From IMG/VR virus record IMGVR_UViG_3300030099_006995, positions 2,581 through 66,580 of that record: DNA of 64,000 nucleotides; one strand, written 5' to 3'. Positions 1-64,000 of the stretch are shown here, piece after piece. How positions within the stretch are numbered: the first letter of the stretch is position 1; each line of letters opens with the position of its first letter. The DNA comes from a virus. Made by a program: the position numbers and the translations under genes. The notes below the pieces were generated by a model. It did no database searches and was not told the DNA's origin. It was given only the letters and a program-made list of their open reading frames with translations.

Positions 1-1
1 A

Positions 2-214
2 GGATCTCTGGTGATGGCCCACGGCTGCCTTGAGCAGAAGAACAACCGTGATGGCAATCCCTACGTGGAGATCAAGTGCCGGACCGTAAAGGTCCACAGC
101 AAGGGCAAAGGCAGTGCCCCCAACCCTGCCCAGGGGACCAGCGCGGCTGGTTACGACCAAGAGGACTTTGAGTCTTCCAATGACAACGACATGCCCTTCG
201 ACTGGAGTAACTGA
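2..214 (+). CDS. ssb: single-stranded DNA-binding protein, 3' part (5' end outside window)
   Basis: Frame open from window edge; GSLVMAHGCLEQ resembles the SSB OB-fold GxxVxVxGxL strand; acidic tail ending DNDMPF. Confidence 0.7.
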   Translation, partial: GSLVMAHGCLEQKNNRDGNPYVEIKCRTVKVHSKGKGSAPNPAQGTSAAGYDQEDFESSNDNDMPFDWSN

Positions 215-942
215 TGGGTTTCTTCCCTCCTGACTACAAACCTGCATCCGGAGAATCCAGTGGATCTAAATCGGAGCCAAACCCCAAGTACTGGGAATTC
301 AGCAGCAAGCACCTGGGTGACGGGGAAACTATTTCCTTCCGTCCCTGCGGCCTCTTCGATACAGGTCACGTGGTCACTGGATACCAGTACTTCACCATGG
401 AAGGTCGTATTCGGCGATTCCCTAAGTACCCCAAGGAATTCGCAGAAGACATCGGGCTGACCTGGGCAGCCAAGAATGCCAAAGGCGAGGAGCTCGAGAA
501 GCTCGAGGCCGAGGGTAAGGCCAAAGACCGGCCGAAGTTTTTCATGTCCTTCGTGAATTACTTCCCTGATCGCAAGGACTTTGTCTGCGTCACCGTCACT
601 CAGAAAAAGGTGCGCGAACAGATCGAGGCAATCCTGGACATGGAGGACTACTTCTTCATGGAGTCTGGCGTGGCCAACTTCACAGTCACCGTGAAGCGGA
701 AGGGTTCAGGCACTGACACCGCCTGGACCGTCACCCCCACCCTTAAAAAGCCAACTGCAGCTTTTGAGGAGAAGTGGAATCAAGCCAAAGACGGCGTTTG
801 GCTGCCTGCTTTGTACGAGGGGGCCGATCCATTTGCAGGTAAGCCCGCAGAATCCAAGATCGAAGGCCTACCTCCCACCAAGCGTGATGAGCTTGGAGCT
901 GACAAAGAGCTCGCCGTGGCGGGCGTTGGTGAAGATTGGTAG
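214..942 (+). CDS. putative gp32-like ssDNA-binding/annealing protein
   Basis: 242 aa ORF coupled to ssb (TGATG); VKRKGSGTDTAWTVTP and LYEGADPF resemble phage gp32-like proteins; acidic C-terminus. Confidence 0.5.
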   Translation: MGFFPPDYKPASGESSGSKSEPNPKYWEFSSKHLGDGETISFRPCGLFDTGHVVTGYQYFTMEGRIRRFPKYPKEFAEDIGLTWAAKNAKGEELEKLEAEGKAKDRPKFFMSFVNYFPDRKDFVCVTVTQKKVREQIEAILDMEDYFFMESGVANFTVTVKRKGSGTDTAWTVTPTLKKPTAAFEEKWNQAKDGVWLPALYEGADPFAGKPAESKIEGLPPTKRDELGADKELAVAGVGEDW

Positions 943-964
943 AGATCTCCACACATATCGGTAT

Positions 965-993
965 AAACGCCCCTCCTAGTAGGGGCGTTTTTT
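965..993 (+). terminator. intrinsic terminator
   Basis: AAACGCCCCT-cctagt-AGGGGCGTTT followed by T run, just after the 214..942 stop. Confidence 0.85.
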
Positions 994-1030
994 GTCTGAT
1001 GTAGTGTTGTCTCCGTCACGCTTGGGGATC

Positions 1031-1474
1031 ATGTCAGGCAGGACTGAACGAGTCCAAGTCAAGATGAGCCCCGAGTGCAAGGCAGTCTTGAAGTCTTACG
1101 CAGAGTGCTATGGCCTAACCATGGGTGAAACCATGTACCGATTTACAAGGCTCGTGCTCCACAGGCAGGCGAACTTCAGCGACTTCATCGAAGCCCAAAT
1201 GGAGCTCAACGGCATCAGGATTGAGGGAGGATCCGACAAGCCCTGCTACGGATGCTTATGCAACAACTGCCAGATGCAGACAGCCTGCAGGACCCGTGTC
1301 TACAAGGGTGTCATCCAATTCAAAGAACACCTTAAGCGCTTCGTGAAGCCGAATGGCGTCGAGCTCATCCATCAAATCCAGAGGGAAGCAGGGCAACCTT
1401 GTCAAGACTTCCCGCAGAAGTTGAAACAAAACTCAGTTGTAAAAACAGCTGTAACAACCCGTGCGCCACGCTAA
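1031..1474 (+). CDS. hypothetical protein with ribbon-helix-helix-like N-terminus and Cys cluster
   Basis: ERVQVKMSPECKAVLKSYAE resembles RHH; CYGCLCNNC-x4-C cluster. Confidence 0.5.
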   Translation: MSGRTERVQVKMSPECKAVLKSYAECYGLTMGETMYRFTRLVLHRQANFSDFIEAQMELNGIRIEGGSDKPCYGCLCNNCQMQTACRTRVYKGVIQFKEHLKRFVKPNGVELIHQIQREAGQPCQDFPQKLKQNSVVKTAVTTRAPR

Positions 1475-1519
1475 ACGAAGGGTCCAGCGGGCCTAGATTG
1501 CTCGCAATCGCAAGATAAA

Positions 1520-1807
1520 TCACTCTGACGACATGTCGCCCATCAGATGATCTCTGATATCTGAAGCGACCTTTGTCCAATCCTGACCTGACGCAGTCGT
1601 CAGATTTCTTGCCGCCTCCCTGGCTAGATATCGAATGCTCGCAGGCTGCAAGACCATTGCCTGCTTGGCGAGAAGCAGTACGAGCTCTTTGAGCTCAGAT
1701 ACTGAATCGAGCTTCTCGACCCCTCTTTTGAAATCTTCGTACCTTAGCTGTTCTCCGATCGTTGGCTCCAGCAAGTTTTCATTTTCCACCTCTGGATGTT
1801 CTTTCAT
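1520..1807 (-). CDS. hypothetical protein, possible divergent NblA-like
   Basis: EPTIGEQLRYEDFKRGVEKLDSVSELKELVLLLAKQ loosely matches NblA L-S/T-x-EQ-x-F...Q pattern. Confidence 0.4.
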   Translation of the reverse strand: MKEHPEVENENLLEPTIGEQLRYEDFKRGVEKLDSVSELKELVLLLAKQAMVLQPASIRYLAREAARNLTTASGQDWTKVASDIRDHLMGDMSSE

Positions 1808-1848
1808 ACCCACACCTACCTGATACAACGGTAGCCATCGAGAGACTC

Positions 1849-2031
1849 ATGATTGAAACAGAGGCTCTACAGTTCCGTACTGAGCAAGGGATCACCTATG
1901 TGGTCCACTGTGATCATCCTGAATGCTGTGATGACCTAGAGCTTTTAAAAAGAGAACTAGGCATTAGCGATATCAAATCTGCTCGATACATTGAGGACAA
2001 CGCGAGACGTATCCTCCTCGTTGAAGCCTGA
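1849..2031 (+). CDS. hypothetical protein
   Basis: ATG ORF, first of a closely spaced run of small genes. Confidence 0.5.
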   Translation: MIETEALQFRTEQGITYVVHCDHPECCDDLELLKRELGISDIKSARYIEDNARRILLVEA

Positions 2032-2038
2032 CCTACAC

Positions 2039-2230
2039 ATGCTTCTCAGCGCGCTAAGCCAAGCCGAGACAAAGGCTGACGTTCGCATGCTGCTGAATGA
2101 ATATGGGTATGAGCCAGTCAATGATGCCTGGGGGAAACTCGACGATCTGACCAGAGCGTCGCTGTCTCTCGTCAAAGGCTTTGACGGGCAAGTACTTCAT
2201 GACATTGGATCAGAATCTGACTCTGTTTGA
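2039..2230 (+). CDS. hypothetical protein
   Basis: ATG ORF overlapping next gene. Confidence 0.5.
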   Translation: MLLSALSQAETKADVRMLLNEYGYEPVNDAWGKLDDLTRASLSLVKGFDGQVLHDIGSESDSV

Positions 2231-2630
2231 GAACAGCAAGAACATCCTTGCCGAGCTGAAGAACACCAATATCGCCCTCCGGCAGATGGTGATTTACCAG
2301 CAGCAAACTACTGAGCAACTGCGCTACATCAACGAACTTCTCGACGGATTTACCAATGGAGGCGCTTCTCTCAACGGTTACATCCCAGATGCTTTCGTCC
2401 AAGCATATGTTTCTGTGGTTAGCCCTGTCCTTGCTAAGCGCCTGGGCGACGAAAGCGTTGACCTCGAAGAGCTAATGAAAGGAGCAACGCTTTTAGCTAG
2501 ACGACTACTAGAAGAACTAAGTGCTTACCGCTCTGAACAAGAAGCGAAAGACATCCTCTCTGAAGTGATGGCCCACGTCGATGACCCCTGGGATCGACCA
2601 GATAATTCACCATCTGAGCTAGATCCCTGA
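2199..2630 (+). CDS. hypothetical protein (helical)
   Basis: 143 aa ORF from ATG 2199. Confidence 0.6.
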   Translation: MTLDQNLTLFENSKNILAELKNTNIALRQMVIYQQQTTEQLRYINELLDGFTNGGASLNGYIPDAFVQAYVSVVSPVLAKRLGDESVDLEELMKGATLLARRLLEELSAYRSEQEAKDILSEVMAHVDDPWDRPDNSPSELDP

Positions 2631-2682
2631 GAGAATCCAAAGAGTACTGGCGCCACTGAACGACCATACTTACGCTTTGAAA

Positions 2683-2957
2683 GCCATAGCGTTCAGGAGA
2701 ACCAAGGACTCCTCTCTTACCTCCCTGGTGAAGCACAGCCACTGCTCGGCTCAAGCGGTGGACGACCGTAGTTGGAAGAGCTACTGGCGGCAGGTTTACC
2801 CTTTTACCCCCTGCCACCCTCTGTGCCTATCCCGTGAAAGGGTCCCGTTGAGGACGATCGTTGAAGCCAGGCTCTTCATGGCCAGATTGGGCGATCAGCA
2901 AGGAAGAACGAACGCTATCTCTTTTACCTGGTGCTCCCCACACCAGGTATTTTTTTC
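2683..2957 (+). ncRNA. candidate multi-stem pseudoknotted ncRNA
   Basis: 9-bp closing stem 2686-2694/2910-2918, nested hairpins, 10-bp pseudoknot 2798-2807/2834-2843, TACGCT -10 at 2671 and a terminator downstream. Confidence 0.6.
2925..2957 (+). terminator. intrinsic terminator
   Basis: TACCTGGTG-ctcccca-CACCAGGTA followed by TTTTTTT. Confidence 0.8.
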
Positions 2958-3009
2958 TGCGCAACGGTGCTTTAATTAGTCGTTACATTTCTGGAAATGT
3001 CTTCTATGA

Positions 3010-3771
3010 ATGACAGAGCCCACCCGATTTGAAATTGACGGGGCTCGTCACTACACCACTGATATTCCTGGAAAAGCATACCCCTCGGTCACCACAATCC
3101 TGGGCAAGACCGCATCTGAGCACGCCAAAAAGATGCTCAATAACTGGAATCTCAAGAATCCAGGAGGTAAAGAGAAAGCAGCCGCCAGGGGCACTGCTAT
3201 CCACCAGGCATGCGAGGACTACATCCGTGGCCTGCCGATCAACCTGCCTGATGACTATCTGCCATTCTGGCGTGGCTTAAGTCAACACCTCGATCGATAC
3301 GATTACTTTGTGTGGTCAGAAAAGCCACTGCGACCAGAGTGGAACTACTGCACAGGTAAAGACGGTATCTCCAGGGTCTGGTCACACAAGTATCACTTTT
3401 GTGGCTGCCCTGACCTAATCGGTGTTCGAGGTGGCGTCGTGATCCTTGCGGACTTTAAAACTTCGAATCAACCGTATTGTCGATACTTTCCGACCAAGCA
3501 AGACAGGAGCAACTTCACAGGCTGGAGCAAGCTCAACAAATGTGGGACACAGCTCGGTGCTTACGCCCTAGCCGTAGAGGAGACCCTTGGCCTACAAGTG
3601 GACGCTGCGCAGATCCTGGTTTCAACTCCTGAGATTGATCAAAGCTTCATCCTTCATGGCGATGAACTTAGTCGTTTCCAAACGAAATGGCTTCAAAAGG
3701 TTCGTCGCTATGAAGAGCTCAAAGAGCTCGAACACCAAGACCAACTCGAAAAGGAGGAAGCAGCTCAATGA
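3010..3771 (+). CDS. PD-(D/E)XK superfamily exonuclease
   Basis: YPSVTTIL, RGTAIH, GCPDLI, ADFKTS and QLGAYALA motifs. Confidence 0.85.
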   Translation: MTEPTRFEIDGARHYTTDIPGKAYPSVTTILGKTASEHAKKMLNNWNLKNPGGKEKAAARGTAIHQACEDYIRGLPINLPDDYLPFWRGLSQHLDRYDYFVWSEKPLRPEWNYCTGKDGISRVWSHKYHFCGCPDLIGVRGGVVILADFKTSNQPYCRYFPTKQDRSNFTGWSKLNKCGTQLGAYALAVEETLGLQVDAAQILVSTPEIDQSFILHGDELSRFQTKWLQKVRRYEELKELEHQDQLEKEEAAQ

Positions 3772-3989
3772 AAATGGATCCCCTGTCTCCCGAAGAAGTC
3801 AATGCAGCAGCAGACTTGTTCTTCGAAACGTTCAACATCATTGACTCACGCATGCCAAAGGGCAGCAGCGTTGAAGACACCATCAAGATCATGGAGCAGG
3901 TCAACAAGGTTGCAAGCAAGTTGCGGAGTGACAAAGAGAAAGAAGAGCGCGATATGCGCCTGGGTTTCTGGAAGGAAGGCACTTTTTAG
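3768..3989 (+). CDS. hypothetical protein
   Basis: ATGA overlap with the exonuclease gene. Confidence 0.6.
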   Translation: MKMDPLSPEEVNAAADLFFETFNIIDSRMPKGSSVEDTIKIMEQVNKVASKLRSDKEKEERDMRLGFWKEGTF

Positions 3990-4015
3990 AATGACTTTTA
4001 TTTAGTAGCGATAAC

Positions 4016-4771
4016 GTGCCGGATTTCAAGCACCCAGTCGTATACGACCCCCGCACTGGAAAGCTTTTTAGCGATCCTCGACTTGGCGTACTCGACGAGA
4101 TCGTGATCAGCTCCGGGGGTGCCGTAACAAGCGTCGAAGGGCGAACCGGCGCCGTCCTTATTTCTGCTGACGACGTTGGCCTGGGCAGCGTTGACAACAC
4201 ATCTGATCTGGCCAAGCCAGTTTCCAATGCCACCCAGGCAGCAATCAACTCAGCAGTTGCTGGAATCTCTTCCGGTGTCACGTCAATCGGTGGTCAAACT
4301 GGTGATGTCACTCTCGGGGACATCAATCTTGACAATGTTGATAACACCTCTGATGCAGACAAGCCCGTCTCGACGGCACAACAGACTGCGCTTGATCTGA
4401 AGGCTGATGCCTCAGCATTGGCAGCAAAAGCCGACGCCTCGGATCTCAACACCATCGAGTGGACGCTCACTGCAAACGGGAGCAGTGATTACATCTTTGC
4501 GGGGCCAGGTTTCACAGGCACCGTCACTGACCCCACTCTTTATGTGATGCGTGGTCATACTTACAAGTTCACTAACAATATGAATGCTCATCCTTTCCGG
4601 ATTCAGAGCACGACAGGAACCAGTGGCACTCCTTACAACGACGGCATCACAAACAACGCCGTGAGTAATGGCACGCTGGTATGGACAGTGCAAATGAATG
4701 CACCATCAACTTTGTATTACCAGTGCACTGCACATGCTGCGATGAACGGCACGATCAACGTGCTGGCCTAA
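4016..4771 (+). CDS. fibre-repeat protein with C-terminal cupredoxin-like domain
   Basis: Two copies of VTS..G.TG.V.....LxxVDNTSD..KPVS; HPF...YYQCTAHAAMNGTINV carries type-1 Cu ligands. Confidence 0.7.
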   Translation: MPDFKHPVVYDPRTGKLFSDPRLGVLDEIVISSGGAVTSVEGRTGAVLISADDVGLGSVDNTSDLAKPVSNATQAAINSAVAGISSGVTSIGGQTGDVTLGDINLDNVDNTSDADKPVSTAQQTALDLKADASALAAKADASDLNTIEWTLTANGSSDYIFAGPGFTGTVTDPTLYVMRGHTYKFTNNMNAHPFRIQSTTGTSGTPYNDGITNNAVSNGTLVWTVQMNAPSTLYYQCTAHAAMNGTINVLA

Positions 4772-5556
4772 GCAGCCACAGGCTCGTTGACAGGACTATC
4801 AGATTCAAAGCAAATTCTGCAGATGCAATCAAGAGGCTCACAGCCTTTTAACTCGTCAATCTGCGACATAGCCGTCGTAATAGGGCAAGGACTTTCGTAT
4901 CTACCCTCGAATTGCTCACGAGCTGCAGTTAGCTCAGCACCGTTAAGGACTCTGCTGCCGTTGCAAATGTCGTAGCAGAGGTCCATCTCATCTTCGGTGA
5001 GATCACCGAGAGCCTCAAGCTGTACTTCGACCATCTTCCAAGCACCACGAAGGCTCTTACCAACTTCAGTACTTAGCAACTTCAAGCAGTCATGTGAGTA
5101 GCTGCAGAATTCCTCAGCCTCCTCATCGGTGTAACCGCCCCAGGTCGGCTTATCCATCACATTGGCCACCTCTGCAGTTCCAGGCACAATGCTCAATTCA
5201 CGCATTGTGCCGTACTTCATCGCTTCAAGCAGTGCAGGCAGATCTGACTGACCAGCGGACGATCGGATCCAACTAGCTACGTCATCAATAGTCAAACTTG
5301 ACCGGTACTCACCTGTCTCGTAGTAATCAAGGAGAGTATTGGTAGTAACTCCCAGAGACTCCGCCAGTTTCCGAATTTTGGAAACGCCAACATTTCTTGG
5401 GTCTACAGAACCACGGAGATACTTCGTGAGAGTTCCAATAGTGATTCCGAGCTTGGCACACAGCTCACGCTGCGAGAGCTTGTTGGCCGCCAGTGCCTGA
5501 TGCAGTGATTGCACAAATCTCTGCGTCGACAGATCTGGGGAAGGTACCTCGGTCAT
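4768..5556 (-). CDS. XRE-family HTH transcriptional regulator (repressor candidate)
   Basis: LSQRELCAKLGITIGTLTKYLRG...IRKLAESLGV; divergent from the primase gene. Confidence 0.8.
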   Translation of the reverse strand: MTEVPSPDLSTQRFVQSLHQALAANKLSQRELCAKLGITIGTLTKYLRGSVDPRNVGVSKIRKLAESLGVTTNTLLDYYETGEYRSSLTIDDVASWIRSSAGQSDLPALLEAMKYGTMRELSIVPGTAEVANVMDKPTWGGYTDEEAEEFCSYSHDCLKLLSTEVGKSLRGAWKMVEVQLEALGDLTEDEMDLCYDICNGSRVLNGAELTAAREQFEGRYESPCPITTAMSQIDELKGCEPLDCICRICFESDSPVNEPVAA

Positions 5557-5945
5557 GTTCTCGATTCGAAATGAAGGTTCGGATTCATGAAACGGCGGGG
5601 GTGCCGCTGGGCGAGGGGACGCTTGCGCTGAACAGTAATCGGCAGGCAGGCCTATGACCGTGTCTGTCGCAACTTCTACAGAATTGACAACACCAGATCA
5701 CACACCTGTGTGGCAAGAATCCTCCAGACCCGAAGCGCCGCAGCGGATCCGGGCGATTTGAAGCGATTACAAAATAAATAATATGACTCTTTGGTGCACA
5801 CCGCAAGTAGTAATTCGCACGCCGGTCGACGCCTTTTGTGCATGAACTAGCAATGATTCTCATTACCAGTCGTGACGAGCGCCCCAAAGCCCTGCACGCT
5901 TGGAAAGGCTCGCCACAATGATGCATGTCGTGTCATGCAATCTGA

Positions 5946-8417
5946 GTGACAGAAGTTAAAACGACCATCTCGTTCATGGTCCATCCGACCATCAGGAACA
6001 AGCCGGACGTCTTTCAACCTGAATTTTCCAGAGACTGGGCAGAGGTCATAGGCCCACTCGAGGAGCTCAAGCACCACGTCAGTAACGGTGGTGCCTTCAT
6101 CGGCTCCCGCATGACAAGCGGCCACAGGTCAAGCAGCGCCTTCGATTTCGCCGATCTTGCTGTCGTTGATATTGACCATGGCCTAACGATCCAAGAATTC
6201 CTGCAGCACCCGCTCGCAGAGCACGCTGCCTGGGCTTACACGACTACAAGCCACGGAGCTAAGGGAGATCGCTACCGCGTGATCTTCCAACTGCCTCATC
6301 GGGTCACCAACCCAGACATCTTTAAGAGTGTCGTGACACTCCTAAGCAGGTCTCTGGGCGGCGATAAAGCCTGCACCGACAGCTGCCGCCTCTTCTACGG
6401 CAATGATGCTGCAAATCATTTTGTCTGGAACCCGGACAAACGTCTACCTATATCAATCCTGGATGACGCCGAAGACGAGGCCAGGAGTCAACGCCGACGA
6501 GAGTCCGTCCGCACTGACAGCTTTGATGAGCACTCCATCGAGCAGGCGATCTTCGTTCTAGAGAACGTGATCGAGCCAACCAGAGACGGAGACCGCGAAC
6601 GATTCACTCGTATCACCTCTGCAGCACGCTCTGCTGGTGAGCGGTTGTTCCCCCACTGGTCTGACTGGGCATCCCGTGGCCACCACGGCAAAGGCAAGAA
6701 CCGGCGTCAAACCACCGAGCGTTTCTTCTACGGCTTCAGCGGTTCAAGCTTGGCCACTCTCTTCTTCATGGCATCCGAGGAAGACCCGGAATGGAGAAGC
6801 AAGCTCCCACCAGAGATCCGATCACAGGGAACCGGCAGCATGTTCGGCAATGTCGGCAGCGCTGTTGGCTACGACTGGGAAGACTTCCTGGGTGACCCAG
6901 ACGACTTCACCGAAACAGACAGCAGCAACACCCAAAGCCTGTTCGACGCCGATAGGCCCTGGACACAGCTGGCCCAGGTCGAGCGTCCTGCTCAAGCCGA
7001 ACCTGATTACGACGATGACGACCTCGAGGTCATCGAGCGTGACGGTGAAGATCCTTTCGAGGATGACTACGACGAGCAAGAAGTCGCCGATGTTCCACGG
7101 GTCCGAGCAAACGGTCGACGCCGTGCCGATGCCGAGATTCAGCTAGTCGTCGATATCAAGAACCGACTGCAACGCCTTTATCCAGGACTTCGCCAGAACT
7201 CCATGACCCAGGCATTGGAGTACGGACCGGTCGGCAAGCCGATTCCCGTGGACGACGTGTCAACTTCTTACGTGCGAATTTCAGCGGGAGCTGGTCAGGT
7301 CTACCCCAAGACCCTGGTCTACGACGTCGCTTTGATCGTCGGCAGGGAGCACGCGTACCACCCAGTCAAGGCTTACCTCGAGAAATGTGCAGCAGAGGCA
7401 AAGCCCTGCTCCTACTTCGACACCCTGGCCACTGAACTGCTGGGCGTGAAAGAAGACACCATGACTGACGTCAAGATGCCGGACGGAAGCCGGCTCTGCG
7501 ATGTCGTCATGAAGCGGTTCCTAGTAGGAGCCGTCGCTCGAGTGCTTGATCCTGGTTGCGTCCATGACTGGATGCCCATCCTTATTGGTGGCCAGAACGC
7601 TGGTAAGTCCACCTTCTATCAGTACCTAACTCCTCCATCGCCTGAATCTCCTGGCTATTACCCCTGGGTCAGCACCGTCCAGCAAGGCATCAACTACATC
7701 AAGGACCGGCCGCACGTCCTCCACTCGGGATGGATTGCAGTTCTGGATGAGTGTGACCGTTACTTCAAGCGGCAGTTCGTCGAGGAGTTCAAGAACATCG
7801 TCTCTGTCGGCACCGACCGCTCCGCCAAGAAGTACGAGAACGAACGTGACTTCCGTCGTTCCTTTGTTCTCGCGGGTGCCACCAACTCAGACGAGTTCCT
7901 GGTTGACCCAACCGGCAACCGTCGCTTCATGCCCATCGTTGTCGATGGCGTGGTCCCCAGCAAGGACGACCCCAACATCAAGATCATCGACCTGGACCGC
8001 CTGAAGCAAGACCGCGACTCCATCTGGGCTGCTGCCTACAAGGCTTATCTCGATAACCCAGTCCACACGTTCACCAGCTTCGAGCTCAGCCACATGAGCG
8101 AGTACATGGAGAACTTCCAGCAGGAGTCGCCACTCGAGTACATCGTGCTGAACAAGTTCCAGGAGAAGATCTCCGGCGAGCACCGCTTCCCCGATAAAGG
8201 CAATCGCAAGTACTGGCTGATGGCTGACATCTTCGAGTGGCTTGAGATCGCACCTCGTGACGAACGGTCCATGACCAGACAAATCGCTGACCTTCTCAAG
8301 CGTCGAGGCTTTTACCGACGTCGCGTTCGCAAGAACAATCGGATCATGAACATGTGGGTTACAGACGATCCAGCGTTCGATCAGAACGCCAGAGAGCTGT
8401 CCCGAAACTGGAACTGA
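5946..8417 (+). CDS. primase with PriCT-like domain fused to VapE/VirE-type helicase
   Basis: VVDID, YTTTSH, RYRVIF, D..RLFYG primase motifs; Walker A GGQNAGKST; LDE; DPTGNRRF. Confidence 0.85.
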   Translation: MTEVKTTISFMVHPTIRNKPDVFQPEFSRDWAEVIGPLEELKHHVSNGGAFIGSRMTSGHRSSSAFDFADLAVVDIDHGLTIQEFLQHPLAEHAAWAYTTTSHGAKGDRYRVIFQLPHRVTNPDIFKSVVTLLSRSLGGDKACTDSCRLFYGNDAANHFVWNPDKRLPISILDDAEDEARSQRRRESVRTDSFDEHSIEQAIFVLENVIEPTRDGDRERFTRITSAARSAGERLFPHWSDWASRGHHGKGKNRRQTTERFFYGFSGSSLATLFFMASEEDPEWRSKLPPEIRSQGTGSMFGNVGSAVGYDWEDFLGDPDDFTETDSSNTQSLFDADRPWTQLAQVERPAQAEPDYDDDDLEVIERDGEDPFEDDYDEQEVADVPRVRANGRRRADAEIQLVVDIKNRLQRLYPGLRQNSMTQALEYGPVGKPIPVDDVSTSYVRISAGAGQVYPKTLVYDVALIVGREHAYHPVKAYLEKCAAEAKPCSYFDTLATELLGVKEDTMTDVKMPDGSRLCDVVMKRFLVGAVARVLDPGCVHDWMPILIGGQNAGKSTFYQYLTPPSPESPGYYPWVSTVQQGINYIKDRPHVLHSGWIAVLDECDRYFKRQFVEEFKNIVSVGTDRSAKKYENERDFRRSFVLAGATNSDEFLVDPTGNRRFMPIVVDGVVPSKDDPNIKIIDLDRLKQDRDSIWAAAYKAYLDNPVHTFTSFELSHMSEYMENFQQESPLEYIVLNKFQEKISGEHRFPDKGNRKYWLMADIFEWLEIAPRDERSMTRQIADLLKRRGFYRRRVRKNNRIMNMWVTDDPAFDQNARELSRNWN

Positions 8418-8442
8418 GAGACGCGACTCATCTGAGACTCTT

Positions 8443-8475
8443 GCCATTCCCAGTCAGGGAGTGGCTTTTTTATTT
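8443..8475 (+). terminator. intrinsic terminator
   Basis: GCCATTCCC-agtca-GGGAGTGGC followed by T run after the primase stop. Confidence 0.75.
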
Positions 8476-8489
8476 GCCCATCACTGCCG

Positions 8490-8792
8490 CTAAGTGGTCA
8501 CGTCACTGTCTTAGCCCAGTCACTTCAATGAGTCTCACCAGCAGTGTGCTGAGCGACGTGTGCCCCTTAACCTCTGTGGGTTAAAAACATGGCCTCTGGT
8601 CCCGAAAAAACCCTTCCCCTGCTGTCTGATTTATCTTCTAGACTGCATGCCATCAGGGTTTTTTCTTGGTTGGGCCTTAAACCAAGAAAGGGGGAAAATA
8701 ACTCCACAGAGGTTATAGGGAACGCGTATCAGCGCGTCACTGCCTGAGATCTATTCCAGCGCAATGGAAGTGACCGTGACGTGTCCATTTAG
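8490..8792. repeat. long degenerate inverted repeat, candidate replication origin
   Basis: Arms 8490-8583 and 8699-8792 share TAA(G/A)TGG(T/A)CACGTCAC and TAACCTCTGTGG; inner inverted repeat GAAAAAACCCT/AGGGTTTTTTC. Confidence 0.6.
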
Positions 8793-8863
8793 GGGTGGGG
8801 CTGAGAGTGCTCTGTTCACGTTCAGACATCTTGCGTGACATATCGCTCAGTCCAACTAGCCTG

Positions 8864-9193
8864 GTGTCAACCTCTCAGAACCTAGTGCCTGACAAGGATG
8901 TCGCCGGCTGGTCACAGAACCACCCTCTTTACGCACAAGACAGGGCGCTCGTTGACGAGATCCTTGCTCAGGACAAGCCCAACGACCATGCCATAACAAC
9001 AGCTGGGCGGTTGTTTGTTCGCTACAACGGCTTCCCTGGAGCCAATGACATCAAGGCTGATCTTGATGCCTGCCTCGTTAAGTGGGGCATGGATCACGAC
9101 GGGCTCAACTCTCGCTGCAAAAAGATCTGGTTCAACGGCTACCGCCCTGGCCAGATTGAAGAAGAGCTGTCAGTTGGTTCTGGAGCTAACTGA
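8864..9193 (+). CDS. DUF3288-family cyanobacterial protein
   Basis: QNHPLYAQDR..VD, RLFVRYNGFPGA.DI..DL, WG...LN.R.KKIW..GYRP. Confidence 0.75.
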   Translation: MSTSQNLVPDKDVAGWSQNHPLYAQDRALVDEILAQDKPNDHAITTAGRLFVRYNGFPGANDIKADLDACLVKWGMDHDGLNSRCKKIWFNGYRPGQIEEELSVGSGAN

Positions 9194-9477
9194 TGCAACG
9201 TCAAATTCTGATCATGGCGCTTCGAGCTGCGCCTGAACCTACTTGCCATTTGCTCAGCGAATGCGAGTCGATTCTTCGAAACGACGAACCAAACAGCCCC
9301 CTCGTGGGCTTGGTCGGAAGAGCGCTTGATCGCTGGGGTATCAGCAAGGAAGAACTCGCAACACGCAACCGGCTATGCATCGCAGACACAAACAGGTTCC
9401 TCATGACCGAACAGGCTCTGATGTCTCACAACGATTCAGAAATTTCATCCACGCCTTCATCGCTGAAACAGCCTTGA
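9193..9477 (+). CDS. hypothetical protein, possible DUF3288 paralogue
   Basis: ALDRWGISKEELATRNR resembles the C-terminal part of the preceding protein. Confidence 0.45.
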   Translation: MQRQILIMALRAAPEPTCHLLSECESILRNDEPNSPLVGLVGRALDRWGISKEELATRNRLCIADTNRFLMTEQALMSHNDSEISSTPSSLKQP

Positions 9478-9540
9478 CGCTGGGATTCATCTGGGGCCTA
9501 GCGTCTTTTATATGGCGCTATTTCTTCGCTGAATTCGTGA

Positions 9541-9771
9541 TTATTTTCGCCGTGATTGGCTGGTGCCTGCTTTCTCTAGAATCCGCAGCCGAGCTTCATG
9601 GTCGTGCTGGACTTGTTCTAGTGAGCGAATATCCTTTGTAACCTCATTACGAAGAAGTTGAATCTCTCTGAGAATCGACTCCATTCCTCGCTTCATGCTG
9701 CCTTGCGCAAATGCCATACGCCACAAGGCGCCACAAGCAGCAACCCCTAAAAAGGCGCTTACTTCAACCAT
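9541..9771 (-). CDS. small membrane-anchored coiled-coil protein
   Basis: N-terminal hydrophobic helix; DHEARLRILE coiled-coil end. Confidence 0.6.
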   Translation of the reverse strand: MVEVSAFLGVAACGALWRMAFAQGSMKRGMESILREIQLLRNEVTKDIRSLEQVQHDHEARLRILEKAGTSQSRRK

Positions 9772-9808
9772 TCATCAGCGCCTTCAAGAACTCAAATCAT
9801 CCTAGGAA

Positions 9809-10321
9809 ATGAATAGCCTCAAAGCTCCCAAAGCACCTAAGCACTGGGACCAGCGGTTCCTAGTGATCGCCAGTCATTTTGCAGGCTGGTCAAAAGATCC
9901 CAGCACCAAAGTTGGCGCTGTTGCTGTACGCAATCGACGCATCCTTGCCCAGGGCTATAACGGCCTGCCTGCCGGCGTTACTGATACTGATGCGCGTCTT
10001 AAAAATAGAGAGACGAGACTAGAGATGACAGTTCATGCTGAGATGAATTGCGTCGCCTACGCAGCACAAAACGGTGTCTCTTTGCTTGGCGCAACCATGT
10101 ATGTCTGGCCGTTAATGACGTGCTCGAGATGCGCATCAATGCTGATACAAGCAGGAATCAATAAGGTCGTAGTTCCTGACTACGTTGAGCCCCAGCGCTG
10201 GCAAGACAGCTTTGACTTGGCTCGTTCAATGTTCATCGAGGCTGGCGTATCAGTCGAGCGTATTCCGATGACAGGCCCTATCAATCCGATGGAAGAAGAC
10301 GATCAAGAGTTGCCCGTTTAA
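9809..10321 (+). CDS. dCMP deaminase
   Basis: SKDPSTKVGAV, GYNGLP, HAEMN and CSRC Zn motifs. Confidence 0.9.
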   Translation: MNSLKAPKAPKHWDQRFLVIASHFAGWSKDPSTKVGAVAVRNRRILAQGYNGLPAGVTDTDARLKNRETRLEMTVHAEMNCVAYAAQNGVSLLGATMYVWPLMTCSRCASMLIQAGINKVVVPDYVEPQRWQDSFDLARSMFIEAGVSVERIPMTGPINPMEEDDQELPV

Positions 10322-10365
10322 TAGGAGCCTCTACCGTGTCAGGCAAGGCGCATGACCTGGCGTAA

Positions 10366-10608
10366 ATGCTTCAGCTAAAGATCGGTCATCGAGTCTTCCA
10401 TAAGGCCACCGGCCAGGCAGGATTCGTGACTTCTGCAGCTACATCCACCGGCTGGAATCGTGGCTTAGTCACGGTGACACTGGAGGGCAGCACTCGCTCA
10501 GAGGATTGGCCTGTCTCTCAAACTCGCCTACGGACCGAAGCTGAACAGCTGACAATCCATGGCGGAGAGTTTGTACCACCCAAAGGTTTTCCGCTGAACC
10601 TCGAATGA
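10366..10608 (+). CDS. hypothetical protein (SH3-like beta fold possible)
   Basis: LKIGHRVFHKATGQAGFV. Confidence 0.55.
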   Translation: MLQLKIGHRVFHKATGQAGFVTSAATSTGWNRGLVTVTLEGSTRSEDWPVSQTRLRTEAEQLTIHGGEFVPPKGFPLNLE

Positions 10609-10898
10609 GCCTTAACAAGCGCAACACGAAACGACTCGTTGTCGGCGACACCGTCATCGAGACCAAGCATTTCACAGATCATTGCATCAGCAAGGATCAC
10701 CCCGACTTCCAAAAGGTGGCAAAGATTGTCCGCAATCGCCGTGTTGGCAAAGTCGTAGAGCTTGTCGAAAAGAAAGATTCACGCGGCCATGCGATTAACT
10801 ACGCAATGGTTCTTTGGAACGAGTACAACAGCCCGCGTTTGCACCATGTGATGCGGCTGCGACTCCTTGAAGATGCTCCAAAGGAACAGACTGCGTGA
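10605..10898 (+). CDS. hypothetical protein
   Basis: ATGA overlap with the previous gene. Confidence 0.6.
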   Translation: MSLNKRNTKRLVVGDTVIETKHFTDHCISKDHPDFQKVAKIVRNRRVGKVVELVEKKDSRGHAINYAMVLWNEYNSPRLHHVMRLRLLEDAPKEQTA

Positions 10899-10931
10899 CT
10901 GTGGATACATTGACTTAAATCCAGCGCAGTC

Positions 10932-11624
10932 ATGGCACAGTGGCCCATACCCCCTGACCTCCACAGCAAGATCGAGGGTGGGCCATTTTGTCCATTTCAC
11001 GAACACTCACTTGGCTCACGGGACGGACGTATTCCTCGGTACAACGACAGCCATGCCTGTGTTCGCTGTGTAAGCGCACTGACAGAAGGGCGCCTCAGCC
11101 TGGACGTTCACAAGATTCACAAGAACTACAGGCGCCGCTTTCTTGAGTTCTGGAGTTTTGTCGAGATAAGAGAACCAGACGAATGCTGGGAGTGGCACGG
11201 CAACACCCACTCGAAATCCAACAGCACTTACTTCGCTATGCCCAGGCACTGGAGTAGAGCGCGTCAATACTCAGCGCCTCGCGTTGCGTTTTGGTTCACC
11301 TGGGGTGATATTGGCAGGCTGCCTATCAAGCCTGTTTGCGGCAATAACCACTGCTGCAATCCTTTGCACTGGAGAGCCAAAGGCGTGCCTCACTATCACG
11401 TCAATCGGCACATGCAAAAGATCGACTTGGAGTTCAGCAGCAACAAGCTTCAGCACGAGACTCAACTCTTCTTGGAGACGACTCTTGAGCGTGATCCAAA
11501 ACGATTTGAGAAGCTGCAGAAGGCAAATAAGCTATGGATTGACTTCAGGCTGAACTCGGACAAGCCTGTGCAAATCGAAGACCTGATAAGAGCTGCGGCT
11601 AAGGAACAAGGCTTTAATTCCTAG
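10932..11624 (+). CDS. His-Me finger (HNH/Zn-binding loop) endonuclease-like protein
   Basis: DECWEWHG...SAPRVAF...CGNNHCCNPLH; N-terminal CPFHEH...CVRC Zn finger. Confidence 0.7.
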   Translation: MAQWPIPPDLHSKIEGGPFCPFHEHSLGSRDGRIPRYNDSHACVRCVSALTEGRLSLDVHKIHKNYRRRFLEFWSFVEIREPDECWEWHGNTHSKSNSTYFAMPRHWSRARQYSAPRVAFWFTWGDIGRLPIKPVCGNNHCCNPLHWRAKGVPHYHVNRHMQKIDLEFSSNKLQHETQLFLETTLERDPKRFEKLQKANKLWIDFRLNSDKPVQIEDLIRAAAKEQGFNS

Positions 11625-11653
11625 AATCACAACATCATTAGTAGTAGCGGCGA

Positions 11654-12457
11654 GTGTCTAATTTTGCTCTGACAGAGAAAGAACGCAATGCGTTGATGGA
11701 GCAGGTATATGGAGGGTACCAGAGGAACCCTACGTATACAGAGGCTGCTGGCGTAAGGGGCGATGACTCTGAATACGATCACGCTGATGCTGGAGGAATT
11801 GACTACTACGCTTATGGCGGCGACAAAAAAAATATTAGTGACTCATACGATCGTTACGAGGCTGGATTTGGTGAAAAGCACGGACACTATGGCAAAGACC
11901 ATCCAGTAGAGGGCTACACCTACGGAGATCGATGGCGCAACAAAGATACTTGGAAGAAAGTCGCAGACCATCTTGGGATCAAACAAGTTGACTCCAAAAA
12001 CGACCTGCGCCAAATGTACGACTTTGTACAGGGCTATCAAATGCAAAAGCCCCCGGCTGAGGTCGAGGACAAGGATGACGACACCACACCAGTCCTCACG
12101 CAGCCTGTTGAAGACAAACCTCAGGAAGTCCAGGATGCAGTCAACGATTATGAGAACAGCCAGCTATATAATCCTGAAAATCAACAGCCTAATTTCTCCG
12201 ACGTCATTGAGACAGATCTAGGGGGCAACCCAACCAGCAACCCCATGGTCGACGCCATTAAGCATGGCGATGATCTTAATAAGTGGTATCAAACAAAGTT
12301 TGTTCCACATCTAGAGAAAGAAGCTCATGCGACTGCGCACGAGATTGGTAATAGCTCCAGGTACTTTCTGGACAAGTTTGTATTCGAACCTCCTATGCTT
12401 GGTGACCCGAAAGAATTATTCGAGTACTACTCGGGCAAGATCAAAGACGACGATTGA
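11654..12457 (+). CDS. hypothetical protein (possibly virion-associated)
   Basis: 267 aa ORF preceded by TAGAAT at 11622. Confidence 0.6.
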   Translation: MSNFALTEKERNALMEQVYGGYQRNPTYTEAAGVRGDDSEYDHADAGGIDYYAYGGDKKNISDSYDRYEAGFGEKHGHYGKDHPVEGYTYGDRWRNKDTWKKVADHLGIKQVDSKNDLRQMYDFVQGYQMQKPPAEVEDKDDDTTPVLTQPVEDKPQEVQDAVNDYENSQLYNPENQQPNFSDVIETDLGGNPTSNPMVDAIKHGDDLNKWYQTKFVPHLEKEAHATAHEIGNSSRYFLDKFVFEPPMLGDPKELFEYYSGKIKDDD

Positions 12458-12535
12458 TCGGATTTAATTACTCGCATTAACATTCGCCTAACAGTCCGCA
12501 CATAATTCTTTGAAACGACACAGCACGCATAACGC

Positions 12536-13300
12536 GTGCCTGGTCTCTACGTTCCGAGCAGCCACACCAATTCATTGGAGATGCCCGGACCGCTGCCCTT
12601 GAGGGCCGTAACAGTCGAAGCAACAGTCATGCCGCAGCGCCTGGTCTATCTGGGCCTGCATGCTGACTACAGCGAGAACTTCTTCGAGGGTACAGATATT
12701 CCGGAAGATGAAGCCGGGAACATAGTTGTCAGCCGTTTACTCAAAGGCAACAAAGGTCACTGGGGTCCGCTCGAGCACCCAAGCCTCAGCCTGATGGTTC
12801 AGGCTGATCACAACACAATGATGCAACTGCGAACTCACAGGGTTGGTTGCACATTTGACTATCAGTCAATGCGATACACAGGCGAGCGAATCCGCAAGGT
12901 CGCCCGAGGTGAGCTGCTGCCTGAAGATGTTTTCTATGTCCGTCCCCCAGGAACCTACTGGGACCGACAAGGGGACAAATACACCTGGACTCAACAACAA
13001 GCAGAAAACCAGTTGGCCATGTGTTTGTCGTCAGCAATTGACTATGACAACCTCCGCAAAGAAGGAGCTTCCGAAGAGCACGCACGATCAGTGCTCTGTA
13101 CTGGATACCTTCAACATGGACTGATTACAGGTTCATTGCGTTTCTGGTTACACCTTCTCGATGTAAGGGCAAAGGCTGACGCTCAGCTTGAAGTCAGGCA
13201 AATCATGCAGGGCATCCAAGTTGAAGTGCAGAAGTGGGTTCCCGAAATCTGGGAGTGGTATCACGCGCATCGTTTTGAAAAAGCTCAACTGGCACCTTGA
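12536..13300 (+). CDS. thyX: FAD-dependent thymidylate synthase
   Basis: GHWGPLEH, QLRTHRVG..FDYQSMRYT, EHARSVL, R....AQLEVR; true start may be downstream. Confidence 0.92.
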   Translation: MPGLYVPSSHTNSLEMPGPLPLRAVTVEATVMPQRLVYLGLHADYSENFFEGTDIPEDEAGNIVVSRLLKGNKGHWGPLEHPSLSLMVQADHNTMMQLRTHRVGCTFDYQSMRYTGERIRKVARGELLPEDVFYVRPPGTYWDRQGDKYTWTQQQAENQLAMCLSSAIDYDNLRKEGASEEHARSVLCTGYLQHGLITGSLRFWLHLLDVRAKADAQLEVRQIMQGIQVEVQKWVPEIWEWYHAHRFEKAQLAP

Positions 13301-13301
13301 T

Positions 13302-13574
13302 ATGACTCATTCCGATTTAGACGCTCTCGATAACTCCCTCGATGACCTTATCGGAGAGTTAATCGAGATCAGCTCATTCGAGAAAGACGTTGTCGATCGC
13401 GAGGATCTTGCAACCATGCTGATCGCTGCTTACGGCGAACTCAGCAAGTTCAATGACTCGCTGCTCGAGGACGATCGCTACGACGAGCTACGAGGCATGG
13501 GCAAGCTTTGCGAGCTCATGATCGACAGCCTCATTAAACGTTTTGACGAATTCATGCCCACAGATTATGTCTAG
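13302..13574 (+). CDS. hypothetical acidic protein
   Basis: ATG directly after the thyX stop. Confidence 0.6.
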   Translation: MTHSDLDALDNSLDDLIGELIEISSFEKDVVDREDLATMLIAAYGELSKFNDSLLEDDRYDELRGMGKLCELMIDSLIKRFDEFMPTDYV

Positions 13575-14010
13575 ACCTACCCGCATCGAAATGGTTGCTC
13601 AATTCTTCCCAGAGCTTCGGGAAGGATCAACCAAAGCAGACCGAGAGGCTGCCATCCAGTACAACCTGCTTGCATGTGAAGTCGTCATGGCTGATCTGCT
13701 GCAGAAGTATGACCGTGAATTTGAAAAGTACGGTCCTGGCGTTCTCTGCATGCGCCTCAACAAGGGAGCCCGTAAGAGCGAATACTTGACTGAACAGGAA
13801 GTTCAGACTGATTATGACTTAGCAGTCAGTGACGGGCTTAAGGAGCTGCAGACCCAGCTCAAAGGAGTCCTTGATGCCATTAAAGGGTCAAACGTCAACC
13901 AGTGCGGCTTGATCATGCGCGTCGATAACTCTGGATTGGGGGTAATGCGAATCCCTCGGGACAACCCAGTATCAGCCCTCAAGGCAATGATGGAGGAAAT
14001 CACTAGGTGA
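13567..14010 (+). CDS. hypothetical protein
   Basis: ORF overlapping the previous gene. Confidence 0.6.
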   Translation: MSRPTRIEMVAQFFPELREGSTKADREAAIQYNLLACEVVMADLLQKYDREFEKYGPGVLCMRLNKGARKSEYLTEQEVQTDYDLAVSDGLKELQTQLKGVLDAIKGSNVNQCGLIMRVDNSGLGVMRIPRDNPVSALKAMMEEITR

Positions 14011-14160
14011 GAAATTTCTTCAGGATCGAAATTTTCATCGGTTTTATTTGCGGGGCGATCTTCGCCATCTTCAGCGAATTCATGTTTGGTATCCCAGCAC
14101 GGGTGCCCGTTTTCGTTGATTACTCGATCCCAATCCAATACGAGATCCACGAGCATCACC

Positions 14161-14778
14161 ATGGCTACGGAGCATAGGGTTCACCTTGCGCCTCCGCCGC
14201 GCCTGGTCGATGCAGCCAAGGCAGTCATGGGCGCAATTGATTTTGATCCCTGGTCATCACCAGAGATCAACAAGCTGGTCATGGCTGCCAAGTTCTACGA
14301 CCGAGAAAAACTAGATCTCGATACTGTTCTCGCCAAAGAATGGGATGTCCCTGGAGAGAAAAGGGTTTTTGTCGCCCCGGCCCATGGCGCTCAATGGACT
14401 AGACGCCTTGCAAATAAAGCTCTGCGTGAATATCGCAAGGGAAGGATTGATCAAGCCCTGCTTTGGATTTCGCATAACGAGAGCCTGACCAAGCTTCCAT
14501 GGATGTGGGAGTACCCAGTTTGCATCCCATTCCGTCGCCTTAGGCCCTGCTACTACGACGATGAACTAGAAACATTTCGCCAGGTCAGCCCATCCAGTTG
14601 GTCTGCAGTGGTCTATCTTCCGCCGACCGATCCGCAGATGTTTCATGCCAGACTCTCGCGTTTCCACAACACCTTTTTCCCGACCGGCCCAGTCATATTT
14701 AATGAGATGAGTGGCCAGAATGAATGGGAGAAAGCCTACGAGGTGGGCATGAAAAAGCGATACAACTATCACGATTGA
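14161..14778 (+). CDS. phage N6-adenine DNA methyltransferase-like protein (catalytic motif degenerate)
   Basis: VMGAIDFDPWSS, VFVAPAHG (normally NPPY), PVCIPFRRL, SAVVYLPP. Confidence 0.65.
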   Translation: MATEHRVHLAPPPRLVDAAKAVMGAIDFDPWSSPEINKLVMAAKFYDREKLDLDTVLAKEWDVPGEKRVFVAPAHGAQWTRRLANKALREYRKGRIDQALLWISHNESLTKLPWMWEYPVCIPFRRLRPCYYDDELETFRQVSPSSWSAVVYLPPTDPQMFHARLSRFHNTFFPTGPVIFNEMSGQNEWEKAYEVGMKKRYNYHD

Positions 14779-15206
14779 TGCAACTACCTTTCTCCCAGGA
14801 AGAACTCGATGAATTCGTCACCCCTGAGGGAGAGGTTTTCTATTCGTTCAGGTCCATTGTTTATGACTCATGGCTGATCTGGAGTGATGCTCTGCCAGAT
14901 GTCCAAGACCAACGCCAAGGGCTAACTCAAGACACTTATGACAATATCATTTGCTTGGCTGATTCACTCCACGGGTTTCATCAGTCGCTACCTGACTACC
15001 GATCCCTACGTGAAACCCCGTTCCGAGTCACACGATGGTGGGATCCCACTGAACGTGACGAACGATGGAATGAGGGACGTGCGGCTCTGTTCTCCATCAA
15101 GGAGTACACCGCCACCGATCTAGTCCGCATGATTCAGAAGAAAACAGATCTTGCGGTCAGACCTGTATCCAAGAGATACGTCGAAGCCTATTTGCCTGAT
15201 GAGTGA
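14778..15206 (+). CDS. hypothetical protein, degenerate peptidase M15A-like fold
   Basis: NIICLA..L...PFRVTRWWDP...EGRAALF aligns with M15A P-x-x-VTS-x-YRP...GxAxD but lacks Zn ligands. Confidence 0.4.
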   Translation: MQLPFSQEELDEFVTPEGEVFYSFRSIVYDSWLIWSDALPDVQDQRQGLTQDTYDNIICLADSLHGFHQSLPDYRSLRETPFRVTRWWDPTERDERWNEGRAALFSIKEYTATDLVRMIQKKTDLAVRPVSKRYVEAYLPDE

Positions 15207-15435
15207 TCTCTACTGGATCTATAGCTTCTTGCAAGCGTTTTTTAGCACTGTGATTGTTGGCTGCTCACAGCCCACAAATTTTGAACATTGCTTCCCAGTG
15301 CACAAGTGGTTTGTTCCCTGGGTGCATGATGCGATCCACCTTGTAGAAGATGGCGCCTATCACAACGAACGAAAGTACTTAGAAGAACTTGAGGAACGCA
15401 AGTACTTAGAAGAACTTGACAAGTCACATCAGTGA
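15199..15435 (+). CDS. hypothetical protein with in-frame 27-bp tandem duplication
   Basis: ERKYLEELE/ERKYLEELD encoded at 15367-15420. Confidence 0.55.
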   Translation: MSDLYWIYSFLQAFFSTVIVGCSQPTNFEHCFPVHKWFVPWVHDAIHLVEDGAYHNERKYLEELEERKYLEELDKSHQ

Positions 15436-15795
15436 CTCTTCTTCTCCTAAGCCAAACTGAGCGTCAATCATCCGCTGGCGCTCATCAGGATCATATTGCC
15501 TAGCAATAAATCCTTCTCTCTTAGCTCCGAACCGACCGGTGCCCTCTTCGTCAAAGACTCTCCTCAGGTCCCTCTGCCTCGTCTGTCGTTGCTGAATTGT
15601 GCGCATGCCGGCGTCTGTCCTTGAGTTGTCCAGACTCTTGCGGCCCCCGGTGCTGCCACCGTAGTTTTCGGACTGCCTACGAACCTTATTGATATTGGAA
15701 ACATATCGACGCACTAAATCATCAGCCTTCTTTGAGGCTGAATTACTTGCGCGAGTTCCGTCATAGAACCGCATACCCGAATATCGCCTATCCAT
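15424..15795 (-). CDS. hypothetical basic protein
   Basis: 123 aa ATG ORF, Arg-rich. Confidence 0.55.
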   Translation of the reverse strand: MDRRYSGMRFYDGTRASNSASKKADDLVRRYVSNINKVRRQSENYGGSTGGRKSLDNSRTDAGMRTIQQRQTRQRDLRRVFDEEGTGRFGAKREGFIARQYDPDERQRMIDAQFGLGEEESLM

Positions 15796-15845
15796 CCACT
15801 CTTATTGGCCAGCCCATCTATCCTAGTTCTAATGGCAAAATAGCT

Positions 15846-16256
15846 TTGGCGAAGACACGCTTCGACCTCGTTCCCTTTGCAGCAGTGGGAGAGATCGCGG
15901 ACGTTCTTGCCTATGGCGCTGATAAATACGAAGCCAATAATTGGGCACGCGGAACCAACTGGGGCCGATACTTCGCAGCACTTTGCCGGCATATCTTTGC
16001 CTGGTGGGGTGGCGAAGACAAGGATCCCGAGACTGGCTTCAGCCATCTGGCACATGCTGGATGCTGCCTGCTTTTCCTGATGGAATATCAGCGCAATGGC
16101 TACGGCACAGATGACCGATTCACTGGGCCTGATGGCTCAACCTTCACCAAGCACGACGGCATCGACACCCAGGTTTGCGACCCCACCGGATGCCGCACCG
16201 TAAAGCTCAGCCCGCGTGAGCTCTACGACGACGACGACGGTTACTGCGATATTTAG
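15846..16256 (+). CDS. dATP/dGTP diphosphohydrolase domain protein (DUF5664)
   Basis: KTRFDLVP...VLAYGADKY..NNW..G...RH...W..GED.DPETG.SHLAHA; start uncertain (TTG 15846). Confidence 0.85.
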   Translation: MAKTRFDLVPFAAVGEIADVLAYGADKYEANNWARGTNWGRYFAALCRHIFAWWGGEDKDPETGFSHLAHAGCCLLFLMEYQRNGYGTDDRFTGPDGSTFTKHDGIDTQVCDPTGCRTVKLSPRELYDDDDGYCDI

Positions 16257-16651
16257 CCTTCCAGACCGAACTGGTTGTTGAGAGCAGACATGCGCTCACT
16301 CAGCGAGGCCAGTTGATCATTGATCTTTTGGTTCATCGTCGCAGAAGTTTCTGAACGATCACCAAAGGCAGCAGCTTGACGCGCCTGAAGTTGCTGAGCC
16401 TGCTGAACTTGCAGTCGCTGAGCTTCTTTCTGTGCCTCGATCTGCGCGACTTGCTGAAAGGCTCCTTGCACTTCAGCACGGCTGATCAGTTCAGGCAGTG
16501 CCTGCTCGATTAGATCGACTCTCTTGCTGAGCTTGCCGCTCCTAATCGCTACAGCAAGACCCTGGCCAGAGAGGACTCCGATCAGGGCAGCCAATGCACC
16601 AATCGCTACGGATCCCATGAAATGCAAATGCACTTCTGGGAATGTATCCAC
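16253..16651 (-). CDS. membrane-anchored coiled-coil protein
   Basis: N-terminal TM helix followed by Q-rich coiled coil. Confidence 0.6.
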   Translation of the reverse strand: MDTFPEVHLHFMGSVAIGALAALIGVLSGQGLAVAIRSGKLSKRVDLIEQALPELISRAEVQGAFQQVAQIEAQKEAQRLQVQQAQQLQARQAAAFGDRSETSATMNQKINDQLASLSERMSALNNQFGLEG

Positions 16652-17251
16652 TCAGCGGAAAAATAGCTTTGTGAGGTTTTTCATCGCAATATCCAGAGGT
16701 CCGTCTTCACCGGTTATTTGAGATGCCATTCGTGTGCGAGTAGGAGTCACGTCAGACGAGTTCTCTACCGGGGGCGGAGTCGTAGGCCCTCCGCTCATTT
16801 GCGTCGTGTCACCAAGAGACTGCCCAAGCCCTGCCTCAATCGTTGCTTTGCCTGTCCTGTAAAGATCGCCGCCAGGCAACATTCGCTTGGCAGCTGCATC
16901 TGAGTTGGTACCGAAGCTATCAGTTCCTGACTGGTATGGATTGCCTACGAGGACTGTTCTATACAGAGCAGTTGCATCGTGCTTGCCCGGTGTAAATCCC
17001 CGTTGAAGAAAATACCTCTCTACATATGGCATTTGCTGTGCGATGGTCATCGGCCCGTCCGGCAAGCCAACTTCTTTCCTTGCTCCTGGGCCGAATTGGA
17101 TGAGCCCCCTGTAATTGTTACCAGCCCCGCCAATAACGTTTGGGTCGAACCCCGACTCAAGCTGGATCAGCCCACCGAAAGTGCCAGGGTCAACTTGCAG
17201 CCTGTTAGCCGTGCTGACAATCGCCTGCGCGTCTTCTCTACTAATGTTCAT
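16652..17251 (-). CDS. lytic transglycosylase (SLT/lysozyme-like)
   Basis: LIQLESGFDP...YRGLIQFGP catalytic ES and GLxQ motifs. Confidence 0.8.
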   Translation of the reverse strand: MNISREDAQAIVSTANRLQVDPGTFGGLIQLESGFDPNVIGGAGNNYRGLIQFGPGARKEVGLPDGPMTIAQQMPYVERYFLQRGFTPGKHDATALYRTVLVGNPYQSGTDSFGTNSDAAAKRMLPGGDLYRTGKATIEAGLGQSLGDTTQMSGGPTTPPPVENSSDVTPTRTRMASQITGEDGPLDIAMKNLTKLFFR

Positions 17252-17582
17252 CCGTACCTAAAACAATTTCGTCCATATCTATCTCCATTGTCGCATTTTC
17301 GTAGAGCGACTTCATGTAATCAATCGTCTCTTCTTCTGTCGGCTCATAGCCAAAGATCTGTTCCAGATCTTCTAGGCTTTCCGGTGCTGCAGGAGATCGA
17401 GCTTCATCCAGCCTGAAGGACAGCCCAGCCTCCCGACTGAACTGCAGGAATGTTGCTTTCAACTGAAAGCGAACTTCCCAAGACGCCAGTAAGGCTTCGA
17501 TGAGTTCCTCCCGATCGAGTTCCTGTGCCTCGAGCTCTACTCGTCGAAGGATGAACTGCTGCTCTTCCGTCAGTCTCTCCAT
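17241..17582 (-). CDS. nblA: NblA-like phycobilisome degradation protein with acidic C-terminal extension
   Basis: LTEEQQFILRRVELEAQELDREELIEALL matches NblA L-T/S-x-EQQF...Q-x-x-x-RE. Confidence 0.65.
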   Translation of the reverse strand: MERLTEEQQFILRRVELEAQELDREELIEALLASWEVRFQLKATFLQFSREAGLSFRLDEARSPAAPESLEDLEQIFGYEPTEEETIDYMKSLYENATMEIDMDEIVLGTDEH

Positions 17583-17955
17583 AACACGCCTCTCCAATAG
17601 TCCAGTGAGTAGCAGCGGGTTGAATCCACGCGGCTATTTTTTTCGCACGCTCGGGACAGAAAAAGTCAGTTCTCTCCCACCAATCTAGATAGTTCCGGAC
17701 AGACCCTTTATCGTGATTACACCTTTTACAGGCAGGAACCATGTTCTGCCTGGCCCAGCGATCACCACCCCATCGCCTGGGAATTACATGATCAAGGGTC
17801 ATCTCTAATAAATCCCCTTGTTCATCGTGTGATCTACCGCAGTATGCGCAACATCCCCATTCGTCTTTAATGCTTTGCCTGAAGCGCCGAACCGCTGCTC
17901 GTGGCTGAAGGTCGGCAAGAGTGATTAGATACCACTCAGGATGCTCCGGCGTCAT
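17404..17955 (-). CDS. HNH endonuclease
   Basis: CAYCG...TLDHVIPRRWGG...NMVPACKRCNHDKG. Confidence 0.85.
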   Translation of the reverse strand: MTPEHPEWYLITLADLQPRAAVRRFRQSIKDEWGCCAYCGRSHDEQGDLLEMTLDHVIPRRWGGDRWARQNMVPACKRCNHDKGSVRNYLDWWERTDFFCPERAKKIAAWIQPAATHWTIGEACYGETDGRAAVHPSTSRARGTGTRSGGTHRSLTGVLGSSLSVESNIPAVQSGGWAVLQAG

Positions 17956-17986
17956 AAGCCATCTTCAGTTTGAAGACACGCTAATT

Positions 17987-18115
17987 ACGTTCGGTAGGGA
18001 ACAAAAACGTCAAGCTCCGGCTCTTTCTTAGCCTTGGAGCTTGTGATGAATTCTGCGAGGCGGCCGTACGCAAGCGCCTCGAGAGCCGGCTCACTTCGCT
18101 AAAAAGGCCGACGCC
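17987..18115 (-). ncRNA. candidate structured RNA or 5' leader (four hairpins, possible loop-loop pairing)
   Basis: Hairpins at 18085-18112, 18057-18080, 18011-18043 and 17987-18010, downstream of a sigma70-like promoter. Confidence 0.45.
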
Positions 18116-18118
18116 GGA

Positions 18119-18147
18119 ACAATAGCCCTGAGTCGGGCGAAATGCAA
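18119..18147 (-). promoter_or_regulatory. sigma70-type promoter
   Basis: TTGCAT-17 nt-TATTGT on the minus strand. Confidence 0.55.
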
Positions 18148-18151
18148 GACA

Positions 18152-18192
18152 TAAAAAAAGCCCCCCTGCTGTGTGAGAACCAGGGAGGCTTT
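18152..18192 (-). terminator. intrinsic terminator of the OMP gene
   Basis: AAAGCCTCCCTG...CAGGGGGGCTTT continuing into a T run on the minus strand. Confidence 0.8.
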
Positions 18193-18207
18193 GGATTTGG
18201 CTACAGA

Positions 18208-18567
18208 TCAGAAGTCGTAGCGAAGACCGGTCTTAATTCCGTATCCGGTATCCGAATCCGAGGTCAAAAAGCTGACCTCTCCGTATGCACTGAGCGTTTC
18301 AGAAATGGCGATAGATGCGCCTGCCTTTCCGCTGAATTGCGTGTCGGCATCGCCAGATGAGGGCTGCACGATGGCAGGTCCGATCTGAGCGTATCCAGTG
18401 ACGCCCTCGCCAAGAGCGCCATCGATGCCAATGTGCAGCTCGTTAATTGCTGAGTGGTCCGATCCGGCGAAACCATCGTTCCGCTCGAAATTTGCGTAGG
18501 GGCCTGCCAGTGCGGGGCCGGACAGAGCGAGTGTTGCAGCGGTTGCTGCGATGGCCTTAAGAATCAT
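18208..18567 (-). CDS. small outer-membrane beta-barrel protein (cyanobacterial/cyanophage type)
   Basis: Signal peptide ..PALA|GPY; SGKAG; YGEVSF; C-terminal GLRYDF BAM signal. Confidence 0.8.
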   Translation of the reverse strand: MILKAIAATAATLALSGPALAGPYANFERNDGFAGSDHSAINELHIGIDGALGEGVTGYAQIGPAIVQPSSGDADTQFSGKAGASIAISETLSAYGEVSFLTSDSDTGYGIKTGLRYDF

Positions 18568-18674
18568 GCTGTTGAAAGAATCAGCACGCAAAGACTAGAG
18601 ACTGTCTTTCAGCTTGCAACCTGTGGCACGCAGAACAGTGGTCGCTACGTTCAGCGCCACATCAGACGAACTGC

Positions 18675-18938
18675 ATGCCACGTCCTGCAACACCGGCCTG
18701 CCAGCGCATGGTCACACCCGCAGAGGCGTGCCAAATCCTTGGGATTTCTGAGACCACACTGAAGCGCTGGCGGCACAGCGACAGGCTTATGCGTGGCGTG
18801 CACTACGTCCAGTACGGACCAAAGACGATTCGATATGACGCTGACTGGCTCAAGCGCTTCAGGGCCACGGGTGGGCGCGGCTCACACAAGCTTGATGTTG
18901 CTAATCACCTGAAGTCAATGAAGCGATCAGCTCCATAG
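18675..18938 (+). CDS. xis: excisionase-like HTH protein
   Basis: TPAEACQILGISETTLKRWR...GVHY...IRYD; convergent on the integrase. Confidence 0.7.
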   Translation: MPRPATPACQRMVTPAEACQILGISETTLKRWRHSDRLMRGVHYVQYGPKTIRYDADWLKRFRATGGRGSHKLDVANHLKSMKRSAP

Positions 18939-20496
18939 CCAGCTTTTGCTTTTCGGACGAGGAGAGGTTCTTGACCAGATCATCGACACCAGCCACTCTC
19001 TTGACCTTGTCCTGCTGCGGGAAGCTCAGCACGCCGGAGTAGTGGTTTCTCATCGTGGTTTCTTTATCCCCAATCCAATAAGCGATCTGCCGCTGGCTGT
19101 ACTCACCAATGCGGCACATCATGCTGACGTAGGTGTGGCGCAGGTTGTACGGACGGCGATAGCGAACACCGGCCTCAGCGCATGCCCGCATGAAGTACCT
19201 GCGGAAGTTGTGCCAGTCATAAGGCAGCCGGAAGTCATCGCCTGCCCCTGGCCCCTGGAACACAAGACGCTTACGCCACTCCTGGTTCGCCATGCAGGCG
19301 AGCTTCCTGGGCATCAGCGACTCAACCGCCTTCTTGAACAGGTTTTCAAAGCCCGGAACAAAGGTGTTGAGCTCAGGCTGGTGCTCCGTACCGTTCTTGA
19401 CGCGCTTGAACCTTTTCTCGGGGTCGAGGTGCAAACGGTGCTTCTTAAAAACAGCTAGCTCAAACAAGACTGGGTCTCCTGTTAAGACAAATTCCTGAGC
19501 TCGAGGAACGTGGTAGCCGAGCTGGTGCCCTTCCCAAAGACCCAGGATGTGATCCCAGCGCAGGGCTAACACTTCATTGGGCCTTGCACCAGTCGCAAGC
19601 AAAATTGCGAACAGAGGGAAGTAAGGCTTCAGATAGTCATTCCTAAGGAATGCCTTACACAACGCCTCAGCTTCGGGTGGCGTGAAAGGCTGCGCTCGAG
19701 AATTCTCATCGCCGACCTTCATGTCTTCGATGATTATGTCGACCTGCTTGCGCTCGGTATTGATCGGGTTGCCGCGACCTTCGCTGTCCTGAACGCCCCA
19801 GTGAATCCCCGGCCGAACACCTGAGGACTTTGGCTTTTTACTGGCTCGACTCAGCGCGGCCGACAACAGTGCATAGACACCACGCAAAGTGCTGTACTTA
19901 AAACCCTCAGCAATCCACGCCTGTGTCATTTGCATGGCGATGTCTTCATCCAGGTCGCTGCATTCGACATGCCCAAAAACTTCACCGTTCTTGCTGCGCA
20001 TAGCCAGCAACTTGAAAGCTTGATCGCCGTAAGTATCTTTCTGGTTCTCGGAACCAAGAGCCTGCTGGATATGCCAACGCAGGGCAAATCCAAGCGTGCC
20101 GAATGGATACGTCTTTGAAACCTTGGGCCGATTGATGTGATCAGTCCTTAGCTCCCCCATCCAATACCCGTCCTGCATGCCTTCGAGGATTCCCTGGAAG
20201 GTCATGAACTTCTCGGGGTACTGCTTAAGGAACGCCAGCGCATCCTCTTTGCTGGTGATATCCCTCGGGCAGTTGATACCAAGGCTCTGGCAAACGATCG
20301 AACGATCTCGTGAGTAGTCCCTCGCCCGGATACGAAAGCCACGGTTGTTGCTTTCAACCTCGATAGCAAGCGAACGCTTACGTCCATTACGTGGCGGCAA
20401 GTCGACCTTGTGAATTACTCCTGCAGCAGGTGCCATGAGCGTCGTCCAGTTAGGTGCAATCACCTCCACCGGTTTGACCTTGTCCGATAGCCCCAT
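18901..20496 (-). CDS. int: tyrosine integrase
   Basis: LATGARPNEVLALRW, KNG, YNLRHTY, IAYWIGD, NHY catalytic set. Confidence 0.92.
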   Translation of the reverse strand: MGLSDKVKPVEVIAPNWTTLMAPAAGVIHKVDLPPRNGRKRSLAIEVESNNRGFRIRARDYSRDRSIVCQSLGINCPRDITSKEDALAFLKQYPEKFMTFQGILEGMQDGYWMGELRTDHINRPKVSKTYPFGTLGFALRWHIQQALGSENQKDTYGDQAFKLLAMRSKNGEVFGHVECSDLDEDIAMQMTQAWIAEGFKYSTLRGVYALLSAALSRASKKPKSSGVRPGIHWGVQDSEGRGNPINTERKQVDIIIEDMKVGDENSRAQPFTPPEAEALCKAFLRNDYLKPYFPLFAILLATGARPNEVLALRWDHILGLWEGHQLGYHVPRAQEFVLTGDPVLFELAVFKKHRLHLDPEKRFKRVKNGTEHQPELNTFVPGFENLFKKAVESLMPRKLACMANQEWRKRLVFQGPGAGDDFRLPYDWHNFRRYFMRACAEAGVRYRRPYNLRHTYVSMMCRIGEYSQRQIAYWIGDKETTMRNHYSGVLSFPQQDKVKRVAGVDDLVKNLSSSEKQKLAMELIASLTSGD

Positions 20497-20520
20497 GACC
20501 CCGAAATCGAAGGAACGGGG

Positions 20521-20705
20521 GGCGGTAGTCAGTGGTGGAAGTTGACCGGAGATGACCCGATTTGACCGGATCTTTTCTACCAGTGAACCTTTGAGAACCC
20601 TTGCAATGACTGAAATTTAGCGACTGTGCGCGTAAAATGCCATTTTAGTGACACCCCAGTCAGGGCAACGGATCTCAGAGGCTTCTACCAGTTTCTACCA
20701 GTTGA
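20521..20705. other. attP site (arm-type repeats, inverted 21-bp accessory sites, core)
   Basis: TGACC(G/C)GA x3 at 10-bp spacing (20541-20570); TTCTACCAGT at 20575, 20683 and 20693; inverted repeat 20592-20612/20657-20677 flanking a core with TAAAAT-GCC-ATTTTA. Confidence 0.7.
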
Positions 20706-20796
20706 CACTTAAGGAGTCAAGTCACTGCAAACAACCCCTGGCTCGGCTCAGGGGTGCCGTTGTATAGTCGACCGGTGCTTACGAGCACACCCGGAA

Positions 20797-20869
20797 GGGG
20801 CCTTGGCACAGTTGGTAGCGCGCCTGCATGGCATGCAGGAGGACAGGAGTTCGAATCTCCTAGGCTCCA
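20797..20869 (+). tRNA. tRNA-Ala(GGC)
   Basis: Acceptor GGGGCCT/AGGCTCC with G3:U70; anticodon arm CCTGC-ATGGCAT-GCAGG; T arm AGGAG-TTCGAAT-CTCCT; CCA not encoded. Confidence 0.93.
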
Positions 20870-20871
20870 TT

Positions 20872-21072
20872 TCAAGACCACGGCCAGGAGAGTTCGACGT
20901 CTCCTCGCCATACGTCTTCATCGATAGGCGTCTCTGCAACGTGCCTACGAAAGCTCTCCTTCAGTTCCTCGAGGGAGCAGCCAACGTCTGCTGCGGCATG
21001 GGCGACGTTCGACTTGCCACGGAAGCAGAGGTCAATTGCCTCCTCCTGGGTAAGGCGGGCCATCAAAAGCAA
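20872..21072 (-). CDS. hypothetical protein
   Basis: Small ORF, HTH-like NVAHAAADVGCSLEELK. Confidence 0.5.
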   Translation of the reverse strand: MLLMARLTQEEAIDLCFRGKSNVAHAAADVGCSLEELKESFRRHVAETPIDEDVWRGDVELSWPWS

Positions 21073-21476
21073 CGATTACAAGTCCAGCGAAACAAAGCGG
21101 CACTGCCCACGACAGCAGCCAGATCATCTGAACGCTGACCAAGCGACAACGACAAAAGCGAGCCAACCAACCAGCGCCAGATAAGCCATCAGTAACGGTC
21201 GGGCATCAACTGTTGGATCAGAAATTCAAGCCTCTTGCGATCTTCACGAGGCATCAACGGGCCTTCGACTTCTGCGCGTTTCATCAAATCGTGCAGCTCT
21301 GAACTGTCTTGACTCATTCGTTGAGCTTTGTCCTATTAAACGTAACTAGCGCTGTAGTTTCTTGTGCGCTTTATCTGCCTTCTTGATGAGTTTTTGAGCC
21401 TCCTTTCTAGACTCGCAGGCATCAGCAAGGATGGCTAAATTCAGCAGCTTTTTATGCTGTTTAGCTGGATTCATAG

Positions 21477-22157
21477 CTACATGATTGATTGCCCCACATA
21501 AATACGATTTACGTCCTTGATATTGTTTCGACGCGCAAGCTCTTCAATTGAGGTTCCCAACCGGGCGGCAATCTCGCTCAACGTGTCACCGCTCTTGACC
21601 ATGTAAGGCTGAGGCTTGGATTGCGGCAGCTCTGGCTGATCGAAGGTGATGTCATGGCTGGCTGAGCCATGTTTCATCGAGTCAGCGAGCAGCGCTTCGA
21701 CTGGCTTGTAGAACGAGCCCTTGATGTTGCCGGCTTGGAGCTGACGCCTACCTTCGTCCAAGGCCTGACTTGCCGTCACGTTGGTGTCATATGGGCTGAC
21801 CAGTCGTATAGGCCGTCCGGCTTCGTCGTACTCGAAAGCATTCCGACTTACGTTGCCAAAGGTGTACTTGGCACCTACTCCGCCGGGCGTGCGGTCGTAG
21901 TCTTCATATTTAATAACTGGATCATTCGGATCGCGCTGGTTCGCGTTCTCCATAGCCCTAAGCAGGCCTTGCTTCATCTCATCCGAGACCTCCCTGTCGA
22001 CCCGATTCTTACCGCTGTAATTATCAAAAATTGCAGGGACAGCCTCCCCTGCTGCCATGTAGGCCCCTTTCAAGAAGTCAAGCTTGTCGCCCAGCACGTC
22101 GCCAGCAAAGCGCTCGACTGACTTGCCGACAGGATTGAGGATTGATAATAGGTTCAT
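21477..22157 (-). CDS. LysM-domain protein
   Basis: C-terminal [39 protein letters not shown]. Confidence 0.85.
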
Positions 22158-22159
22158 TA

Positions 22160-22450
22160 TTACCAGGAGTAGTTACAGGACCAGTAGCCAGGAGTTGTCT
22201 TGTCTTTCTTCTCATCGCAATTGTGGCGAGCTTTAAATGACCGTCTTCGCTCGGCATCACCGTGGCCGGAACCTTTCTTGCCGCCCTCGGAATGGTGCTC
22301 CATGTTCGGGTCACCAAAGCGAACGATCTTGTGTTTGCCGTTCTTGTCCTTGACCAGGACAGCGAACTTCTTGGATTTGCCAGGTGTTTTCTTCGGCTTA
22401 TTTAGCCCACTAAAGACCTCTCCGGCATAGCGGATCTTCTTCTTGCTCAT
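22160..22450 (-). CDS. basic hypothetical protein (DUF5754-like)
   Basis: KKFAVLV...[10 protein letters not shown]...[10 protein letters not shown]....TPGYWS. Confidence 0.65.
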
Positions 22451-22983
22451 GACCGCATGTCCTCCATCAGAGATGTAAGACGCAGTGCTTGGTTCTTGTG
22501 CTTGTCAGAAGCGCCATGCAACTGCTTGATGACGTCGCCCATCTCACTACTCACGCTTGGATCAACGTCCTTCTGCTCCTTTTCGCTGGTGATCGGCCCG
22601 CCATGGACCCAGGCATCACAGGTTCGAGCGCCAGCACACTTGAAATGGAACAGCTGGCAGTAGCCGAGATTCGCAGCGCTCGTCATCACGGCTGGATCGG
22701 TCGGCCCCTGGGCGTTGATCCCCTGCTGAATGCAGAACATGATGTTGCCGGTCTGGTCAAAAACAGCGCAGTTAGCGCATCGAGCTGTCTTAGCCGTTTC
22801 GACATCCGTATTCCAAAGCTGAGCCTTCTGCTCCCAGAAGCCATCGTCAGGAGCATCTGGATTCAGAGGGCCGTAGCCAAAGTTCCGGATCGTCCAGTCA
22901 CGGTTCTTGGTGTTCTCCTCGACGTCCTTGGTGGCTGTCGGGCACTCGAGAGCCTTGCCGGCAAAACGCTTTTCGTCGCTCAT
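22447..22983 (-). CDS. Cys-rich phage hypothetical protein
   Basis: CPTAT, YGPLNP, CANC, GYC..FHFKCA..RTCDAW. Confidence 0.65.
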   Translation of the reverse strand: MSDEKRFAGKALECPTATKDVEENTKNRDWTIRNFGYGPLNPDAPDDGFWEQKAQLWNTDVETAKTARCANCAVFDQTGNIMFCIQQGINAQGPTDPAVMTSAANLGYCQLFHFKCAGARTCDAWVHGGPITSEKEQKDVDPSVSSEMGDVIKQLHGASDKHKNQALRLTSLMEDMRS

Positions 22984-23183
22984 GATTTACTCCTGTAAGA
23001 AGTAGCCCGCTTGCGTGCTTCGGCAGCGGCCTTGGTGTTCTTGACCTGGTGGCCAACAGGCTTGTCACCGGCAGCCTTCTTCTTGTCGTCAGTCGCCTTG
23101 CGCTCTTCTTTGGACATCGAGGCCCAAGCGGCTTTCGGGAGGTACCGCTCGGTCCGGCCTTTCTCTCTTGCTCGATCAGCCAT
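22980..23183 (-). CDS. DUF5872-like protein, C-terminal half
   Basis: TERYLPKAAWASMSKEERKATDDKKK...QVKNTKAA. Confidence 0.55.
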   Translation of the reverse strand: MADRAREKGRTERYLPKAAWASMSKEERKATDDKKKAAGDKPVGHQVKNTKAAAEARKRATSYRSKS

Positions 23184-23542
23184 TAGAAACTCACCCCTAC
23201 GGTGTCAAGAGAGATAGGTGGCACCAAATTTGGATTGGCGATGTATCTCAGCTGAGCGTTGGCTAGCCGTTGTTTCGCCTCTGGTGTCAAAAGATATTCA
23301 GGCCCTTGTCCAACATCGACGTATTCGTAGTCCGGATGATTAGATAGCGCTTCTCGCAAGGCACGCAGCTCTAACTCATCTTCTGCAATCTCCTCAGGCG
23401 ATGGATTTTCAACCATGCCGTATCGGTCATAGCCGAGATCCTCGTCTGACAGATACATAGGTCGGCCTTGCGCGTCACGGCCACCTCTGTCTTCAGCCAA
23501 TAGCCGAAGCACGTCAACATCACCAGCCATTCGTCTAGCCAT
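23183..23542 (-). CDS. hypothetical protein (RxAG motif)
   Basis: MARRMAGDV start with GGAGG RBS. Confidence 0.6.
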   Translation of the reverse strand: MARRMAGDVDVLRLLAEDRGGRDAQGRPMYLSDEDLGYDRYGMVENPSPEEIAEDELELRALREALSNHPDYEYVDVGQGPEYLLTPEAKQRLANAQLRYIANPNLVPPISLDTVGVSF

Positions 23543-23647
23543 GAAGTTCCTCCTCCTCGAACAGAGGGCACGGCTCCTCAAAGAGCATGGCGTTCCTCAT
23601 CTCACGAACGCGGGCCAGAAGTTCCTCGAAGTCCTGCTCTGTCATTG

Positions 23648-24016
23648 TCAAAAAGACATTGGTGGGAACCGAAGACTGTCGCCCGGGTAGCCCGACTCAC
23701 GGTTCAGTCGTTCCACCATCGACATGCCGTCTTGAAAGTTGTCGCCCAGTCCTTGCCCAGTGATCAACTGGGATAAGGAGTTTGGAACTGCCGTAGCCAA
23801 CGAACCAGCATTGAGAGCAATATCCGCTGGAGAACCTCCTTTGATGGCAGTCGCGGCGCCCCTATAAACAGGCCCTTTCATCAAAAGATCCAGCAGAGCT
23901 TTGCCTGCCATCCGCATAGTGCCAGTAGAAGATTTCTCTGGCATTCCACGCATGCTTTGACGAGCAGAGTCTGTTCTCTGCTGTCTTGCCATTTCTTGAT
24001 ACAGGGCTTCAGTCAT
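23648..24016 (-). CDS. hypothetical protein (RxAG motif)
   Basis: ATGA overlap; MRMAGKAL. Confidence 0.6.
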   Translation of the reverse strand: MTEALYQEMARQQRTDSARQSMRGMPEKSSTGTMRMAGKALLDLLMKGPVYRGAATAIKGGSPADIALNAGSLATAVPNSLSQLITGQGLGDNFQDGMSMVERLNRESGYPGDSLRFPPMSF

Positions 24017-24240
24017 TTTTTCTTTTCGTATTCCTCGCGGGTCTGCCAATCCTCTTTGCTCCACTTAGAGAGCTTGTTGTCTTTGGACTTCTTGCCTTCG
24101 TACGTCCCCCCGGCCTCCTTGTAGTAGCGGGTGGCGAGCTGCATGGCTCGAGCCGAGTGGCCGCCCATCTTCTTGCGAGCCCGGGCTTTGGCCTCAGCCC
24201 ACTTCTTAGGGTCGCGTTTTTTCGCAGTTCCGTCAGACAT
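24013..24240 (-). CDS. DUF5872-like protein, N-terminal half
   Basis: HSARAMQLATRYYKEAGGTY...LSKWSKEDWQT. Confidence 0.6.
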   Translation of the reverse strand: MSDGTAKKRDPKKWAEAKARARKKMGGHSARAMQLATRYYKEAGGTYEGKKSKDNKLSKWSKEDWQTREEYEKKK

Positions 24241-24244
24241 TTAC

Positions 24245-24667
24245 TTAAAACGGATAGCGCTTCATAACTTCGGCTTGATCTTCTGGAGACATATCTCTAG
24301 GCAAGCCGTATTCGTTCATATCCCCAAAGCCAGGAGTCATGCCGCTGTCCATGCGACTCTTTTGGTCTGCAACGATCCGGCCGTATGGACCCATATCAAG
24401 TCCGAGACCGGGAGCCATGCCACCAAAAAATTCACGGACCTCGCCTGGTGTCATCCGCTTGGGCTCATTGCGAATTTCAAGCGTTCTAAGTTCGCCCCCA
24501 TCACGCTCAGGCACGTATTCCAGTGCCTTGAGAACGGCCCTAGTGAAACCATCAGCAATGCGCTGATCCATGCCCTCGTCTTGGGGCATGCCCTGAGCAG
24601 CGCGTCCCATATAAAGGACAACGTCAGGGTCAAGGTCCAAGCCTTCACCAGCACGGCGAGTAAACAT
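24245..24667 (-). CDS. hypothetical protein (RxAG motif)
   Basis: MFTRRAGE start; TAGAAT upstream at 24694-24699. Confidence 0.6.
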   Translation of the reverse strand: MFTRRAGEGLDLDPDVVLYMGRAAQGMPQDEGMDQRIADGFTRAVLKALEYVPERDGGELRTLEIRNEPKRMTPGEVREFFGGMAPGLGLDMGPYGRIVADQKSRMDSGMTPGFGDMNEYGLPRDMSPEDQAEVMKRYPF

Positions 24668-24696
24668 TAAATAGGACCAACTTTATTAAGTAGATT

Positions 24697-25047
24697 CTAG
24701 AGTTTTTCACTATTCAATCCTTGCTCCAATACGGGCCTTAGATGCTCTGCTATTGGATAGTGACGCAGCAGTGCCCTGGCCTCGCGCCTGACTTCACGCG
24801 GAATTCTCGGCGTTTCTTTTGTATTGATCAAACGCAGTAAAAAATCTCGAGTAGCCACCACAGCAGTGACCTGCTGCGATGGGCTCGAGATCATCCGCCG
24901 AGGGCGTTCAGTCGACATAGACACTGACCGTGTCCATGGTTTCGTGAAAACATGCGACCTGCTCATCGACCGCCTCTTTACCGATCTCTTCGCAGTGCTG
25001 CTGGTATAGGCCTGTGAAAGTACCGAGCAGACCAGGCTCGGCTTCAT
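24697..25047 (-). CDS. hypothetical protein (BPSL0761-like); start probably downstream
   Basis: TRDFLLRL...TPRIPREVRREARALLRHYP. Confidence 0.55.
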   Translation of the reverse strand: MKPSLVCSVLSQAYTSSTAKRSVKRRSMSRSHVFTKPWTRSVSMSTERPRRMISSPSQQVTAVVATRDFLLRLINTKETPRIPREVRREARALLRHYPIAEHLRPVLEQGLNSEKL

Positions 25048-25129
25048 CCCTCTTGTAGAGCTTGTACAAGTAGTCCATGTAGTCAGCCCTGTTCTGGTCC
25101 TGCTGGCACTGGGGAGACGTTCGCATCAC
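24908..25129 (-). CDS. hypothetical protein
   Basis: RADYMDYLYKLYKR...GTFTGLYQ. Confidence 0.5.
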   Translation of the reverse strand: MMRTSPQCQQDQNRADYMDYLYKLYKRDEAEPGLLGTFTGLYQQHCEEIGKEAVDEQVACFHETMDTVSVYVD

Positions 25130-25227
25130 TGGTTTCTTGCGCTCCGCAAGCCTAGGCAGTCACAAAGCGAGATCAAGCTTGCATCGCCAAAAATCATTGC
25201 CAAAATGACTGAAGCCACGACAGCAGC

Positions 25228-25380
25228 ATGCAGAAGCCCAGCAAGGACGAGATTGAGCAATACTTCAAGACGTGGTGGCTGGACAACTATCTGGTTCCTT
25301 TGAATAAGAGTCCTATGGGAGTTGTCGATTTCATCAGTGCTTTCTACGACGAATACTGCACTGAATCTGCCGATAAATAG
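25228..25380 (+). CDS. small hypothetical protein
   Basis: 50 aa ORF MQKPSKDEIEQYFKTWWLDNY, below the ORF-track cutoff. Confidence 0.45.
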   Translation: MQKPSKDEIEQYFKTWWLDNYLVPLNKSPMGVVDFISAFYDEYCTESADK

Positions 25381-25415
25381 GATTCTTAGAATTTGGGGGA
25401 TCGGAGATCCCCCTT

Positions 25416-25559
25416 ATGAGTAGCGAAACACTTGCACTGATTGCAATCATTGTCGCTGCGGCATCTGAGTGCATTGCACTGAACCCGAAGCTGCGCAGCA
25501 ATAGCGTCATCCAGCTTTTGATGGCTGGCCTTAGCTCTGCATTCCCCAAGAAAAAATGA
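25416..25559 (+). CDS. small membrane protein (holin-like)
   Basis: MSSETLALIAIIVAAASECIALNPKLRSNSVIQLL...KKK; ATGA overlap with the next gene. Confidence 0.6.
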   Translation: MSSETLALIAIIVAAASECIALNPKLRSNSVIQLLMAGLSSAFPKKK

Positions 25560-25867
25560 ACCTCCCAACCCTTAAGAAGGATGGGGAGGCGGCCCCAAAG
25601 AAGAAAGACGAGAACAAGTTTGAATGGCATGACGAGGGTGTTTCAACCCTGGTCCGCATCGTCATCCTCGGCTGGTCAGGGGCGATCCTGACACTGAACT
25701 ATGTATCGATCCCTGGACTTGAACAGCGCCAGATCGATCCAACTTTCATCGCCAGCGTGTTTACCGGCTGTCTCGCCAGTTTTAACATCCAGACCTCAAA
25801 GAAAAAGGAGGAAAAGGAGGATAACAATCAGAAGAAGGTAGCCGACCAAATCGATTCTCCCAAATGA
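25556..25867 (+). CDS. two-TM membrane protein, cyanophage type
   Basis: LVRIVILGWSGAILTLNY...IDPTFIASVFTG. Confidence 0.65.
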   Translation: MNLPTLKKDGEAAPKKKDENKFEWHDEGVSTLVRIVILGWSGAILTLNYVSIPGLEQRQIDPTFIASVFTGCLASFNIQTSKKKEEKEDNNQKKVADQIDSPK

Positions 25868-26376
25868 AAAAGCTTCTTAGCGCGCTCGTAATCGCTTCGG
25901 CGTTCGCTGCGCCGGCACAAGCAGACATCATCCACCGTATTTCTAGCTCAGTACAGCTATCGGTTGACGCTGCTGCATCTAACGCCACAAGAGTTCCTTC
26001 GGTCTACTCAGTAAGTGGATCGAACTTAAACACTACAGATGGCAACACATCTGGGAACATCGGTCGCCTTGCAGCATTTTCTGCTGGTACAGCTCCGGGT
26101 TTTACTGGCACAACAGCCAGCGTAAAAGTTGCTGGCGAAGACTTTAGTTTTACTGAGTCTTATATCGAAGGAGACAAGCCTCATGCCGGTAGTTCCGTTG
26201 CGTCTGGCGTGATTGGGACCCTCCCCGTTCTGGGATCGACGGTCACCAGCGCGGGCGGAGTGGCCTCAACCTTGGCAGGCACTGTGGGCACTGACGGTGC
26301 AGTCACCATCACTGCAGGGGGCGCAGGCACAACTGCTACAGCACAACACGTTTCGGAGCTAAGTATTTTCAACTGA
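25864..26376 (+). CDS. secreted Ser/Thr/Gly-rich protein
   Basis: Signal peptide APAQA|[12 protein letters not shown]. Confidence 0.7.
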
Positions 26377-26666
26377 TGAAGCGCAGCATCACATTTCACG
26401 GCGACAACGGAATCGAATCCTTTGATTGCCCTGAAGAAGAATATATTCTCGACGCGGCCGAAGACGCCGGCATTGCCCTGCCCTATTCTTGCAGGGCTGG
26501 CGCTTGTTGCTCCTGTGCGGCCAAGATAATTGCCGGCGAAGTCGATCAAAGCGATCAATCCTTCCTAGACGATGATCAGATCGAGGCGGGCTACGTGCTT
26601 TTGTGCGTGGCCTACCCAAAGACTGACTTGGTCGTTAAGCCTGGCGTCGAGGACGAGTTGTACTGA
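26376..26666 (+). CDS. petF: plant-type 2Fe-2S ferredoxin
   Basis: [13 protein letters not shown]...[23 protein letters not shown]. Confidence 0.95.
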
Positions 26667-26680
26667 ACTGGGGTTAACCA

Positions 26681-27115
26681 GTGAAACACCTGTTATTTAT
26701 TGGCGCTCTCCTGTTGTTTGCAGGTAGAGCGCATTCGGTCCCCGTGGTTCCCTCGTTCAGCATGGGGAAAATGACAACAAGGACCGAAACCACCCAGGAG
26801 ACAACTGAGCTGATTCGCTCGGTAGATTACAACACAGGTTGGTCATACGCAGTCTCTGGAACTGGGGTCGAACCGAGCAGCGGAGATGTCTCTGTAAGCT
26901 CGCAATCTTCCTCCTTCCAGATTGACTCAGACACACAGGCTGGATGGACGCAACTCAACATGAGCAACAAGCCCACATGGAGACAAACGACTCCAGGGGC
27001 AAGTTTCAGCTTCGTCGAGTCATACACAGGCCCTGGCGTATCCAACGTGACGACAATCGACCGCAAGGTGACAACAAGAAGCATCACCGATACCACAAGT
27101 ATCTTTCAGCGCTGA
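26681..27115 (+). CDS. secreted protein
   Basis: Signal peptide then VPVVPSF; PGASFSFVESYTGPG. Confidence 0.7.
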   Translation: MKHLLFIGALLLFAGRAHSVPVVPSFSMGKMTTRTETTQETTELIRSVDYNTGWSYAVSGTGVEPSSGDVSVSSQSSSFQIDSDTQAGWTQLNMSNKPTWRQTTPGASFSFVESYTGPGVSNVTTIDRKVTTRSITDTTSIFQR

Positions 27116-27858
27116 TTGGACTTTCCGCTCTTGGTTCTCCTGCTTTTGCTGATTCCGTTGGTGGCGTTAGCGCAACTGCTAACCCAATTGCGCAGAGCAG
27201 CTCGAGCGTCTCAAACCAGGCAGTCCAAATTTTACAGGGACCTTATATCCAATCGGCGGTAACGTCTGGCGTCCAGTGCCAAGGACCGACATTCAATCTG
27301 ACTCCATTTGTGACATACAGCAACTCCTGGCAGCTGCCGTATGAGCCCATGTATTTGGAGCCTGTCTACGACACAATTGATATTGAAGGTGGGCCGCTCG
27401 ACGAGAACGGACTGCCGACCCCTGACGGCATTCCTGACAACGGCTGGGGTTCGGTCGCCTTTCAGAAACCAGTTCGCACGGCTCAGAAAGACAACTACTC
27501 CTGGAACGCTGGCATCAGCGCCACCATCTCCATCCCCCTGGACGGCGGGATTCAGGAGCGCTGCAAGGCAGCCATGACGACGCAGAACCGAATCCAGATG
27601 CAGATTCTGCGCAACAAAGAATTGGATTTTGCGATTGCCAAATTGCGTCATTGCGGGCAGCTCGCCCAGGAAGGAATTCGATACGCCCCGCACAGCCGCT
27701 TCTATCACGTCTGCTCTGACGTGATCATCGAACCAAAACATGTGACGATGACACCGCATGTCCACGAGGTGACGATCACCCCATCAGATCTCGGGCTTGA
27801 CGGAGTACTCGGTTCCTCGAGCGCTGAGCAAGAACCCTCTGCCGAACAGATCGAATAG
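26944..27858 (+). CDS. secreted/outer-membrane protein (start uncertain)
   Basis: Signal-like LSALIGLSALGSPAFA|DSVGGVSATANP; QCQGPT; GISATISIPLD. Confidence 0.65.
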   Translation: MDATQHEQQAHMETNDSRGKFQLRRVIHRPWRIQRDDNRPQGDNKKHHRYHKYLSALIGLSALGSPAFADSVGGVSATANPIAQSSSSVSNQAVQILQGPYIQSAVTSGVQCQGPTFNLTPFVTYSNSWQLPYEPMYLEPVYDTIDIEGGPLDENGLPTPDGIPDNGWGSVAFQKPVRTAQKDNYSWNAGISATISIPLDGGIQERCKAAMTTQNRIQMQILRNKELDFAIAKLRHCGQLAQEGIRYAPHSRFYHVCSDVIIEPKHVTMTPHVHEVTITPSDLGLDGVLGSSSAEQEPSAEQIE

Positions 27859-28522
27859 GCACCGGCTTGCCAAGCATCTTCTTGATCTTGGCAATGATCT
27901 TCTTGATCGCCGGTTTGATCAGCTTCAGAAGCCAGTTGGCAATTGGCTTAGCCAACAGAGCTGACACCGTGGCAACCGTTGCAATTGCTGCAGTGGTTGT
28001 CGCGGCTTCTAGGGGCGGCAGATATTTGCCCCCGATCGTGAACTCCTGGGGCTCAGGCCTGACGATCGTTATGCACTCGCCATCACGGAGGATCTCGTCC
28101 TCTTCACACTGTGGCTTGGTCTTGAAAACACTGCTCTCGGTAGCAGCAGGAATGATCTGTCTGCTCTCGGGCTTCTTGACAGGAGGAGTGAGCGGCTCAG
28201 CCTTTGCCGCTGTATCTCCGAACTTGGGGACTGCAGGGGGGTTGTCTTTCTGCCATAAGTGCGGCTGGTAAGACATCGGGTCAAACGCCGGCATGCCTGC
28301 ATCGCAAAAAATCCGCACCTGAGCCGGATCATTTGTCGTCAGCTCTGTCTGCAGATCGGAGTCAAGATGCGCTTCTACGCATCCAGGGATTTGAACAACA
28401 GGCAATGCCATGCTCACCCCAGGGGGCAGGCTTGGCATCAAAAGCTCACGCCTTACTGGCGGCATATAGATCCCGACATCCGGAATGCTGACTCCAGCAA
28501 CTCCGATATCGGGTATCTGCAT
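27776..28522 (-). CDS. membrane-associated hypothetical protein
   Basis: PGCVEAH, CDAGMPAFDP, TM segment and basic C-terminus. Confidence 0.6.
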   Translation of the reverse strand: MQIPDIGVAGVSIPDVGIYMPPVRRELLMPSLPPGVSMALPVVQIPGCVEAHLDSDLQTELTTNDPAQVRIFCDAGMPAFDPMSYQPHLWQKDNPPAVPKFGDTAAKAEPLTPPVKKPESRQIIPAATESSVFKTKPQCEEDEILRDGECITIVRPEPQEFTIGGKYLPPLEAATTTAAIATVATVSALLAKPIANWLLKLIKPAIKKIIAKIKKMLGKPVPIRSVRQRVLAQRSRNRVLRQARDLMG

Positions 28523-28782
28523 CAGAAGATAGGCAGACCTGATTCGACTGTTGCCGTATCAGGAATCAATTCTTTCTGAGATTCAAGCAGATTGCTTTCA
28601 AGCCCTTTGAGGTCTTTCTGAATGAAGTCGTACTCTTCAGTCAAACGTTCTTCCATCTGCAGACCAATTTCACTCTTCAGGAATTCAAACTTTCCTGCAA
28701 AAGTTTTATAGGCCATAAATACAAGAAAGTTGAGGGCAAGCAAATTGCCCACAACGACTCCTTTGAATATCAGCTTCAACAT
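28522..28782 (-). CDS. small membrane protein
   Basis: N-terminal TM helix. Confidence 0.55.
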   Translation of the reverse strand: MLKLIFKGVVVGNLLALNFLVFMAYKTFAGKFEFLKSEIGLQMEERLTEEYDFIQKDLKGLESNLLESQKELIPDTATVESGLPIF

Positions 28783-30014
28783 CAGACGTTGACTGCATAT
28801 TGGATGACGACCAAGCCGGTACCACCGGCACCCATAGAGCCGTGGGTGTAGTTCTCGCCGGAGTTCTCATTGCGGTCATACCCGCAGCCACCACCACCGC
28901 CAGCACAACCACCATTTCCAGGAACTCCATACTGGGGAGCACCGCCTCCGCCGCCAAGGACACCGCCGTTACCGGCCGTAATCCAGGAATTATTTGTGCT
29001 GCTGCTGTAGCAGGCACTAGATCCACCACCAGCTCCAGGACCGCCGCAACCGCCGTTTATTGAGACCCTGCCGCCACCGTCATGGCATGCAGTAGCACCG
29101 CCTCCGCCTCCGCCTCCTAAAAGGATTTGGTTCGGCATCCAAATTGCACCGCCCTTACCGTCCTCGCCTCCGTCTTTGTCATAGCAGTCGTTGCTATACG
29201 AAGTGGCATGGCCGCCTGCCCCGCCTGCGCCCATGAGGCCGGCGCCGCCGGCGCCGCCGTAAGCATAATTGTTTGACGAGCTTTTAGGCTTATATGATGG
29301 GCCTGCCGTTCCAGCACCGCCACAGCCGTTGTAGTGTACGGCGCCGTCTCCTTCATAGTGAATGGAAGCACCGCTTCCGCAGGAATAACTGGACGTAGGA
29401 ACGCCCCCTTTTTTCCCATCGTGAGCACCAGACGGTGGCGGCGCTGAGGCTCCACCTCCGCCCTCACCATTGCTGGAGCCGATTCCGTTTCCAGGACCAC
29501 CCCTGCCGCCACGCCGGTTCACAATGTTGCCGCCGATTCCAATACCGCCTTGTCCGTAAACTCCTTGTTGTGGATTAGAACTTTCCCCAGTTGAGTTGGG
29601 ATTACCAGGTGGATTGGTAGTCATGTTACCGGAGTTTCCTCCAGTAGCTGAAACAGTCGTAATGCCAGCGCCGGCAAAGGATGAAGTACCTGCCCGGTGA
29701 GTGTATTGAACCCCGGGGTGGCCGACAGTGACGGTGTAACTTTGCCCTGCTACAGGAGTGAACTCGCTAATAGCGAGTCCACCACCGCCACCGCCGTGGG
29801 ATTGGCCACTGCTGCCGCTATTGCCACTGCAACCGCCGCCGCCCCATACAGACACACGCATGGGCACTGAGTCGTTGACATCAGAAGGGCATACCCAGGT
29901 GAAGGTACCGTTTGTAGTCCCCCAACCGCCGCAATTCCCGTTGCCACTCAGTTGGCAGAAAATTTCAATTTTGTTACGTGGACCTGGGTCAGAATACGGA
30001 GTACCGTTTGCCAT
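28782..30014 (-). CDS. glycine-rich tail fibre/adhesin
   Basis: GTFTWVCP, WGGGG..GGGGGG, C-terminal GGTGLVVIQY. Confidence 0.75.
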   Translation of the reverse strand: MANGTPYSDPGPRNKIEIFCQLSGNGNCGGWGTTNGTFTWVCPSDVNDSVPMRVSVWGGGGCSGNSGSSGQSHGGGGGGLAISEFTPVAGQSYTVTVGHPGVQYTHRAGTSSFAGAGITTVSATGGNSGNMTTNPPGNPNSTGESSNPQQGVYGQGGIGIGGNIVNRRGGRGGPGNGIGSSNGEGGGGASAPPPSGAHDGKKGGVPTSSYSCGSGASIHYEGDGAVHYNGCGGAGTAGPSYKPKSSSNNYAYGGAGGAGLMGAGGAGGHATSYSNDCYDKDGGEDGKGGAIWMPNQILLGGGGGGGATACHDGGGRVSINGGCGGPGAGGGSSACYSSSTNNSWITAGNGGVLGGGGGAPQYGVPGNGGCAGGGGGCGYDRNENSGENYTHGSMGAGGTGLVVIQYAVNV

Positions 30015-30040
30015 GATTCGCCCTAATAAGTGTCAGTTAC

Positions 30041-30460
30041 TCAGTTACCAAGAATTGCGTCTGCAGATGATTGACTGATGATTGACGCTGTCACAAAAGC
30101 GGCAATATCAGCCTGACCCCCTGTTGAGGAAACATCTACTTTGCCTGTCTTTTCGAGCATATTCATGAAATCCTCGAAATCTGCATTGGAAGAGCTAGCA
30201 GCGGTGAAGCCTTGACGCTCTGCACGAGTGCAATAGGACAGAAACTCAGATTCAGTCAGAACGCGTGGATCCGCCGGGGCGGTAGTTTCCGAAACAGGTC
30301 GAACGACAAAATCACCATCTTCGTTCTTGTAATAAGAACCATCGACATGGTCCGGAATAGATTCGAACAATGCCGCATAAGTATCTGGGTAGATAATCGT
30401 TGGATCCATTTCGACGATGTCAATAAGAACACCGTCAAGCACGTAACACCACTTAGCCAT
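30041..30460 (-). CDS. putative tail fibre-associated/assembly protein
   Basis: Lies between two Gly-rich fibre genes. Confidence 0.45.
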   Translation of the reverse strand: MAKWCYVLDGVLIDIVEMDPTIIYPDTYAALFESIPDHVDGSYYKNEDGDFVVRPVSETTAPADPRVLTESEFLSYCTRAERQGFTAASSSNADFEDFMNMLEKTGKVDVSSTGGQADIAAFVTASIISQSSADAILGN

Positions 30461-30466
30461 TAGAAA

Positions 30467-31675
30467 TTAGATGGTAATTTTGTACTGAATAAAGATGAGG
30501 CCCGCACCGCCATTTCCTTGCCCGTAAGTCGGGTCTTGGTCATATCCAGCAGCGCCTCCACCGCCCGCATTACCGCCCGTACCCGGGCATCCGTACTGAG
30601 CTGCACCGCCTCCGCCGCCAAGGACGCCGCCGTTACCGGCGACAAGGCGACTGTGGTTTGTGCTGTCTTGGTATGAACTCATGCCGCCACCGCCCGCTCC
30701 GGGGCCACCGCAACCAGCGTTCGCGCCAGCCCTCTCAGAAGAGTGATAGTTAGCAGCGCTGCCGCCTCCTCCACCGCCGCCAAGGAAGATCATGTTGGGC
30801 GCCCAGATGGCAGATCCCTGCCCATCACCAGCGCATTGCGTAGCAATGGCGTTGTTTGAGTAGGAATTGGTTGAAGCACCTTTACCGCCTGAGCCATCCA
30901 GTCCTGCACCACCGGCACCGCCGTAGCTGTAGTTGCTGCCTTGGTCTTGACCAGACGTGCCAAGTCCAGCAGTGCCGGCACCGCCAACACTGCGATAGCT
31001 AGAACGGGGTTTAGTTCCTGGGTAGTGAATGGAAGCACCACTGCCTCCTGCATAGTTGCTGTACCAACCACCGGTATGACCATCACGCTGCCCAGAAGGA
31101 GCAGGTGCAGACCCACCGCCACCACCACCGCCAGAATTGCTGCTGTTATTGCCTTGTCCACCCTTGCCACCACGACGGTTGACAACGTTGCCGCCGTAAC
31201 CGACACCACCTTGCCCGTAAGCGCTGCCTTGTGGATTAGAACTTTCCCCGGTTGAGTTGGGGTTGCCCGGCGGGTTGGCTTGCGATGTTCCAGATCTTCC
31301 GCCGTAGGCACCAAACGTCGTAATACTGGGGCCTGCGAAGGTTGAAGTTCCTCCAACCCCGTTGTAGGAATTACTCCCCTGGCCAATTGTGATGGTGTAG
31401 CCAGTGCTCGCCGCGAGAATCAACTCGCTAATTGCAAGGCCCCCGCCACCGCCGCCGTGACAATTACCGCTGCCGCCGCTATTACCACCACAGCCGCCTG
31501 CACCCCAGATATAAATTCTGGCGGCTACCGATTCATCAAAGCTGCTTGGGGTTGTCCAGGTGAAAGTGCCTGGAGATGCCCACATCTCGCACTGGTTGTA
31601 CTTGCCAACGGCAGCACCACCGCCGCCACCGCTTGCGCTTCCGCCTCCGCCACCTGAAGGAAATCGTCTCGCCAT
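30467..31675 (-). CDS. glycine-rich tail fibre/adhesin (paralogue of 28782..30014)
   Basis: Same architecture; identical NPPGNPNSTGESSNPQ. Confidence 0.75.
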   Translation of the reverse strand: MARRFPSGGGGGSASGGGGGAAVGKYNQCEMWASPGTFTWTTPSSFDESVAARIYIWGAGGCGGNSGGSGNCHGGGGGGLAISELILAASTGYTITIGQGSNSYNGVGGTSTFAGPSITTFGAYGGRSGTSQANPPGNPNSTGESSNPQGSAYGQGGVGYGGNVVNRRGGKGGQGNNSSNSGGGGGGGSAPAPSGQRDGHTGGWYSNYAGGSGASIHYPGTKPRSSYRSVGGAGTAGLGTSGQDQGSNYSYGGAGGAGLDGSGGKGASTNSYSNNAIATQCAGDGQGSAIWAPNMIFLGGGGGGGSAANYHSSERAGANAGCGGPGAGGGGMSSYQDSTNHSRLVAGNGGVLGGGGGAAQYGCPGTGGNAGGGGAAGYDQDPTYGQGNGGAGLIFIQYKITI

Positions 31676-31703
31676 AATGCGCCTCTTTCAGTTGGTACCT
31701 AAA

Positions 31704-32039
31704 TCAAGACTCGAGGCCGTAGGCCACGAATGAAAGGCTTCCAGCGCCAGAGCCAACAATCAATCGTGCACCTGATTCAAGAGTCAGGCCAGTGCGCTCA
31801 TACGCTGTATTAGCGCCGAGAGAGAAGTCGTACTCGATGTAATACTCAGTTGCGATTGCACCAGATGTCGCAGAAACGGATGCCGGGACAACCGCAATGC
31901 GGACCGTGTCAGCTGCTGCAGACTGGTTGCAGATCGACAGAATCAGAGTCGTGGTGGCCGTTGCGGTCACCAGTGCAGTGGATCCGTAGTTCGGAGCGCC
32001 ACCACTGGGCTTTGACGCCCCCTTAATACCCGAAGCCAT
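31704..32039 (-). CDS. putative virion structural protein
   Basis: ICNQ...RIAV...YYIEYD...ERTGLTL. Confidence 0.6.
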   Translation of the reverse strand: MASGIKGASKPSGGAPNYGSTALVTATATTTLILSICNQSAAADTVRIAVVPASVSATSGAIATEYYIEYDFSLGANTAYERTGLTLESGARLIVGSGAGSLSFVAYGLES

Positions 32040-32259
32040 GAAGAATAAGCAATCTGTCGGGCAGATTGTCTGCCGCTTCTCTTAAGTATAAAGTTTCCTA
32101 CGTGATCTCGTTCTCTCGTTCTACGTGACTTCGTAGATCAACCCTTGATTCGATACGTTGCTGCGGGCTCTGCCGGTTAACAGGATTGGCACGTTTTGCC
32201 TTTGCTTTTAGCTTGCTTAGTTGACGTGCTTTTAATGCCGCAGCTCGACGAAACATGGA

Positions 32260-33285
32260 TCAAGCTTGACCAACAAAGAATGCGTAGTGGCGGTCTGCAG
32301 CGGAAGAAGTGTATGAACCTGCAATCAGACGAGTCCATTCAGCTGACTCTGGGGACGTACCAGGATCAGCGCTTGCATGGGATGTGTGATCAGACAGCGA
32401 AATATAGTGATTCAGATTGGGAGCAGTACCTGTCTGTACCAGGTCTCCCTTGAAATAAGCAGTGTTCTGAGCGTAAGCACCGCGATTGAAAGATCCAGCT
32501 GCGATCCGCTCCCAGTTACTGGAAAGATCGGTCAGGAAATTTGAAGCATGTGCCGTATGGTTTGTCGTGGATCGATAAACCTGGCCAAGATAAGTGACGG
32601 AATCGTCAACCTCATAGGCAGTACCACCAGTCCAAGCACCACGGTGCTTGAAGCCACGAATCAGAACCTCCCAGTTTGTCGTGTCCGCTGGGCTTGGAGC
32701 ATTACCAGTGTTATTGGTCTTCGCCCGATAGACACCGCCGCCCTGGACGACAACTTCATCTACTTCATAAGCAGTGGAGCTATCCCAATCAGACTTCCAG
32801 CGGAATCCACCAACAACGACTTCCCAGTAAGAAGTGTCTGGAGGCTGTTGGTTGGTGTTATTGGCGGTAGCTCGGTAGACGCTGCCACCATGGACAACAC
32901 TGTCGTCGACCTTATATGCAGTCGAAGAACTCCACTCTCCAAGGTGCTTATAGCCGCCAAGGAACTTCTCCCAATAGCTGCTATTAGGCGGTTCCTGTCC
33001 AGTTCCTCCGGCAGTCGCGCGCCAAACAGCGCCACCATGCAGGACAATATCGTTGACGGCATAAGCAGTTGTATTGCTCCAATTGCCACGGGACTTAAGC
33101 CCGTTGACCATCAACGCCCAATACGACGTGTTGGTGGGGTCATTGCCTTGCTCCGCAGTGACATTGATATAGGCGTAAACGTTGCCACCAAAGACAACGA
33201 CGTCGTTGTATTCGTAAGTTGTGGAGGCGCTGTAATCGTTCCGGAATTGGAAACGGAGCTTACCAAGATCAATAATGGTGCTCAT
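32260..33285 (-). CDS. virion protein with about 7 CBM5/12-like (chitin-binding type) repeats
   Basis: Repeated W-x3-TAY-x-V-x-D-x-V-x2-GG-x-V-Y/W-RA...P-x4-W. Confidence 0.75.
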   Translation of the reverse strand: MSTIIDLGKLRFQFRNDYSASTTYEYNDVVVFGGNVYAYINVTAEQGNDPTNTSYWALMVNGLKSRGNWSNTTAYAVNDIVLHGGAVWRATAGGTGQEPPNSSYWEKFLGGYKHLGEWSSSTAYKVDDSVVHGGSVYRATANNTNQQPPDTSYWEVVVGGFRWKSDWDSSTAYEVDEVVVQGGGVYRAKTNNTGNAPSPADTTNWEVLIRGFKHRGAWTGGTAYEVDDSVTYLGQVYRSTTNHTAHASNFLTDLSSNWERIAAGSFNRGAYAQNTAYFKGDLVQTGTAPNLNHYISLSDHTSHASADPGTSPESAEWTRLIAGSYTSSAADRHYAFFVGQA

Positions 33286-33548
33286 ACGATCTCACAATTC
33301 AGGTGTCCGGGATTTGTTGTAGACCAGCTGAAGTTAATTAACTTGTCAGACCACAGAACGGCCTGCGGGTCTTCAATTTTGATTATAGAAAGGTCAGCCA
33401 TTACAACCTCGGAGCCGCCAGCATTTCTAATGACGTCTAGGGCTCCAGTTGCGACGTTGAGCTTGAAAGAGTAAGAGACTCGTCCTCCAGGCTGCGGGAA
33501 TTCGTCAACCCCTGGCTGAAGGACCTCTTTGATCAATTGAATAGACAT
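33282..33548 (-). CDS. putative structural protein
   Basis: Overlapping stop/start codons within the structural operon. Confidence 0.55.
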   Translation of the reverse strand: MSIQLIKEVLQPGVDEFPQPGGRVSYSFKLNVATGALDVIRNAGGSEVVMADLSIIKIEDPQAVLWSDKLINFSWSTTNPGHLNCEIV

Positions 33549-33895
33549 TAGACGTCTTCGTAGATCGAAAGCCAAACAACAAACGTGTCTGTTGAACCGC
33601 CGTCAACAGTTGGCGCATCTGACTTCACAGCGTCTGCGGCCTCGAGGACCATTTTCTCCATGCCAGTCAGTCGCTTCTGCTCACCAGCAGCAATTCGCAA
33701 TTCCTTTGCGATGAAGTAATCAGTACCCCCAGAACTGATGAATATGTCGCAGGGAAGTTCGTAGTCCGAAATGTTTGAGACAGTTAGCCCAGTAATTACG
33801 GAGGTCTTAGAAGCAGGAACGGTGTACACCGTCTCTGCAGAGGGGGCAGAGGAAGGACTACCGACTAATGCTTTGAATCTTTTAAATGTCGCCAT
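33548..33895 (-). CDS. putative structural protein
   Basis: VYTVPA...GLTVSN...KMVLEAAD. Confidence 0.6.
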   Translation of the reverse strand: MATFKRFKALVGSPSSAPSAETVYTVPASKTSVITGLTVSNISDYELPCDIFISSGGTDYFIAKELRIAAGEQKRLTGMEKMVLEAADAVKSDAPTVDGGSTDTFVVWLSIYEDV

Positions 33896-34404
33896 TAACC
33901 AAAAGCAAGAATATCGGTAACAGTCAACGGCGACTGATCCGCAATTGTGACCCAGGCATTTGTGGTATCACCTACATACATGCTAAACACCTGCGTTGTA
34001 GGGGCAAACCAGATATCACCCGAATTCACACCAGTCGTAGGCTGCGCATCCTGAATAAAAAACTGTAGTTGGCACGGCACCCACTGAGCAGTGGCTGCAA
34101 GATATACCTTGAGGAAATGCTCGTTTGTGTCGTACCAGGTGCTGCCGTTTTGAGGGGTCGCTGGCGCAGTAGCCGAGACTGTCGTGGCACCTGCTGCGCT
34201 TGCGCCCCCGCCGACAGAAATCCAAGCCGTTCCGTCATACAACTGCATCTCATTAGATGCAGTGTTGTAGAACAAGTCGCCGTCAACGGCACTTCCTGTC
34301 GGAGGAGAAGTGCCACGACTTATGTTGCCACCACCGACGACGCGGTCAAATGACGGCATCTCCTGTGGATAGCCGTTAATAATGACAAGCGGATTTCTAT
34401 TCAT
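33895..34404 (-). CDS. tail fibre-like protein
   Basis: Repeated P...GDLFYN/GSTWYD/GDIWF fibre modules. Confidence 0.65.
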   Translation of the reverse strand: MNRNPLVIINGYPQEMPSFDRVVGGGNISRGTSPPTGSAVDGDLFYNTASNEMQLYDGTAWISVGGGASAAGATTVSATAPATPQNGSTWYDTNEHFLKVYLAATAQWVPCQLQFFIQDAQPTTGVNSGDIWFAPTTQVFSMYVGDTTNAWVTIADQSPLTVTDILAFG

Positions 34405-34997
34405 TACGGCCTAAAAAATGGTGAACGTGGCTGAACGTCAAAAGTCGTGGCCGAAAGCGCTTGCCCAATCAGTACGCTGTACACGCCGCCACTGCCTGGG
34501 GCGGTTTCGGTGTAGCTGCCAGCCGTATCTAAGAAGTAATCAAACCCAGGATTGAGACCTGAAAGACCGTCAAGCAATCCCCGAACAACAATTGTCACAG
34601 GGTTGTCAGCTGCGATCGATTCTTCAGCAAGCCCGATCACATTGGCTGCATCAAAGCTGGTGGTGTTTCCAGCTTTGTAGACCTTGCCATCAGATTTCTT
34701 GATATAGACAGCGTCGCCCTTAACTACAGATTCACCGCAAGTCATAGACAACGAAATCGACGTTTCGTCGGCATGGGTATGCGCTCCTCCGCCTCCGCCG
34801 CCACCACCGCTGGCAATTGCAGTCTTAAGGTCAATCAAAGCCTGGATAATTCCAGCCGTATTGGATGGATAAGAACTCACCGCGCCCCCTGAAGCTTCAA
34901 TGCACGCAATGATTGCGGCAATGATGCCTGATGTGTTTTCTGCAAATCTTCCTCCGCGCAGAGGTGTTACTGACGGATTAAGAGGCTCAGTTGTCAC
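34404..34997 (-). CDS. putative structural protein
   Basis: GDAVYI...VYKA...VIGLA...GLNPG..YFL. Confidence 0.6.
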   Translation of the reverse strand: MTTEPLNPSVTPLRGGRFAENTSGIIAAIIACIEASGGAVSSYPSNTAGIIQALIDLKTAIASGGGGGGGGAHTHADETSISLSMTCGESVVKGDAVYIKKSDGKVYKAGNTTSFDAANVIGLAEESIAADNPVTIVVRGLLDGLSGLNPGFDYFLDTAGSYTETAPGSGGVYSVLIGQALSATTFDVQPRSPFFRP

Positions 34998-35034
34998 AGT
35001 TAATATGCTGCCTCCAGCATCATTCTATTGAGAG

Positions 35035-36483
35035 CTACCGCACGATTTTTGGCAGATCAGGAGCATCAAGCTCGAGAAAGGACAAGATCGGGTAGTCAAC
35101 TCCAGCTTTGGGGACAAAGGCTTGAAACTGCTGTGTTGATTGGTTGAAACACTTGAGGTTCTGACTACCTCGTTGGAGCCACCAGTCATTGTTTCTGCAC
35201 CAACTAGGATTCGGCTCTTCGCGGTCATGCCACAGCATTGGACCTCCGAATGGCCTTATGTTTTCTCGGACATCTCCACCAGGGAAACACACGAGTCCTA
35301 CTGATTCCGCAATCGACAAAATAAATCGATCCCAACTAAGTCTCTTATTTCTGAAGTACATCAAGAACTCATTCGGATCCATTGCCCTCTCGTAAGAGGT
35401 CATAAACTCCAACAGATCGCGCTCGGCCGCTGTGGGATAGTCGTCCGGCTCAAGCCAGGGCACCCCACAAGCCCATCTCTGAGCATGAATATGCTTGCAA
35501 TCTCTACGTTCATCGCGTCTATTCGCAAGCGATCTCCATTGCCGGTAGTAACCGACACCTTGGCTTTCCCAAGCGTTAATGACGCTTCTGTTGGCGTTAG
35601 GTAAAGGGAATGTATCTAGGGTGGCGCCTTTCCTATCTACATAATCCAGGTTTGCTACAGCACCACCAAGGTGGTCTGGACAGCAACAAAAGAAAGAGTG
35701 CGACGAACACAGATACCTTGTTCCGTCATCCTTAAAGGTATAGGTAGGAATTTCTGGATCGTCGGGATCATATGGCTCACGCTTCCAATACACTCTCTTG
35801 TTTCGTTCAACCCTGCGATGCGGCCTGGATAAGTCAAAAGTCAGCGTCATCGAGCCGGTACTGACGCCAATCAAGGTCAGCGCGACACTCCCGACATCTT
35901 TTTCGACTAGATCATCAGGAAAGTTAGGGCCAGTAGCTGAGTCCTCGAATTGATCACCAATACAAACGTTGTAAATGGCTAGCTGACTGGCGTTGTAAAT
36001 CCCACTGACGTCGTAGACAAGAGTGTGGTTGGCAGGGTCCGGATCAGTTTGATTAAGGGTTATCCGAGAAGACTCGATGGGATTAGGCAGCAGAAAGCTG
36101 CCTCTCACACGGGTTGCCACGAACCAAGCATTTTCCGAGCTAGTTGAACTCGGAAAGATTGTCACAACCTCTCGACTACCACGCGAATTGATCTCATCAC
36201 TGAAGTTGGCAAGGTTGTTGAGAAATCTGGCATTGATATTCAGCTGCTGATCAGCCCAGCTTCTGCCCTTGCCGAAGTAATACTCCTGACCAAGCTTCCA
36301 CCGCTTGTAATCAGATTCACGGTTATACGCTTCGACAATTGTTGGAAACTGGACGCCTCCGTACTCGCCGGCACCGGTTGTCGCATCGGGATAGATGCCT
36401 TTGGCCTTGGGTTTTATACCTCTGTTAATAGGAGGCAGGCCAAGGCCACGGCCAGGGTTACTGCCTAGTCCTTTCTTGGCCAC
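35035..36483 (-). CDS. hypothetical protein with SWIM-like Zn finger
   Basis: FFCCCPDH ... DCKHIHA. Confidence 0.6.
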   Translation of the reverse strand: MAKKGLGSNPGRGLGLPPINRGIKPKAKGIYPDATTGAGEYGGVQFPTIVEAYNRESDYKRWKLGQEYYFGKGRSWADQQLNINARFLNNLANFSDEINSRGSREVVTIFPSSTSSENAWFVATRVRGSFLLPNPIESSRITLNQTDPDPANHTLVYDVSGIYNASQLAIYNVCIGDQFEDSATGPNFPDDLVEKDVGSVALTLIGVSTGSMTLTFDLSRPHRRVERNKRVYWKREPYDPDDPEIPTYTFKDDGTRYLCSSHSFFCCCPDHLGGAVANLDYVDRKGATLDTFPLPNANRSVINAWESQGVGYYRQWRSLANRRDERRDCKHIHAQRWACGVPWLEPDDYPTAAERDLLEFMTSYERAMDPNEFLMYFRNKRLSWDRFILSIAESVGLVCFPGGDVRENIRPFGGPMLWHDREEPNPSWCRNNDWWLQRGSQNLKCFNQSTQQFQAFVPKAGVDYPILSFLELDAPDLPKIVR

Positions 36484-36494
36484 GAATTAAAACT

Positions 36495-37283
36495 CTAGAA
36501 ACGAGTTGCGTAATAGGAGCCCGTACCTTGCTGTACAGCTCGCTTGCTTGCATCTGCAGCGGCGCCCATTGTGTTGGACGAACCAGACAGCTGTTCAACG
36601 ACTGGACCCTTCCGATTTAGGACGCTATCCGTCAAACCACCTTGGGCTCGCAAAATCTCGGCGACCTTGCCAATGTCTGATTTGTCAGAGCTGTAGCCAG
36701 TTCTGCCAGACGTGAGACTGCCCTGCATGTTGCCGCTTTGATTGGCGCCACCTGAAGTCGACCCACTGCGCACCGCACGCAGTTGCTGGCCTACAGCTTC
36801 TTCGCGATACCGGTCTGCTTCGGCCTGGAACTGATCAGCACGGGCACTTGCTTCGGTGAACTGCCGCTCGAGGTCGTCAGCTACATCCTGCACGCGTTCA
36901 GTCTCTTTAACCTGATCTTGGTATTGGCCCAGTGCAATGTTGTACTGATTGGTGAGATCACCAACCTGATTCACATAGTTATTGATTGAGTTATTCAGGT
37001 TTGAAATCTGACTTGTATACCCACCAATTTCACCTTCAAGATTTCGAATTCTGCTCTCGTAACCACTAGCAGCATCTTCAGCACGACGGTTGGATTGCGC
37101 GTCAGAGGCTAGGCCTGCGGCAACCATGTCTTGGGCACGAGTGCCGACACGACGGCCGGCAATCGCATTCTGAATTTCCTGGTTTGTGTAACCCGCCGCA
37201 ATAGCGTCGTTGTAAGAGTGACGACCAAAGCCTAGCTTGTCATCATTCCAGGTCCGTGCAAACTGCTGCCAAATACCAGACAT
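36495..37283 (-). CDS. coiled-coil protein, putative internal virion protein
   Basis: Central coiled coil; C-terminus shared with the adjacent gene. Confidence 0.6.
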   Translation of the reverse strand: MSGIWQQFARTWNDDKLGFGRHSYNDAIAAGYTNQEIQNAIAGRRVGTRAQDMVAAGLASDAQSNRRAEDAASGYESRIRNLEGEIGGYTSQISNLNNSINNYVNQVGDLTNQYNIALGQYQDQVKETERVQDVADDLERQFTEASARADQFQAEADRYREEAVGQQLRAVRSGSTSGGANQSGNMQGSLTSGRTGYSSDKSDIGKVAEILRAQGGLTDSVLNRKGPVVEQLSGSSNTMGAAADASKRAVQQGTGSYYATRF

Positions 37284-37285
37284 TG

Positions 37286-38296
37286 TTACCTAAAACGAGA
37301 AGCGTAATAACCGGAACCGCCGCCAGAGGCCAAGCCGCCACTTTGCGGACGACTGGATTGATAGTTGCGTGCATTCATTCTCGCAACTGCAGGACCCCTG
37401 TTGTTCATCATCCCACTTTCGGCAGGGACTGTTCTGTCTACTGAATATCCACCATCGCCTCTACCACCTGATGAATACGTTCCAGCGCCGTAAGAACCGT
37501 AGGAACTAGCAGATGAGCGGGTGCCGCCACCTGAAGCAAGACTGCCACCAGTGTATCTAGAGCTTTGGTTACTGCCTCCAGACGAAGCTCCGCCTCGAAG
37601 ACCTGACAGGGAGGCGTCAGTGGCCCGACGATCGTAGATATCAAGGCGCTGATTGCTTTTATCGAGCTGACTTTGAATTCCCGTGTAGCGATCTTGCGCT
37701 TCAGTAAGCTCACCCTCTAAGCGCTCATTGTCACCTAAAGCGTCTTGGTATAGACCATAGTTTCGTGTTGACTGTACCTCAAAGTAATTACGTTCTCCTA
37801 AATACTTATCCCTTTCGCTCCTGGCTGTGTCCCGCTCATTGCGAAAAGTATTACGCTCGTTTCGGGCGTCATCGCGTTCACCCATATAGGTGTCACGCTC
37901 ATCCTCAGCCTGAATCAGATCATCCGACAGCTGCTTGTTGTCATCTCGCAGACCCTGTCGATAATCGCTACTTGCGGGGTTGACGGCGATCTCTCTGATG
38001 ATCTGGTCAGAAGACAGGCCGTGCTTGGAAGCGTGATCCGTCCAGCCCGCCAATTCTCCTGCCGAAGCCGATCGCCCTAAATAATCGGTATAGGCATTTT
38101 GAATGGGTTGGATATTATCTTTTTGCTTCGCCAGGGGATGATTTGCCAACCCCTGCTGAATTGTCTCGATACTGCCGCCATGAGTATTGACGTGGTCTAC
38201 CCAGTTCGAGATTTCCTCCGTTTGAGGCTCCCGGCCTAGATGCTGCTTGTAAGCATCAACAATTTGCTGCTTATTTTCCGAGATTGATACCGGCAT
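37286..38296 (-). CDS. coiled-coil protein with DUF4214-like N-terminal repeats
   Basis: AY..(H/Y)LGR.....E...W x2; ER(D/N) heptad repeats. Confidence 0.6.
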   Translation of the reverse strand: MPVSISENKQQIVDAYKQHLGREPQTEEISNWVDHVNTHGGSIETIQQGLANHPLAKQKDNIQPIQNAYTDYLGRSASAGELAGWTDHASKHGLSSDQIIREIAVNPASSDYRQGLRDDNKQLSDDLIQAEDERDTYMGERDDARNERNTFRNERDTARSERDKYLGERNYFEVQSTRNYGLYQDALGDNERLEGELTEAQDRYTGIQSQLDKSNQRLDIYDRRATDASLSGLRGGASSGGSNQSSRYTGGSLASGGGTRSSASSYGSYGAGTYSSGGRGDGGYSVDRTVPAESGMMNNRGPAVARMNARNYQSSRPQSGGLASGGGSGYYASRFR

Positions 38297-38301
38297 TTCT
38301 C

Positions 38302-38823
38302 TTAGAAGAATCCACCCTGGGCAAATACATGAACACGTGTCGAAGAGCTTGGGGCAGTCAGGGCTGCAGCCACTCCGACAAATAGCGTCGCTCCAGATGG
38401 CACGTAAAGGCCAGTGTTCTTCTTGTCTGTCTCGGTGACGCTTGAATCAGCCCCGAGGTTTGGGACTGGGATGCACAGCGGAGGAAGAGGGATGTTTGTC
38501 CGCTCACCAGCAGCAGACGAGCTGATCGTTGCACTTGCCACACACACAGTGTTTGCGGATGTGATCGAGGCTGAAGACCCAGCAATGCTTAGGAAAACCA
38601 ATACAGGCTGAGGGTTCGTGCTTGCCTCGTTCGCGATCACCGAAATGCTGTCCACGACAGCACCGTCATTACTTAAGCAGTCCACCAACAAGGTGCAACC
38701 ACCGCCACTTGGCGTATTGAAGTCAGTCGCCGTCAACAAGGCGCCAGCACCACCGACTGTCGCAAATGAATGCAGCGGCCGGTCAACCAGCAGCGGCATT
38801 TTATTAGAACTACTGGTTGCCAA
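38302..38823 (-). CDS. putative structural protein
   Basis: SSNKMPLLVDRPL...AQGGFF. Confidence 0.6.
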   Translation of the reverse strand: MATSSSNKMPLLVDRPLHSFATVGGAGALLTATDFNTPSGGGCTLLVDCLSNDGAVVDSISVIANEASTNPQPVLVFLSIAGSSASITSANTVCVASATISSSAAGERTNIPLPPLCIPVPNLGADSSVTETDKKNTGLYVPSGATLFVGVAAALTAPSSSTRVHVFAQGGFF

Positions 38824-38861
38824 AGTAAGTCTCCTACTAAATCAATTTTACAAAGACAAAA

Positions 38862-39353
38862 TCAGTCTTTTGTTTCAGGCGCTGATTCATTTCGCCGAGG
38901 GCCAGAGCCAAAGCCACTCATACCCGTGTTCATTCCACGCGGAGGAGACATGCTCATGGGAGGACTCATCTCGCTGCCCGGGCCAGGTGTGGCCAGGAAG
39001 TTTGGTTTGTCCAACTTTGGATCAATGTCTGCGGCGGAAAAATACTGACCCATTTGCGTTGGGCGCTGGAAGGTAGGACCTTCGCTTTGAACTATCTGTT
39101 CAGCATCACCGTAAGGATTACGGCGAAAGACAACGTCACCAGCGGGTTGCCCCTCAGGAGCAAACTGAGAGGCGACAGGAGTAAACGACTGGTAGTTAGT
39201 CGGGTTGTTGGGTACGACATTTTCAGCACTGAAGAAGTTCTTGGCTTCTGCGTGGCCTTGCTTGTTTTCGTACCACTCATTCATCCGAGCCTGGCGCTTG
39301 GGGCCATCCCGATGTTTGTAGAAGTCGTTGCTGGGGTAAGAACGTTTTGCCAT
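38862..39353 (-). CDS. hypothetical protein
   Basis: ATG ORF within the operon. Confidence 0.55.
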   Translation of the reverse strand: MAKRSYPSNDFYKHRDGPKRQARMNEWYENKQGHAEAKNFFSAENVVPNNPTNYQSFTPVASQFAPEGQPAGDVVFRRNPYGDAEQIVQSEGPTFQRPTQMGQYFSAADIDPKLDKPNFLATPGPGSEMSPPMSMSPPRGMNTGMSGFGSGPRRNESAPETKD

Positions 39354-39354
39354 C

Positions 39355-40164
39355 TCAAGAACCTTTGATCATTTTCGCGATTTGCGTGCCCAACACTCCT
39401 TTTCCCCTCAGACCTGGGACTCCGGAGTTCATGTATCGCTGAACTTCGTCGAGGTTGAGTTGACGCTGCTGATCAACCGGTTGAGCCTGAGCCGTCTGAG
39501 CGGTATTGCTCACCCGGGGCATGCCCGTTTCGCCTAGAGGGTTAGGGCTTCCCGCAGAAGGAGAAAACTGTCCGGCTGCCATGGCCGCCTTGATCTCCTC
39601 GTCGCTCGGGCCAGTGCCTGCATAGGAGTTGCCGAACTTTTTGTTGAACTCGCGCAGTGCCAAGTTCTCGTTAGCTCGAGCCCACTCCTCCATCGGAGTA
39701 CCGGCGTAACCCATGGCATCGATAATTTCATCGATAGCGCCAATGCCAACCTTACGCTGGTTCATGTTGAATTCAGCCAAGCCAGCAGCATCACCTTCGT
39801 ACTGATTGTTCATGGCCTGCTGGATCATGGCCTGACCGGTATCGGTCTCGAAGAACTGAGAGCCGGGGGCGTACTGCTGCCGCATTGCGGTCAGAGCCGA
39901 CTGCCGGGAATCACTGTCGTCAGAAAGAACCGCTCCTTGCTGCGTAAACAAGTTCGCGTCTGCTTCATTTACGCTGTCAGCTAAAGCCTTTTGCTGCTCT
40001 GGCGTCAATCTAGAGGGAGTCGAGTAACCCCCGGCACGATTGATGACCTGCTCCATGTTGCGACCAAAACCACCAGCAAGGCCGAGCAACTCATTGAGTG
40101 GTCCCATGCCGTAGTTCTGATTAAGCCATTCAAGCCCGCTTTGCGGCTTACGCTTTTCAGCCAC
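39355..40164 (-). CDS. hypothetical protein (possible internal virion protein)
   Basis: A/Q/G/M-rich, 269 aa. Confidence 0.6.
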   Translation of the reverse strand: MAEKRKPQSGLEWLNQNYGMGPLNELLGLAGGFGRNMEQVINRAGGYSTPSRLTPEQQKALADSVNEADANLFTQQGAVLSDDSDSRQSALTAMRQQYAPGSQFFETDTGQAMIQQAMNNQYEGDAAGLAEFNMNQRKVGIGAIDEIIDAMGYAGTPMEEWARANENLALREFNKKFGNSYAGTGPSDEEIKAAMAAGQFSPSAGSPNPLGETGMPRVSNTAQTAQAQPVDQQRQLNLDEVQRYMNSGVPGLRGKGVLGTQIAKMIKGS

Positions 40165-40167
40165 TGC

Positions 40168-40653
40168 TTACCTCCAGTTCATTGCGCCCTGGGCCTGCAT
40201 GACACGAGTACCGACAGCGGTATCAGCAGGACCGGGAATAGACATGATGAATTCAGAGCCCGCCCTGTCGTAGGCGTAGCGCCGAACCTCGTCGCGCCTG
40301 TAGTTGGCGACGTAAAGGGTTTGAGCCAGGCGATCTGTCTCTCTGAGATATACCTCCCAGTAATCCTTGTCCGCCTTAAGCGGTTCGGACTGAAAGATGG
40401 CACGCTCGGTATCACCCGTAATGCGCTCGACCCTGCTGGGCTGAGGCTGCGCTTCACTCTTAAAGATCTGAGAGACCTTAAAAACTTTGTCGCATCGATC
40501 CAGGTGCTCGAGTACTCGCGAATAGAAATAACTATCCGGGACTCTTGCCATAGCCTCTTCCAACCGAGCGATATCACCGGCTGGAAGATTGGCTCCTACG
40601 TTGTACCCCAAATGGAAGCGACAACGGCTTTTGTCGTAGTCGTTGAGCTCCAA
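40168..40653 (-). CDS. putative head-tail adaptor
   Basis: DKSRCRFHLGY N-terminus typical of adaptors; downstream of the capsid genes. Confidence 0.55.
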   Translation of the reverse strand: MELNDYDKSRCRFHLGYNVGANLPAGDIARLEEAMARVPDSYFYSRVLEHLDRCDKVFKVSQIFKSEAQPQPSRVERITGDTERAIFQSEPLKADKDYWEVYLRETDRLAQTLYVANYRRDEVRRYAYDRAGSEFIMSIPGPADTAVGTRVMQAQGAMNWR

Positions 40654-40688
40654 AGTAAATCAGCGACCTTGACTTAATTCTATGAAAG

Positions 40689-41120
40689 TCAACCGCAGTA
40701 AATCACGTCTGCAGCAATCACCTCATCCCAGTCAACACGACCGATCTTTTTGAGCTGATCGAGGTTCTTGAAACGCTCACCAGGAAGTGAAAGACGAAGC
40801 TCCACAATCTTCTTGGCGGTGGCGTAACCAATGCCTTTGACGTGCTTGGCAATTGCTTCTGCAGTCGCCACATTGACATTCAGACGCGTGTCAGCCGGGA
40901 TGATGGTCTCGGGCAGCTTATCTTCGTCAACCTCTTTCTCAGCCGACTGAGGTGCAACTGTCTTGCCAGTCCGACCCTTGCCAGCTTCATAGCTAACGAG
41001 ATCGTCAAGAGAAACGTATTGAACAGCTCCAGACGAATTCTTGACCATCGCCCAGTCCTTGTCGTGATGACTAATAAATTCGACAAGCTGGCCGTTCTTG
41101 GTGTTCTGGTAAAGCGCCAT
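40689..41120 (-). CDS. helix-hairpin-helix DNA-binding protein (ComEA-like)
   Basis: LNVNVATAEAIAKHVKGIGYATAKKIVELR...FKNLDQL. Confidence 0.8.
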   Translation of the reverse strand: MALYQNTKNGQLVEFISHHDKDWAMVKNSSGAVQYVSLDDLVSYEAGKGRTGKTVAPQSAEKEVDEDKLPETIIPADTRLNVNVATAEAIAKHVKGIGYATAKKIVELRLSLPGERFKNLDQLKKIGRVDWDEVIAADVIYCG

Positions 41121-41126
41121 ATGTAC

Positions 41127-41160
41127 AAAAAAAGAGGGCGTCTGGTGGCCCAGCGCCCTC
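41127..41160 (-). terminator. intrinsic terminator after the capsid genes
   Basis: GAGGGCG...CGCCCTC followed by T7 on the minus strand. Confidence 0.75.
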
Positions 41161-41184
41161 ATCCTAGAGAGAAGTCCTAACTAA

Positions 41185-41823
41185 TCAGGACTCAGTGTTG
41201 TAAGGAACCCGGGTGTCATCGCTAGATGCAACCTCGTCTTCCACGTAGTAAGAAACTTCGCAGATGATCGGGGTGCCGCCAGTGGCAGTAGAGCTCAGGG
41301 TGGAGCCAGTGCCATTACCAGCAGCGTTACGCACGAAGACCTTCAGGGTCTCGGCGCCGGCCAGGACAGAACCAGAAACAACGCCGTTCTTTGCAGAGGA
41401 GGGGGCAATGGTGCCACCGGAGACTGCAATGGTGGGAGTTGAGACCACTGAAGTGCTGATGGTGTCAGCAGCGGAGGCTGCGGCATCCTTCAGTGCAATG
41501 GTGTCGGTGTTGGTACCGGAAAGACCAGAAGTGGCAGAGCCAGCGTCCTTGTTCTTGCGGGTGTCAGCAACACGCAGACCCACTGCGTAGACAACAGCGC
41601 CGGCCGGGATGGTCAGGCCAGTGTCATCAGCACGCACTTTGTCGTCGCCGCGCATATCCGGTGAAGGAATGATCACGTCGAACTCGGTGCCACCGGTGGA
41701 ATCCACCAGCGCATAACCGATCTTGCGGTAGTACACACGACCGGGGATTGCGACCACACCTTGGCCGCCGTCATGAGACTTGAGGTTGGAAACAAAGTTT
41801 CCGGGGAAAATACGCTTAGCCAT
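41185..41823 (-). CDS. putative capsid decoration/minor capsid protein
   Basis: Directly downstream of the major capsid gene with strong GGAGGT RBS. Confidence 0.6.
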   Translation of the reverse strand: MAKRIFPGNFVSNLKSHDGGQGVVAIPGRVYYRKIGYALVDSTGGTEFDVIIPSPDMRGDDKVRADDTGLTIPAGAVVYAVGLRVADTRKNKDAGSATSGLSGTNTDTIALKDAAASAADTISTSVVSTPTIAVSGGTIAPSSAKNGVVSGSVLAGAETLKVFVRNAAGNGTGSTLSSTATGGTPIICEVSYYVEDEVASSDDTRVPYNTES

Positions 41824-41839
41824 AGTTACTTACCTCCTA

Positions 41840-42982
41840 TCAATAAACGAAAGAGTAAGCAACGGTGATGAAGTCGCGGTTAAGCACTTCAAAACCAGCA
41901 AATAGGCTCCAGATCATAATGATGAATCGTGAGAAATCATCATTATTGTTGAGAAGGATCTGGGCGTTATTACCACCGATACCAACACCAACTGCCTGAG
42001 GACCAAAGAAGATCATCGGAGCAGCAGTGGTCACAGCGTTTGAGATGGAAGCATCAGAAACGGTAACTTGCAGAGACTTCTCAGCAAGGTTGGTTGATTC
42101 AAACCAACGGACTCCCTCAAATAGGAATCCCGTGGGCATTATCGGCTGTCCTGCGACGAAACCTGCTTGCCCATAAGCGGGACCCATGCCATAGAAGAAG
42201 TTGGCGTTGGGAGCCTGCTCAGGTTGCAGGGGATTCACCATGCCGTTGCCAGCATATCGCGCGATCTCCCTAAAGGCATCGTTCTGCCGGAGATGCATCA
42301 TTGCCGTGGGATCGGCAATACAACGGTAGTAGCCGTCAGCGAACGTAGGAACGTTGCGCTTACGCATGTCCTTGACCACCTGCAGCAGGTCGGTCTTGAC
42401 ATCGAACTTGGCAGATTCGCCAGAGCCGTAAGAAAGGAAGGGAGCGGAACCAGCTTTGGTCTTGCTCAGGGGGTAATAGTAACCACCTTGAGTGCCGTCA
42501 GCCTGGCCGTTGGCTTCAGCCTTGAACAGTTCATCAGCGAAGACGCGATCGCGCCAACGACGATAATCATCAAGCAGGGTCAGCGAGCCGATGGACTGGT
42601 GGAAAACATTCAGGTTCCCCGTGTCCAAAAGTAGCCGCTGCGCAGTCAACAAGGTCTCTCGAGCAACCTTGAAAGTACTGGGAGCTGTCGCATCGGTCGG
42701 GTCCGCAGGGCCCGTATATTCCTTAAGGTTCACAAGAACCTTGTCTTTCACAATCGAGCGGCTAGATGCGGTGCCCAGAGTCTGATCGGCAGTGCGCTCT
42801 CGGGAATCCTTGTTGCCAGGATTTCCCCAGAAGCGGTAACGATCAAGCTGCACAGTTTGCCCGGGTTGCTTGGCAAAGTCATGCACTACCACGGGTTCAA
42901 CCGCCATCTCGATGATATAACCGGGATGGGGTCGATAGAGCTCAGCACCTAGCAGCTTCGGGAAATCATTATCAATCCACAT
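41840..42982 (-). CDS. major capsid protein (HK97 fold, N4 gp56-like)
   Basis: 380 aa; PGQTVQLDRY, FEGVRWFES, FGPQAVG, DDFSR..IW...AGF. Confidence 0.8.
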   Translation of the reverse strand: MWIDNDFPKLLGAELYRPHPGYIIEMAVEPVVVHDFAKQPGQTVQLDRYRFWGNPGNKDSRERTADQTLGTASSRSIVKDKVLVNLKEYTGPADPTDATAPSTFKVARETLLTAQRLLLDTGNLNVFHQSIGSLTLLDDYRRWRDRVFADELFKAEANGQADGTQGGYYYPLSKTKAGSAPFLSYGSGESAKFDVKTDLLQVVKDMRKRNVPTFADGYYRCIADPTAMMHLRQNDAFREIARYAGNGMVNPLQPEQAPNANFFYGMGPAYGQAGFVAGQPIMPTGFLFEGVRWFESTNLAEKSLQVTVSDASISNAVTTAAPMIFFGPQAVGVGIGGNNAQILLNNNDDFSRFIIMIWSLFAGFEVLNRDFITVAYSFVY

Positions 42983-43070
42983 GGGATGATATGCCTCAGC
43001 TGTAAGGGTTAATACGCACGCTCGAAGCGCGCTGACCCCTACTATAAAGAAGATTTATAGGGAAAGCTGT

Positions 43071-43778
43071 TTGGACGTCACGGATGTCCGAGGATTGCTT
43101 GGCCTGCTCCTGGTTGACGGGAGTTTGGTGCATTATCGCAGTCCCTCCGGTGGTTACATACAGATGACGATCACGGCCGGGATAAAAGAGTCGGCTTACC
43201 TCGAGGAAAAAGTCGAAGAATTCAAGTCTTTTTTCCCTACGCGTGCAGTGATTGCTCCCTACAGCACTGCTAAAAGGGCTAATGGCAAGCAAACGACGGT
43301 GCTTCGATTTAGGGCCTCAACCAACAAACTACGCCCTGTCTTCAATTTGCTCTACCCAGGAGGAGAGCGTCAGATAACCCAGCCAGTGCTTGACATCCTT
43401 GGAGCTCAGGCGGCTGCCTGGTGCTGGGCCGAGAGCGCGGTCATCGGTAAGCGAGGTGGGGCACGACTCAGCCGCGTCGGCAATACACGAGCCGAGGCCA
43501 TGCGACTCAACACATGGTTCGAGTTGCTCACTGGCGCTCGAGGCGAGGTAAAGGTTCACCGCAAGCGTCCACGTCTTGCATTCGACCCTCAGCAGACCAA
43601 GAAGGTCCAAGACGCCTTAATTCAATACGCCCCAAAAAGCCGCATCCACTTATTCACTGGAGAGGTCCCTGATGTCAGCGCAATTCGTAGCTCGCGTACT
43701 GAGCTATTGCTTGGGAGTGGGGACGCTGGGATTGCGAGGGCAGAAGCAGAGACCCTGGTTGGAAATCATTCGGCTTGA
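43071..43778 (+). CDS. LAGLIDADG endonuclease-like protein
   Basis: LLGLLLVDGSL; LYPGGERQIT..VLD.L...AAW. Confidence 0.7.
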   Translation: MDVTDVRGLLGLLLVDGSLVHYRSPSGGYIQMTITAGIKESAYLEEKVEEFKSFFPTRAVIAPYSTAKRANGKQTTVLRFRASTNKLRPVFNLLYPGGERQITQPVLDILGAQAAAWCWAESAVIGKRGGARLSRVGNTRAEAMRLNTWFELLTGARGEVKVHRKRPRLAFDPQQTKKVQDALIQYAPKSRIHLFTGEVPDVSAIRSSRTELLLGSGDAGIARAEAETLVGNHSA

Positions 43779-44247
43779 AACAGAGAAGTCTTACGTCAAC
43801 TACCAGCTCAAATTGCTGAGGGCCTGTCACCCAGGGCAGCTGGATTGCCACTGGGACACAATCCCGCTGCCCGGCTTTTACGACAAGGTGCGGCTCAGGG
43901 TGAGAAGCGACGAGTTATACAGATCGTATGAGCTCATGTACCCGCGCGATCGCAAAGTAATTACGCCTCAGATCATCAGCATCGTTGGCATGCAAGGCGT
44001 CTCTGCCCTGTGGTCCGACAGGGGCCGAGTTGTTGGGAGGCTCGGCAAGATCATCACCAGATGGTCCGACGACGAAAACGCCTACTTAGCTGACTGGATC
44101 AACTCTCAAGACATTTCGTGCCAGGTCACCAAGGGACAGGGCATCAGATTTGATCGGGAATCAACCAAACAAATTCTTGATGCAATCAGACCTTTTACTC
44201 CTAGATGTATGCGCTTCAAGTTCGTAAAGCAACCACCTCGTCTCTAG
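43672..44247 (+). CDS. LAGLIDADG endonuclease-like protein (degenerate)
   Basis: LSYCLGVGTL; MYP..RKVIT..I.....ALWSDRG; IRPFTP.CMRFK. Confidence 0.6.
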   Translation: MSAQFVARVLSYCLGVGTLGLRGQKQRPWLEIIRLETEKSYVNYQLKLLRACHPGQLDCHWDTIPLPGFYDKVRLRVRSDELYRSYELMYPRDRKVITPQIISIVGMQGVSALWSDRGRVVGRLGKIITRWSDDENAYLADWINSQDISCQVTKGQGIRFDRESTKQILDAIRPFTPRCMRFKFVKQPPRL

Positions 44248-44255
44248 GATTAAAG

Positions 44256-44379
44256 AGCCTCGAAGAAGAACTGCGTCAGAGGCATCATCCCCGTCAGGAG
44301 CCCGGGTTTTTGTAGTTTCAACGGGCTGGTAAGCGATCCTCCCTGCACTTGGCCTGTGTGGGGAGGCGCCTGACTTTTT
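44256..44379 (+). ncRNA. candidate structured RNA (hairpin plus three-way junction, kissing loops)
   Basis: Stems GCCTC/GAGGC, GTCAGG/CCTGAC, AGCCCG/CGGGCT, CCTCCCTGCAC/GTGTGGGGAGG; TAGGAT -10 at 44245; T5 tail. Confidence 0.6.
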
Positions 44380-44405
44380 AGAGTGTTTTGATTAGGAGAT
44401 AAATT

Positions 44406-44621
44406 ATGGCCGACGAAATGACTTGCAAGGACGGTTTCTGTCAGATCAATAAAGCCGTCCCTGAAAAAAAGCCAGAGGACATTTTCTTTGCACCTATTGA
44501 AGACGAAGCGACGCTTCCTAAGGAGTCAGCACAGGTAGAAGACTCCACAATGCGCAAGCGCTTCATCCAGTACTGCGACGACCATCCTGACGATGTCGAG
44601 TGCAAAATGTACGACGTATAA
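44406..44621 (+). CDS. cp12: CP12-like protein (C-terminal CP12 motif only)
   Basis: FIQYCDDHPDDVECKMYDV matches CP12 C-x8-C-x2-Y-D; AGGAG RBS. Confidence 0.65.
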   Translation: MADEMTCKDGFCQINKAVPEKKPEDIFFAPIEDEATLPKESAQVEDSTMRKRFIQYCDDHPDDVECKMYDV

Positions 44622-44670
44622 TCCTTTCGATTGATTATCTAGACTGTCACCATACACAGGTGCCAGCAGA

Positions 44671-45111
44671 ATGGCTGTCTTTAATAAACTCAACGGCTTC
44701 GTAGAGCATCTCAGCGAAGGTGTGCATAACCTTGGCTCTGATCAACTGAAGCTGGCACTTAGCAACGTTTCTCCTGCTTCAGAAACCACTCCGCCCTCCA
44801 CGGTCACAACCAATTGCGTGCTCGGCAATGTGACCGAAATCAGTTACACGGGCTTGAGTTCTCGAGATGTCACAACGACAAGCTCTGCACAAACTTCAGG
44901 TACTTATCGCCTGGTCATCTCTGATCTAACCCTCAGCAGCACGGGCACTGTCGGACCATTCCGTTACATCTACCTCTACAACGACACGCCGACTAGCCCT
45001 GCAGATCCCTTGATCGGCTATTTCGACTACGGCGCAAACTTGACCCTTAATAACGGCGAGAGCTTGACGATCGACTTTGATCAGGCCTCTGGTGCACTGA
45101 CCCTGGCGTGA
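44671..45111 (+). CDS. virion structural protein
   Basis: FVEHL..G.HNL.SD.LK.AL...GPFRY..LYNDT...LIGY.DYG. Confidence 0.65.
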   Translation: MAVFNKLNGFVEHLSEGVHNLGSDQLKLALSNVSPASETTPPSTVTTNCVLGNVTEISYTGLSSRDVTTTSSAQTSGTYRLVISDLTLSSTGTVGPFRYIYLYNDTPTSPADPLIGYFDYGANLTLNNGESLTIDFDQASGALTLA

Positions 45112-45134
45112 TGCCTTTATCTAGGAAATAAGTT

Positions 45135-47144
45135 ATGACCACGGTCGCGATCTTACGCCCGGAGAGCGGCTCCTTTCATACAACCCGAAACGGCTTCTTA
45201 AGAGGAGCCCTGGATGACGTCCAGTTTGTTGGGGCAAATACTGCAAAAGCAAATACAGCAATCATGCCGGCCCATCAGGTCGGCGATTTTATTGTTGTAT
45301 TTGCTTGGAACGCCAATAACGGAACAATACCTACGGCACCCTTCCCTCCAGCTGGTCAGCCTTACTGGGAAACAATTAGGACCTTCAACAACAGTGGGCG
45401 AGGCTTAAGAGTTGCAGGACTGCATGCAACGAGCACGACAACGCTTGTAAGCGGCTGGGCGAACTGCACAGACATCGCAGTAGCTATCTATCGGAACACA
45501 AAGGGAGCGCATGCCACAGTTGCGCTCACTTCAAGCACTAACTCAGCGAATATCGTCTATCCGGCCTACGCCGATCTAAACAACAGAACACAACCGTACA
45601 TTCTTCGCTGGGCAGGACATACAGGCAATACCGGAGCATCGATCACCCCAAGTGGATTTACAACTCGTACGAGTACAGCTGCAATTGGCGGGGCCGCTCC
45701 TGGCATAGCACTTCACGACCAGCTTTATGCCGGCAGCGGCACTACCCTCGCCGCTGAGACCGAAACAACGAGCAGCAACGGTTCATCAGTCTCTCTGACG
45801 CTAGTTCTCGAGGCAGGAGTCAAAGGTCTATCTATTGACAGGGCTGATTACACAACGACCCTGAACGGTGACGTATACCTGCGCAGGCTTCAGGTCACGA
45901 GCCGTGACTACAACGTTGGCTTTAATCAGCACTTCACCGCATACGAGAAGTTCTTCCACGTCAGTGGTGGTGCTTTTACGTACTCGACCGGCAACCTCGA
46001 CGCCCTCCGCTCATACCTTGCGAGCTTCGCCGACAGGGAGTTCCTGATTGCAGGATCCTCTGCAGAGTTCAGGCGTGATCTCAGGCCAATCATCTCGACC
46101 GGTGCATTTGCCTTTAGCGGGGCGATCGTCAACTACGCCCGTGGCTTCTTCCGAAACATCGTCACGGCGAGCGTCACCGTTACAGCAGGGAGCGTCGACA
46201 GCACGCATCAGGCTTATTTGGATGCTGTCCGGACAGACCTCTCCGTTGATCTGGACGCCGTCTTCAAGAGGGCACTTATCGAGGAAATTACCTCTGGTGG
46301 CTTCAACTCAACAATCTCTCAAGTCGGCATCCGCAACGATTCGCCTTCTCCGGCGGGTGGTGGACCTTTCACCCTTTCTGAGACAGGGCAAGGCGGAAGT
46401 GATCCCTCGCAAGCGAGCTTCCTACGGTTTCAGCACGTCAAGTACAACTCGGTCAGCAAGTCACGCGACTTAGGACTTGTCAGCAACTTTCTTGGCACTT
46501 TCAACGGGCTGATCGGATCTGAGGTTGGCTCACCGACCCTGTTCTTCAAGATGACCTTGGCAGGTGCAGCAGACCTGCGCATCACCAAGAACGTACAAAA
46601 CAGGTTTACCGATCAACAAGTCTCTATCGGCATACTCGACTCTCAGCGAAAACAAGTAAAGGTCAATGATTTTGGCTTTGCGTATCAGAACGAAATCGAA
46701 AGCACCGATTTACTTGAATTTCAGGAGCCAATGCCTGCTGGCACTTACTACTTCACCGTAAGCACCAGCCAGTGGCAGAAAATTCCATACAGTGTTTCGA
46801 TACAAGCAATTCGATTCAACGAGCTCAACGGCGCAGTGGTTCTTACGGCTGCTCTTACATCTCGTTTCTCAGTCGTCAAGATTCCAGGCGTTGCTCTGCT
46901 GACTGGACCTTTCGAATCAACAATTCCAACCAACGAATCACTCAAGAGAGCAACCGGTCATCTACTTGTAAGCAATGGATCTCGAGGCACACTTCTGATC
47001 CCTTCAGGCGTAGCTGTATGCCGAATGCTACCTAGCGGTCGCCTGAAGATGACACACAAGATTTCGTCGAAAGCAACATTGAGCTCAGCGAATGTAGCTA
47101 CGCTAAGTGCAGCGCCACCTTCATACGGCGGTTACGGTCCTTGA
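45135..47144 (+). CDS. virion structural/tail protein with PPC-like domain
   Basis: HQVGDFIVV; MPAGTYYFTVS; Thr/Ser-rich. Confidence 0.6.
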   Translation: MTTVAILRPESGSFHTTRNGFLRGALDDVQFVGANTAKANTAIMPAHQVGDFIVVFAWNANNGTIPTAPFPPAGQPYWETIRTFNNSGRGLRVAGLHATSTTTLVSGWANCTDIAVAIYRNTKGAHATVALTSSTNSANIVYPAYADLNNRTQPYILRWAGHTGNTGASITPSGFTTRTSTAAIGGAAPGIALHDQLYAGSGTTLAAETETTSSNGSSVSLTLVLEAGVKGLSIDRADYTTTLNGDVYLRRLQVTSRDYNVGFNQHFTAYEKFFHVSGGAFTYSTGNLDALRSYLASFADREFLIAGSSAEFRRDLRPIISTGAFAFSGAIVNYARGFFRNIVTASVTVTAGSVDSTHQAYLDAVRTDLSVDLDAVFKRALIEEITSGGFNSTISQVGIRNDSPSPAGGGPFTLSETGQGGSDPSQASFLRFQHVKYNSVSKSRDLGLVSNFLGTFNGLIGSEVGSPTLFFKMTLAGAADLRITKNVQNRFTDQQVSIGILDSQRKQVKVNDFGFAYQNEIESTDLLEFQEPMPAGTYYFTVSTSQWQKIPYSVSIQAIRFNELNGAVVLTAALTSRFSVVKIPGVALLTGPFESTIPTNESLKRATGHLLVSNGSRGTLLIPSGVAVCRMLPSGRLKMTHKISSKATLSSANVATLSAAPPSYGGYGP

Positions 47145-47186
47145 CGACGGACTGAGAAAAAAATTTCTCCTCAGATATAGAAGTCC

Positions 47187-47609
47187 ATGGCATTCTCGCA
47201 GTATTTTGCGACGCAAGTCCTCAGCTGGGTAAAGGGCTCCCCGTTCCCGACTGCGCTCTCGAATGTCTACATCTCACTGCACTCTTCTGACCCAGGGACT
47301 TCTGGGACCAGTGGCGATGTGACCAACTCCATCACAGGCTCCACCAACCGCACCACCATTTCCAGCAGCGCGCTTGGAGCTGTGGCAGGTGCTTCAGGCG
47401 GTGGCTTCGAGATCACAAATACAGGCGTGGTCCAGCTCACTACTTCGGCTCAAAACACCAACGCCGTCACCGTGACGCACTTTGGCGTGTGGGACCAAGC
47501 AAGTGGCGGCAACTTCCTTGCTTCTGGTCAACTCACTTCCAGCGTCGACGTGGAATTAGGTGACACCGTGCAGTTCAACATCGGCGCTATGGCCGTGCGG
47601 GTGGTCTGA
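47187..47609 (+). CDS. tail-fibre-associated structural protein
   Basis: YISLHSSDPG...VTHFGVWD..SGGNFL..G.L. Confidence 0.7.
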   Translation: MAFSQYFATQVLSWVKGSPFPTALSNVYISLHSSDPGTSGTSGDVTNSITGSTNRTTISSSALGAVAGASGGGFEITNTGVVQLTTSAQNTNAVTVTHFGVWDQASGGNFLASGQLTSSVDVELGDTVQFNIGAMAVRVV

Positions 47610-47740
47610 TGGCAAAAATCAAAAAGTCACTTCTCGGGCAGCCCCACAAAGATCCTGTCTACAAGAAAACTACGCAAGGCCAAGGTCGACGCAGTCGTCC
47701 GAAGCCTGGCAAGAAATTGATGCGCGGACAAGGCAAATAA
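47609..47740 (+). CDS. small basic protein
   Basis: 43 aa MAKIKKSLLG...KKTTQGQG...MRGQGK; TGATG overlap. Confidence 0.6.
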   Translation: MAKIKKSLLGQPHKDPVYKKTTQGQGRRSRPKPGKKLMRGQGK

Positions 47741-47764
47741 AGCCGTTACATTACAAAGAAAGGC

Positions 47765-48085
47765 ATGCTCTCGACTCAATATCGCCTCCGACTTGAGTTC
47801 ATTTGTAAGCGCATTGCTAACGGCGAAGAAGTCCAGCTAGACGATATGATCTGGGCTGACAAGCTCGGCAAGGCAAACCGCAGCGCTTCTGAAATGCTGC
47901 GCAAAGCTCGTCGCACTGCCAACAATCCCGACATGCAGCCCGGGAGCCTTGACGACTTCATGAATCAGATGGACATCGGCGACCCCGACCCCTCGAACCA
48001 CATTGTCGACGGATTCAATACCGTCGAAGAAATCGCCTCTTGGTTCAGCCAAGACAAGACTGACGATTGGCGTCAACGCGACTAA
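47765..48085 (+). CDS. conserved cyanophage hypothetical protein
   Basis: MLSTQYRLRLEFICKRI...DMIWA.KL...GDPDPSNH...DWRQRD. Confidence 0.7.
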   Translation: MLSTQYRLRLEFICKRIANGEEVQLDDMIWADKLGKANRSASEMLRKARRTANNPDMQPGSLDDFMNQMDIGDPDPSNHIVDGFNTVEEIASWFSQDKTDDWRQRD

Positions 48086-48279
48086 TCGTCGCTATGGAAG
48101 GAGACTTCCAGCATTGCCATGCGAAAGATCCGCCGGAGCCTCCAAAGCCTTTCCTGCTCTTCTTTTTCTGCTGCTGGATAGCCAGGCCACTGCTTGTAAT
48201 GAAATTCGAGTGAGTAGGCGATCTGCCGTACTTCGTCAAGAGACAACTCCATTACAAGCCTGATGTCGTCTTCTTCCAT
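48082..48279 (-). CDS. hypothetical protein
   Basis: WPG....EQERL; coupled to the endolysin stop. Confidence 0.55.
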   Translation of the reverse strand: MEEDDIRLVMELSLDEVRQIAYSLEFHYKQWPGYPAAEKEEQERLWRLRRIFRMAMLEVSFHSDD

Positions 48280-49451
48280 CAGTAAGACCAGATCACGGCA
48301 GGCTTAACGCCTGCCCTGGCGACAAACTCACCGTCATCTCTGGTGTCGATGTGTACAAAACCACGTCCACACCCGTCGCCAAGACCTCCTGTCCAGCGCT
48401 TTGCAAGCCACCTGTAGAAAACCGAGCAAGACTCCCCAACTGGGTAGATGTCTAAAGCCATTCCCTTGGCGTGATACGAGCCCGGATGCCCACCAACCTG
48501 GGTATTGATCGGCTCCGGTCGGTAGCCACTGGTCACGCCTAAAGGCCCACCCCATGCCTCCCGAATCAGGCTGTATTGGCCTGCGATATAAAACAGCTCC
48601 TCTTCTTCCTTGCTGCCTACTTGCGGACGACGACGCTTGTCGTACTGAAGTACTTGCCCAACCGTCAGATACGGGCTGAGATGCGCGCCAAAGTCACCCC
48701 AATCGACACGCTCAAATACATCAAGACTCGGGCGTGCTGATTCCTCCTTCCAATGAGGCATGTACATAGCCCATTTTTCATTGGTATCAGCGAGAGTCAC
48801 CCAGATATGGCTGTCCTCTGCAATATCCTCTACAGCAACGACTTGCAGTGACTCGCCGGTCTCAAAACCTTGTCTTCCTTCGCTGGAAAGATAACGATTC
48901 CCAATCGGGGCCTTCTTCAAGAAAGAAGAGATCAAGCAGATAAATTCCATAATCCCATCGTTCTCGCACTCCCAGAGTTCACCCTCTTTCTGACGTCGAA
49001 TTTTTAGGCCTTCAAGTTCTACACCATTTGCCTTGGTGTACTTCATCAAGACTTCAGGGACCCTGCTATAAGCCTCGCGCTTTTTAGCACCATCCTGAAG
49101 GGCATGGGTGATTGACTCGAAACCCAGCCCGCCGTAGAAATTTGGGCCAAGGTTCCAGGCAAAACTAAGCAGGACGGCTTGTCTTCTAGGTCCAAACTTA
49201 TTCCACCCAGGTATCGCCATTAAGGGCGGTACATACGTGGTTTTAAGCATGTCCTCTAGATATCTCCTACATACGTCCTTATTACAAACGTCTCCCATGC
49301 GCACAGGAGTCCCATTGGGGTAACGCGTGAGGCCAGCGCAGATCGTCGGGACCCCAACTGCATCCATGTATGCCTGGGTTTCTACTCCCTCAAATCCTTC
49401 AATCAGATTGATTGCTGTCGCTAGGGCTAGCGGTGCTATCAGGTGTGCCAT
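48279..49451 (-). CDS. endolysin: GH24 lysozyme plus peptidase M15A
   Basis: FEG....AY.D..GVPTI; GL..RR..E; VTSGYRP..N..VGG...SYH..G.ALDI; FVHIDTR. Confidence 0.88.
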   Translation of the reverse strand: MAHLIAPLALATAINLIEGFEGVETQAYMDAVGVPTICAGLTRYPNGTPVRMGDVCNKDVCRRYLEDMLKTTYVPPLMAIPGWNKFGPRRQAVLLSFAWNLGPNFYGGLGFESITHALQDGAKKREAYSRVPEVLMKYTKANGVELEGLKIRRQKEGELWECENDGIMEFICLISSFLKKAPIGNRYLSSEGRQGFETGESLQVVAVEDIAEDSHIWVTLADTNEKWAMYMPHWKEESARPSLDVFERVDWGDFGAHLSPYLTVGQVLQYDKRRRPQVGSKEEEELFYIAGQYSLIREAWGGPLGVTSGYRPEPINTQVGGHPGSYHAKGMALDIYPVGESCSVFYRWLAKRWTGGLGDGCGRGFVHIDTRDDGEFVARAGVKPAVIWSY

Positions 49452-49668
49452 CTCCGTAAATCGCTGCGAATCTCGGCCCAGCTGATATGGCTTCTTCTTT
49501 GCCTTCCCAGATATTCAGACCGTGCCCAATAGCAGCGGAGTCCGAAAGACCCTTAGAACGCAAAATCTCAATCTGCTCAATGACACTGTCAACGTGCCGA
49601 GCAGATTGAGATTCGGTTGCGTGTGCCGACAACTCATTAAAGATGTCGTCGCTGCCGGCAAGACGCAC
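49399..49668 (-). CDS. hypothetical protein (RxAG motif)
   Basis: (V/M)RLAGSD start. Confidence 0.55.
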   Translation of the reverse strand: MRLAGSDDIFNELSAHATESQSARHVDSVIEQIEILRSKGLSDSAAIGHGLNIWEGKEEAISAGPRFAAIYGDGTPDSTASPSDSNQSD

Positions 49669-49701
49669 GCTTGTTAATCAGCTAGATGATCAATCTAACG
49701 A

Positions 49702-50028
49702 TCAACCACCATAAAGACGGCGCAGGATTGCATTACCATCTTCTTGAGCCAGAGCCATCTTGGCTTGGCCGCCACCTGCATTCATTTGAATACCAGCCAT
49801 GGTATTTAGAAGCAAAGCATTTGCTTTGTTTTCAGGAGTGGCTTCACCAGCAGATTGCTGTTTTGCCATATCCATAATGGCTGCAATCTTTTGAGTGCCG
49901 GCCATCCCTGCGTCTACTTCATCCCGCTTGGCTTGCTGCTGCATAGCCTGCTGAATTTGATAGGCGTCAGGCGAACCAGGCGACTGATCAAGAAGAAGAG
50001 CGTTGATATTTTGAGGAGGAAGATTCAT
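49702..50028 (-). CDS. hypothetical protein
   Basis: A/Q/M-rich, 108 aa. Confidence 0.55.
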   Translation of the reverse strand: MNLPPQNINALLLDQSPGSPDAYQIQQAMQQQAKRDEVDAGMAGTQKIAAIMDMAKQQSAGEATPENKANALLLNTMAGIQMNAGGGQAKMALAQEDGNAILRRLYGG

Positions 50029-50029
50029 A

Positions 50030-50056
50030 GAGAAAGGCCCCGGAGTCCGGGGCCAC
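50030..50056 (-). terminator. probable terminator after the scaffold gene
   Basis: GGCCCCGG-act-CCGGGGCC followed by TTTCTCT on the minus strand. Confidence 0.6.
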
Positions 50057-50063
50057 GTATTGA

Positions 50064-51113
50064 TCAGCCTTCGGAAACCAGGATCTTGCTGCGCAGAGCG
50101 TCAGGACCAGCCTGGGAAAGCATCTGCCAAGCCACAGCGGGGTTCTTGTCGCTCATAGCGCTGAAGGTTGCCCAGAAATCATCGGGACGAGCACCGGCCT
50201 GGACACCAGGCTGAGGCATGTCGATTTCAGGGCGCTTAAAGGCAGGAGCCTGGGGCGCAGGAGCCTGAGGAGCAGGTGCCTGGGCTTGAGGCTGAGGGGC
50301 GAAACGAGTTTCGTTGGCCTCGATCTCGGCACGCAGACGATCTTCAGAGGTCTCGGTCGGGTAGGGGCCTTCAGGACCGAAGAAATCGTTGACGTATGCA
50401 GCCAACATGTCGGGGTTGGTCAGCATGACGTGGTACGCAGCGTTGTCCTCAGCTGCTGCGTCGATGACTTTCTTGGCATCCTCGAGGTTGCCGGTCAGAG
50501 CCTCGACTTGCTGCAAGACGTTGGCGGTCTGCTCAGCTTGAGCCAACAGTGCATCTTCGACTACACAGGAGTAGCGATTCAGCAGTGCAGGAGCCTCAGC
50601 GCCAAAGTGCTGCAGGACTTCAAGAGTTTCGTCGCTGACGGCGGCGAGATACTCGTCGCTGACGGGTGCTGTCTGCTCGTTGCTGTAGCTCGGTGCCTGT
50701 GTCGGGGCCTGGGAGTACGCCGGCGTTGCTTGGGGAATTGAGGTCTGCAGCCCCGATACGGAAGGAGCCGCTTGGTACTGCATTTGGGCCGAACCCTGCC
50801 ATGCCGCGTCCTGCGAAGGGGCTGCCTGTGGGGTCGGAGTTGAGTAGGCTGCCTGCGGTTGGGAGTTCTGCGTCGCGCTCAGACTTGCGCTCAGCCGTTC
50901 GAACGCCTGCTGCCATGGGTTGGCCTCCGGTGCCGGAGCCGCCTGTTGGTAGCTGACCGGTGCCTCCGGCTGTGGAACCGAAGGAATCTGGTACGAAGGT
51001 TGGGCGTTCTGGGCCGGCGCTGATTGGTAAGCCTGCGTCGGCGCGGGCGCGCTCGATGGGATCGAGGCTTGCGGGGTCACTTGAGCCTGGGGCGTCTGAA
51101 TACTGTCCTGCAT
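50064..51113 (-). CDS. putative capsid scaffolding protein
   Basis: P/Q/A-rich N-terminus and coiled-coil core; follows the portal gene. Confidence 0.65.
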   Translation of the reverse strand: MQDSIQTPQAQVTPQASIPSSAPAPTQAYQSAPAQNAQPSYQIPSVPQPEAPVSYQQAAPAPEANPWQQAFERLSASLSATQNSQPQAAYSTPTPQAAPSQDAAWQGSAQMQYQAAPSVSGLQTSIPQATPAYSQAPTQAPSYSNEQTAPVSDEYLAAVSDETLEVLQHFGAEAPALLNRYSCVVEDALLAQAEQTANVLQQVEALTGNLEDAKKVIDAAAEDNAAYHVMLTNPDMLAAYVNDFFGPEGPYPTETSEDRLRAEIEANETRFAPQPQAQAPAPQAPAPQAPAFKRPEIDMPQPGVQAGARPDDFWATFSAMSDKNPAVAWQMLSQAGPDALRSKILVSEG

Positions 51114-52848
51114 AAGTCAACTCACGCTTAAGGAAATCAAGCGCGCGGTAAATGAAGTTTGTGAGATCCAACTTGGGATCCGCAAGCAACGGCAAGTCGG
51201 GTGCCTGCGGATGGGGGACCTGACGCATGTTTTCAATCAGCGTCAGGAATGTGCCAATACTCTGTTGTGTGGCTTGGGCCATTCGGAATGGATAGCCACT
51301 GAGCATTGCGCTTCTCTCTTCATCTGTTTTATCAGGGAAGAGATAACGCAGGGCCTCGATGGAGTTAACACCGAGCTCCTGAAGGTTACGAACAACAATG
51401 CTTGAGTTAAGTATATCCTCTGTACCGTCCTCGAAGACGGGACCTTTCCATCGCCATTCAATCCTTCGATCACCATCAGGTATAAGTCCTACGACCCCCT
51501 GAGGCAAAGATCGGGACTGAATGGCATTACCAATCTCGACCTCAAGAGTTCCCTCGTACTCTTTAGAAATCTGCTGGTAAGCGGTGACCGCCTCATCAAA
51601 GGTCGCGCCATCCGGGAAGTCCTCGCGAATTGGTGCTGGTGGTTGATTCAGGCCAACAGCTGCAGCGAAAGATTGCCGGAAAATCTTCTCTTCATTGAAG
51701 ATAATCAGAGACAGCATTTTGCAGAGGCCATAGGTCAAAAGACCTCGGCAACGACGTGTAGCAGATGTCGCGGCACGTCCATAGAGAGACTTGATCTCAT
51801 AGGCGGTAGCACCAGCCGTAATACCCAGCTCATCGACACCACCAAGAGCGGTCCGAATCTCTTCTCGGTACTGGCGCGCGTAAAGGTTCTGATCACCTGA
51901 AACAGCATCAGGAGTCAGGTAGGCGGCACGGTCAGTTGGCTCAATGTTGGCGATGATCCGGGGCACCTTCATGCCACCGCCGGCGGCGCCACCCATGGGC
52001 GAACTCACCCGTGTTGACGGGCGATTCGAGGCGTAGAAGCCTGCTTGTGAGCTGATCGTTGGGCGAGCGCCTTCCTCGTCACCGCTGTCAACGAGGTCAT
52101 GCTTAGGCCGACTCGACAACAGAGTCGGGTTGCCGAAGAAATGGATATTGGTTCGAATGTTCTTGACCAGGTCGTCGTGGGTGACGATCTGCTCAGCCAG
52201 CCAGTCAAACTCGCCAGTTGCGTCCATCCCTGTGGAGCGCATGCTGTTGAACGACTCAACGGCAGGGATAAAGCCCAAGCTGTTGGTCAGCGTGCGGGTC
52301 TTGTTGGCCGCAAAGGCCATGGTTTGGGTATTTGCGTCAAACGATGGCTTTTCGTTTGTGATCGTTTCCTTGATCTCGTCACGACGGACCCGCAGCTTGA
52401 CGTAGCGCTCCGAGCCACCTTGCAAGGTCTGCGCGGAAGGTCCTGAGAGGCTGTCACGGACGGTGAATGAATAGATCAGCTCGATCTCGTCGAGCTCACC
52501 CATTGCGTCGTAATAAGCGCGGTAATTATCCGCGCTGAACCACATGATCCGATATGTGTCCTTAATCGGGCGGAAATAAAACAGACCTTTGCCATCAATG
52601 AGGAAGTCATCAACGATGCCCTCTAGGCGAGTATCAATCTCGTTCTCTTCAATGATCTGGGACAGGAACTGCTTCCTAAATCCGTAAGTATCTTGCGCGG
52701 GGTAAAACTCCAGACCCTGGCGCAACATGAACAGCTTCATCTGCGAGAGATGACTGTTCACGATCATCGTGTCAGTACCTGATCCGCCGTCACGCTTTCT
52801 GGCCGCTTCGAGAATGCGGCGGAAGCGGTCTTGAATGCCTTGGCTCAT
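50620..52848 (-). CDS. portal protein (putative)
   Basis: Follows TerL; helical core with FFGNPTL; disordered C-terminal tail overlaps the scaffold gene. Confidence 0.7.
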   Translation of the reverse strand: MSQGIQDRFRRILEAARKRDGGSGTDTMIVNSHLSQMKLFMLRQGLEFYPAQDTYGFRKQFLSQIIEENEIDTRLEGIVDDFLIDGKGLFYFRPIKDTYRIMWFSADNYRAYYDAMGELDEIELIYSFTVRDSLSGPSAQTLQGGSERYVKLRVRRDEIKETITNEKPSFDANTQTMAFAANKTRTLTNSLGFIPAVESFNSMRSTGMDATGEFDWLAEQIVTHDDLVKNIRTNIHFFGNPTLLSSRPKHDLVDSGDEEGARPTISSQAGFYASNRPSTRVSSPMGGAAGGGMKVPRIIANIEPTDRAAYLTPDAVSGDQNLYARQYREEIRTALGGVDELGITAGATAYEIKSLYGRAATSATRRCRGLLTYGLCKMLSLIIFNEEKIFRQSFAAAVGLNQPPAPIREDFPDGATFDEAVTAYQQISKEYEGTLEVEIGNAIQSRSLPQGVVGLIPDGDRRIEWRWKGPVFEDGTEDILNSSIVVRNLQELGVNSIEALRYLFPDKTDEERSAMLSGYPFRMAQATQQSIGTFLTLIENMRQVPHPQAPDLPLLADPKLDLTNFIYRALDFLKRELTYAGQYSDAPGSSDPASLDPIERARADAGLPISAGPERPTFVPDSFGSTAGGTGQLPTGGSGTGGQPMAAGVRTAERKSERDAELPTAGSLLNSDPTGSPFAGRGMAGFGPNAVPSGSFRIGAADLNSPSNAGVLPGPDTGTELQQRADSTRQRRVSRRRQRRNS

Positions 52849-52857
52849 ACTTCTATG

Positions 52858-54390
52858 TTAGTTCCACTCAATGTGTGCCTTGCCTCGGCGCATTAGGCCT
52901 TGTACCACGATATTCAATGAGTCAGCACAGTCATCGTGCGGTGAGTGTCCGAAATTGACGATTTCGTCGACCATACAACTGAAGTCCCTGTATTTATTGA
53001 ATAAGATCTTTTTATGCTCAAAAAGCCCCATAATTCCACGCAATCTGGCGAGCTTGTCCCCACGGAAACCCTTCACCGGGCTAATGGAGAGGTTGTAGAG
53101 CTGCCACTCATTGAAGAGGATCCGCTTCATGTCGCCCTCAAAGGATTTTTGATAGGCGACAACCTCTGGCCAGATGACGACGGGTGACTGAGTCCTGAAG
53201 TACTGGCCCTCGTCATTCACCTCTAAGAGGTTCCATTCGACGAGTAGTTCGCATAAGGCCTCGATCTTGTCGAGGTTGCCCATCGAACGCATACGTCGAT
53301 AGTCGATCACATAGACCTTGTCGTCGACCCGACCAGCAAGCGTAAAGACAGTCCAGTCATTCCTCTCCGTCATGCCAGCAGAGAGATCAATACCTACCCC
53401 GATGGTGTCGTACTCCTCGGGGACCTCGGCCTTGACAAATAGTTCGGGAGATATACCTAGTTCGGTTGAACGGACCGGCTGGTTCAGGTACTGGTAGCTG
53501 AAGGCCACACGATCATCTGCCTGCAGCTTGAGCAAGTATTTCGCGGACCACATCTCGGGCCAATAGCTCTTAGGCCGGCCATCGTCGTCGTAGTGCAGAG
53601 CTGACTGGGTGATGCACTTCCAACCCTTCTTCTCCGTGAAGATGGTGGCGAACAGATCGTCGAAGTGGAACCGGGTACCCAGGGCGATGGCTCGCGCCCC
53701 TTGGAACATGGTGGGGACGATCACGTTCGTCCAGTTGGTCTCCATCTCCCGGCGTATATCCGGGTTAGCAATGCTCGCTGCGCTCTTGATGGCGTCATCA
53801 ACAACGATCAACGACGATCGTTTCGACGTAATCGTGCCCTTAAGACCTGCGCAGGCAACTGTAAAAGCATCTTCGCCCCTAATATCCACCTCCGCAAAAT
53901 CCCAGTCAATCGACCAGAGCTCGTCCGACGTGCGCATCTTGGAGAGCCGTACACACGGGAATATCTCCTGGTATTCCTTCGAGCAGATGAGGTTTTTGAT
54001 CGCCGCACTCTTGTTCCGGGCCACATCGACGTTGTACGACACATAAAGGATCCTCAGAAGCTTCTTGGCGAGCGCGTGGCGGCCGATAAGCCACCCAAGC
54101 AATAAACCCAGCACGGTGGACTTTGCGCTTCCCCTAGGGCTCAGCAGACATGTATTAGGGCCTGCAATGTCCAGCAGGTGGTCGTTGCTATTGCCGGTAA
54201 GAAAAACTTTGTGCCACTCCCTCATATGACGGGCTGGCTTCTTGCCCATCATCTCGCAGAAGTAGGCAAAGCTTGCTCTTGCTTTGATGACGTGAGGTGG
54301 AAGCTCGACCTCTACCTGTTTCTTGACGATCGCCTTGGCTGCAGCCTTTGCAGACCGCATCTTGGCTTGTGAGATTGAGCTGCCTGCCAT
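52858..54390 (-). CDS. terL: terminase large subunit
   Basis: PRGSAKST Walker A, IVVDD Walker B, GTRFHFDDL, GIDLS, HDDCADS. Confidence 0.93.
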   Translation of the reverse strand: MAGSSISQAKMRSAKAAAKAIVKKQVEVELPPHVIKARASFAYFCEMMGKKPARHMREWHKVFLTGNSNDHLLDIAGPNTCLLSPRGSAKSTVLGLLLGWLIGRHALAKKLLRILYVSYNVDVARNKSAAIKNLICSKEYQEIFPCVRLSKMRTSDELWSIDWDFAEVDIRGEDAFTVACAGLKGTITSKRSSLIVVDDAIKSAASIANPDIRREMETNWTNVIVPTMFQGARAIALGTRFHFDDLFATIFTEKKGWKCITQSALHYDDDGRPKSYWPEMWSAKYLLKLQADDRVAFSYQYLNQPVRSTELGISPELFVKAEVPEEYDTIGVGIDLSAGMTERNDWTVFTLAGRVDDKVYVIDYRRMRSMGNLDKIEALCELLVEWNLLEVNDEGQYFRTQSPVVIWPEVVAYQKSFEGDMKRILFNEWQLYNLSISPVKGFRGDKLARLRGIMGLFEHKKILFNKYRDFSCMVDEIVNFGHSPHDDCADSLNIVVQGLMRRGKAHIEWN

Positions 54391-54427
54391 ACGGAGAACC
54401 TATCCAGTTTTGGCTATTTCGCGCCCC

Positions 54428-54673
54428 CTAGAACAAAGGCAAAATGAGCGCCGGAAAAATTTCGGCTGGAACATGAGTCAATAACTCACTGCACGGCTCG
54501 TTGACCTTGGTCCGCAGATAGCGAATCAAGTTCATACGAGTCCAGTAGTCGATACTCGAATCCATCTGAATCTCGGCTGCACGCTCCATGTAGCGCTCAC
54601 AGCTCATATGCCATCCCCAAGAAGTCCCGTCAGCGTGATGAGCAAGCATCAGTGACAGGAACACAGGAATCAT
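54428..54673 (-). CDS. hypothetical protein
   Basis: WHMSCE...LIRYLRTKV; ATGA overlap. Confidence 0.5.
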   Translation of the reverse strand: MIPVFLSLMLAHHADGTSWGWHMSCERYMERAAEIQMDSSIDYWTRMNLIRYLRTKVNEPCSELLTHVPAEIFPALILPLF

Positions 54674-55179
54674 TTCTCTTCGCAGATATCAGCCCAAATG
54701 GATTCGAAGGCCAGCTCCAGAGCAGGCAGCACTTCGTCTGAGTTTTTGAAGATGGTGCGCAGATCACGCATAACCTTGTCAGCGCCGGCCATGATCAGGC
54801 CACGGCGGTCATGCCCCTTGGTCAGCTTGTCGACCTCGACTACATGACCACGCAATTCCTTGCTCAAATGGGCAACTCGGGTTGCCGCTGCATCCGCTTT
54901 GATGAGGTCGGCCTGGACCTGCTGCCTGAGAAAGTCGATGTCCCCCTCGAGCTTGACGATCTCGGCGAGCATGATCTCCCGCCGATTGAGCTTGGGATAG
55001 GTCTGATTGATCCACTTTTCCAGTGCAGCAAAACTGCCCGTGTATCCGAGCACGCCCGCGTAGAGCCAAATTTCGTAAACCGAGTAGGTGTTCTCGGCAT
55101 ACGCCATGAAACCCTCGCGATGCGCGTTATCCAGGGCTGCGAGAAAGTCCTGGATCTGAGGGTCGATTGTCTTAGGCAT
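54670..55179 (-). CDS. putative terminase small subunit
   Basis: Helical 169 aa protein upstream of terL; assignment is positional only. Confidence 0.4.
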   Translation of the reverse strand: MPKTIDPQIQDFLAALDNAHREGFMAYAENTYSVYEIWLYAGVLGYTGSFAALEKWINQTYPKLNRREIMLAEIVKLEGDIDFLRQQVQADLIKADAAATRVAHLSKELRGHVVEVDKLTKGHDRRGLIMAGADKVMRDLRTIFKNSDEVLPALELAFESIWADICEEK

Positions 55180-55787
55180 TAACCGAAGAATCGGGCACCC
55201 AGCGAACGAATCGCACCTCGAGCGTCAGAACGCAGGTACTGCTGCTGCTTTGCACGCTCACCGATATTGAGTCGTTCCTGCTGCCCAGCGGTCACAAGAG
55301 ACTTACGGTCCTCAGATCCTTTGACCCTCATGCCCTTGCGCTGTTCAGAACCAGTCTCCCGAATACCAGCCCGCTGCTCGACACCGGTTGCGGCAATGTT
55401 CAGGCGGTCCTGCGCGCCTTGAGCTCCGATATTCAGACGTTGCTGAGCTCCTGTCTCCTTGATACCGAGACGTTGCTGCGCACCTTGCGTTTCTATCAAG
55501 TCTCCCGCAATGCGGCCCTCAGCACCCATCAACTTGAGCTGGTTACCTGTCTTGAGGTTTTCCATGCCCTGGTTAAGTTTCGCCAGGTGCGAAGACATCG
55601 CGGTGTTGTACTGCAGAGCCAGACCGCTCTGCATCATCGTATTGCCGGCATCCTGGAATGCGCCGGTTACAAAACCCGTAACTAGATCATTGTCCTTGTA
55701 CTTGTTGCCCATATCCGTGAGCAACGAAGCGCCCTGGTCATACAGGTTTCCGCCGATAGTGCTGGCGGTGCTCGCGTAAGAAGACAT
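55179..55787 (-). CDS. internal virion-like protein with 11-aa repeats
   Basis: I-x2-(T/Q)G-x-(Q/E)-(Q/D)R-x2 repeated about 7 times. Confidence 0.65.
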   Translation of the reverse strand: MSSYASTASTIGGNLYDQGASLLTDMGNKYKDNDLVTGFVTGAFQDAGNTMMQSGLALQYNTAMSSHLAKLNQGMENLKTGNQLKLMGAEGRIAGDLIETQGAQQRLGIKETGAQQRLNIGAQGAQDRLNIAATGVEQRAGIRETGSEQRKGMRVKGSEDRKSLVTAGQQERLNIGERAKQQQYLRSDARGAIRSLGARFFG

Positions 55788-55797
55788 CGCTAATAAA

Positions 55798-56277
55798 TCA
55801 GAGGAAATTCAGCAAAATGGCGCCGCCAGTCCGCAGCATGTCCATGGTGTTTTGACGCTTGCGATTATTAGTGTCGGCTTCAATAAGCTTCAACAGGTTG
55901 GCATCCCGAGAATCGAGTTGACGATTCTTGAAGTCGTAACCAGGAGCCGTGATTTTTCCGACAGTATCGGCGTAGTTACCCATTTGACCCTTTTGGTGCT
56001 TCAAAAGGATGGGAGATATCTTTTCGATTGATCTTCGAGTTTCGTCGTTGAAACCCGCGTATGAAGCAAGCTCGGATTGCGTTTGTCGTGTGTCGTTTTT
56101 GAATTGAAAATCAGCCTCTTTCTGCCGTCCTTCAAAATTCGGGTCGGTCAAAGTAGCGTTGGCTGCTTCGACACTTTGGAGATAGCGCTCCGCCATCTCT
56201 TTTCTCTCTCGCTTGCTGTAGCCAGGAAGCTTCAAGATCTCAAGGACCTGCTGAGCTGCTTCGTTCAAACCTTCCAT
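55798..56277 (-). CDS. hypothetical protein
   Basis: ATG ORF within the operon. Confidence 0.55.
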   Translation of the reverse strand: MEGLNEAAQQVLEILKLPGYSKRERKEMAERYLQSVEAANATLTDPNFEGRQKEADFQFKNDTRQTQSELASYAGFNDETRRSIEKISPILLKHQKGQMGNYADTVGKITAPGYDFKNRQLDSRDANLLKLIEADTNNRKRQNTMDMLRTGGAILLNFL

Positions 56278-56279
56278 GT

Positions 56280-56870
56280 CTACTTAAGAAAAGAGTCGAG
56301 AATTGCCCTGGCGCCTCTGGTATCTAGTGCCTTGGCTTGCGGTGTTGCTTCTACTTTAGAAGTTGTGGCAGGAGCGACACTCGTCTGTGCTGGCTGCTGA
56401 GGTTGCCCGCCAAGTGGAATGTTATTTAGCTGGGCTCCGAGAGTAGCCATCGGGTCTAATACTCCAGCTTCTCTCTCGTCATAACGATCCTGAGCAGTCA
56501 CTTTTGAACGATATTGATTCAAAAGCTCCAAAGGCTCAAACATGCCAGACCCACTACCGCTTTTGTTACTGCTGTTAAGCATGCTCATCAGGCGAGCCTT
56601 CTTGGCGTCCTCGCGCCTCATTTCCGCGATTTCCATCGCGTAATCAAGATCCCTTTTCTGCCGAAAGTTGGCGGCTAATTGCCCGAGGCCTTCTCTTGCC
56701 ATGGCTGCTTCCATGGCGAACTGCGTAAATGGGACCTGCACCATGGTTTGTGTGCCAATAGTGCTTTTGACGTCACCAAAGTCGATGCCAGCCTGCAATC
56801 GCTGCAGAGGCAGGCCCGAGGTGCTGGCGCTTGCTACAGCAGCATTAAAAGAGGGAAGTGAATACGCCAT
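56280..56870 (-). CDS. hypothetical protein
   Basis: TGATG coupling. Confidence 0.55.
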   Translation of the reverse strand: MAYSLPSFNAAVASASTSGLPLQRLQAGIDFGDVKSTIGTQTMVQVPFTQFAMEAAMAREGLGQLAANFRQKRDLDYAMEIAEMRREDAKKARLMSMLNSSNKSGSGSGMFEPLELLNQYRSKVTAQDRYDEREAGVLDPMATLGAQLNNIPLGGQPQQPAQTSVAPATTSKVEATPQAKALDTRGARAILDSFLK

Positions 56871-57634
56871 CAAAGAAGTCCCTGCATCAGGAGAGCTTGT
56901 TGCTGAGCAGCGTTCTGCTGCATGTTCAGATTGCTGGCATTCATCCTGTTAAAGAGATTCATGTCTTGAGCAATCTCAGCGTTTCGCCGCGCCACATTGA
57001 TTGCCCGAGCATCTGCCATCTGGGCAATCTTGTCGGCGATCGGTCCCAGGGTTTGAAGTCGCTCAGCGTCGGCTTTAGTTACAGCTCTCTGCTGGCGCAA
57101 ATACTTCTTCTCAGCGCGGCTTTCGTCTGAATCTCCAGTGATCGCGTCATAGATACCGCCCATAGCCTGGCTACCGACCTGAGACCCGAACATCGTCCCA
57201 AGACCACCGCCGGCTAGAGAGCCCAGACCGGCTCCGACAGCAGTACCAATTCCTGGCAGAAGGGCTGTTCCAATCGTTCCGCCGAGCATCATGCCGAGCT
57301 TCTGACCCGCAAGGCCACCGCCAATGACACCTGCTGACTGCACAAGATTGCGACCGACAGGATCGTCGTCCATCATCTCGTTGTAAACGCCAGCGCCGAG
57401 AGTCAGAGCTGTCAGTGCCGGGAAGAACCTTGGGTTTGCAGCTTGAAATCGAGCAACCTTTTCCGGCACTTGCCGGACAGCTCCTGCAAATGCGCCCGCT
57501 CCTGGAATACCTCCCCCGGCCGTGCTGGGCACGCCGCCATATCTCGCGGCCCCATATCCGGCTGCATAGGGAGCAGATGCCGCTAAGACATCCGCCATTG
57601 GCACAATTGCGCTTCTATTAGGTCTCTGTGCCAC
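56870..57634 (-). CDS. glycine-zipper membrane protein (possible ejection protein)
   Basis: GGTIGTALLPGIGTAVGAGLGSLAGG. Confidence 0.6.
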   Translation of the reverse strand: MAQRPNRSAIVPMADVLAASAPYAAGYGAARYGGVPSTAGGGIPGAGAFAGAVRQVPEKVARFQAANPRFFPALTALTLGAGVYNEMMDDDPVGRNLVQSAGVIGGGLAGQKLGMMLGGTIGTALLPGIGTAVGAGLGSLAGGGLGTMFGSQVGSQAMGGIYDAITGDSDESRAEKKYLRQQRAVTKADAERLQTLGPIADKIAQMADARAINVARRNAEIAQDMNLFNRMNASNLNMQQNAAQQQALLMQGLL

Positions 57635-57671
57635 TACAGACTGCCAAGATCTTTATGCACATTCTATAAAC

Positions 57672-58475
57672 CTAATCTTCCATATAACTAAACTTCTCTG
57701 GCTCCACCCAAGGCACTTTGTCCACGTTGGATTCAATCTCAAATCCAAGCTTTGGGCAGTAAACAACTTTCTTGTCTGACTCACGATCAACGCAAGCAGT
57801 ACACGCGTGCACATAGTCAGCGTTATACAACTGCCCGGCACGTTCACCCCAGACTCCATCAGTTTTGACATACCGAGCTTTGTCATACGGAACATCGTTG
57901 TCTTCGATGTACTGCCAGACATCTTCGTGAGTCCAGTCCCTGAGCGGGAAAAACAGATTCATATGGCCAGGGACCATGCGCCCCTGGACTCGAGTGCCGG
58001 CATCACCACCCAAGACATTGTCAGTGTCACAGCGCTTGTGTCCCACGAAACCTGCTTCACACTTGCTGACGACCAAGCGCTCTTGTTTAGGGCGATCAAG
58101 CATGTCAATCGCACATGCCCAGGGCATCCCTTCTTCTGGAGGGACGATCCCTGATGGACACGTCATATACGAGTCATTGAGCATGTACCAGTTCTGGACC
58201 TCGAACTCATCCCCCGTCTGCTGCATGGCCGACTTGAAGGGATGCCAGGTCCAAGCCATCAACTCCCATTCGCGAATGATGTAGTCCTGGAATGCGTACT
58301 TATGGGGCTGCCAGGGCTCCCGATAAAAGATTACTGGCAGTTCAAAGCCGCAGTCACGCATCAGGTGCAACAGCACCATGCTGTCCTTGCCGCCAGACCA
58401 GTACACAACACTGTGAGGGTTGTGCGCTACGCCCGATTCAATTATGTCAATTGCGCTTAAAAACTTCTCTCGCAC
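57672..58475 (-). CDS. PAPS reductase-family (PP-loop) protein
   Basis: WSGGKDSMVLLHL, VGHKRCD, FPLRDWTHEDVWQYI, CTAC. Confidence 0.85.
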   Translation of the reverse strand: MREKFLSAIDIIESGVAHNPHSVVYWSGGKDSMVLLHLMRDCGFELPVIFYREPWQPHKYAFQDYIIREWELMAWTWHPFKSAMQQTGDEFEVQNWYMLNDSYMTCPSGIVPPEEGMPWACAIDMLDRPKQERLVVSKCEAGFVGHKRCDTDNVLGGDAGTRVQGRMVPGHMNLFFPLRDWTHEDVWQYIEDNDVPYDKARYVKTDGVWGERAGQLYNADYVHACTACVDRESDKKVVYCPKLGFEIESNVDKVPWVEPEKFSYMED

Positions 58476-58505
58476 GACGAAAGCACTTTCGCCGAATGTA
58501 CCGAG

Positions 58506-58925
58506 TTAGATCAGAGCGCCAACAGCCGCACCACCAGCTACGCCAACAGCTCCGATGATTGAATTAGTCCGATTAGCACTACGGTTTTTAGATGCCTGCT
58601 TCGCGGCCATTTCTGCCTGGATCTTGGCGGCCTCCATGTCACCCATTGCGCCAATCGCGCTACTGGCCATATCCATTTCCATATCAAGGTTGCCAAGCGC
58701 GCCTCCTAGCCCGGCTTCCATGCCGGAGCCATCAGAACCCGGGTAACCCCCGCCAAGCGCTGCTCCAATCCCACCCATTTGATCGCCGAAGTTTGAGCCG
58801 TAAGACCGAGCGTTATCGGAGCTAAACAGCTCAAAGTCGCCGAGACCCATTTGCATCTCTTTGCGCTTTTTCTGCTCTTTTGCAGCCTCTGCCAGGACCT
58901 GGACAGGATCAAGTGAAAAGGGCAT
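58506..58925 (-). CDS. putative DNA-ejection/pilot protein
   Basis: G/A/M-rich with hydrophobic C-terminal helix. Confidence 0.5.
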   Translation of the reverse strand: MPFSLDPVQVLAEAAKEQKKRKEMQMGLGDFELFSSDNARSYGSNFGDQMGGIGAALGGGYPGSDGSGMEAGLGGALGNLDMEMDMASSAIGAMGDMEAAKIQAEMAAKQASKNRSANRTNSIIGAVGVAGGAAVGALI

Positions 58926-58930
58926 TGTTT

Positions 58931-59386
58931 TTACCAGCCTTTGCTAAAAGGGTTATTCCAAAAAGGGTTTGAGCCAGAACCACCACTAGATGCACCAGTG
59001 ATCGGAGGCAGTGGTGGGGGCTTGGCCCAACCTGAGGTTGAGTCAGGGAGTGGGCCGTCATACGGCGTAAACGATGGACTCCCGTATCGATCGTTCAAGT
59101 AATTCTGTTGAGCGTACATATTTCCAATGCCAGCACTTAGGCCACTGCCAAGTACATTGCCAATAGAGCCAAAGATGGCATTGCTCCGGGCTGCAGATCG
59201 CTCTGCGGAGGCACGATCAGCCATCATTTGTGCGCCATATTCAGCGGCACGAATCTTGGCCGCATTACGAATACCTTGTGCTGCAGCACTGGTCTCTAAC
59301 TTCTGGTTAATACGAGGGGCAGCGCCCATTGTCTGAACGCCAGCCCTCGATAGAACCTTATTAAATCCACCGACGTTAAATGGCAT
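58931..59386 (-). CDS. putative DNA-ejection/pilot protein (paralogue-like of 58506..58925)
   Basis: AAKI.A...RSA.R.N.I.G..G shared between the two. Confidence 0.5.
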   Translation of the reverse strand: MPFNVGGFNKVLSRAGVQTMGAAPRINQKLETSAAAQGIRNAAKIRAAEYGAQMMADRASAERSAARSNAIFGSIGNVLGSGLSAGIGNMYAQQNYLNDRYGSPSFTPYDGPLPDSTSGWAKPPPLPPITGASSGGSGSNPFWNNPFSKGW

Positions 59387-60705
59387 CAGTTATTGGACTC
59401 CTCTGGTTGCGGAGCTCTACCTTTGAGCGCCCGCCTCATTGATTCTAAAACGTATCCAGATAGTGCAGATCCAGCTGTATATGCCGAGGTATTTGCAATT
59501 ACAGAACCAGCAACTTTGCTTTCGTTGCGCTGTACTTGATCCTCATATGCTTTCTTTGTTCTTGCGATTTCTTCCTCTGATCGATTCTTCGCACCTCTCT
59601 TTGTAGCCGTCCGATATGCCTCTTGCAGCTGTGCCTCTTTCCGATAACCCTGTTCACCCACGGCTTGCACACCGCGCTTGATGCCTCGACGTGCGCCTAG
59701 AACAGCGCCGGCCATCGGCAGGATGCCAGTCGCAAGTGGGATGCTCTTGCCCATGAAGGTCACTTCAGGACCTTGGATGCCGTCAACCGTTGCCTTGATC
59801 GGCGAGCTGCCTTCAAAGAGATACCGCTTGTAGGCGTTGTACTCCTGACGGCTCACATCAGGCCGTTCCTTGACGAACTCCTCGTAAGGCAACAAGCGTC
59901 CAGCCCGCCCCAGGAAATAGCGATTGACCAGTTCAGCTGCTGGGTTGTCCGTTGAACGTGGATCTGTCTCACTCGGAGCAGCTGCCTTATAGCCGGGTTG
60001 GCGCATGAAGTTGCCAATACCCATAGAAGTTGCAATCCAGGCAGGGGCTGCAGCCGCCATCCGCAAGTTGCGATTTCGGATTAGTGCTTGGTTTTCGTTG
60101 AGAATCGGCTGCCCACCAGCGCTGCGATTCAGCTCACGGGCCTGGTTGGCGCTGGCTTGCCGCATGCCCTGGAACATCGCCACCTGAGCGACTGCCTGGG
60201 GTGCATTTAGGAACCACCAGACATTTCGCATGCCATCGCTGGCCAGGTCAGCCGCAACAACACCAGCAGCCTGCGTCGCTCGCGCCTTGACGTCGCCTGG
60301 TTTGAGAGTGACTTCTGTGCCATCAGCCAGTGGGGCCTTGCCGATCTCGACGGTGGCTCTACGCAAGTCAGGGTTCTCAGCCCGCGCTTTTGAGTAAGCC
60401 TGCTTGTCCTCTGGAGACATCCCGCCAAGCTTGGTCCCCATGAACCCCACCTTGAGGTTCTCAGGCAAGACGCTGGCGACCAATCGGCCGACCATGGTGT
60501 CGCCGACCTGGTACGGAGCGATTTGCTGGATAGCTGCAGGCAAAGGAGCCGATTGCAGCATTTCAGCAGCGGGGGACACCTCGAGCTGAAGGCTTGGTAG
60601 TTGAGAACGCTTGTATTTCTCGTACTCCTTACCGGAGCCACGGAAAGCTGCCTCAAAAACAGGGCCGAGTTCTTTTAGTCCCGGATCCTTTGGAAATTCC
60701 GCCAT
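59386..60705 (-). CDS. hypothetical protein (possible internal virion protein)
   Basis: 439 aa ORF, TGATG coupling. Confidence 0.6.
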   Translation of the reverse strand: MAEFPKDPGLKELGPVFEAAFRGSGKEYEKYKRSQLPSLQLEVSPAAEMLQSAPLPAAIQQIAPYQVGDTMVGRLVASVLPENLKVGFMGTKLGGMSPEDKQAYSKARAENPDLRRATVEIGKAPLADGTEVTLKPGDVKARATQAAGVVAADLASDGMRNVWWFLNAPQAVAQVAMFQGMRQASANQARELNRSAGGQPILNENQALIRNRNLRMAAAAPAWIATSMGIGNFMRQPGYKAAAPSETDPRSTDNPAAELVNRYFLGRAGRLLPYEEFVKERPDVSRQEYNAYKRYLFEGSSPIKATVDGIQGPEVTFMGKSIPLATGILPMAGAVLGARRGIKRGVQAVGEQGYRKEAQLQEAYRTATKRGAKNRSEEEIARTKKAYEDQVQRNESKVAGSVIANTSAYTAGSALSGYVLESMRRALKGRAPQPEESNN

Positions 60706-61235
60706 TAGCTCAACGCCCTCCCGCCAATAGCGCCAGCACCGAGGAGAAGACTGATTAACTCTTGCTGTGCCTGAGCTTCAGACATCTCCTGAGTTAGCTG
60801 TTGCTGTGCAGCCTGTTGCGCCTGCTGCTTCTTGTACTCCTCTTCCGTGATGCGATTGAGGGCGCCCTCGAATACAGGGCGAGGGGTATACATGTTGACC
60901 GGGGCGCCGACCATGAGGTCACCCATGGTTGCGGCGAGATCAACCGCCTCCCGGCCCATACCTAGCTTTCTGCCAGCTAACCGCGCAGCGCCGCCACCAA
61001 GCAGCTGACCGCCAAGGGATCCAAGTAATCCAATGCCGAGATCCTCTGCTGCAACCCCGGCCCTCTCCATGCCAGTTGCACCAGGCGGCAGCGTGGATGC
61101 ACTCAATCCTGAATACAGCAAGTCGGGGGCGTAACGAGCAGCTAGCTGCCCGTATGCAATCTTCCCGGCTTCATTGGTCGGAACCAGAATGCTTTTTGCG
61201 CCCTGCAAGAAGGGCTTCAGTGCTGCGAGCCTCAT
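60705..61235 (-). CDS. hypothetical protein
   Basis: TAATG coupling; hydrophobic Gly-rich segments. Confidence 0.55.
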   Translation of the reverse strand: MRLAALKPFLQGAKSILVPTNEAGKIAYGQLAARYAPDLLYSGLSASTLPPGATGMERAGVAAEDLGIGLLGSLGGQLLGGGAARLAGRKLGMGREAVDLAATMGDLMVGAPVNMYTPRPVFEGALNRITEEEYKKQQAQQAAQQQLTQEMSEAQAQQELISLLLGAGAIGGRALS

Positions 61236-61237
61236 GA

Positions 61238-61624
61238 TTAAGCAGCTCCTTCAGGAGGTGGGCCGCCAGGGCCTGGGGGCGGAGGAGGTCCACCCAGAGA
61301 GAACGGACCACTGGACCATTGCATGGCCCACTTCTTCAAGTTGTCCTGGTTATTAACTAGATCCCGGTTATTAGCGACAGCGCCGAACTCGCCATTGATG
61401 CCGCCGATCAACGCATCACCAGCAAAACGGGAGTTGTACTTAGGCGATGCCGCCTTTTGGGCAGAACCGTGCTCGTAACCGAAAGCGCCAGCGCTGGTCT
61501 CCTCTTTATCGTTCTTGCTCTGAATAGCCATCTCCAGAGTCCGAGCAATCGAACCTGGACCGGCACTCATAATCTTGTAACCCGGCGTTCTATCTCGCCA
61601 GGTTGTCCAAGAACTTACGGACAC
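61238..61624 (-). CDS. hypothetical protein (RxAG motif)
   Basis: SRFAGDAL; Pro-rich C-terminus. Confidence 0.55.
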   Translation of the reverse strand: MSVSSWTTWRDRTPGYKIMSAGPGSIARTLEMAIQSKNDKEETSAGAFGYEHGSAQKAASPKYNSRFAGDALIGGINGEFGAVANNRDLVNNQDNLKKWAMQWSSGPFSLGGPPPPPGPGGPPPEGAA

Positions 61625-61657
61625 GCTTATACGCCGCTATTTCTTAAATGTTAGCTA

Positions 61658-61798
61658 TTAGGACTTTTTGTCTTCTTTGTTCTTGCTCTTGAAATGCTCG
61701 AGAAGCTCCTTGGGCATTTTGCCGTCTTTGCTTTTCTTGGACTCACCTTTCATGTGAGCCTTGGCTTTTTCTTTAGCGGAATGCTTGCTGTTGTTCAT
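61658..61798 (-). CDS. small Lys-rich protein
   Basis: 46 aa MNNSKHSAKEKAK...KMPKELLEHFK. Confidence 0.5.
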   Translation of the reverse strand: MNNSKHSAKEKAKAHMKGESKKSKDGKMPKELLEHFKSKNKEDKKS

Positions 61799-61803
61799 AG
61801 GAA

Positions 61804-63999
61804 TCAAAGACCAAATTTACGGCGTGCGGCCATGAGGAATGCATCCTCTTTACGGGGTGCATTGAGAAATTCACCAGGCTCTTGACCGCGAGCCTTGGCT
61901 TCCTCAGGCGGCGGGGCCACCTGAGATGTGCGGACTTCTCCGCCAAGAAGGTTGCCGAGGCGGACCTGGCCCCCTTCGCCAACGTTCCTGCGGATGACAT
62001 CGGCCAGATACTGCGCCTGTCCCTCGTTCGTCATCGAAGGAGAGACGCCTTGTGCCGCCGAATCGTCCATCCGCCCCTGGAGCATCTCCAGAACCTTGGC
62101 TTTCAGCTTCCGTTCACGCTGCGTATCCGGCACACCTTCGTACTGAGTGCGGTCGTAGACCCTGATTCCGGAGTTATCGCGCTTGTCGTAGCTCGATCCG
62201 CCCGCTTTGAGCTGTTCTTCGTCCTCAAACGTGCCAGATCTGCCATCACTCGCCATTTCGAGGCCCTCGCCTACCTCGATTTCTTCGCGCTGCGCCAAAT
62301 CAGAGGCGTCAACACCGAATTTTTCGGTAAATGCCCGCTCTGCGGCCACCGGAGAGAGGTCGCCATAACCCAAGAACCGGGGGCCATAGCGCTCAGCCTT
62401 CATAACCTCGCGACCGGCGATTTCTTGTACGGCTTCTTCCAGCAATTGCCGTGCATACGTGCCCTGACGCAGGCCAGGCGCGGCTTTCTCTAGTTGTTCA
62501 ATAGAGATCTCGCCGCTCAGAAGCTTGGGAGCAAGGATGTCGCGGTAGGCATTTGCCGTTCTCGGCTCATCCATTGCGTTGCCGGCGATCATGTCGGCGT
62601 CGACATCCTTGTATTTGACTGCGCTTTCGCCGAGAACACGACGATTAAAGAAGTCTCTGATGTCTGCCTGGGTGTCAGACCGCTCAACTCCGTAGCGAGC
62701 ACCCCCTTCGACGTAGCTGGCGGGACCAACTTGGCGTGAGTCGTAGGCGTCATCGATCCGATAGTTGCCGGTCAGCTTGCCTCCAACAATCTGAGGGGTG
62801 AGTTGCGTCGTCGTTCCATCCGGGCGGCGCAAAAAGACCTTGTTCGCGCCAGTGACTTGCTCCGGCTGGAGCAGTTGGCGGTCCTCCATTTCAGGCCCGG
62901 AGAAAAACTCAAAGCCTTTTGCGGCCGCTTGACGGACTCGGTTGGCACTCAAGACCTGTTTTTTGCCCTGCGCAGGGACCTTGACGTTCCGAACACCGAC
63001 ATAGGGGGCAACTTGCTGCCGGACCTTGTCGCTATCTCCCTTGAAAGGATTGCCGATTCGGTAGAGCTTCTCTGGATAGATCTCTACTTCGCTGAATCGA
63101 TTATTTCGATCGGGCACTTCAAGAGGCGTCGTCTTCTGAGTCCCGTCCTCCTGCATAACTTTGTAAACAGGGGCGTAAATACCTGTTTTTCCGACAGTAA
63201 TGCTGTCTTCAGGGAAGCGAGCCATAGCCTGGCTCTCTGTCATGTCGAGCTTGATCAGGCCAACAAGAGTGCCTGCCGTGCCATCTTTCTTCAGGTACTT
63301 CTCGTAGTTGACTGGATTCAGCGTGTTTAACGGCCGGAAACGCCCAGTTTTGGCGCCTTTTACCAGGGCTGACTCGAAGATTGTTGGGGTTTCGGCTGCA
63401 ACCTTCGCCTCCTTCTGGACAGTGCCAATCGGCACCTCTCGTGATTGAGCGCTTGTAAACGGATTGTCGAGATCAGCGTCCTCGGTGTAGGCGATCGCTG
63501 AAGGATCGATCTTTGCGACCTCGATCTGCCCCCTATCACGGCCTGAGGGGATCGCGAATTGCCCCGTTCTCTGGACGACAGGAATATCAACCGTGCCAAA
63601 GGGATTTGGCGTGAACGGCTGCTTGGCGGTCAAGCTGCCAGTCGTCGGATCAACTGCTGTGAACTGGCCGTACTTCAGATTCTTATTTTCCTCTGCGTCA
63701 AACGTGTCGCTGGCGGCAGCAGCACCACGCACGTATTCGTTGTACAGCTCTTGATCAATCGGGTCATCCGAATTCGCCAATGCCTCTAGCACTGCGATCG
63801 GGCTAGCTGCATCCTTATTGCGTGGATCAAAACCAGTGCTTTCAGCAGCACGGCGAACTTTGCGATCCAGCAGCGATGAACCTTCGCCAACTGGAGTTAT
63901 TTGTCGCTGGACTGGAACGTCTCGGTAATACCCAGCCGGCAGCCCTGGAATATCCGCCCCTTGAGGTGCTGGGCCACGCCGACGCCGGGGATCATTTGG
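61804..63999 (-). CDS. large hypothetical protein, likely internal virion protein (5' end outside window)
   Basis: Frame stays open from 63792 to the window edge. Confidence 0.65.
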   Translation of the reverse strand, partial: PNDPRRRRGPAPQGADIPGLPAGYYRDVPVQRQITPVGEGSSLLDRKVRRAAESTGFDPRNKDAASPIAVLEALANSDDPIDQELYNEYVRGAAAASDTFDAEENKNLKYGQFTAVDPTTGSLTAKQPFTPNPFGTVDIPVVQRTGQFAIPSGRDRGQIEVAKIDPSAIAYTEDADLDNPFTSAQSREVPIGTVQKEAKVAAETPTIFESALVKGAKTGRFRPLNTLNPVNYEKYLKKDGTAGTLVGLIKLDMTESQAMARFPEDSITVGKTGIYAPVYKVMQEDGTQKTTPLEVPDRNNRFSEVEIYPEKLYRIGNPFKGDSDKVRQQVAPYVGVRNVKVPAQGKKQVLSANRVRQAAAKGFEFFSGPEMEDRQLLQPEQVTGANKVFLRRPDGTTTQLTPQIVGGKLTGNYRIDDAYDSRQVGPASYVEGGARYGVERSDTQADIRDFFNRRVLGESAVKYKDVDADMIAGNAMDEPRTANAYRDILAPKLLSGEISIEQLEKAAPGLRQGTYARQLLEEAVQEIAGREVMKAERYGPRFLGYGDLSPVAAERAFTEKFGVDASDLAQREEIEVGEGLEMASDGRSGTFEDEEQLKAGGSSYDKRDNSGIRVYDRTQYEGVPDTQRERKLKAKVLEMLQGRMDDSAAQGVSPSMTNEGQAQYLADVIRRNVGEGGQVRLGNLLGGEVRTSQVAPPPEEAKARGQEPGEFLNAPRKEDAFLMAARRKFGL

Positions 64000-64000
64000 G

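What the first reader, a model, noticed from the sequence alone, without database searches (positions are those of the whole stretch)
2671..2957. Candidate ~270-nt pseudoknotted phage ncRNA with its own promoter and terminator
Seen: a 380-bp gap with no convincing gene. It holds a perfect 9-bp closing stem (ATAGCGTTC 2686-2694/GAACGCTAT 2910-2918) and a small hairpin AGGAG/CTCCT. A GCACAG/CTGTGC stem (2733/2821) encloses three hairpins: CCACTGCT/AGCGGTGG, GTAGTT/AGCTAC and GGCAGG/CCTGCC. A second domain has GATCG/CGATC with TGAAG/CTTCA. The loop sequence ACCCTTTTAC (2798-2807) pairs over 10 bp (one G-U) with GTGAAAGGGT (2834-2843), forming a pseudoknot. A TACGCT -10 sits just upstream and a terminator just downstream. 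I see no tRNA, tmRNA, RNase P or SRP signatures. Inference: a stand-alone structured RNA, possibly a new class (6S-like polymerase decoy, antitoxin mimic, or partner of the adjacent PD-(D/E)XK nuclease).
Basis: partly seen in the sequence, partly recalled or inferred. Interest (0 to 1): 0.8.

Follow-up and report, generated by a model that had tools for sequence, protein, structure and literature searches.

The report
New structured RNA family in phages
The gap holds a real, non-coding, intricately folded RNA that belongs to an uncatalogued family found in many aquatic phage genomes, and its function is still unknown.

Summary

- **Family:** A model of the 3' half (R1) finds the element in 20 of 59, 54 of 80, 4 of 4, 11 of 11 and 20 of 32 source sets.
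- **Context:** 29 of these are IMG/VR contigs with no exonuclease in the fetched DNA.
- **Structure:** On a plain MAFFT alignment of 53 distinct sequences, a 29-pair core is 83% paired against 66% in shuffles. 24 pairs carry compensatory changes.
- **Fold:** The core is a four-way junction (P2, P2.1 with Px and P3, P5, P6), closed by P1 and followed by a terminator.
- **Not known families:** Rfam 15 and ARAGORN give nothing, and there are no tandem repeats.
- **Not coding:** The 100-aa ORF is broken in 9 of 9 relatives.

- The 10-bp pseudoknot and the TGAAG/CTTCA stem are not conserved.
- The link to the nuclease does not hold.
- The promoter rests only on an invariant TAnnnT.

Function is unknown. 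My best guess is a stable RNA formed at the 3' end of an early transcript.

The parts
2671..2676 (+). TACGCT, a -10-like TAnnnT box about 9 nt upstream of the closing stem
   Evidence: T2671, A2672 and T2676 are invariant in 10 of 10 subgroup sequences while 2673-2675 vary. No full sigma-70 promoter is called. Its function is inferred.
2686..2694 (+). P1 5' strand (ATAGCGTTC), which pairs with 2910-2918
   Evidence: In A9 the inner 6 pairs are 73% paired and the outer 3 are 63%, with changes on both sides at 4 pairs. L094 replaces the whole helix with GGCAATCAG/CTGATTGTC (my reading).
2695..2713 (+). Small hairpin AGGAG 2695-2699 / CTCCT 2709-2713
   Evidence: 72% paired, with 4 of 5 pairs changed on both sides in A9.
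2716..2722 (+). P2 5' strand CTTACCT (A2719 bulged), which pairs with AGGAAG 2901-2906
   Evidence: Anchored test on 34 sequences: the first 6 pairs are 92% paired against 78% permuted. On 53 sequences, 7 of 8 pairs are changed on both sides. Subgroup result.
2723..2725 (+). P2.1 5' strand CCC, which pairs with GGG 2840-2842
   Evidence: Pair 1 is G-U in 14 and C-G in 20 of 34 sequences. 94% of cells are paired on 53 sequences. 100% in the subgroup.
2733..2826 (+). Px domain: GCACAG 2733-2738 / CTGTGC 2821-2826, enclosing P3, P4 and P4b
   Evidence: 98% paired in A9. Other subgroups have different complementary sequences at the same place (my reading).
2739..2761 (+). P3 hairpin: CCACTGC / 9-nt loop TCGGCTCAA (2746-2754) / GCGGTGG
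   Evidence: 89% paired, with 5 of 6 pairs changed on both sides on 53 sequences. The loop starts UCGG in most members.
2768..2784 (+). P4 hairpin GTAGTT / AGCTAC. This arm is variable and is absent in some members.
   Evidence: 68% paired in A9. Absent in L010, L026 and L027.
2789..2815 (+). P4b hairpin GGCAGG / CCTGCC with loop TTTACCCTTTTACCC, found only in this subgroup
Evidence: 100% paired, with 3 pairs changed on both sides.
2843..2854 (+). P5 hairpin: TCC / loop CGTTGA / GGA
   Evidence: 100% paired, with 3 of 3 pairs changed on both sides.
2856..2896 (+). P6: GATCG 2856-2860 / CGATC 2892-2896 (P6a), CC 2867-2868 / GG 2890-2891 (P6b), and a variable tip
   Evidence: P6a has 7 of 7 pairs changed on both sides, and 6 of 7 in sequences not used for the model. 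The TGAAG/CTTCA tip is not conserved (47%).
2901..2918 (+). P2 3' strand AGGAAG 2901-2906 and P1 3' strand GAACGCTAT 2910-2918
2925..2956 (+). Intrinsic terminator: 9-bp hairpin 2925-2949 plus T7 2950-2956
   Evidence: 84% paired, with 4 pairs changed on both sides in A9.
2677..2979 (+). 100-aa ORF. It is not a gene.
   Evidence: In 9 of 9 relatives the homologous frame stops after 1-62 codons, and every one of them has indels whose length is not a multiple of 3. No Pfam hit.

Best explanation
Window 2683-2956 (+ strand) encodes a member of a family of about 170-300-nt structured non-coding RNAs carried by tailed phages of aquatic metagenomes. The family matches nothing in Rfam 15.

**Fold.** The conserved core is a four-way junction.
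- P2 is the closing helix of the core.
- P2.1 is 3 bp and lies directly 3' of the P2 5' strand. It leads into a long arm (Px) ending in hairpin P3, which has a UCGG-starting loop.
- P5 is a 3-4-bp hairpin with a 6-nt loop of consensus CNUYGA.
- P6 is a 7-bp helix, then a 5' bulge, then a CC/GG step.
- A further helix P1 joins the 5' and 3' ends.
- A terminator or U-run follows.

**Mechanism (inferred).** The RNA is made as the 3'-terminal part of an early, DNA-metabolism transcript. In the window's subgroup it may come from its own -10-only promoter instead. Transcription ends at the terminator. The compact P1-closed fold then persists as a stable RNA that works through its conserved loops and junctions on a protein or RNA partner that has not been identified.

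**How sure.** That it is a real, selected RNA structure: about 0.95. That it acts as a stable trans-acting RNA and not in cis: about 0.4.
For: **Family membership.**
- R1 hits lie on the gene strand in 20 of 59, 54 of 80, 4 of 4, 11 of 11 and 20 of 32 sources.
- This includes sequences that were not used to build R1.

**Covariation.**
- A5: 87.5% paired against 67.1% shuffled, score 0.592 against 0.202, 0 of 500 shuffles as high.
- A7, new sequences only: 97.4% against 75.3%, score 0.530 against 0.123.
- A8, a plain MAFFT alignment of 53 sequences: 83.3% against 65.8%, 24 of 29 pairs changed on both sides, score 0.468 against 0.177, slid controls at most 0.156.

**Strand and composition.**
- 152 G-U cells against 74 A-C cells.
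- Core GC is above flank GC in 51 of 53 sequences.

**Not coding.**

**Position at a 3' end.**
- There is a terminator or U-run after the RNA.
- The RNA starts 4-9 nt after an upstream stop codon in 26 of 53 sequences, and overlaps the ORF end in 4.
- A conserved TAnnnT-type box (CGTTACATT) lies between the RNA and the next gene in the exonuclease group.

**Accessory, context-independent element.**
- It is absent from three CheckV-100 relatives and from S-EIVl.
- It occurs beside unrelated genes such as RusA, a sigma factor and TerL.

A P1 helix joining both ends is typical of processed stable RNAs. This last point comes from general knowledge, not from a test here.
Against: - There is no expression evidence. 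The only metatranscriptome contigs that could be laid cover 3018-3212 of the nuclease gene and none of the RNA. Contigs cannot show transcript ends in any case.
- No partner was identified.
- Starting a few nt after a stop codon fits a purely cis-acting 3'-UTR element just as well.
- In L151 and L159 a strong terminator-like hairpin lies about 10 nt upstream of the RNA, which is awkward for simple co-transcription.
- The window's subgroup lacks the 3' GUAAGUCC motif that most of the family has.
- The P3-P5 loop complementarity holds in 91% of cells but shows no covariation.
- A5 and A7 are fitted to the model, so they lean towards its structure.
- The sequences are related to one another, so the shuffle counts are not probabilities.
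Confidence: 0.45

Rival explanations
1. It is a cis-acting element of the early transcript. It could be a 3'-UTR structure that protects the upstream mRNA from 3' exonucleases or sets where it ends. It could be a put-like RNA that alters the transcribing polymerase. Or it could be a ligand-sensing switch that controls read-through into the next gene.
For: - The RNA abuts the upstream stop codon (4-9 nt in 26 of 53 sequences).
- It is followed directly by a U-run or terminator.
- In most members P1 itself is followed by the U-run.
- Conserved junction nucleotides resemble aptamers.
Against: - Upstream and downstream genes differ between subgroups, so there is no common regulated gene.
- A conserved -10-like box lies between the RNA and the nuclease gene.
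- I found no conserved alternative pairing with the terminator. The CCWGG match seen in the window, L070 and L071 is absent in L008, L073 and L075 (my reading).
- There is no riboswitch hit in Rfam.
- A four-way junction with about 30 or more conserved pairs is far more than mRNA protection needs.
Confidence: 0.3
2. It is a self-cleaving or otherwise catalytic RNA that processes the polycistronic transcript at the gene boundary.
For: - It is intergenic, in phage operons, and in the same orientation as the genes.
- It has a complex junction fold with invariant unpaired nucleotides (UCGG, CNUYGA, GUAAGUCC).
- Its 5' end lies right after a stop codon.
- Known phage ribozymes sit in similar places. 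This is general knowledge.
Against: - There is no match to any ribozyme family in Rfam 15, even at E up to 10.
- The GUAAGUCC motif is missing in the window's own subgroup.
- Nothing here tests cleavage.
Confidence: 0.1
3. The structure works as single-stranded DNA. For example, it could be a priming or origin signal of the replication module.
For: It lies among SSB, nuclease, RusA and primase-helicase genes.
Against: - G-U (G-T) pairs are frequent and conserved. One P3 pair is U-G in 44 of 53 sequences and P2.1 pair 1 is G-U in 26. There are 152 G-U cells against 74 A-C cells.
- It is always in the same orientation as the flanking genes and is followed by a terminator.
Confidence: 0.04
4. It is a chance fold or a small protein gene (the ORF at 2677-2979).
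For: - The single-sequence z-score is only -2.2.
- A 100-aa ORF exists.
Against: - The ORF is broken in 9 of 9 relatives.
- Covariation is strong on independent alignments.
Confidence: 0.01

Closest known systems
Orphan complex-fold RNAs of bacteria and phages (raiA motif, ROOL, GOLLD, OLE)
   Same: - It is a multi-helix RNA with strong covariation and invariant loop and junction nucleotides.
- It is carried by phages.
- It has no obvious regulated gene and its function is unknown.
- For PMC12286853 / 10.1101/2024.12.08.627333 I saw only the listing and the start of the abstract. It reports cryo-EM structures of large ornate bacterial RNAs, naming GOLLD.
   Different: - There is no sequence or structure match to their Rfam models.
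- It is much smaller than ROOL, GOLLD or OLE.
- It has a different architecture, a four-way junction closed by P1.
- It sits at the 3' end of an ORF.
phi29 pRNA
   Same: Two loops of the same RNA are complementary over 4 nt: the P3 loop UCGG and the P5 loop UCGA, pairable in 91% of cells. This could in principle link molecules hand in hand. The pRNA comparison is recalled, not tested.
   Different: - There is no covariation between the loops.
- It is not next to packaging genes in most contexts.
- The fold is different.
- There is no Rfam pRNA hit.
HK022 put RNAs and other cis-acting antitermination RNAs
   Same: It is a phage-encoded structured RNA inside an early operon, close to terminators.
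   Different: - put RNAs are two simple stem-loops just downstream of early promoters (recalled).
- This RNA is larger, sits after an ORF, and is itself followed by the terminator.
Four-way-junction riboswitch aptamers (for example SAM-I, cobalamin)
   Same: It has a tight four-way junction with conserved junction nucleotides and a possible loop-loop contact.
   Different: - There is no Rfam hit at E up to 10.
- I found no conserved expression platform.
- It is not in the 5' UTR of a consistent gene class.
6S RNA
   Same: Size is about 200-270 nt, and the 5' and 3' ends are paired.
   Different: - 6S is a long rod with a central bubble (recalled). This RNA is multi-branched.
- There is no 6S model hit.

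Membership tests
Any Rfam 15 family (4227 models) | Covariance-model score at or above the family's gathering score | tested here: not met
   - In the whole window only a tRNA at 20797-20869 reaches gathering.
- In 2550-3050 at E up to 10 there are only three sub-threshold hits, two of which fall on the terminator hairpin region.
- Five related loci give 0 hits at E up to 1.
tRNA / tmRNA | Cloverleaf or tmRNA architecture detected by ARAGORN | tested here: not met
   0 genes in 2500-3100.
6S RNA | Rod-like fold with a central bubble, and a match to the 6S model | tested here: not met
   No hit. The fold is a four-way junction.
Type III antitoxin (ToxI-like) mimic | Tandem direct repeats of a short unit | tested here: not met
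   Tandem Repeats Finder gives 0 rows at minimum score 30 in 2550-3050.
Transcriptional riboswitch | An aptamer upstream of a consistent gene class, with a conserved alternative pairing to the terminator | tested here: not met
   - Downstream genes differ between subgroups.
- I read no conserved antiterminator pairing in the sequences.
- This was a reading by eye, not a formal search.
Intrinsic (Rho-independent) terminator at the 3' end | A GC-rich hairpin followed by a U-run | tested here: met
   2925-2949 plus T7. The hairpin covaries in the subgroup.
Protein-coding gene (ORF 2677-2979) | The reading frame is kept in relatives | tested here: not met
   The frame is broken in 9 of 9 relatives, and all have frameshifting indels. 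No Pfam hit.
Obligate partner of the adjacent PD-(D/E)XK nuclease | Co-occurrence of the RNA and the nuclease gene | tested here: not met
   - 29 of 29 pattern-found contigs with the RNA have no nuclease homologue in the fetched 1.9-14.9 kb (tblastn).
- Relatives with the nuclease but without the RNA exist.
- Only part of each contig was searched.
Independent gene with its own sigma-70 promoter | -35 and -10 hexamers at the right spacing upstream of the 5' end | tested here: inconclusive
   - No two-hexamer site was found.
- TAnnnT is invariant in 10 of 10 subgroup sequences.
- In 26 of 53 family members only 4-9 nt separate the stop codon and the RNA.
Discrete stable transcript | Defined 5' and 3' ends and accumulation in cells | not testable with these tools
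   Only contigs of metatranscriptomes were available, and none covers the RNA.

The most novel reading that the evidence does not exclude
This is a new, widespread class of phage RNA with its own biochemical activity. One version is an RNA that assembles into dimers or rings through the conserved complementary P3 (UCGG) and P5 (UCGA) loops, as an RNA-only or RNA-protein machine. The other version is a new self-processing ribozyme that cuts early transcripts at gene boundaries.
Probability: 0.15. Interest if true: 0.85.

Novelty: categorically new. Interest (0 to 1): 0.7.

Why it matters
A roughly 200-nt four-way-junction RNA with dozens of covarying pairs is the kind of molecule that has repeatedly turned out to be a ribozyme, a riboswitch or the core of a ribonucleoprotein. 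This one recurs in at least 100 fetched phage loci from marine and other aquatic metagenomes.

It sits in temperate relatives of Synechococcus phage S-EIVl. A cyanobacterial host is an inference from that relationship, not something shown here. The same RNA also occurs in unrelated phage backbones, always at the 3' end of an early or DNA-metabolism gene. It is accessory, since some CheckV-100 relatives lack it.

It offers a defined, testable new RNA class. The family now has a seed alignment, a structure and a search model.

Tried and rejected
**Searches that found nothing.**
- Nucleotide searches of INPHARED phages with the gap (distant mode) and with 12 kb (near mode) gave no match.
- An exact 27-mer of the P4b hairpin gave 0 hits in IMG/VR.
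- Literature searches and passages of PMC10690425 gave no description of this RNA. These searches cover only the held library.

**Expression.** Of 24 runs listed, 2 RNA runs held 8% of the words. Laying X19, X20, X23 and X24 gave one contig each in X19 and X20, covering only 3018-3212 of the nuclease gene, and nothing on the RNA. This says nothing either way about expression.

**Modelling limits.**
I used a 94-position model of the 3' domain instead.

**Upstream 149-aa protein.**
- No Pfam, PHROG, NCBIfam or PDB match.
- 48 unnamed homologues.
- The AlphaFold model is all-helical, with pLDDT 67 and pTM 0.28. This was too weak for a fold search, so I ran none.

**Ideas tested and not supported.**
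- P3-P5 loop pairing is 91% pairable, but the shuffles equal the observed value. It remains a possibility and is not shown.
- CGTTACATT as a general phage promoter: there are only 2 exact copies in the window, which is not above chance.
- A riboswitch-like competition between J (CCWGG) and the terminator is seen in the window, L070 and L071 but not in L008, L073 or L075. I rejected it.

**Resemblances considered from memory only and dropped.**
- The RNase P P4 helix (GGGCUU / AAG-U-CCC with a bulged U, CAUAGGGC, CAAGG). The order of the elements is wrong and there is no model hit.
- Hairpin-ribozyme loop A (A-GUC).
- A K-turn at the P1 internal loop.
- The 11-nt tetraloop receptor in P6.

**Archaeal host.** Four relatives lie in MAGs labelled Poseidoniales or Methanobacteriota. 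Three different viral contigs sit in one MAG, and the window encodes an endolysin. I read this as mis-binning.

Full report
**What is there.**
The window is an IMG/VR viral contig. The 379-bp gap 2631-3009 lies between a 149-aa ORF (2181-2630) and a PD-(D/E)XK nuclease gene (3010-3771; Pfam E = 5.8e-4, below the curated cut-off). The + strand minimum-energy fold reproduces the nested ones (-101.1 kcal/mol, z = -2.20, 2 of 200 shuffles as good). The - strand gives z = -1.47. The scan calls the terminator at 2925-2949 plus T7, and calls no two-hexamer promoter. Rfam 15 gives nothing at gathering. At E up to 10 it gives only three sub-threshold hits, two of them on the terminator hairpin region. 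ARAGORN finds nothing, and there are no tandem repeats.

**It is not coding.**
The 100-aa ORF 2677-2979 has no Pfam hit. In the 9 closest distinct relatives the homologous frame meets a stop after 1-62 codons, and each relative carries indels whose length is not a multiple of three. L002 has no counterpart ORF.

**It belongs to a family.**
- Loci found through the nuclease protein in IMG/VR showed alignable intergenic sequences.
- I built a covariance model R1 of the 3' domain (P5, P6, tail; 94 positions, 12 pairs) from 15 sequences.
- R1 hits 20 of 59 sources. These include L012, L013 and L014, which were not in the seed; there the RNA lies further upstream.
- R1 also hits 54 of 80 metagenome loci and 4 of 4 loci in GTDB MAG contigs.
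- All hits in these nuclease-anchored loci are on the strand of the nuclease gene, and the window has one copy.
- R1 gives no convincing hit in the whole records of three relatives of CheckV completeness 100, one fragment, or Synechococcus phage S-EIVl. The best E-values are 0.024 and 0.83. The element is therefore accessory.
- S-EIVl is the closest cultured relative: nuclease 42.7% and TerL 51.4% amino-acid identity.

**It is not tied to the nuclease.**
Two pattern scans of IMG/VR used conserved RNA motifs only. They returned 11 stretches and 43 stretches. 9 plus 20 new contigs have R1 hits with E from 1.9e-15 to 0.002. 12 of the 32 new stretches have none. None of these 29 has a homologue of the nuclease or of the 149-aa protein in the 1.9-14.9 kb fetched. 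Their neighbours include a RusA resolvase and a sigma factor (L153), a protein with a weak SSB match (L159), and TerL about 2 kb away (L160).

**Structure.**
From reading the members I derived a core:
- P2;
- directly after its 5' strand, a 3-bp P2.1 whose 3' strand directly precedes P5;
- a long arm (Px) carrying hairpin P3 and variable hairpins;
- P5, which is 3-4 bp with a 6-nt loop of consensus CNUYGA;
- P6a of 7 bp, then a 5' bulge, then P6b (CC/GG), then a variable tip;
- two or three linker bases, then the P2 3' strand;
- P1 closing the whole.

This makes P2, P2.1, P5 and P6 a tight four-way junction.

**Tests of the structure.**
- RNAalifold on the first alignment found P5 and P6a, with 10 of 11 pairs compensatory.
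- A5, 34 representatives fitted to R1: 87.5% paired against 67.1% shuffled, covariation 0.592 against 0.202 (0 of 500), slid controls at most 0.113.
- A7, 24 hits from the new contigs: 97.4% against 75.3%, covariation 0.530 against 0.123, and 6 of 7 P6a pairs compensatory. P5 is invariant there because the search pattern fixed it.
- A8, a plain MAFFT alignment of the core of 53 distinct sequences. These are 34 plus 19. I dropped L174, L151, L172, L154 and L164 because my boundary finder failed on them.
- On A8, with my 29-pair structure: 83.3% paired against 65.8% (0 of 500); 24 pairs with changes on both sides against 18.3 (0 of 500); covariation 0.468 against 0.177 (0 of 500); slid controls at most 0.156.
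- Cells paired by helix on A8: P2 73%, P2.1 94%, P3 89%, P5 100%, P6a 81%, P6b 73%. About ten rows are shifted by one column at the 5' end by MAFFT, which lowers P2.
- Motif-anchored counts in a script give P2 at 92% against 78% permuted. P2.1 pair 1 is G-U in 14 and C-G in 20 of 34.
- P3 is 97.5% paired against 65% permuted. Those stems were located by complementarity, so only the permutation contrast counts.
- G-U cells outnumber A-C cells 152 to 74, and core GC exceeds flank GC in 51 of 53. This fits an RNA of the + strand.
- The sequences are related to one another, so the shuffle counts are not probabilities.

**The window's own subgroup (10 sequences, A9).**
- Px, P3, GGCAGG/CCTGCC, GATCG/CGATC, P2.1 and P5 are 98-100% paired.
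- The closing stem, the AGGAG/CTCCT hairpin and the terminator are kept with compensatory changes.
- TGAAG/CTTCA is not kept (47%).
L094 lacks the loop yet keeps AAAAGGGU.
- Its GGG is the P2.1 strand. I therefore do not accept the 10-bp pseudoknot. A short ACCC contact that competes with P2.1 cannot be excluded.
- This subgroup also lacks the GUAAGUCC 3' motif of most members and has a separate hairpin terminator.

**Transcription context.**
- In A9, T2671, A2672 and T2676 are invariant while the three bases between them vary. That is the pattern expected of a -10 box, but there is no -35.
- Elsewhere in the family the RNA begins 4-9 nt after the stop codon of an open frame of at least 70 codons in 26 of 53 sequences.
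- It overlaps the ORF end in 4 sequences, lies 69-76 nt from P2.1 in 4, and 81-134 nt from P2.1 in the window's subgroup.
- For L177 the only frame of at least 70 codons stops 87 nt from P2.1. In 8 sequences no such frame was found.
- Downstream there is a U-run or a canonical terminator.
- In the nuclease group a conserved CGTTACATT (TAnnnT-like) box precedes the nuclease start. It is not a general motif of the window.
- I infer that the RNA is the last element of its transcription unit, mostly co-transcribed with the upstream gene.

**Function.**
Nothing here shows function.
- The upstream protein is uninformative.
- There is no RNA-level evidence.
- The P3 loop (UCGG) and P5 loop (UCGA) can pair in 91% of cells, but without covariation.
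- I rank the options as follows: a stable P1-closed RNA acting in trans, about 0.4-0.45; a cis-acting 3'-UTR, antitermination or switch element, about 0.3; a ribozyme, about 0.1; ssDNA, about 0.04.

**Host and lifestyle.**
The window encodes an integrase, an endolysin, TerL and a tail protein, a cI-like HTH protein and tRNA-Ala. So it is a temperate tailed phage of a bacterium. A cyanobacterial host is inferred only from the kinship to S-EIVl.

**Novelty.**
There is no Rfam 15 match. Nothing turned up in the papers I could search or in the passages of PMC10690425 I read.

Noticed in passing
window 2981-2989, and about 25-45 nt upstream of the nuclease start in the loci: CGTTACATT is conserved upstream of the nuclease gene in nearly all relatives. 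It contains a TAnnnT box. In low-GC members it is part of a palindrome, GTTACAT..ATGTAAC. It is probably the nuclease gene's -10 element and/or an operator. The window has only 2 exact copies (2981 and 47744), which is not above chance.
   Followed up: partly
L089 and L009 (also L003), upstream of the nuclease gene: A different intergenic element sits at the same place. It shares the 5' AGGGCUU, the 3' GUGUAAGUCC and a CGAGGA hairpin with the family, but R1 does not detect it. It may be a reduced or divergent variant.
   Followed up: no
L154 and L158, just upstream of the RNA 5' end: An extra ATGTAAGTCC lies directly before the RNA's 5' GGGC. This may be the 3' end of a second, tandem copy.
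   Followed up: no
L151 and L159: A strong terminator-like hairpin (GCCCCC..GGGGGC plus a T-run) lies about 10 nt upstream of the RNA. This leaves open how the RNA is transcribed there.
   Followed up: no
L015, L107 and L004, upstream of the nuclease gene: Another unrelated intergenic sequence of about 270 nt follows a small extra ORF. It has no Rfam hit and its nature is unknown.
   Followed up: no
window 4016-4771 (+): A 251-aa ORF has tail-fibre-like repeats (..DNTSD..KPVS..) and a C-terminal cupredoxin-like C-x2-H-x2-M motif. It gives a weak amicyanin hit, E = 0.0065, far below the cut-off.
   Followed up: no
window 18901-20496 (-) and 20797-20869 (+): A tyrosine-integrase-like gene lies next to tRNA-Ala(GGC). 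This is the likely attachment region of a temperate phage. A cI-like HTH gene lies at 4768-5556 (-).
   Followed up: no
L145-L148: Four related viral contigs are filed in MAGs labelled Poseidoniales or Methanobacteriota archaeon, three of them in one MAG. The window encodes an endolysin, so this looks like mis-binning and not an archaeal host.
   Followed up: partly
A7 rows: The word GUAAG occurs twice in most members. It appears once as the linker plus the start of the P2 3' strand, and once in the 3' GUAAGUCC before the P1 3' strand.
   Followed up: no
window 3018-3212: Two metatranscriptome contig sets of one study hold a 190-nt piece of the nuclease gene of a close relative, with 8-9 differences.
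   Followed up: no
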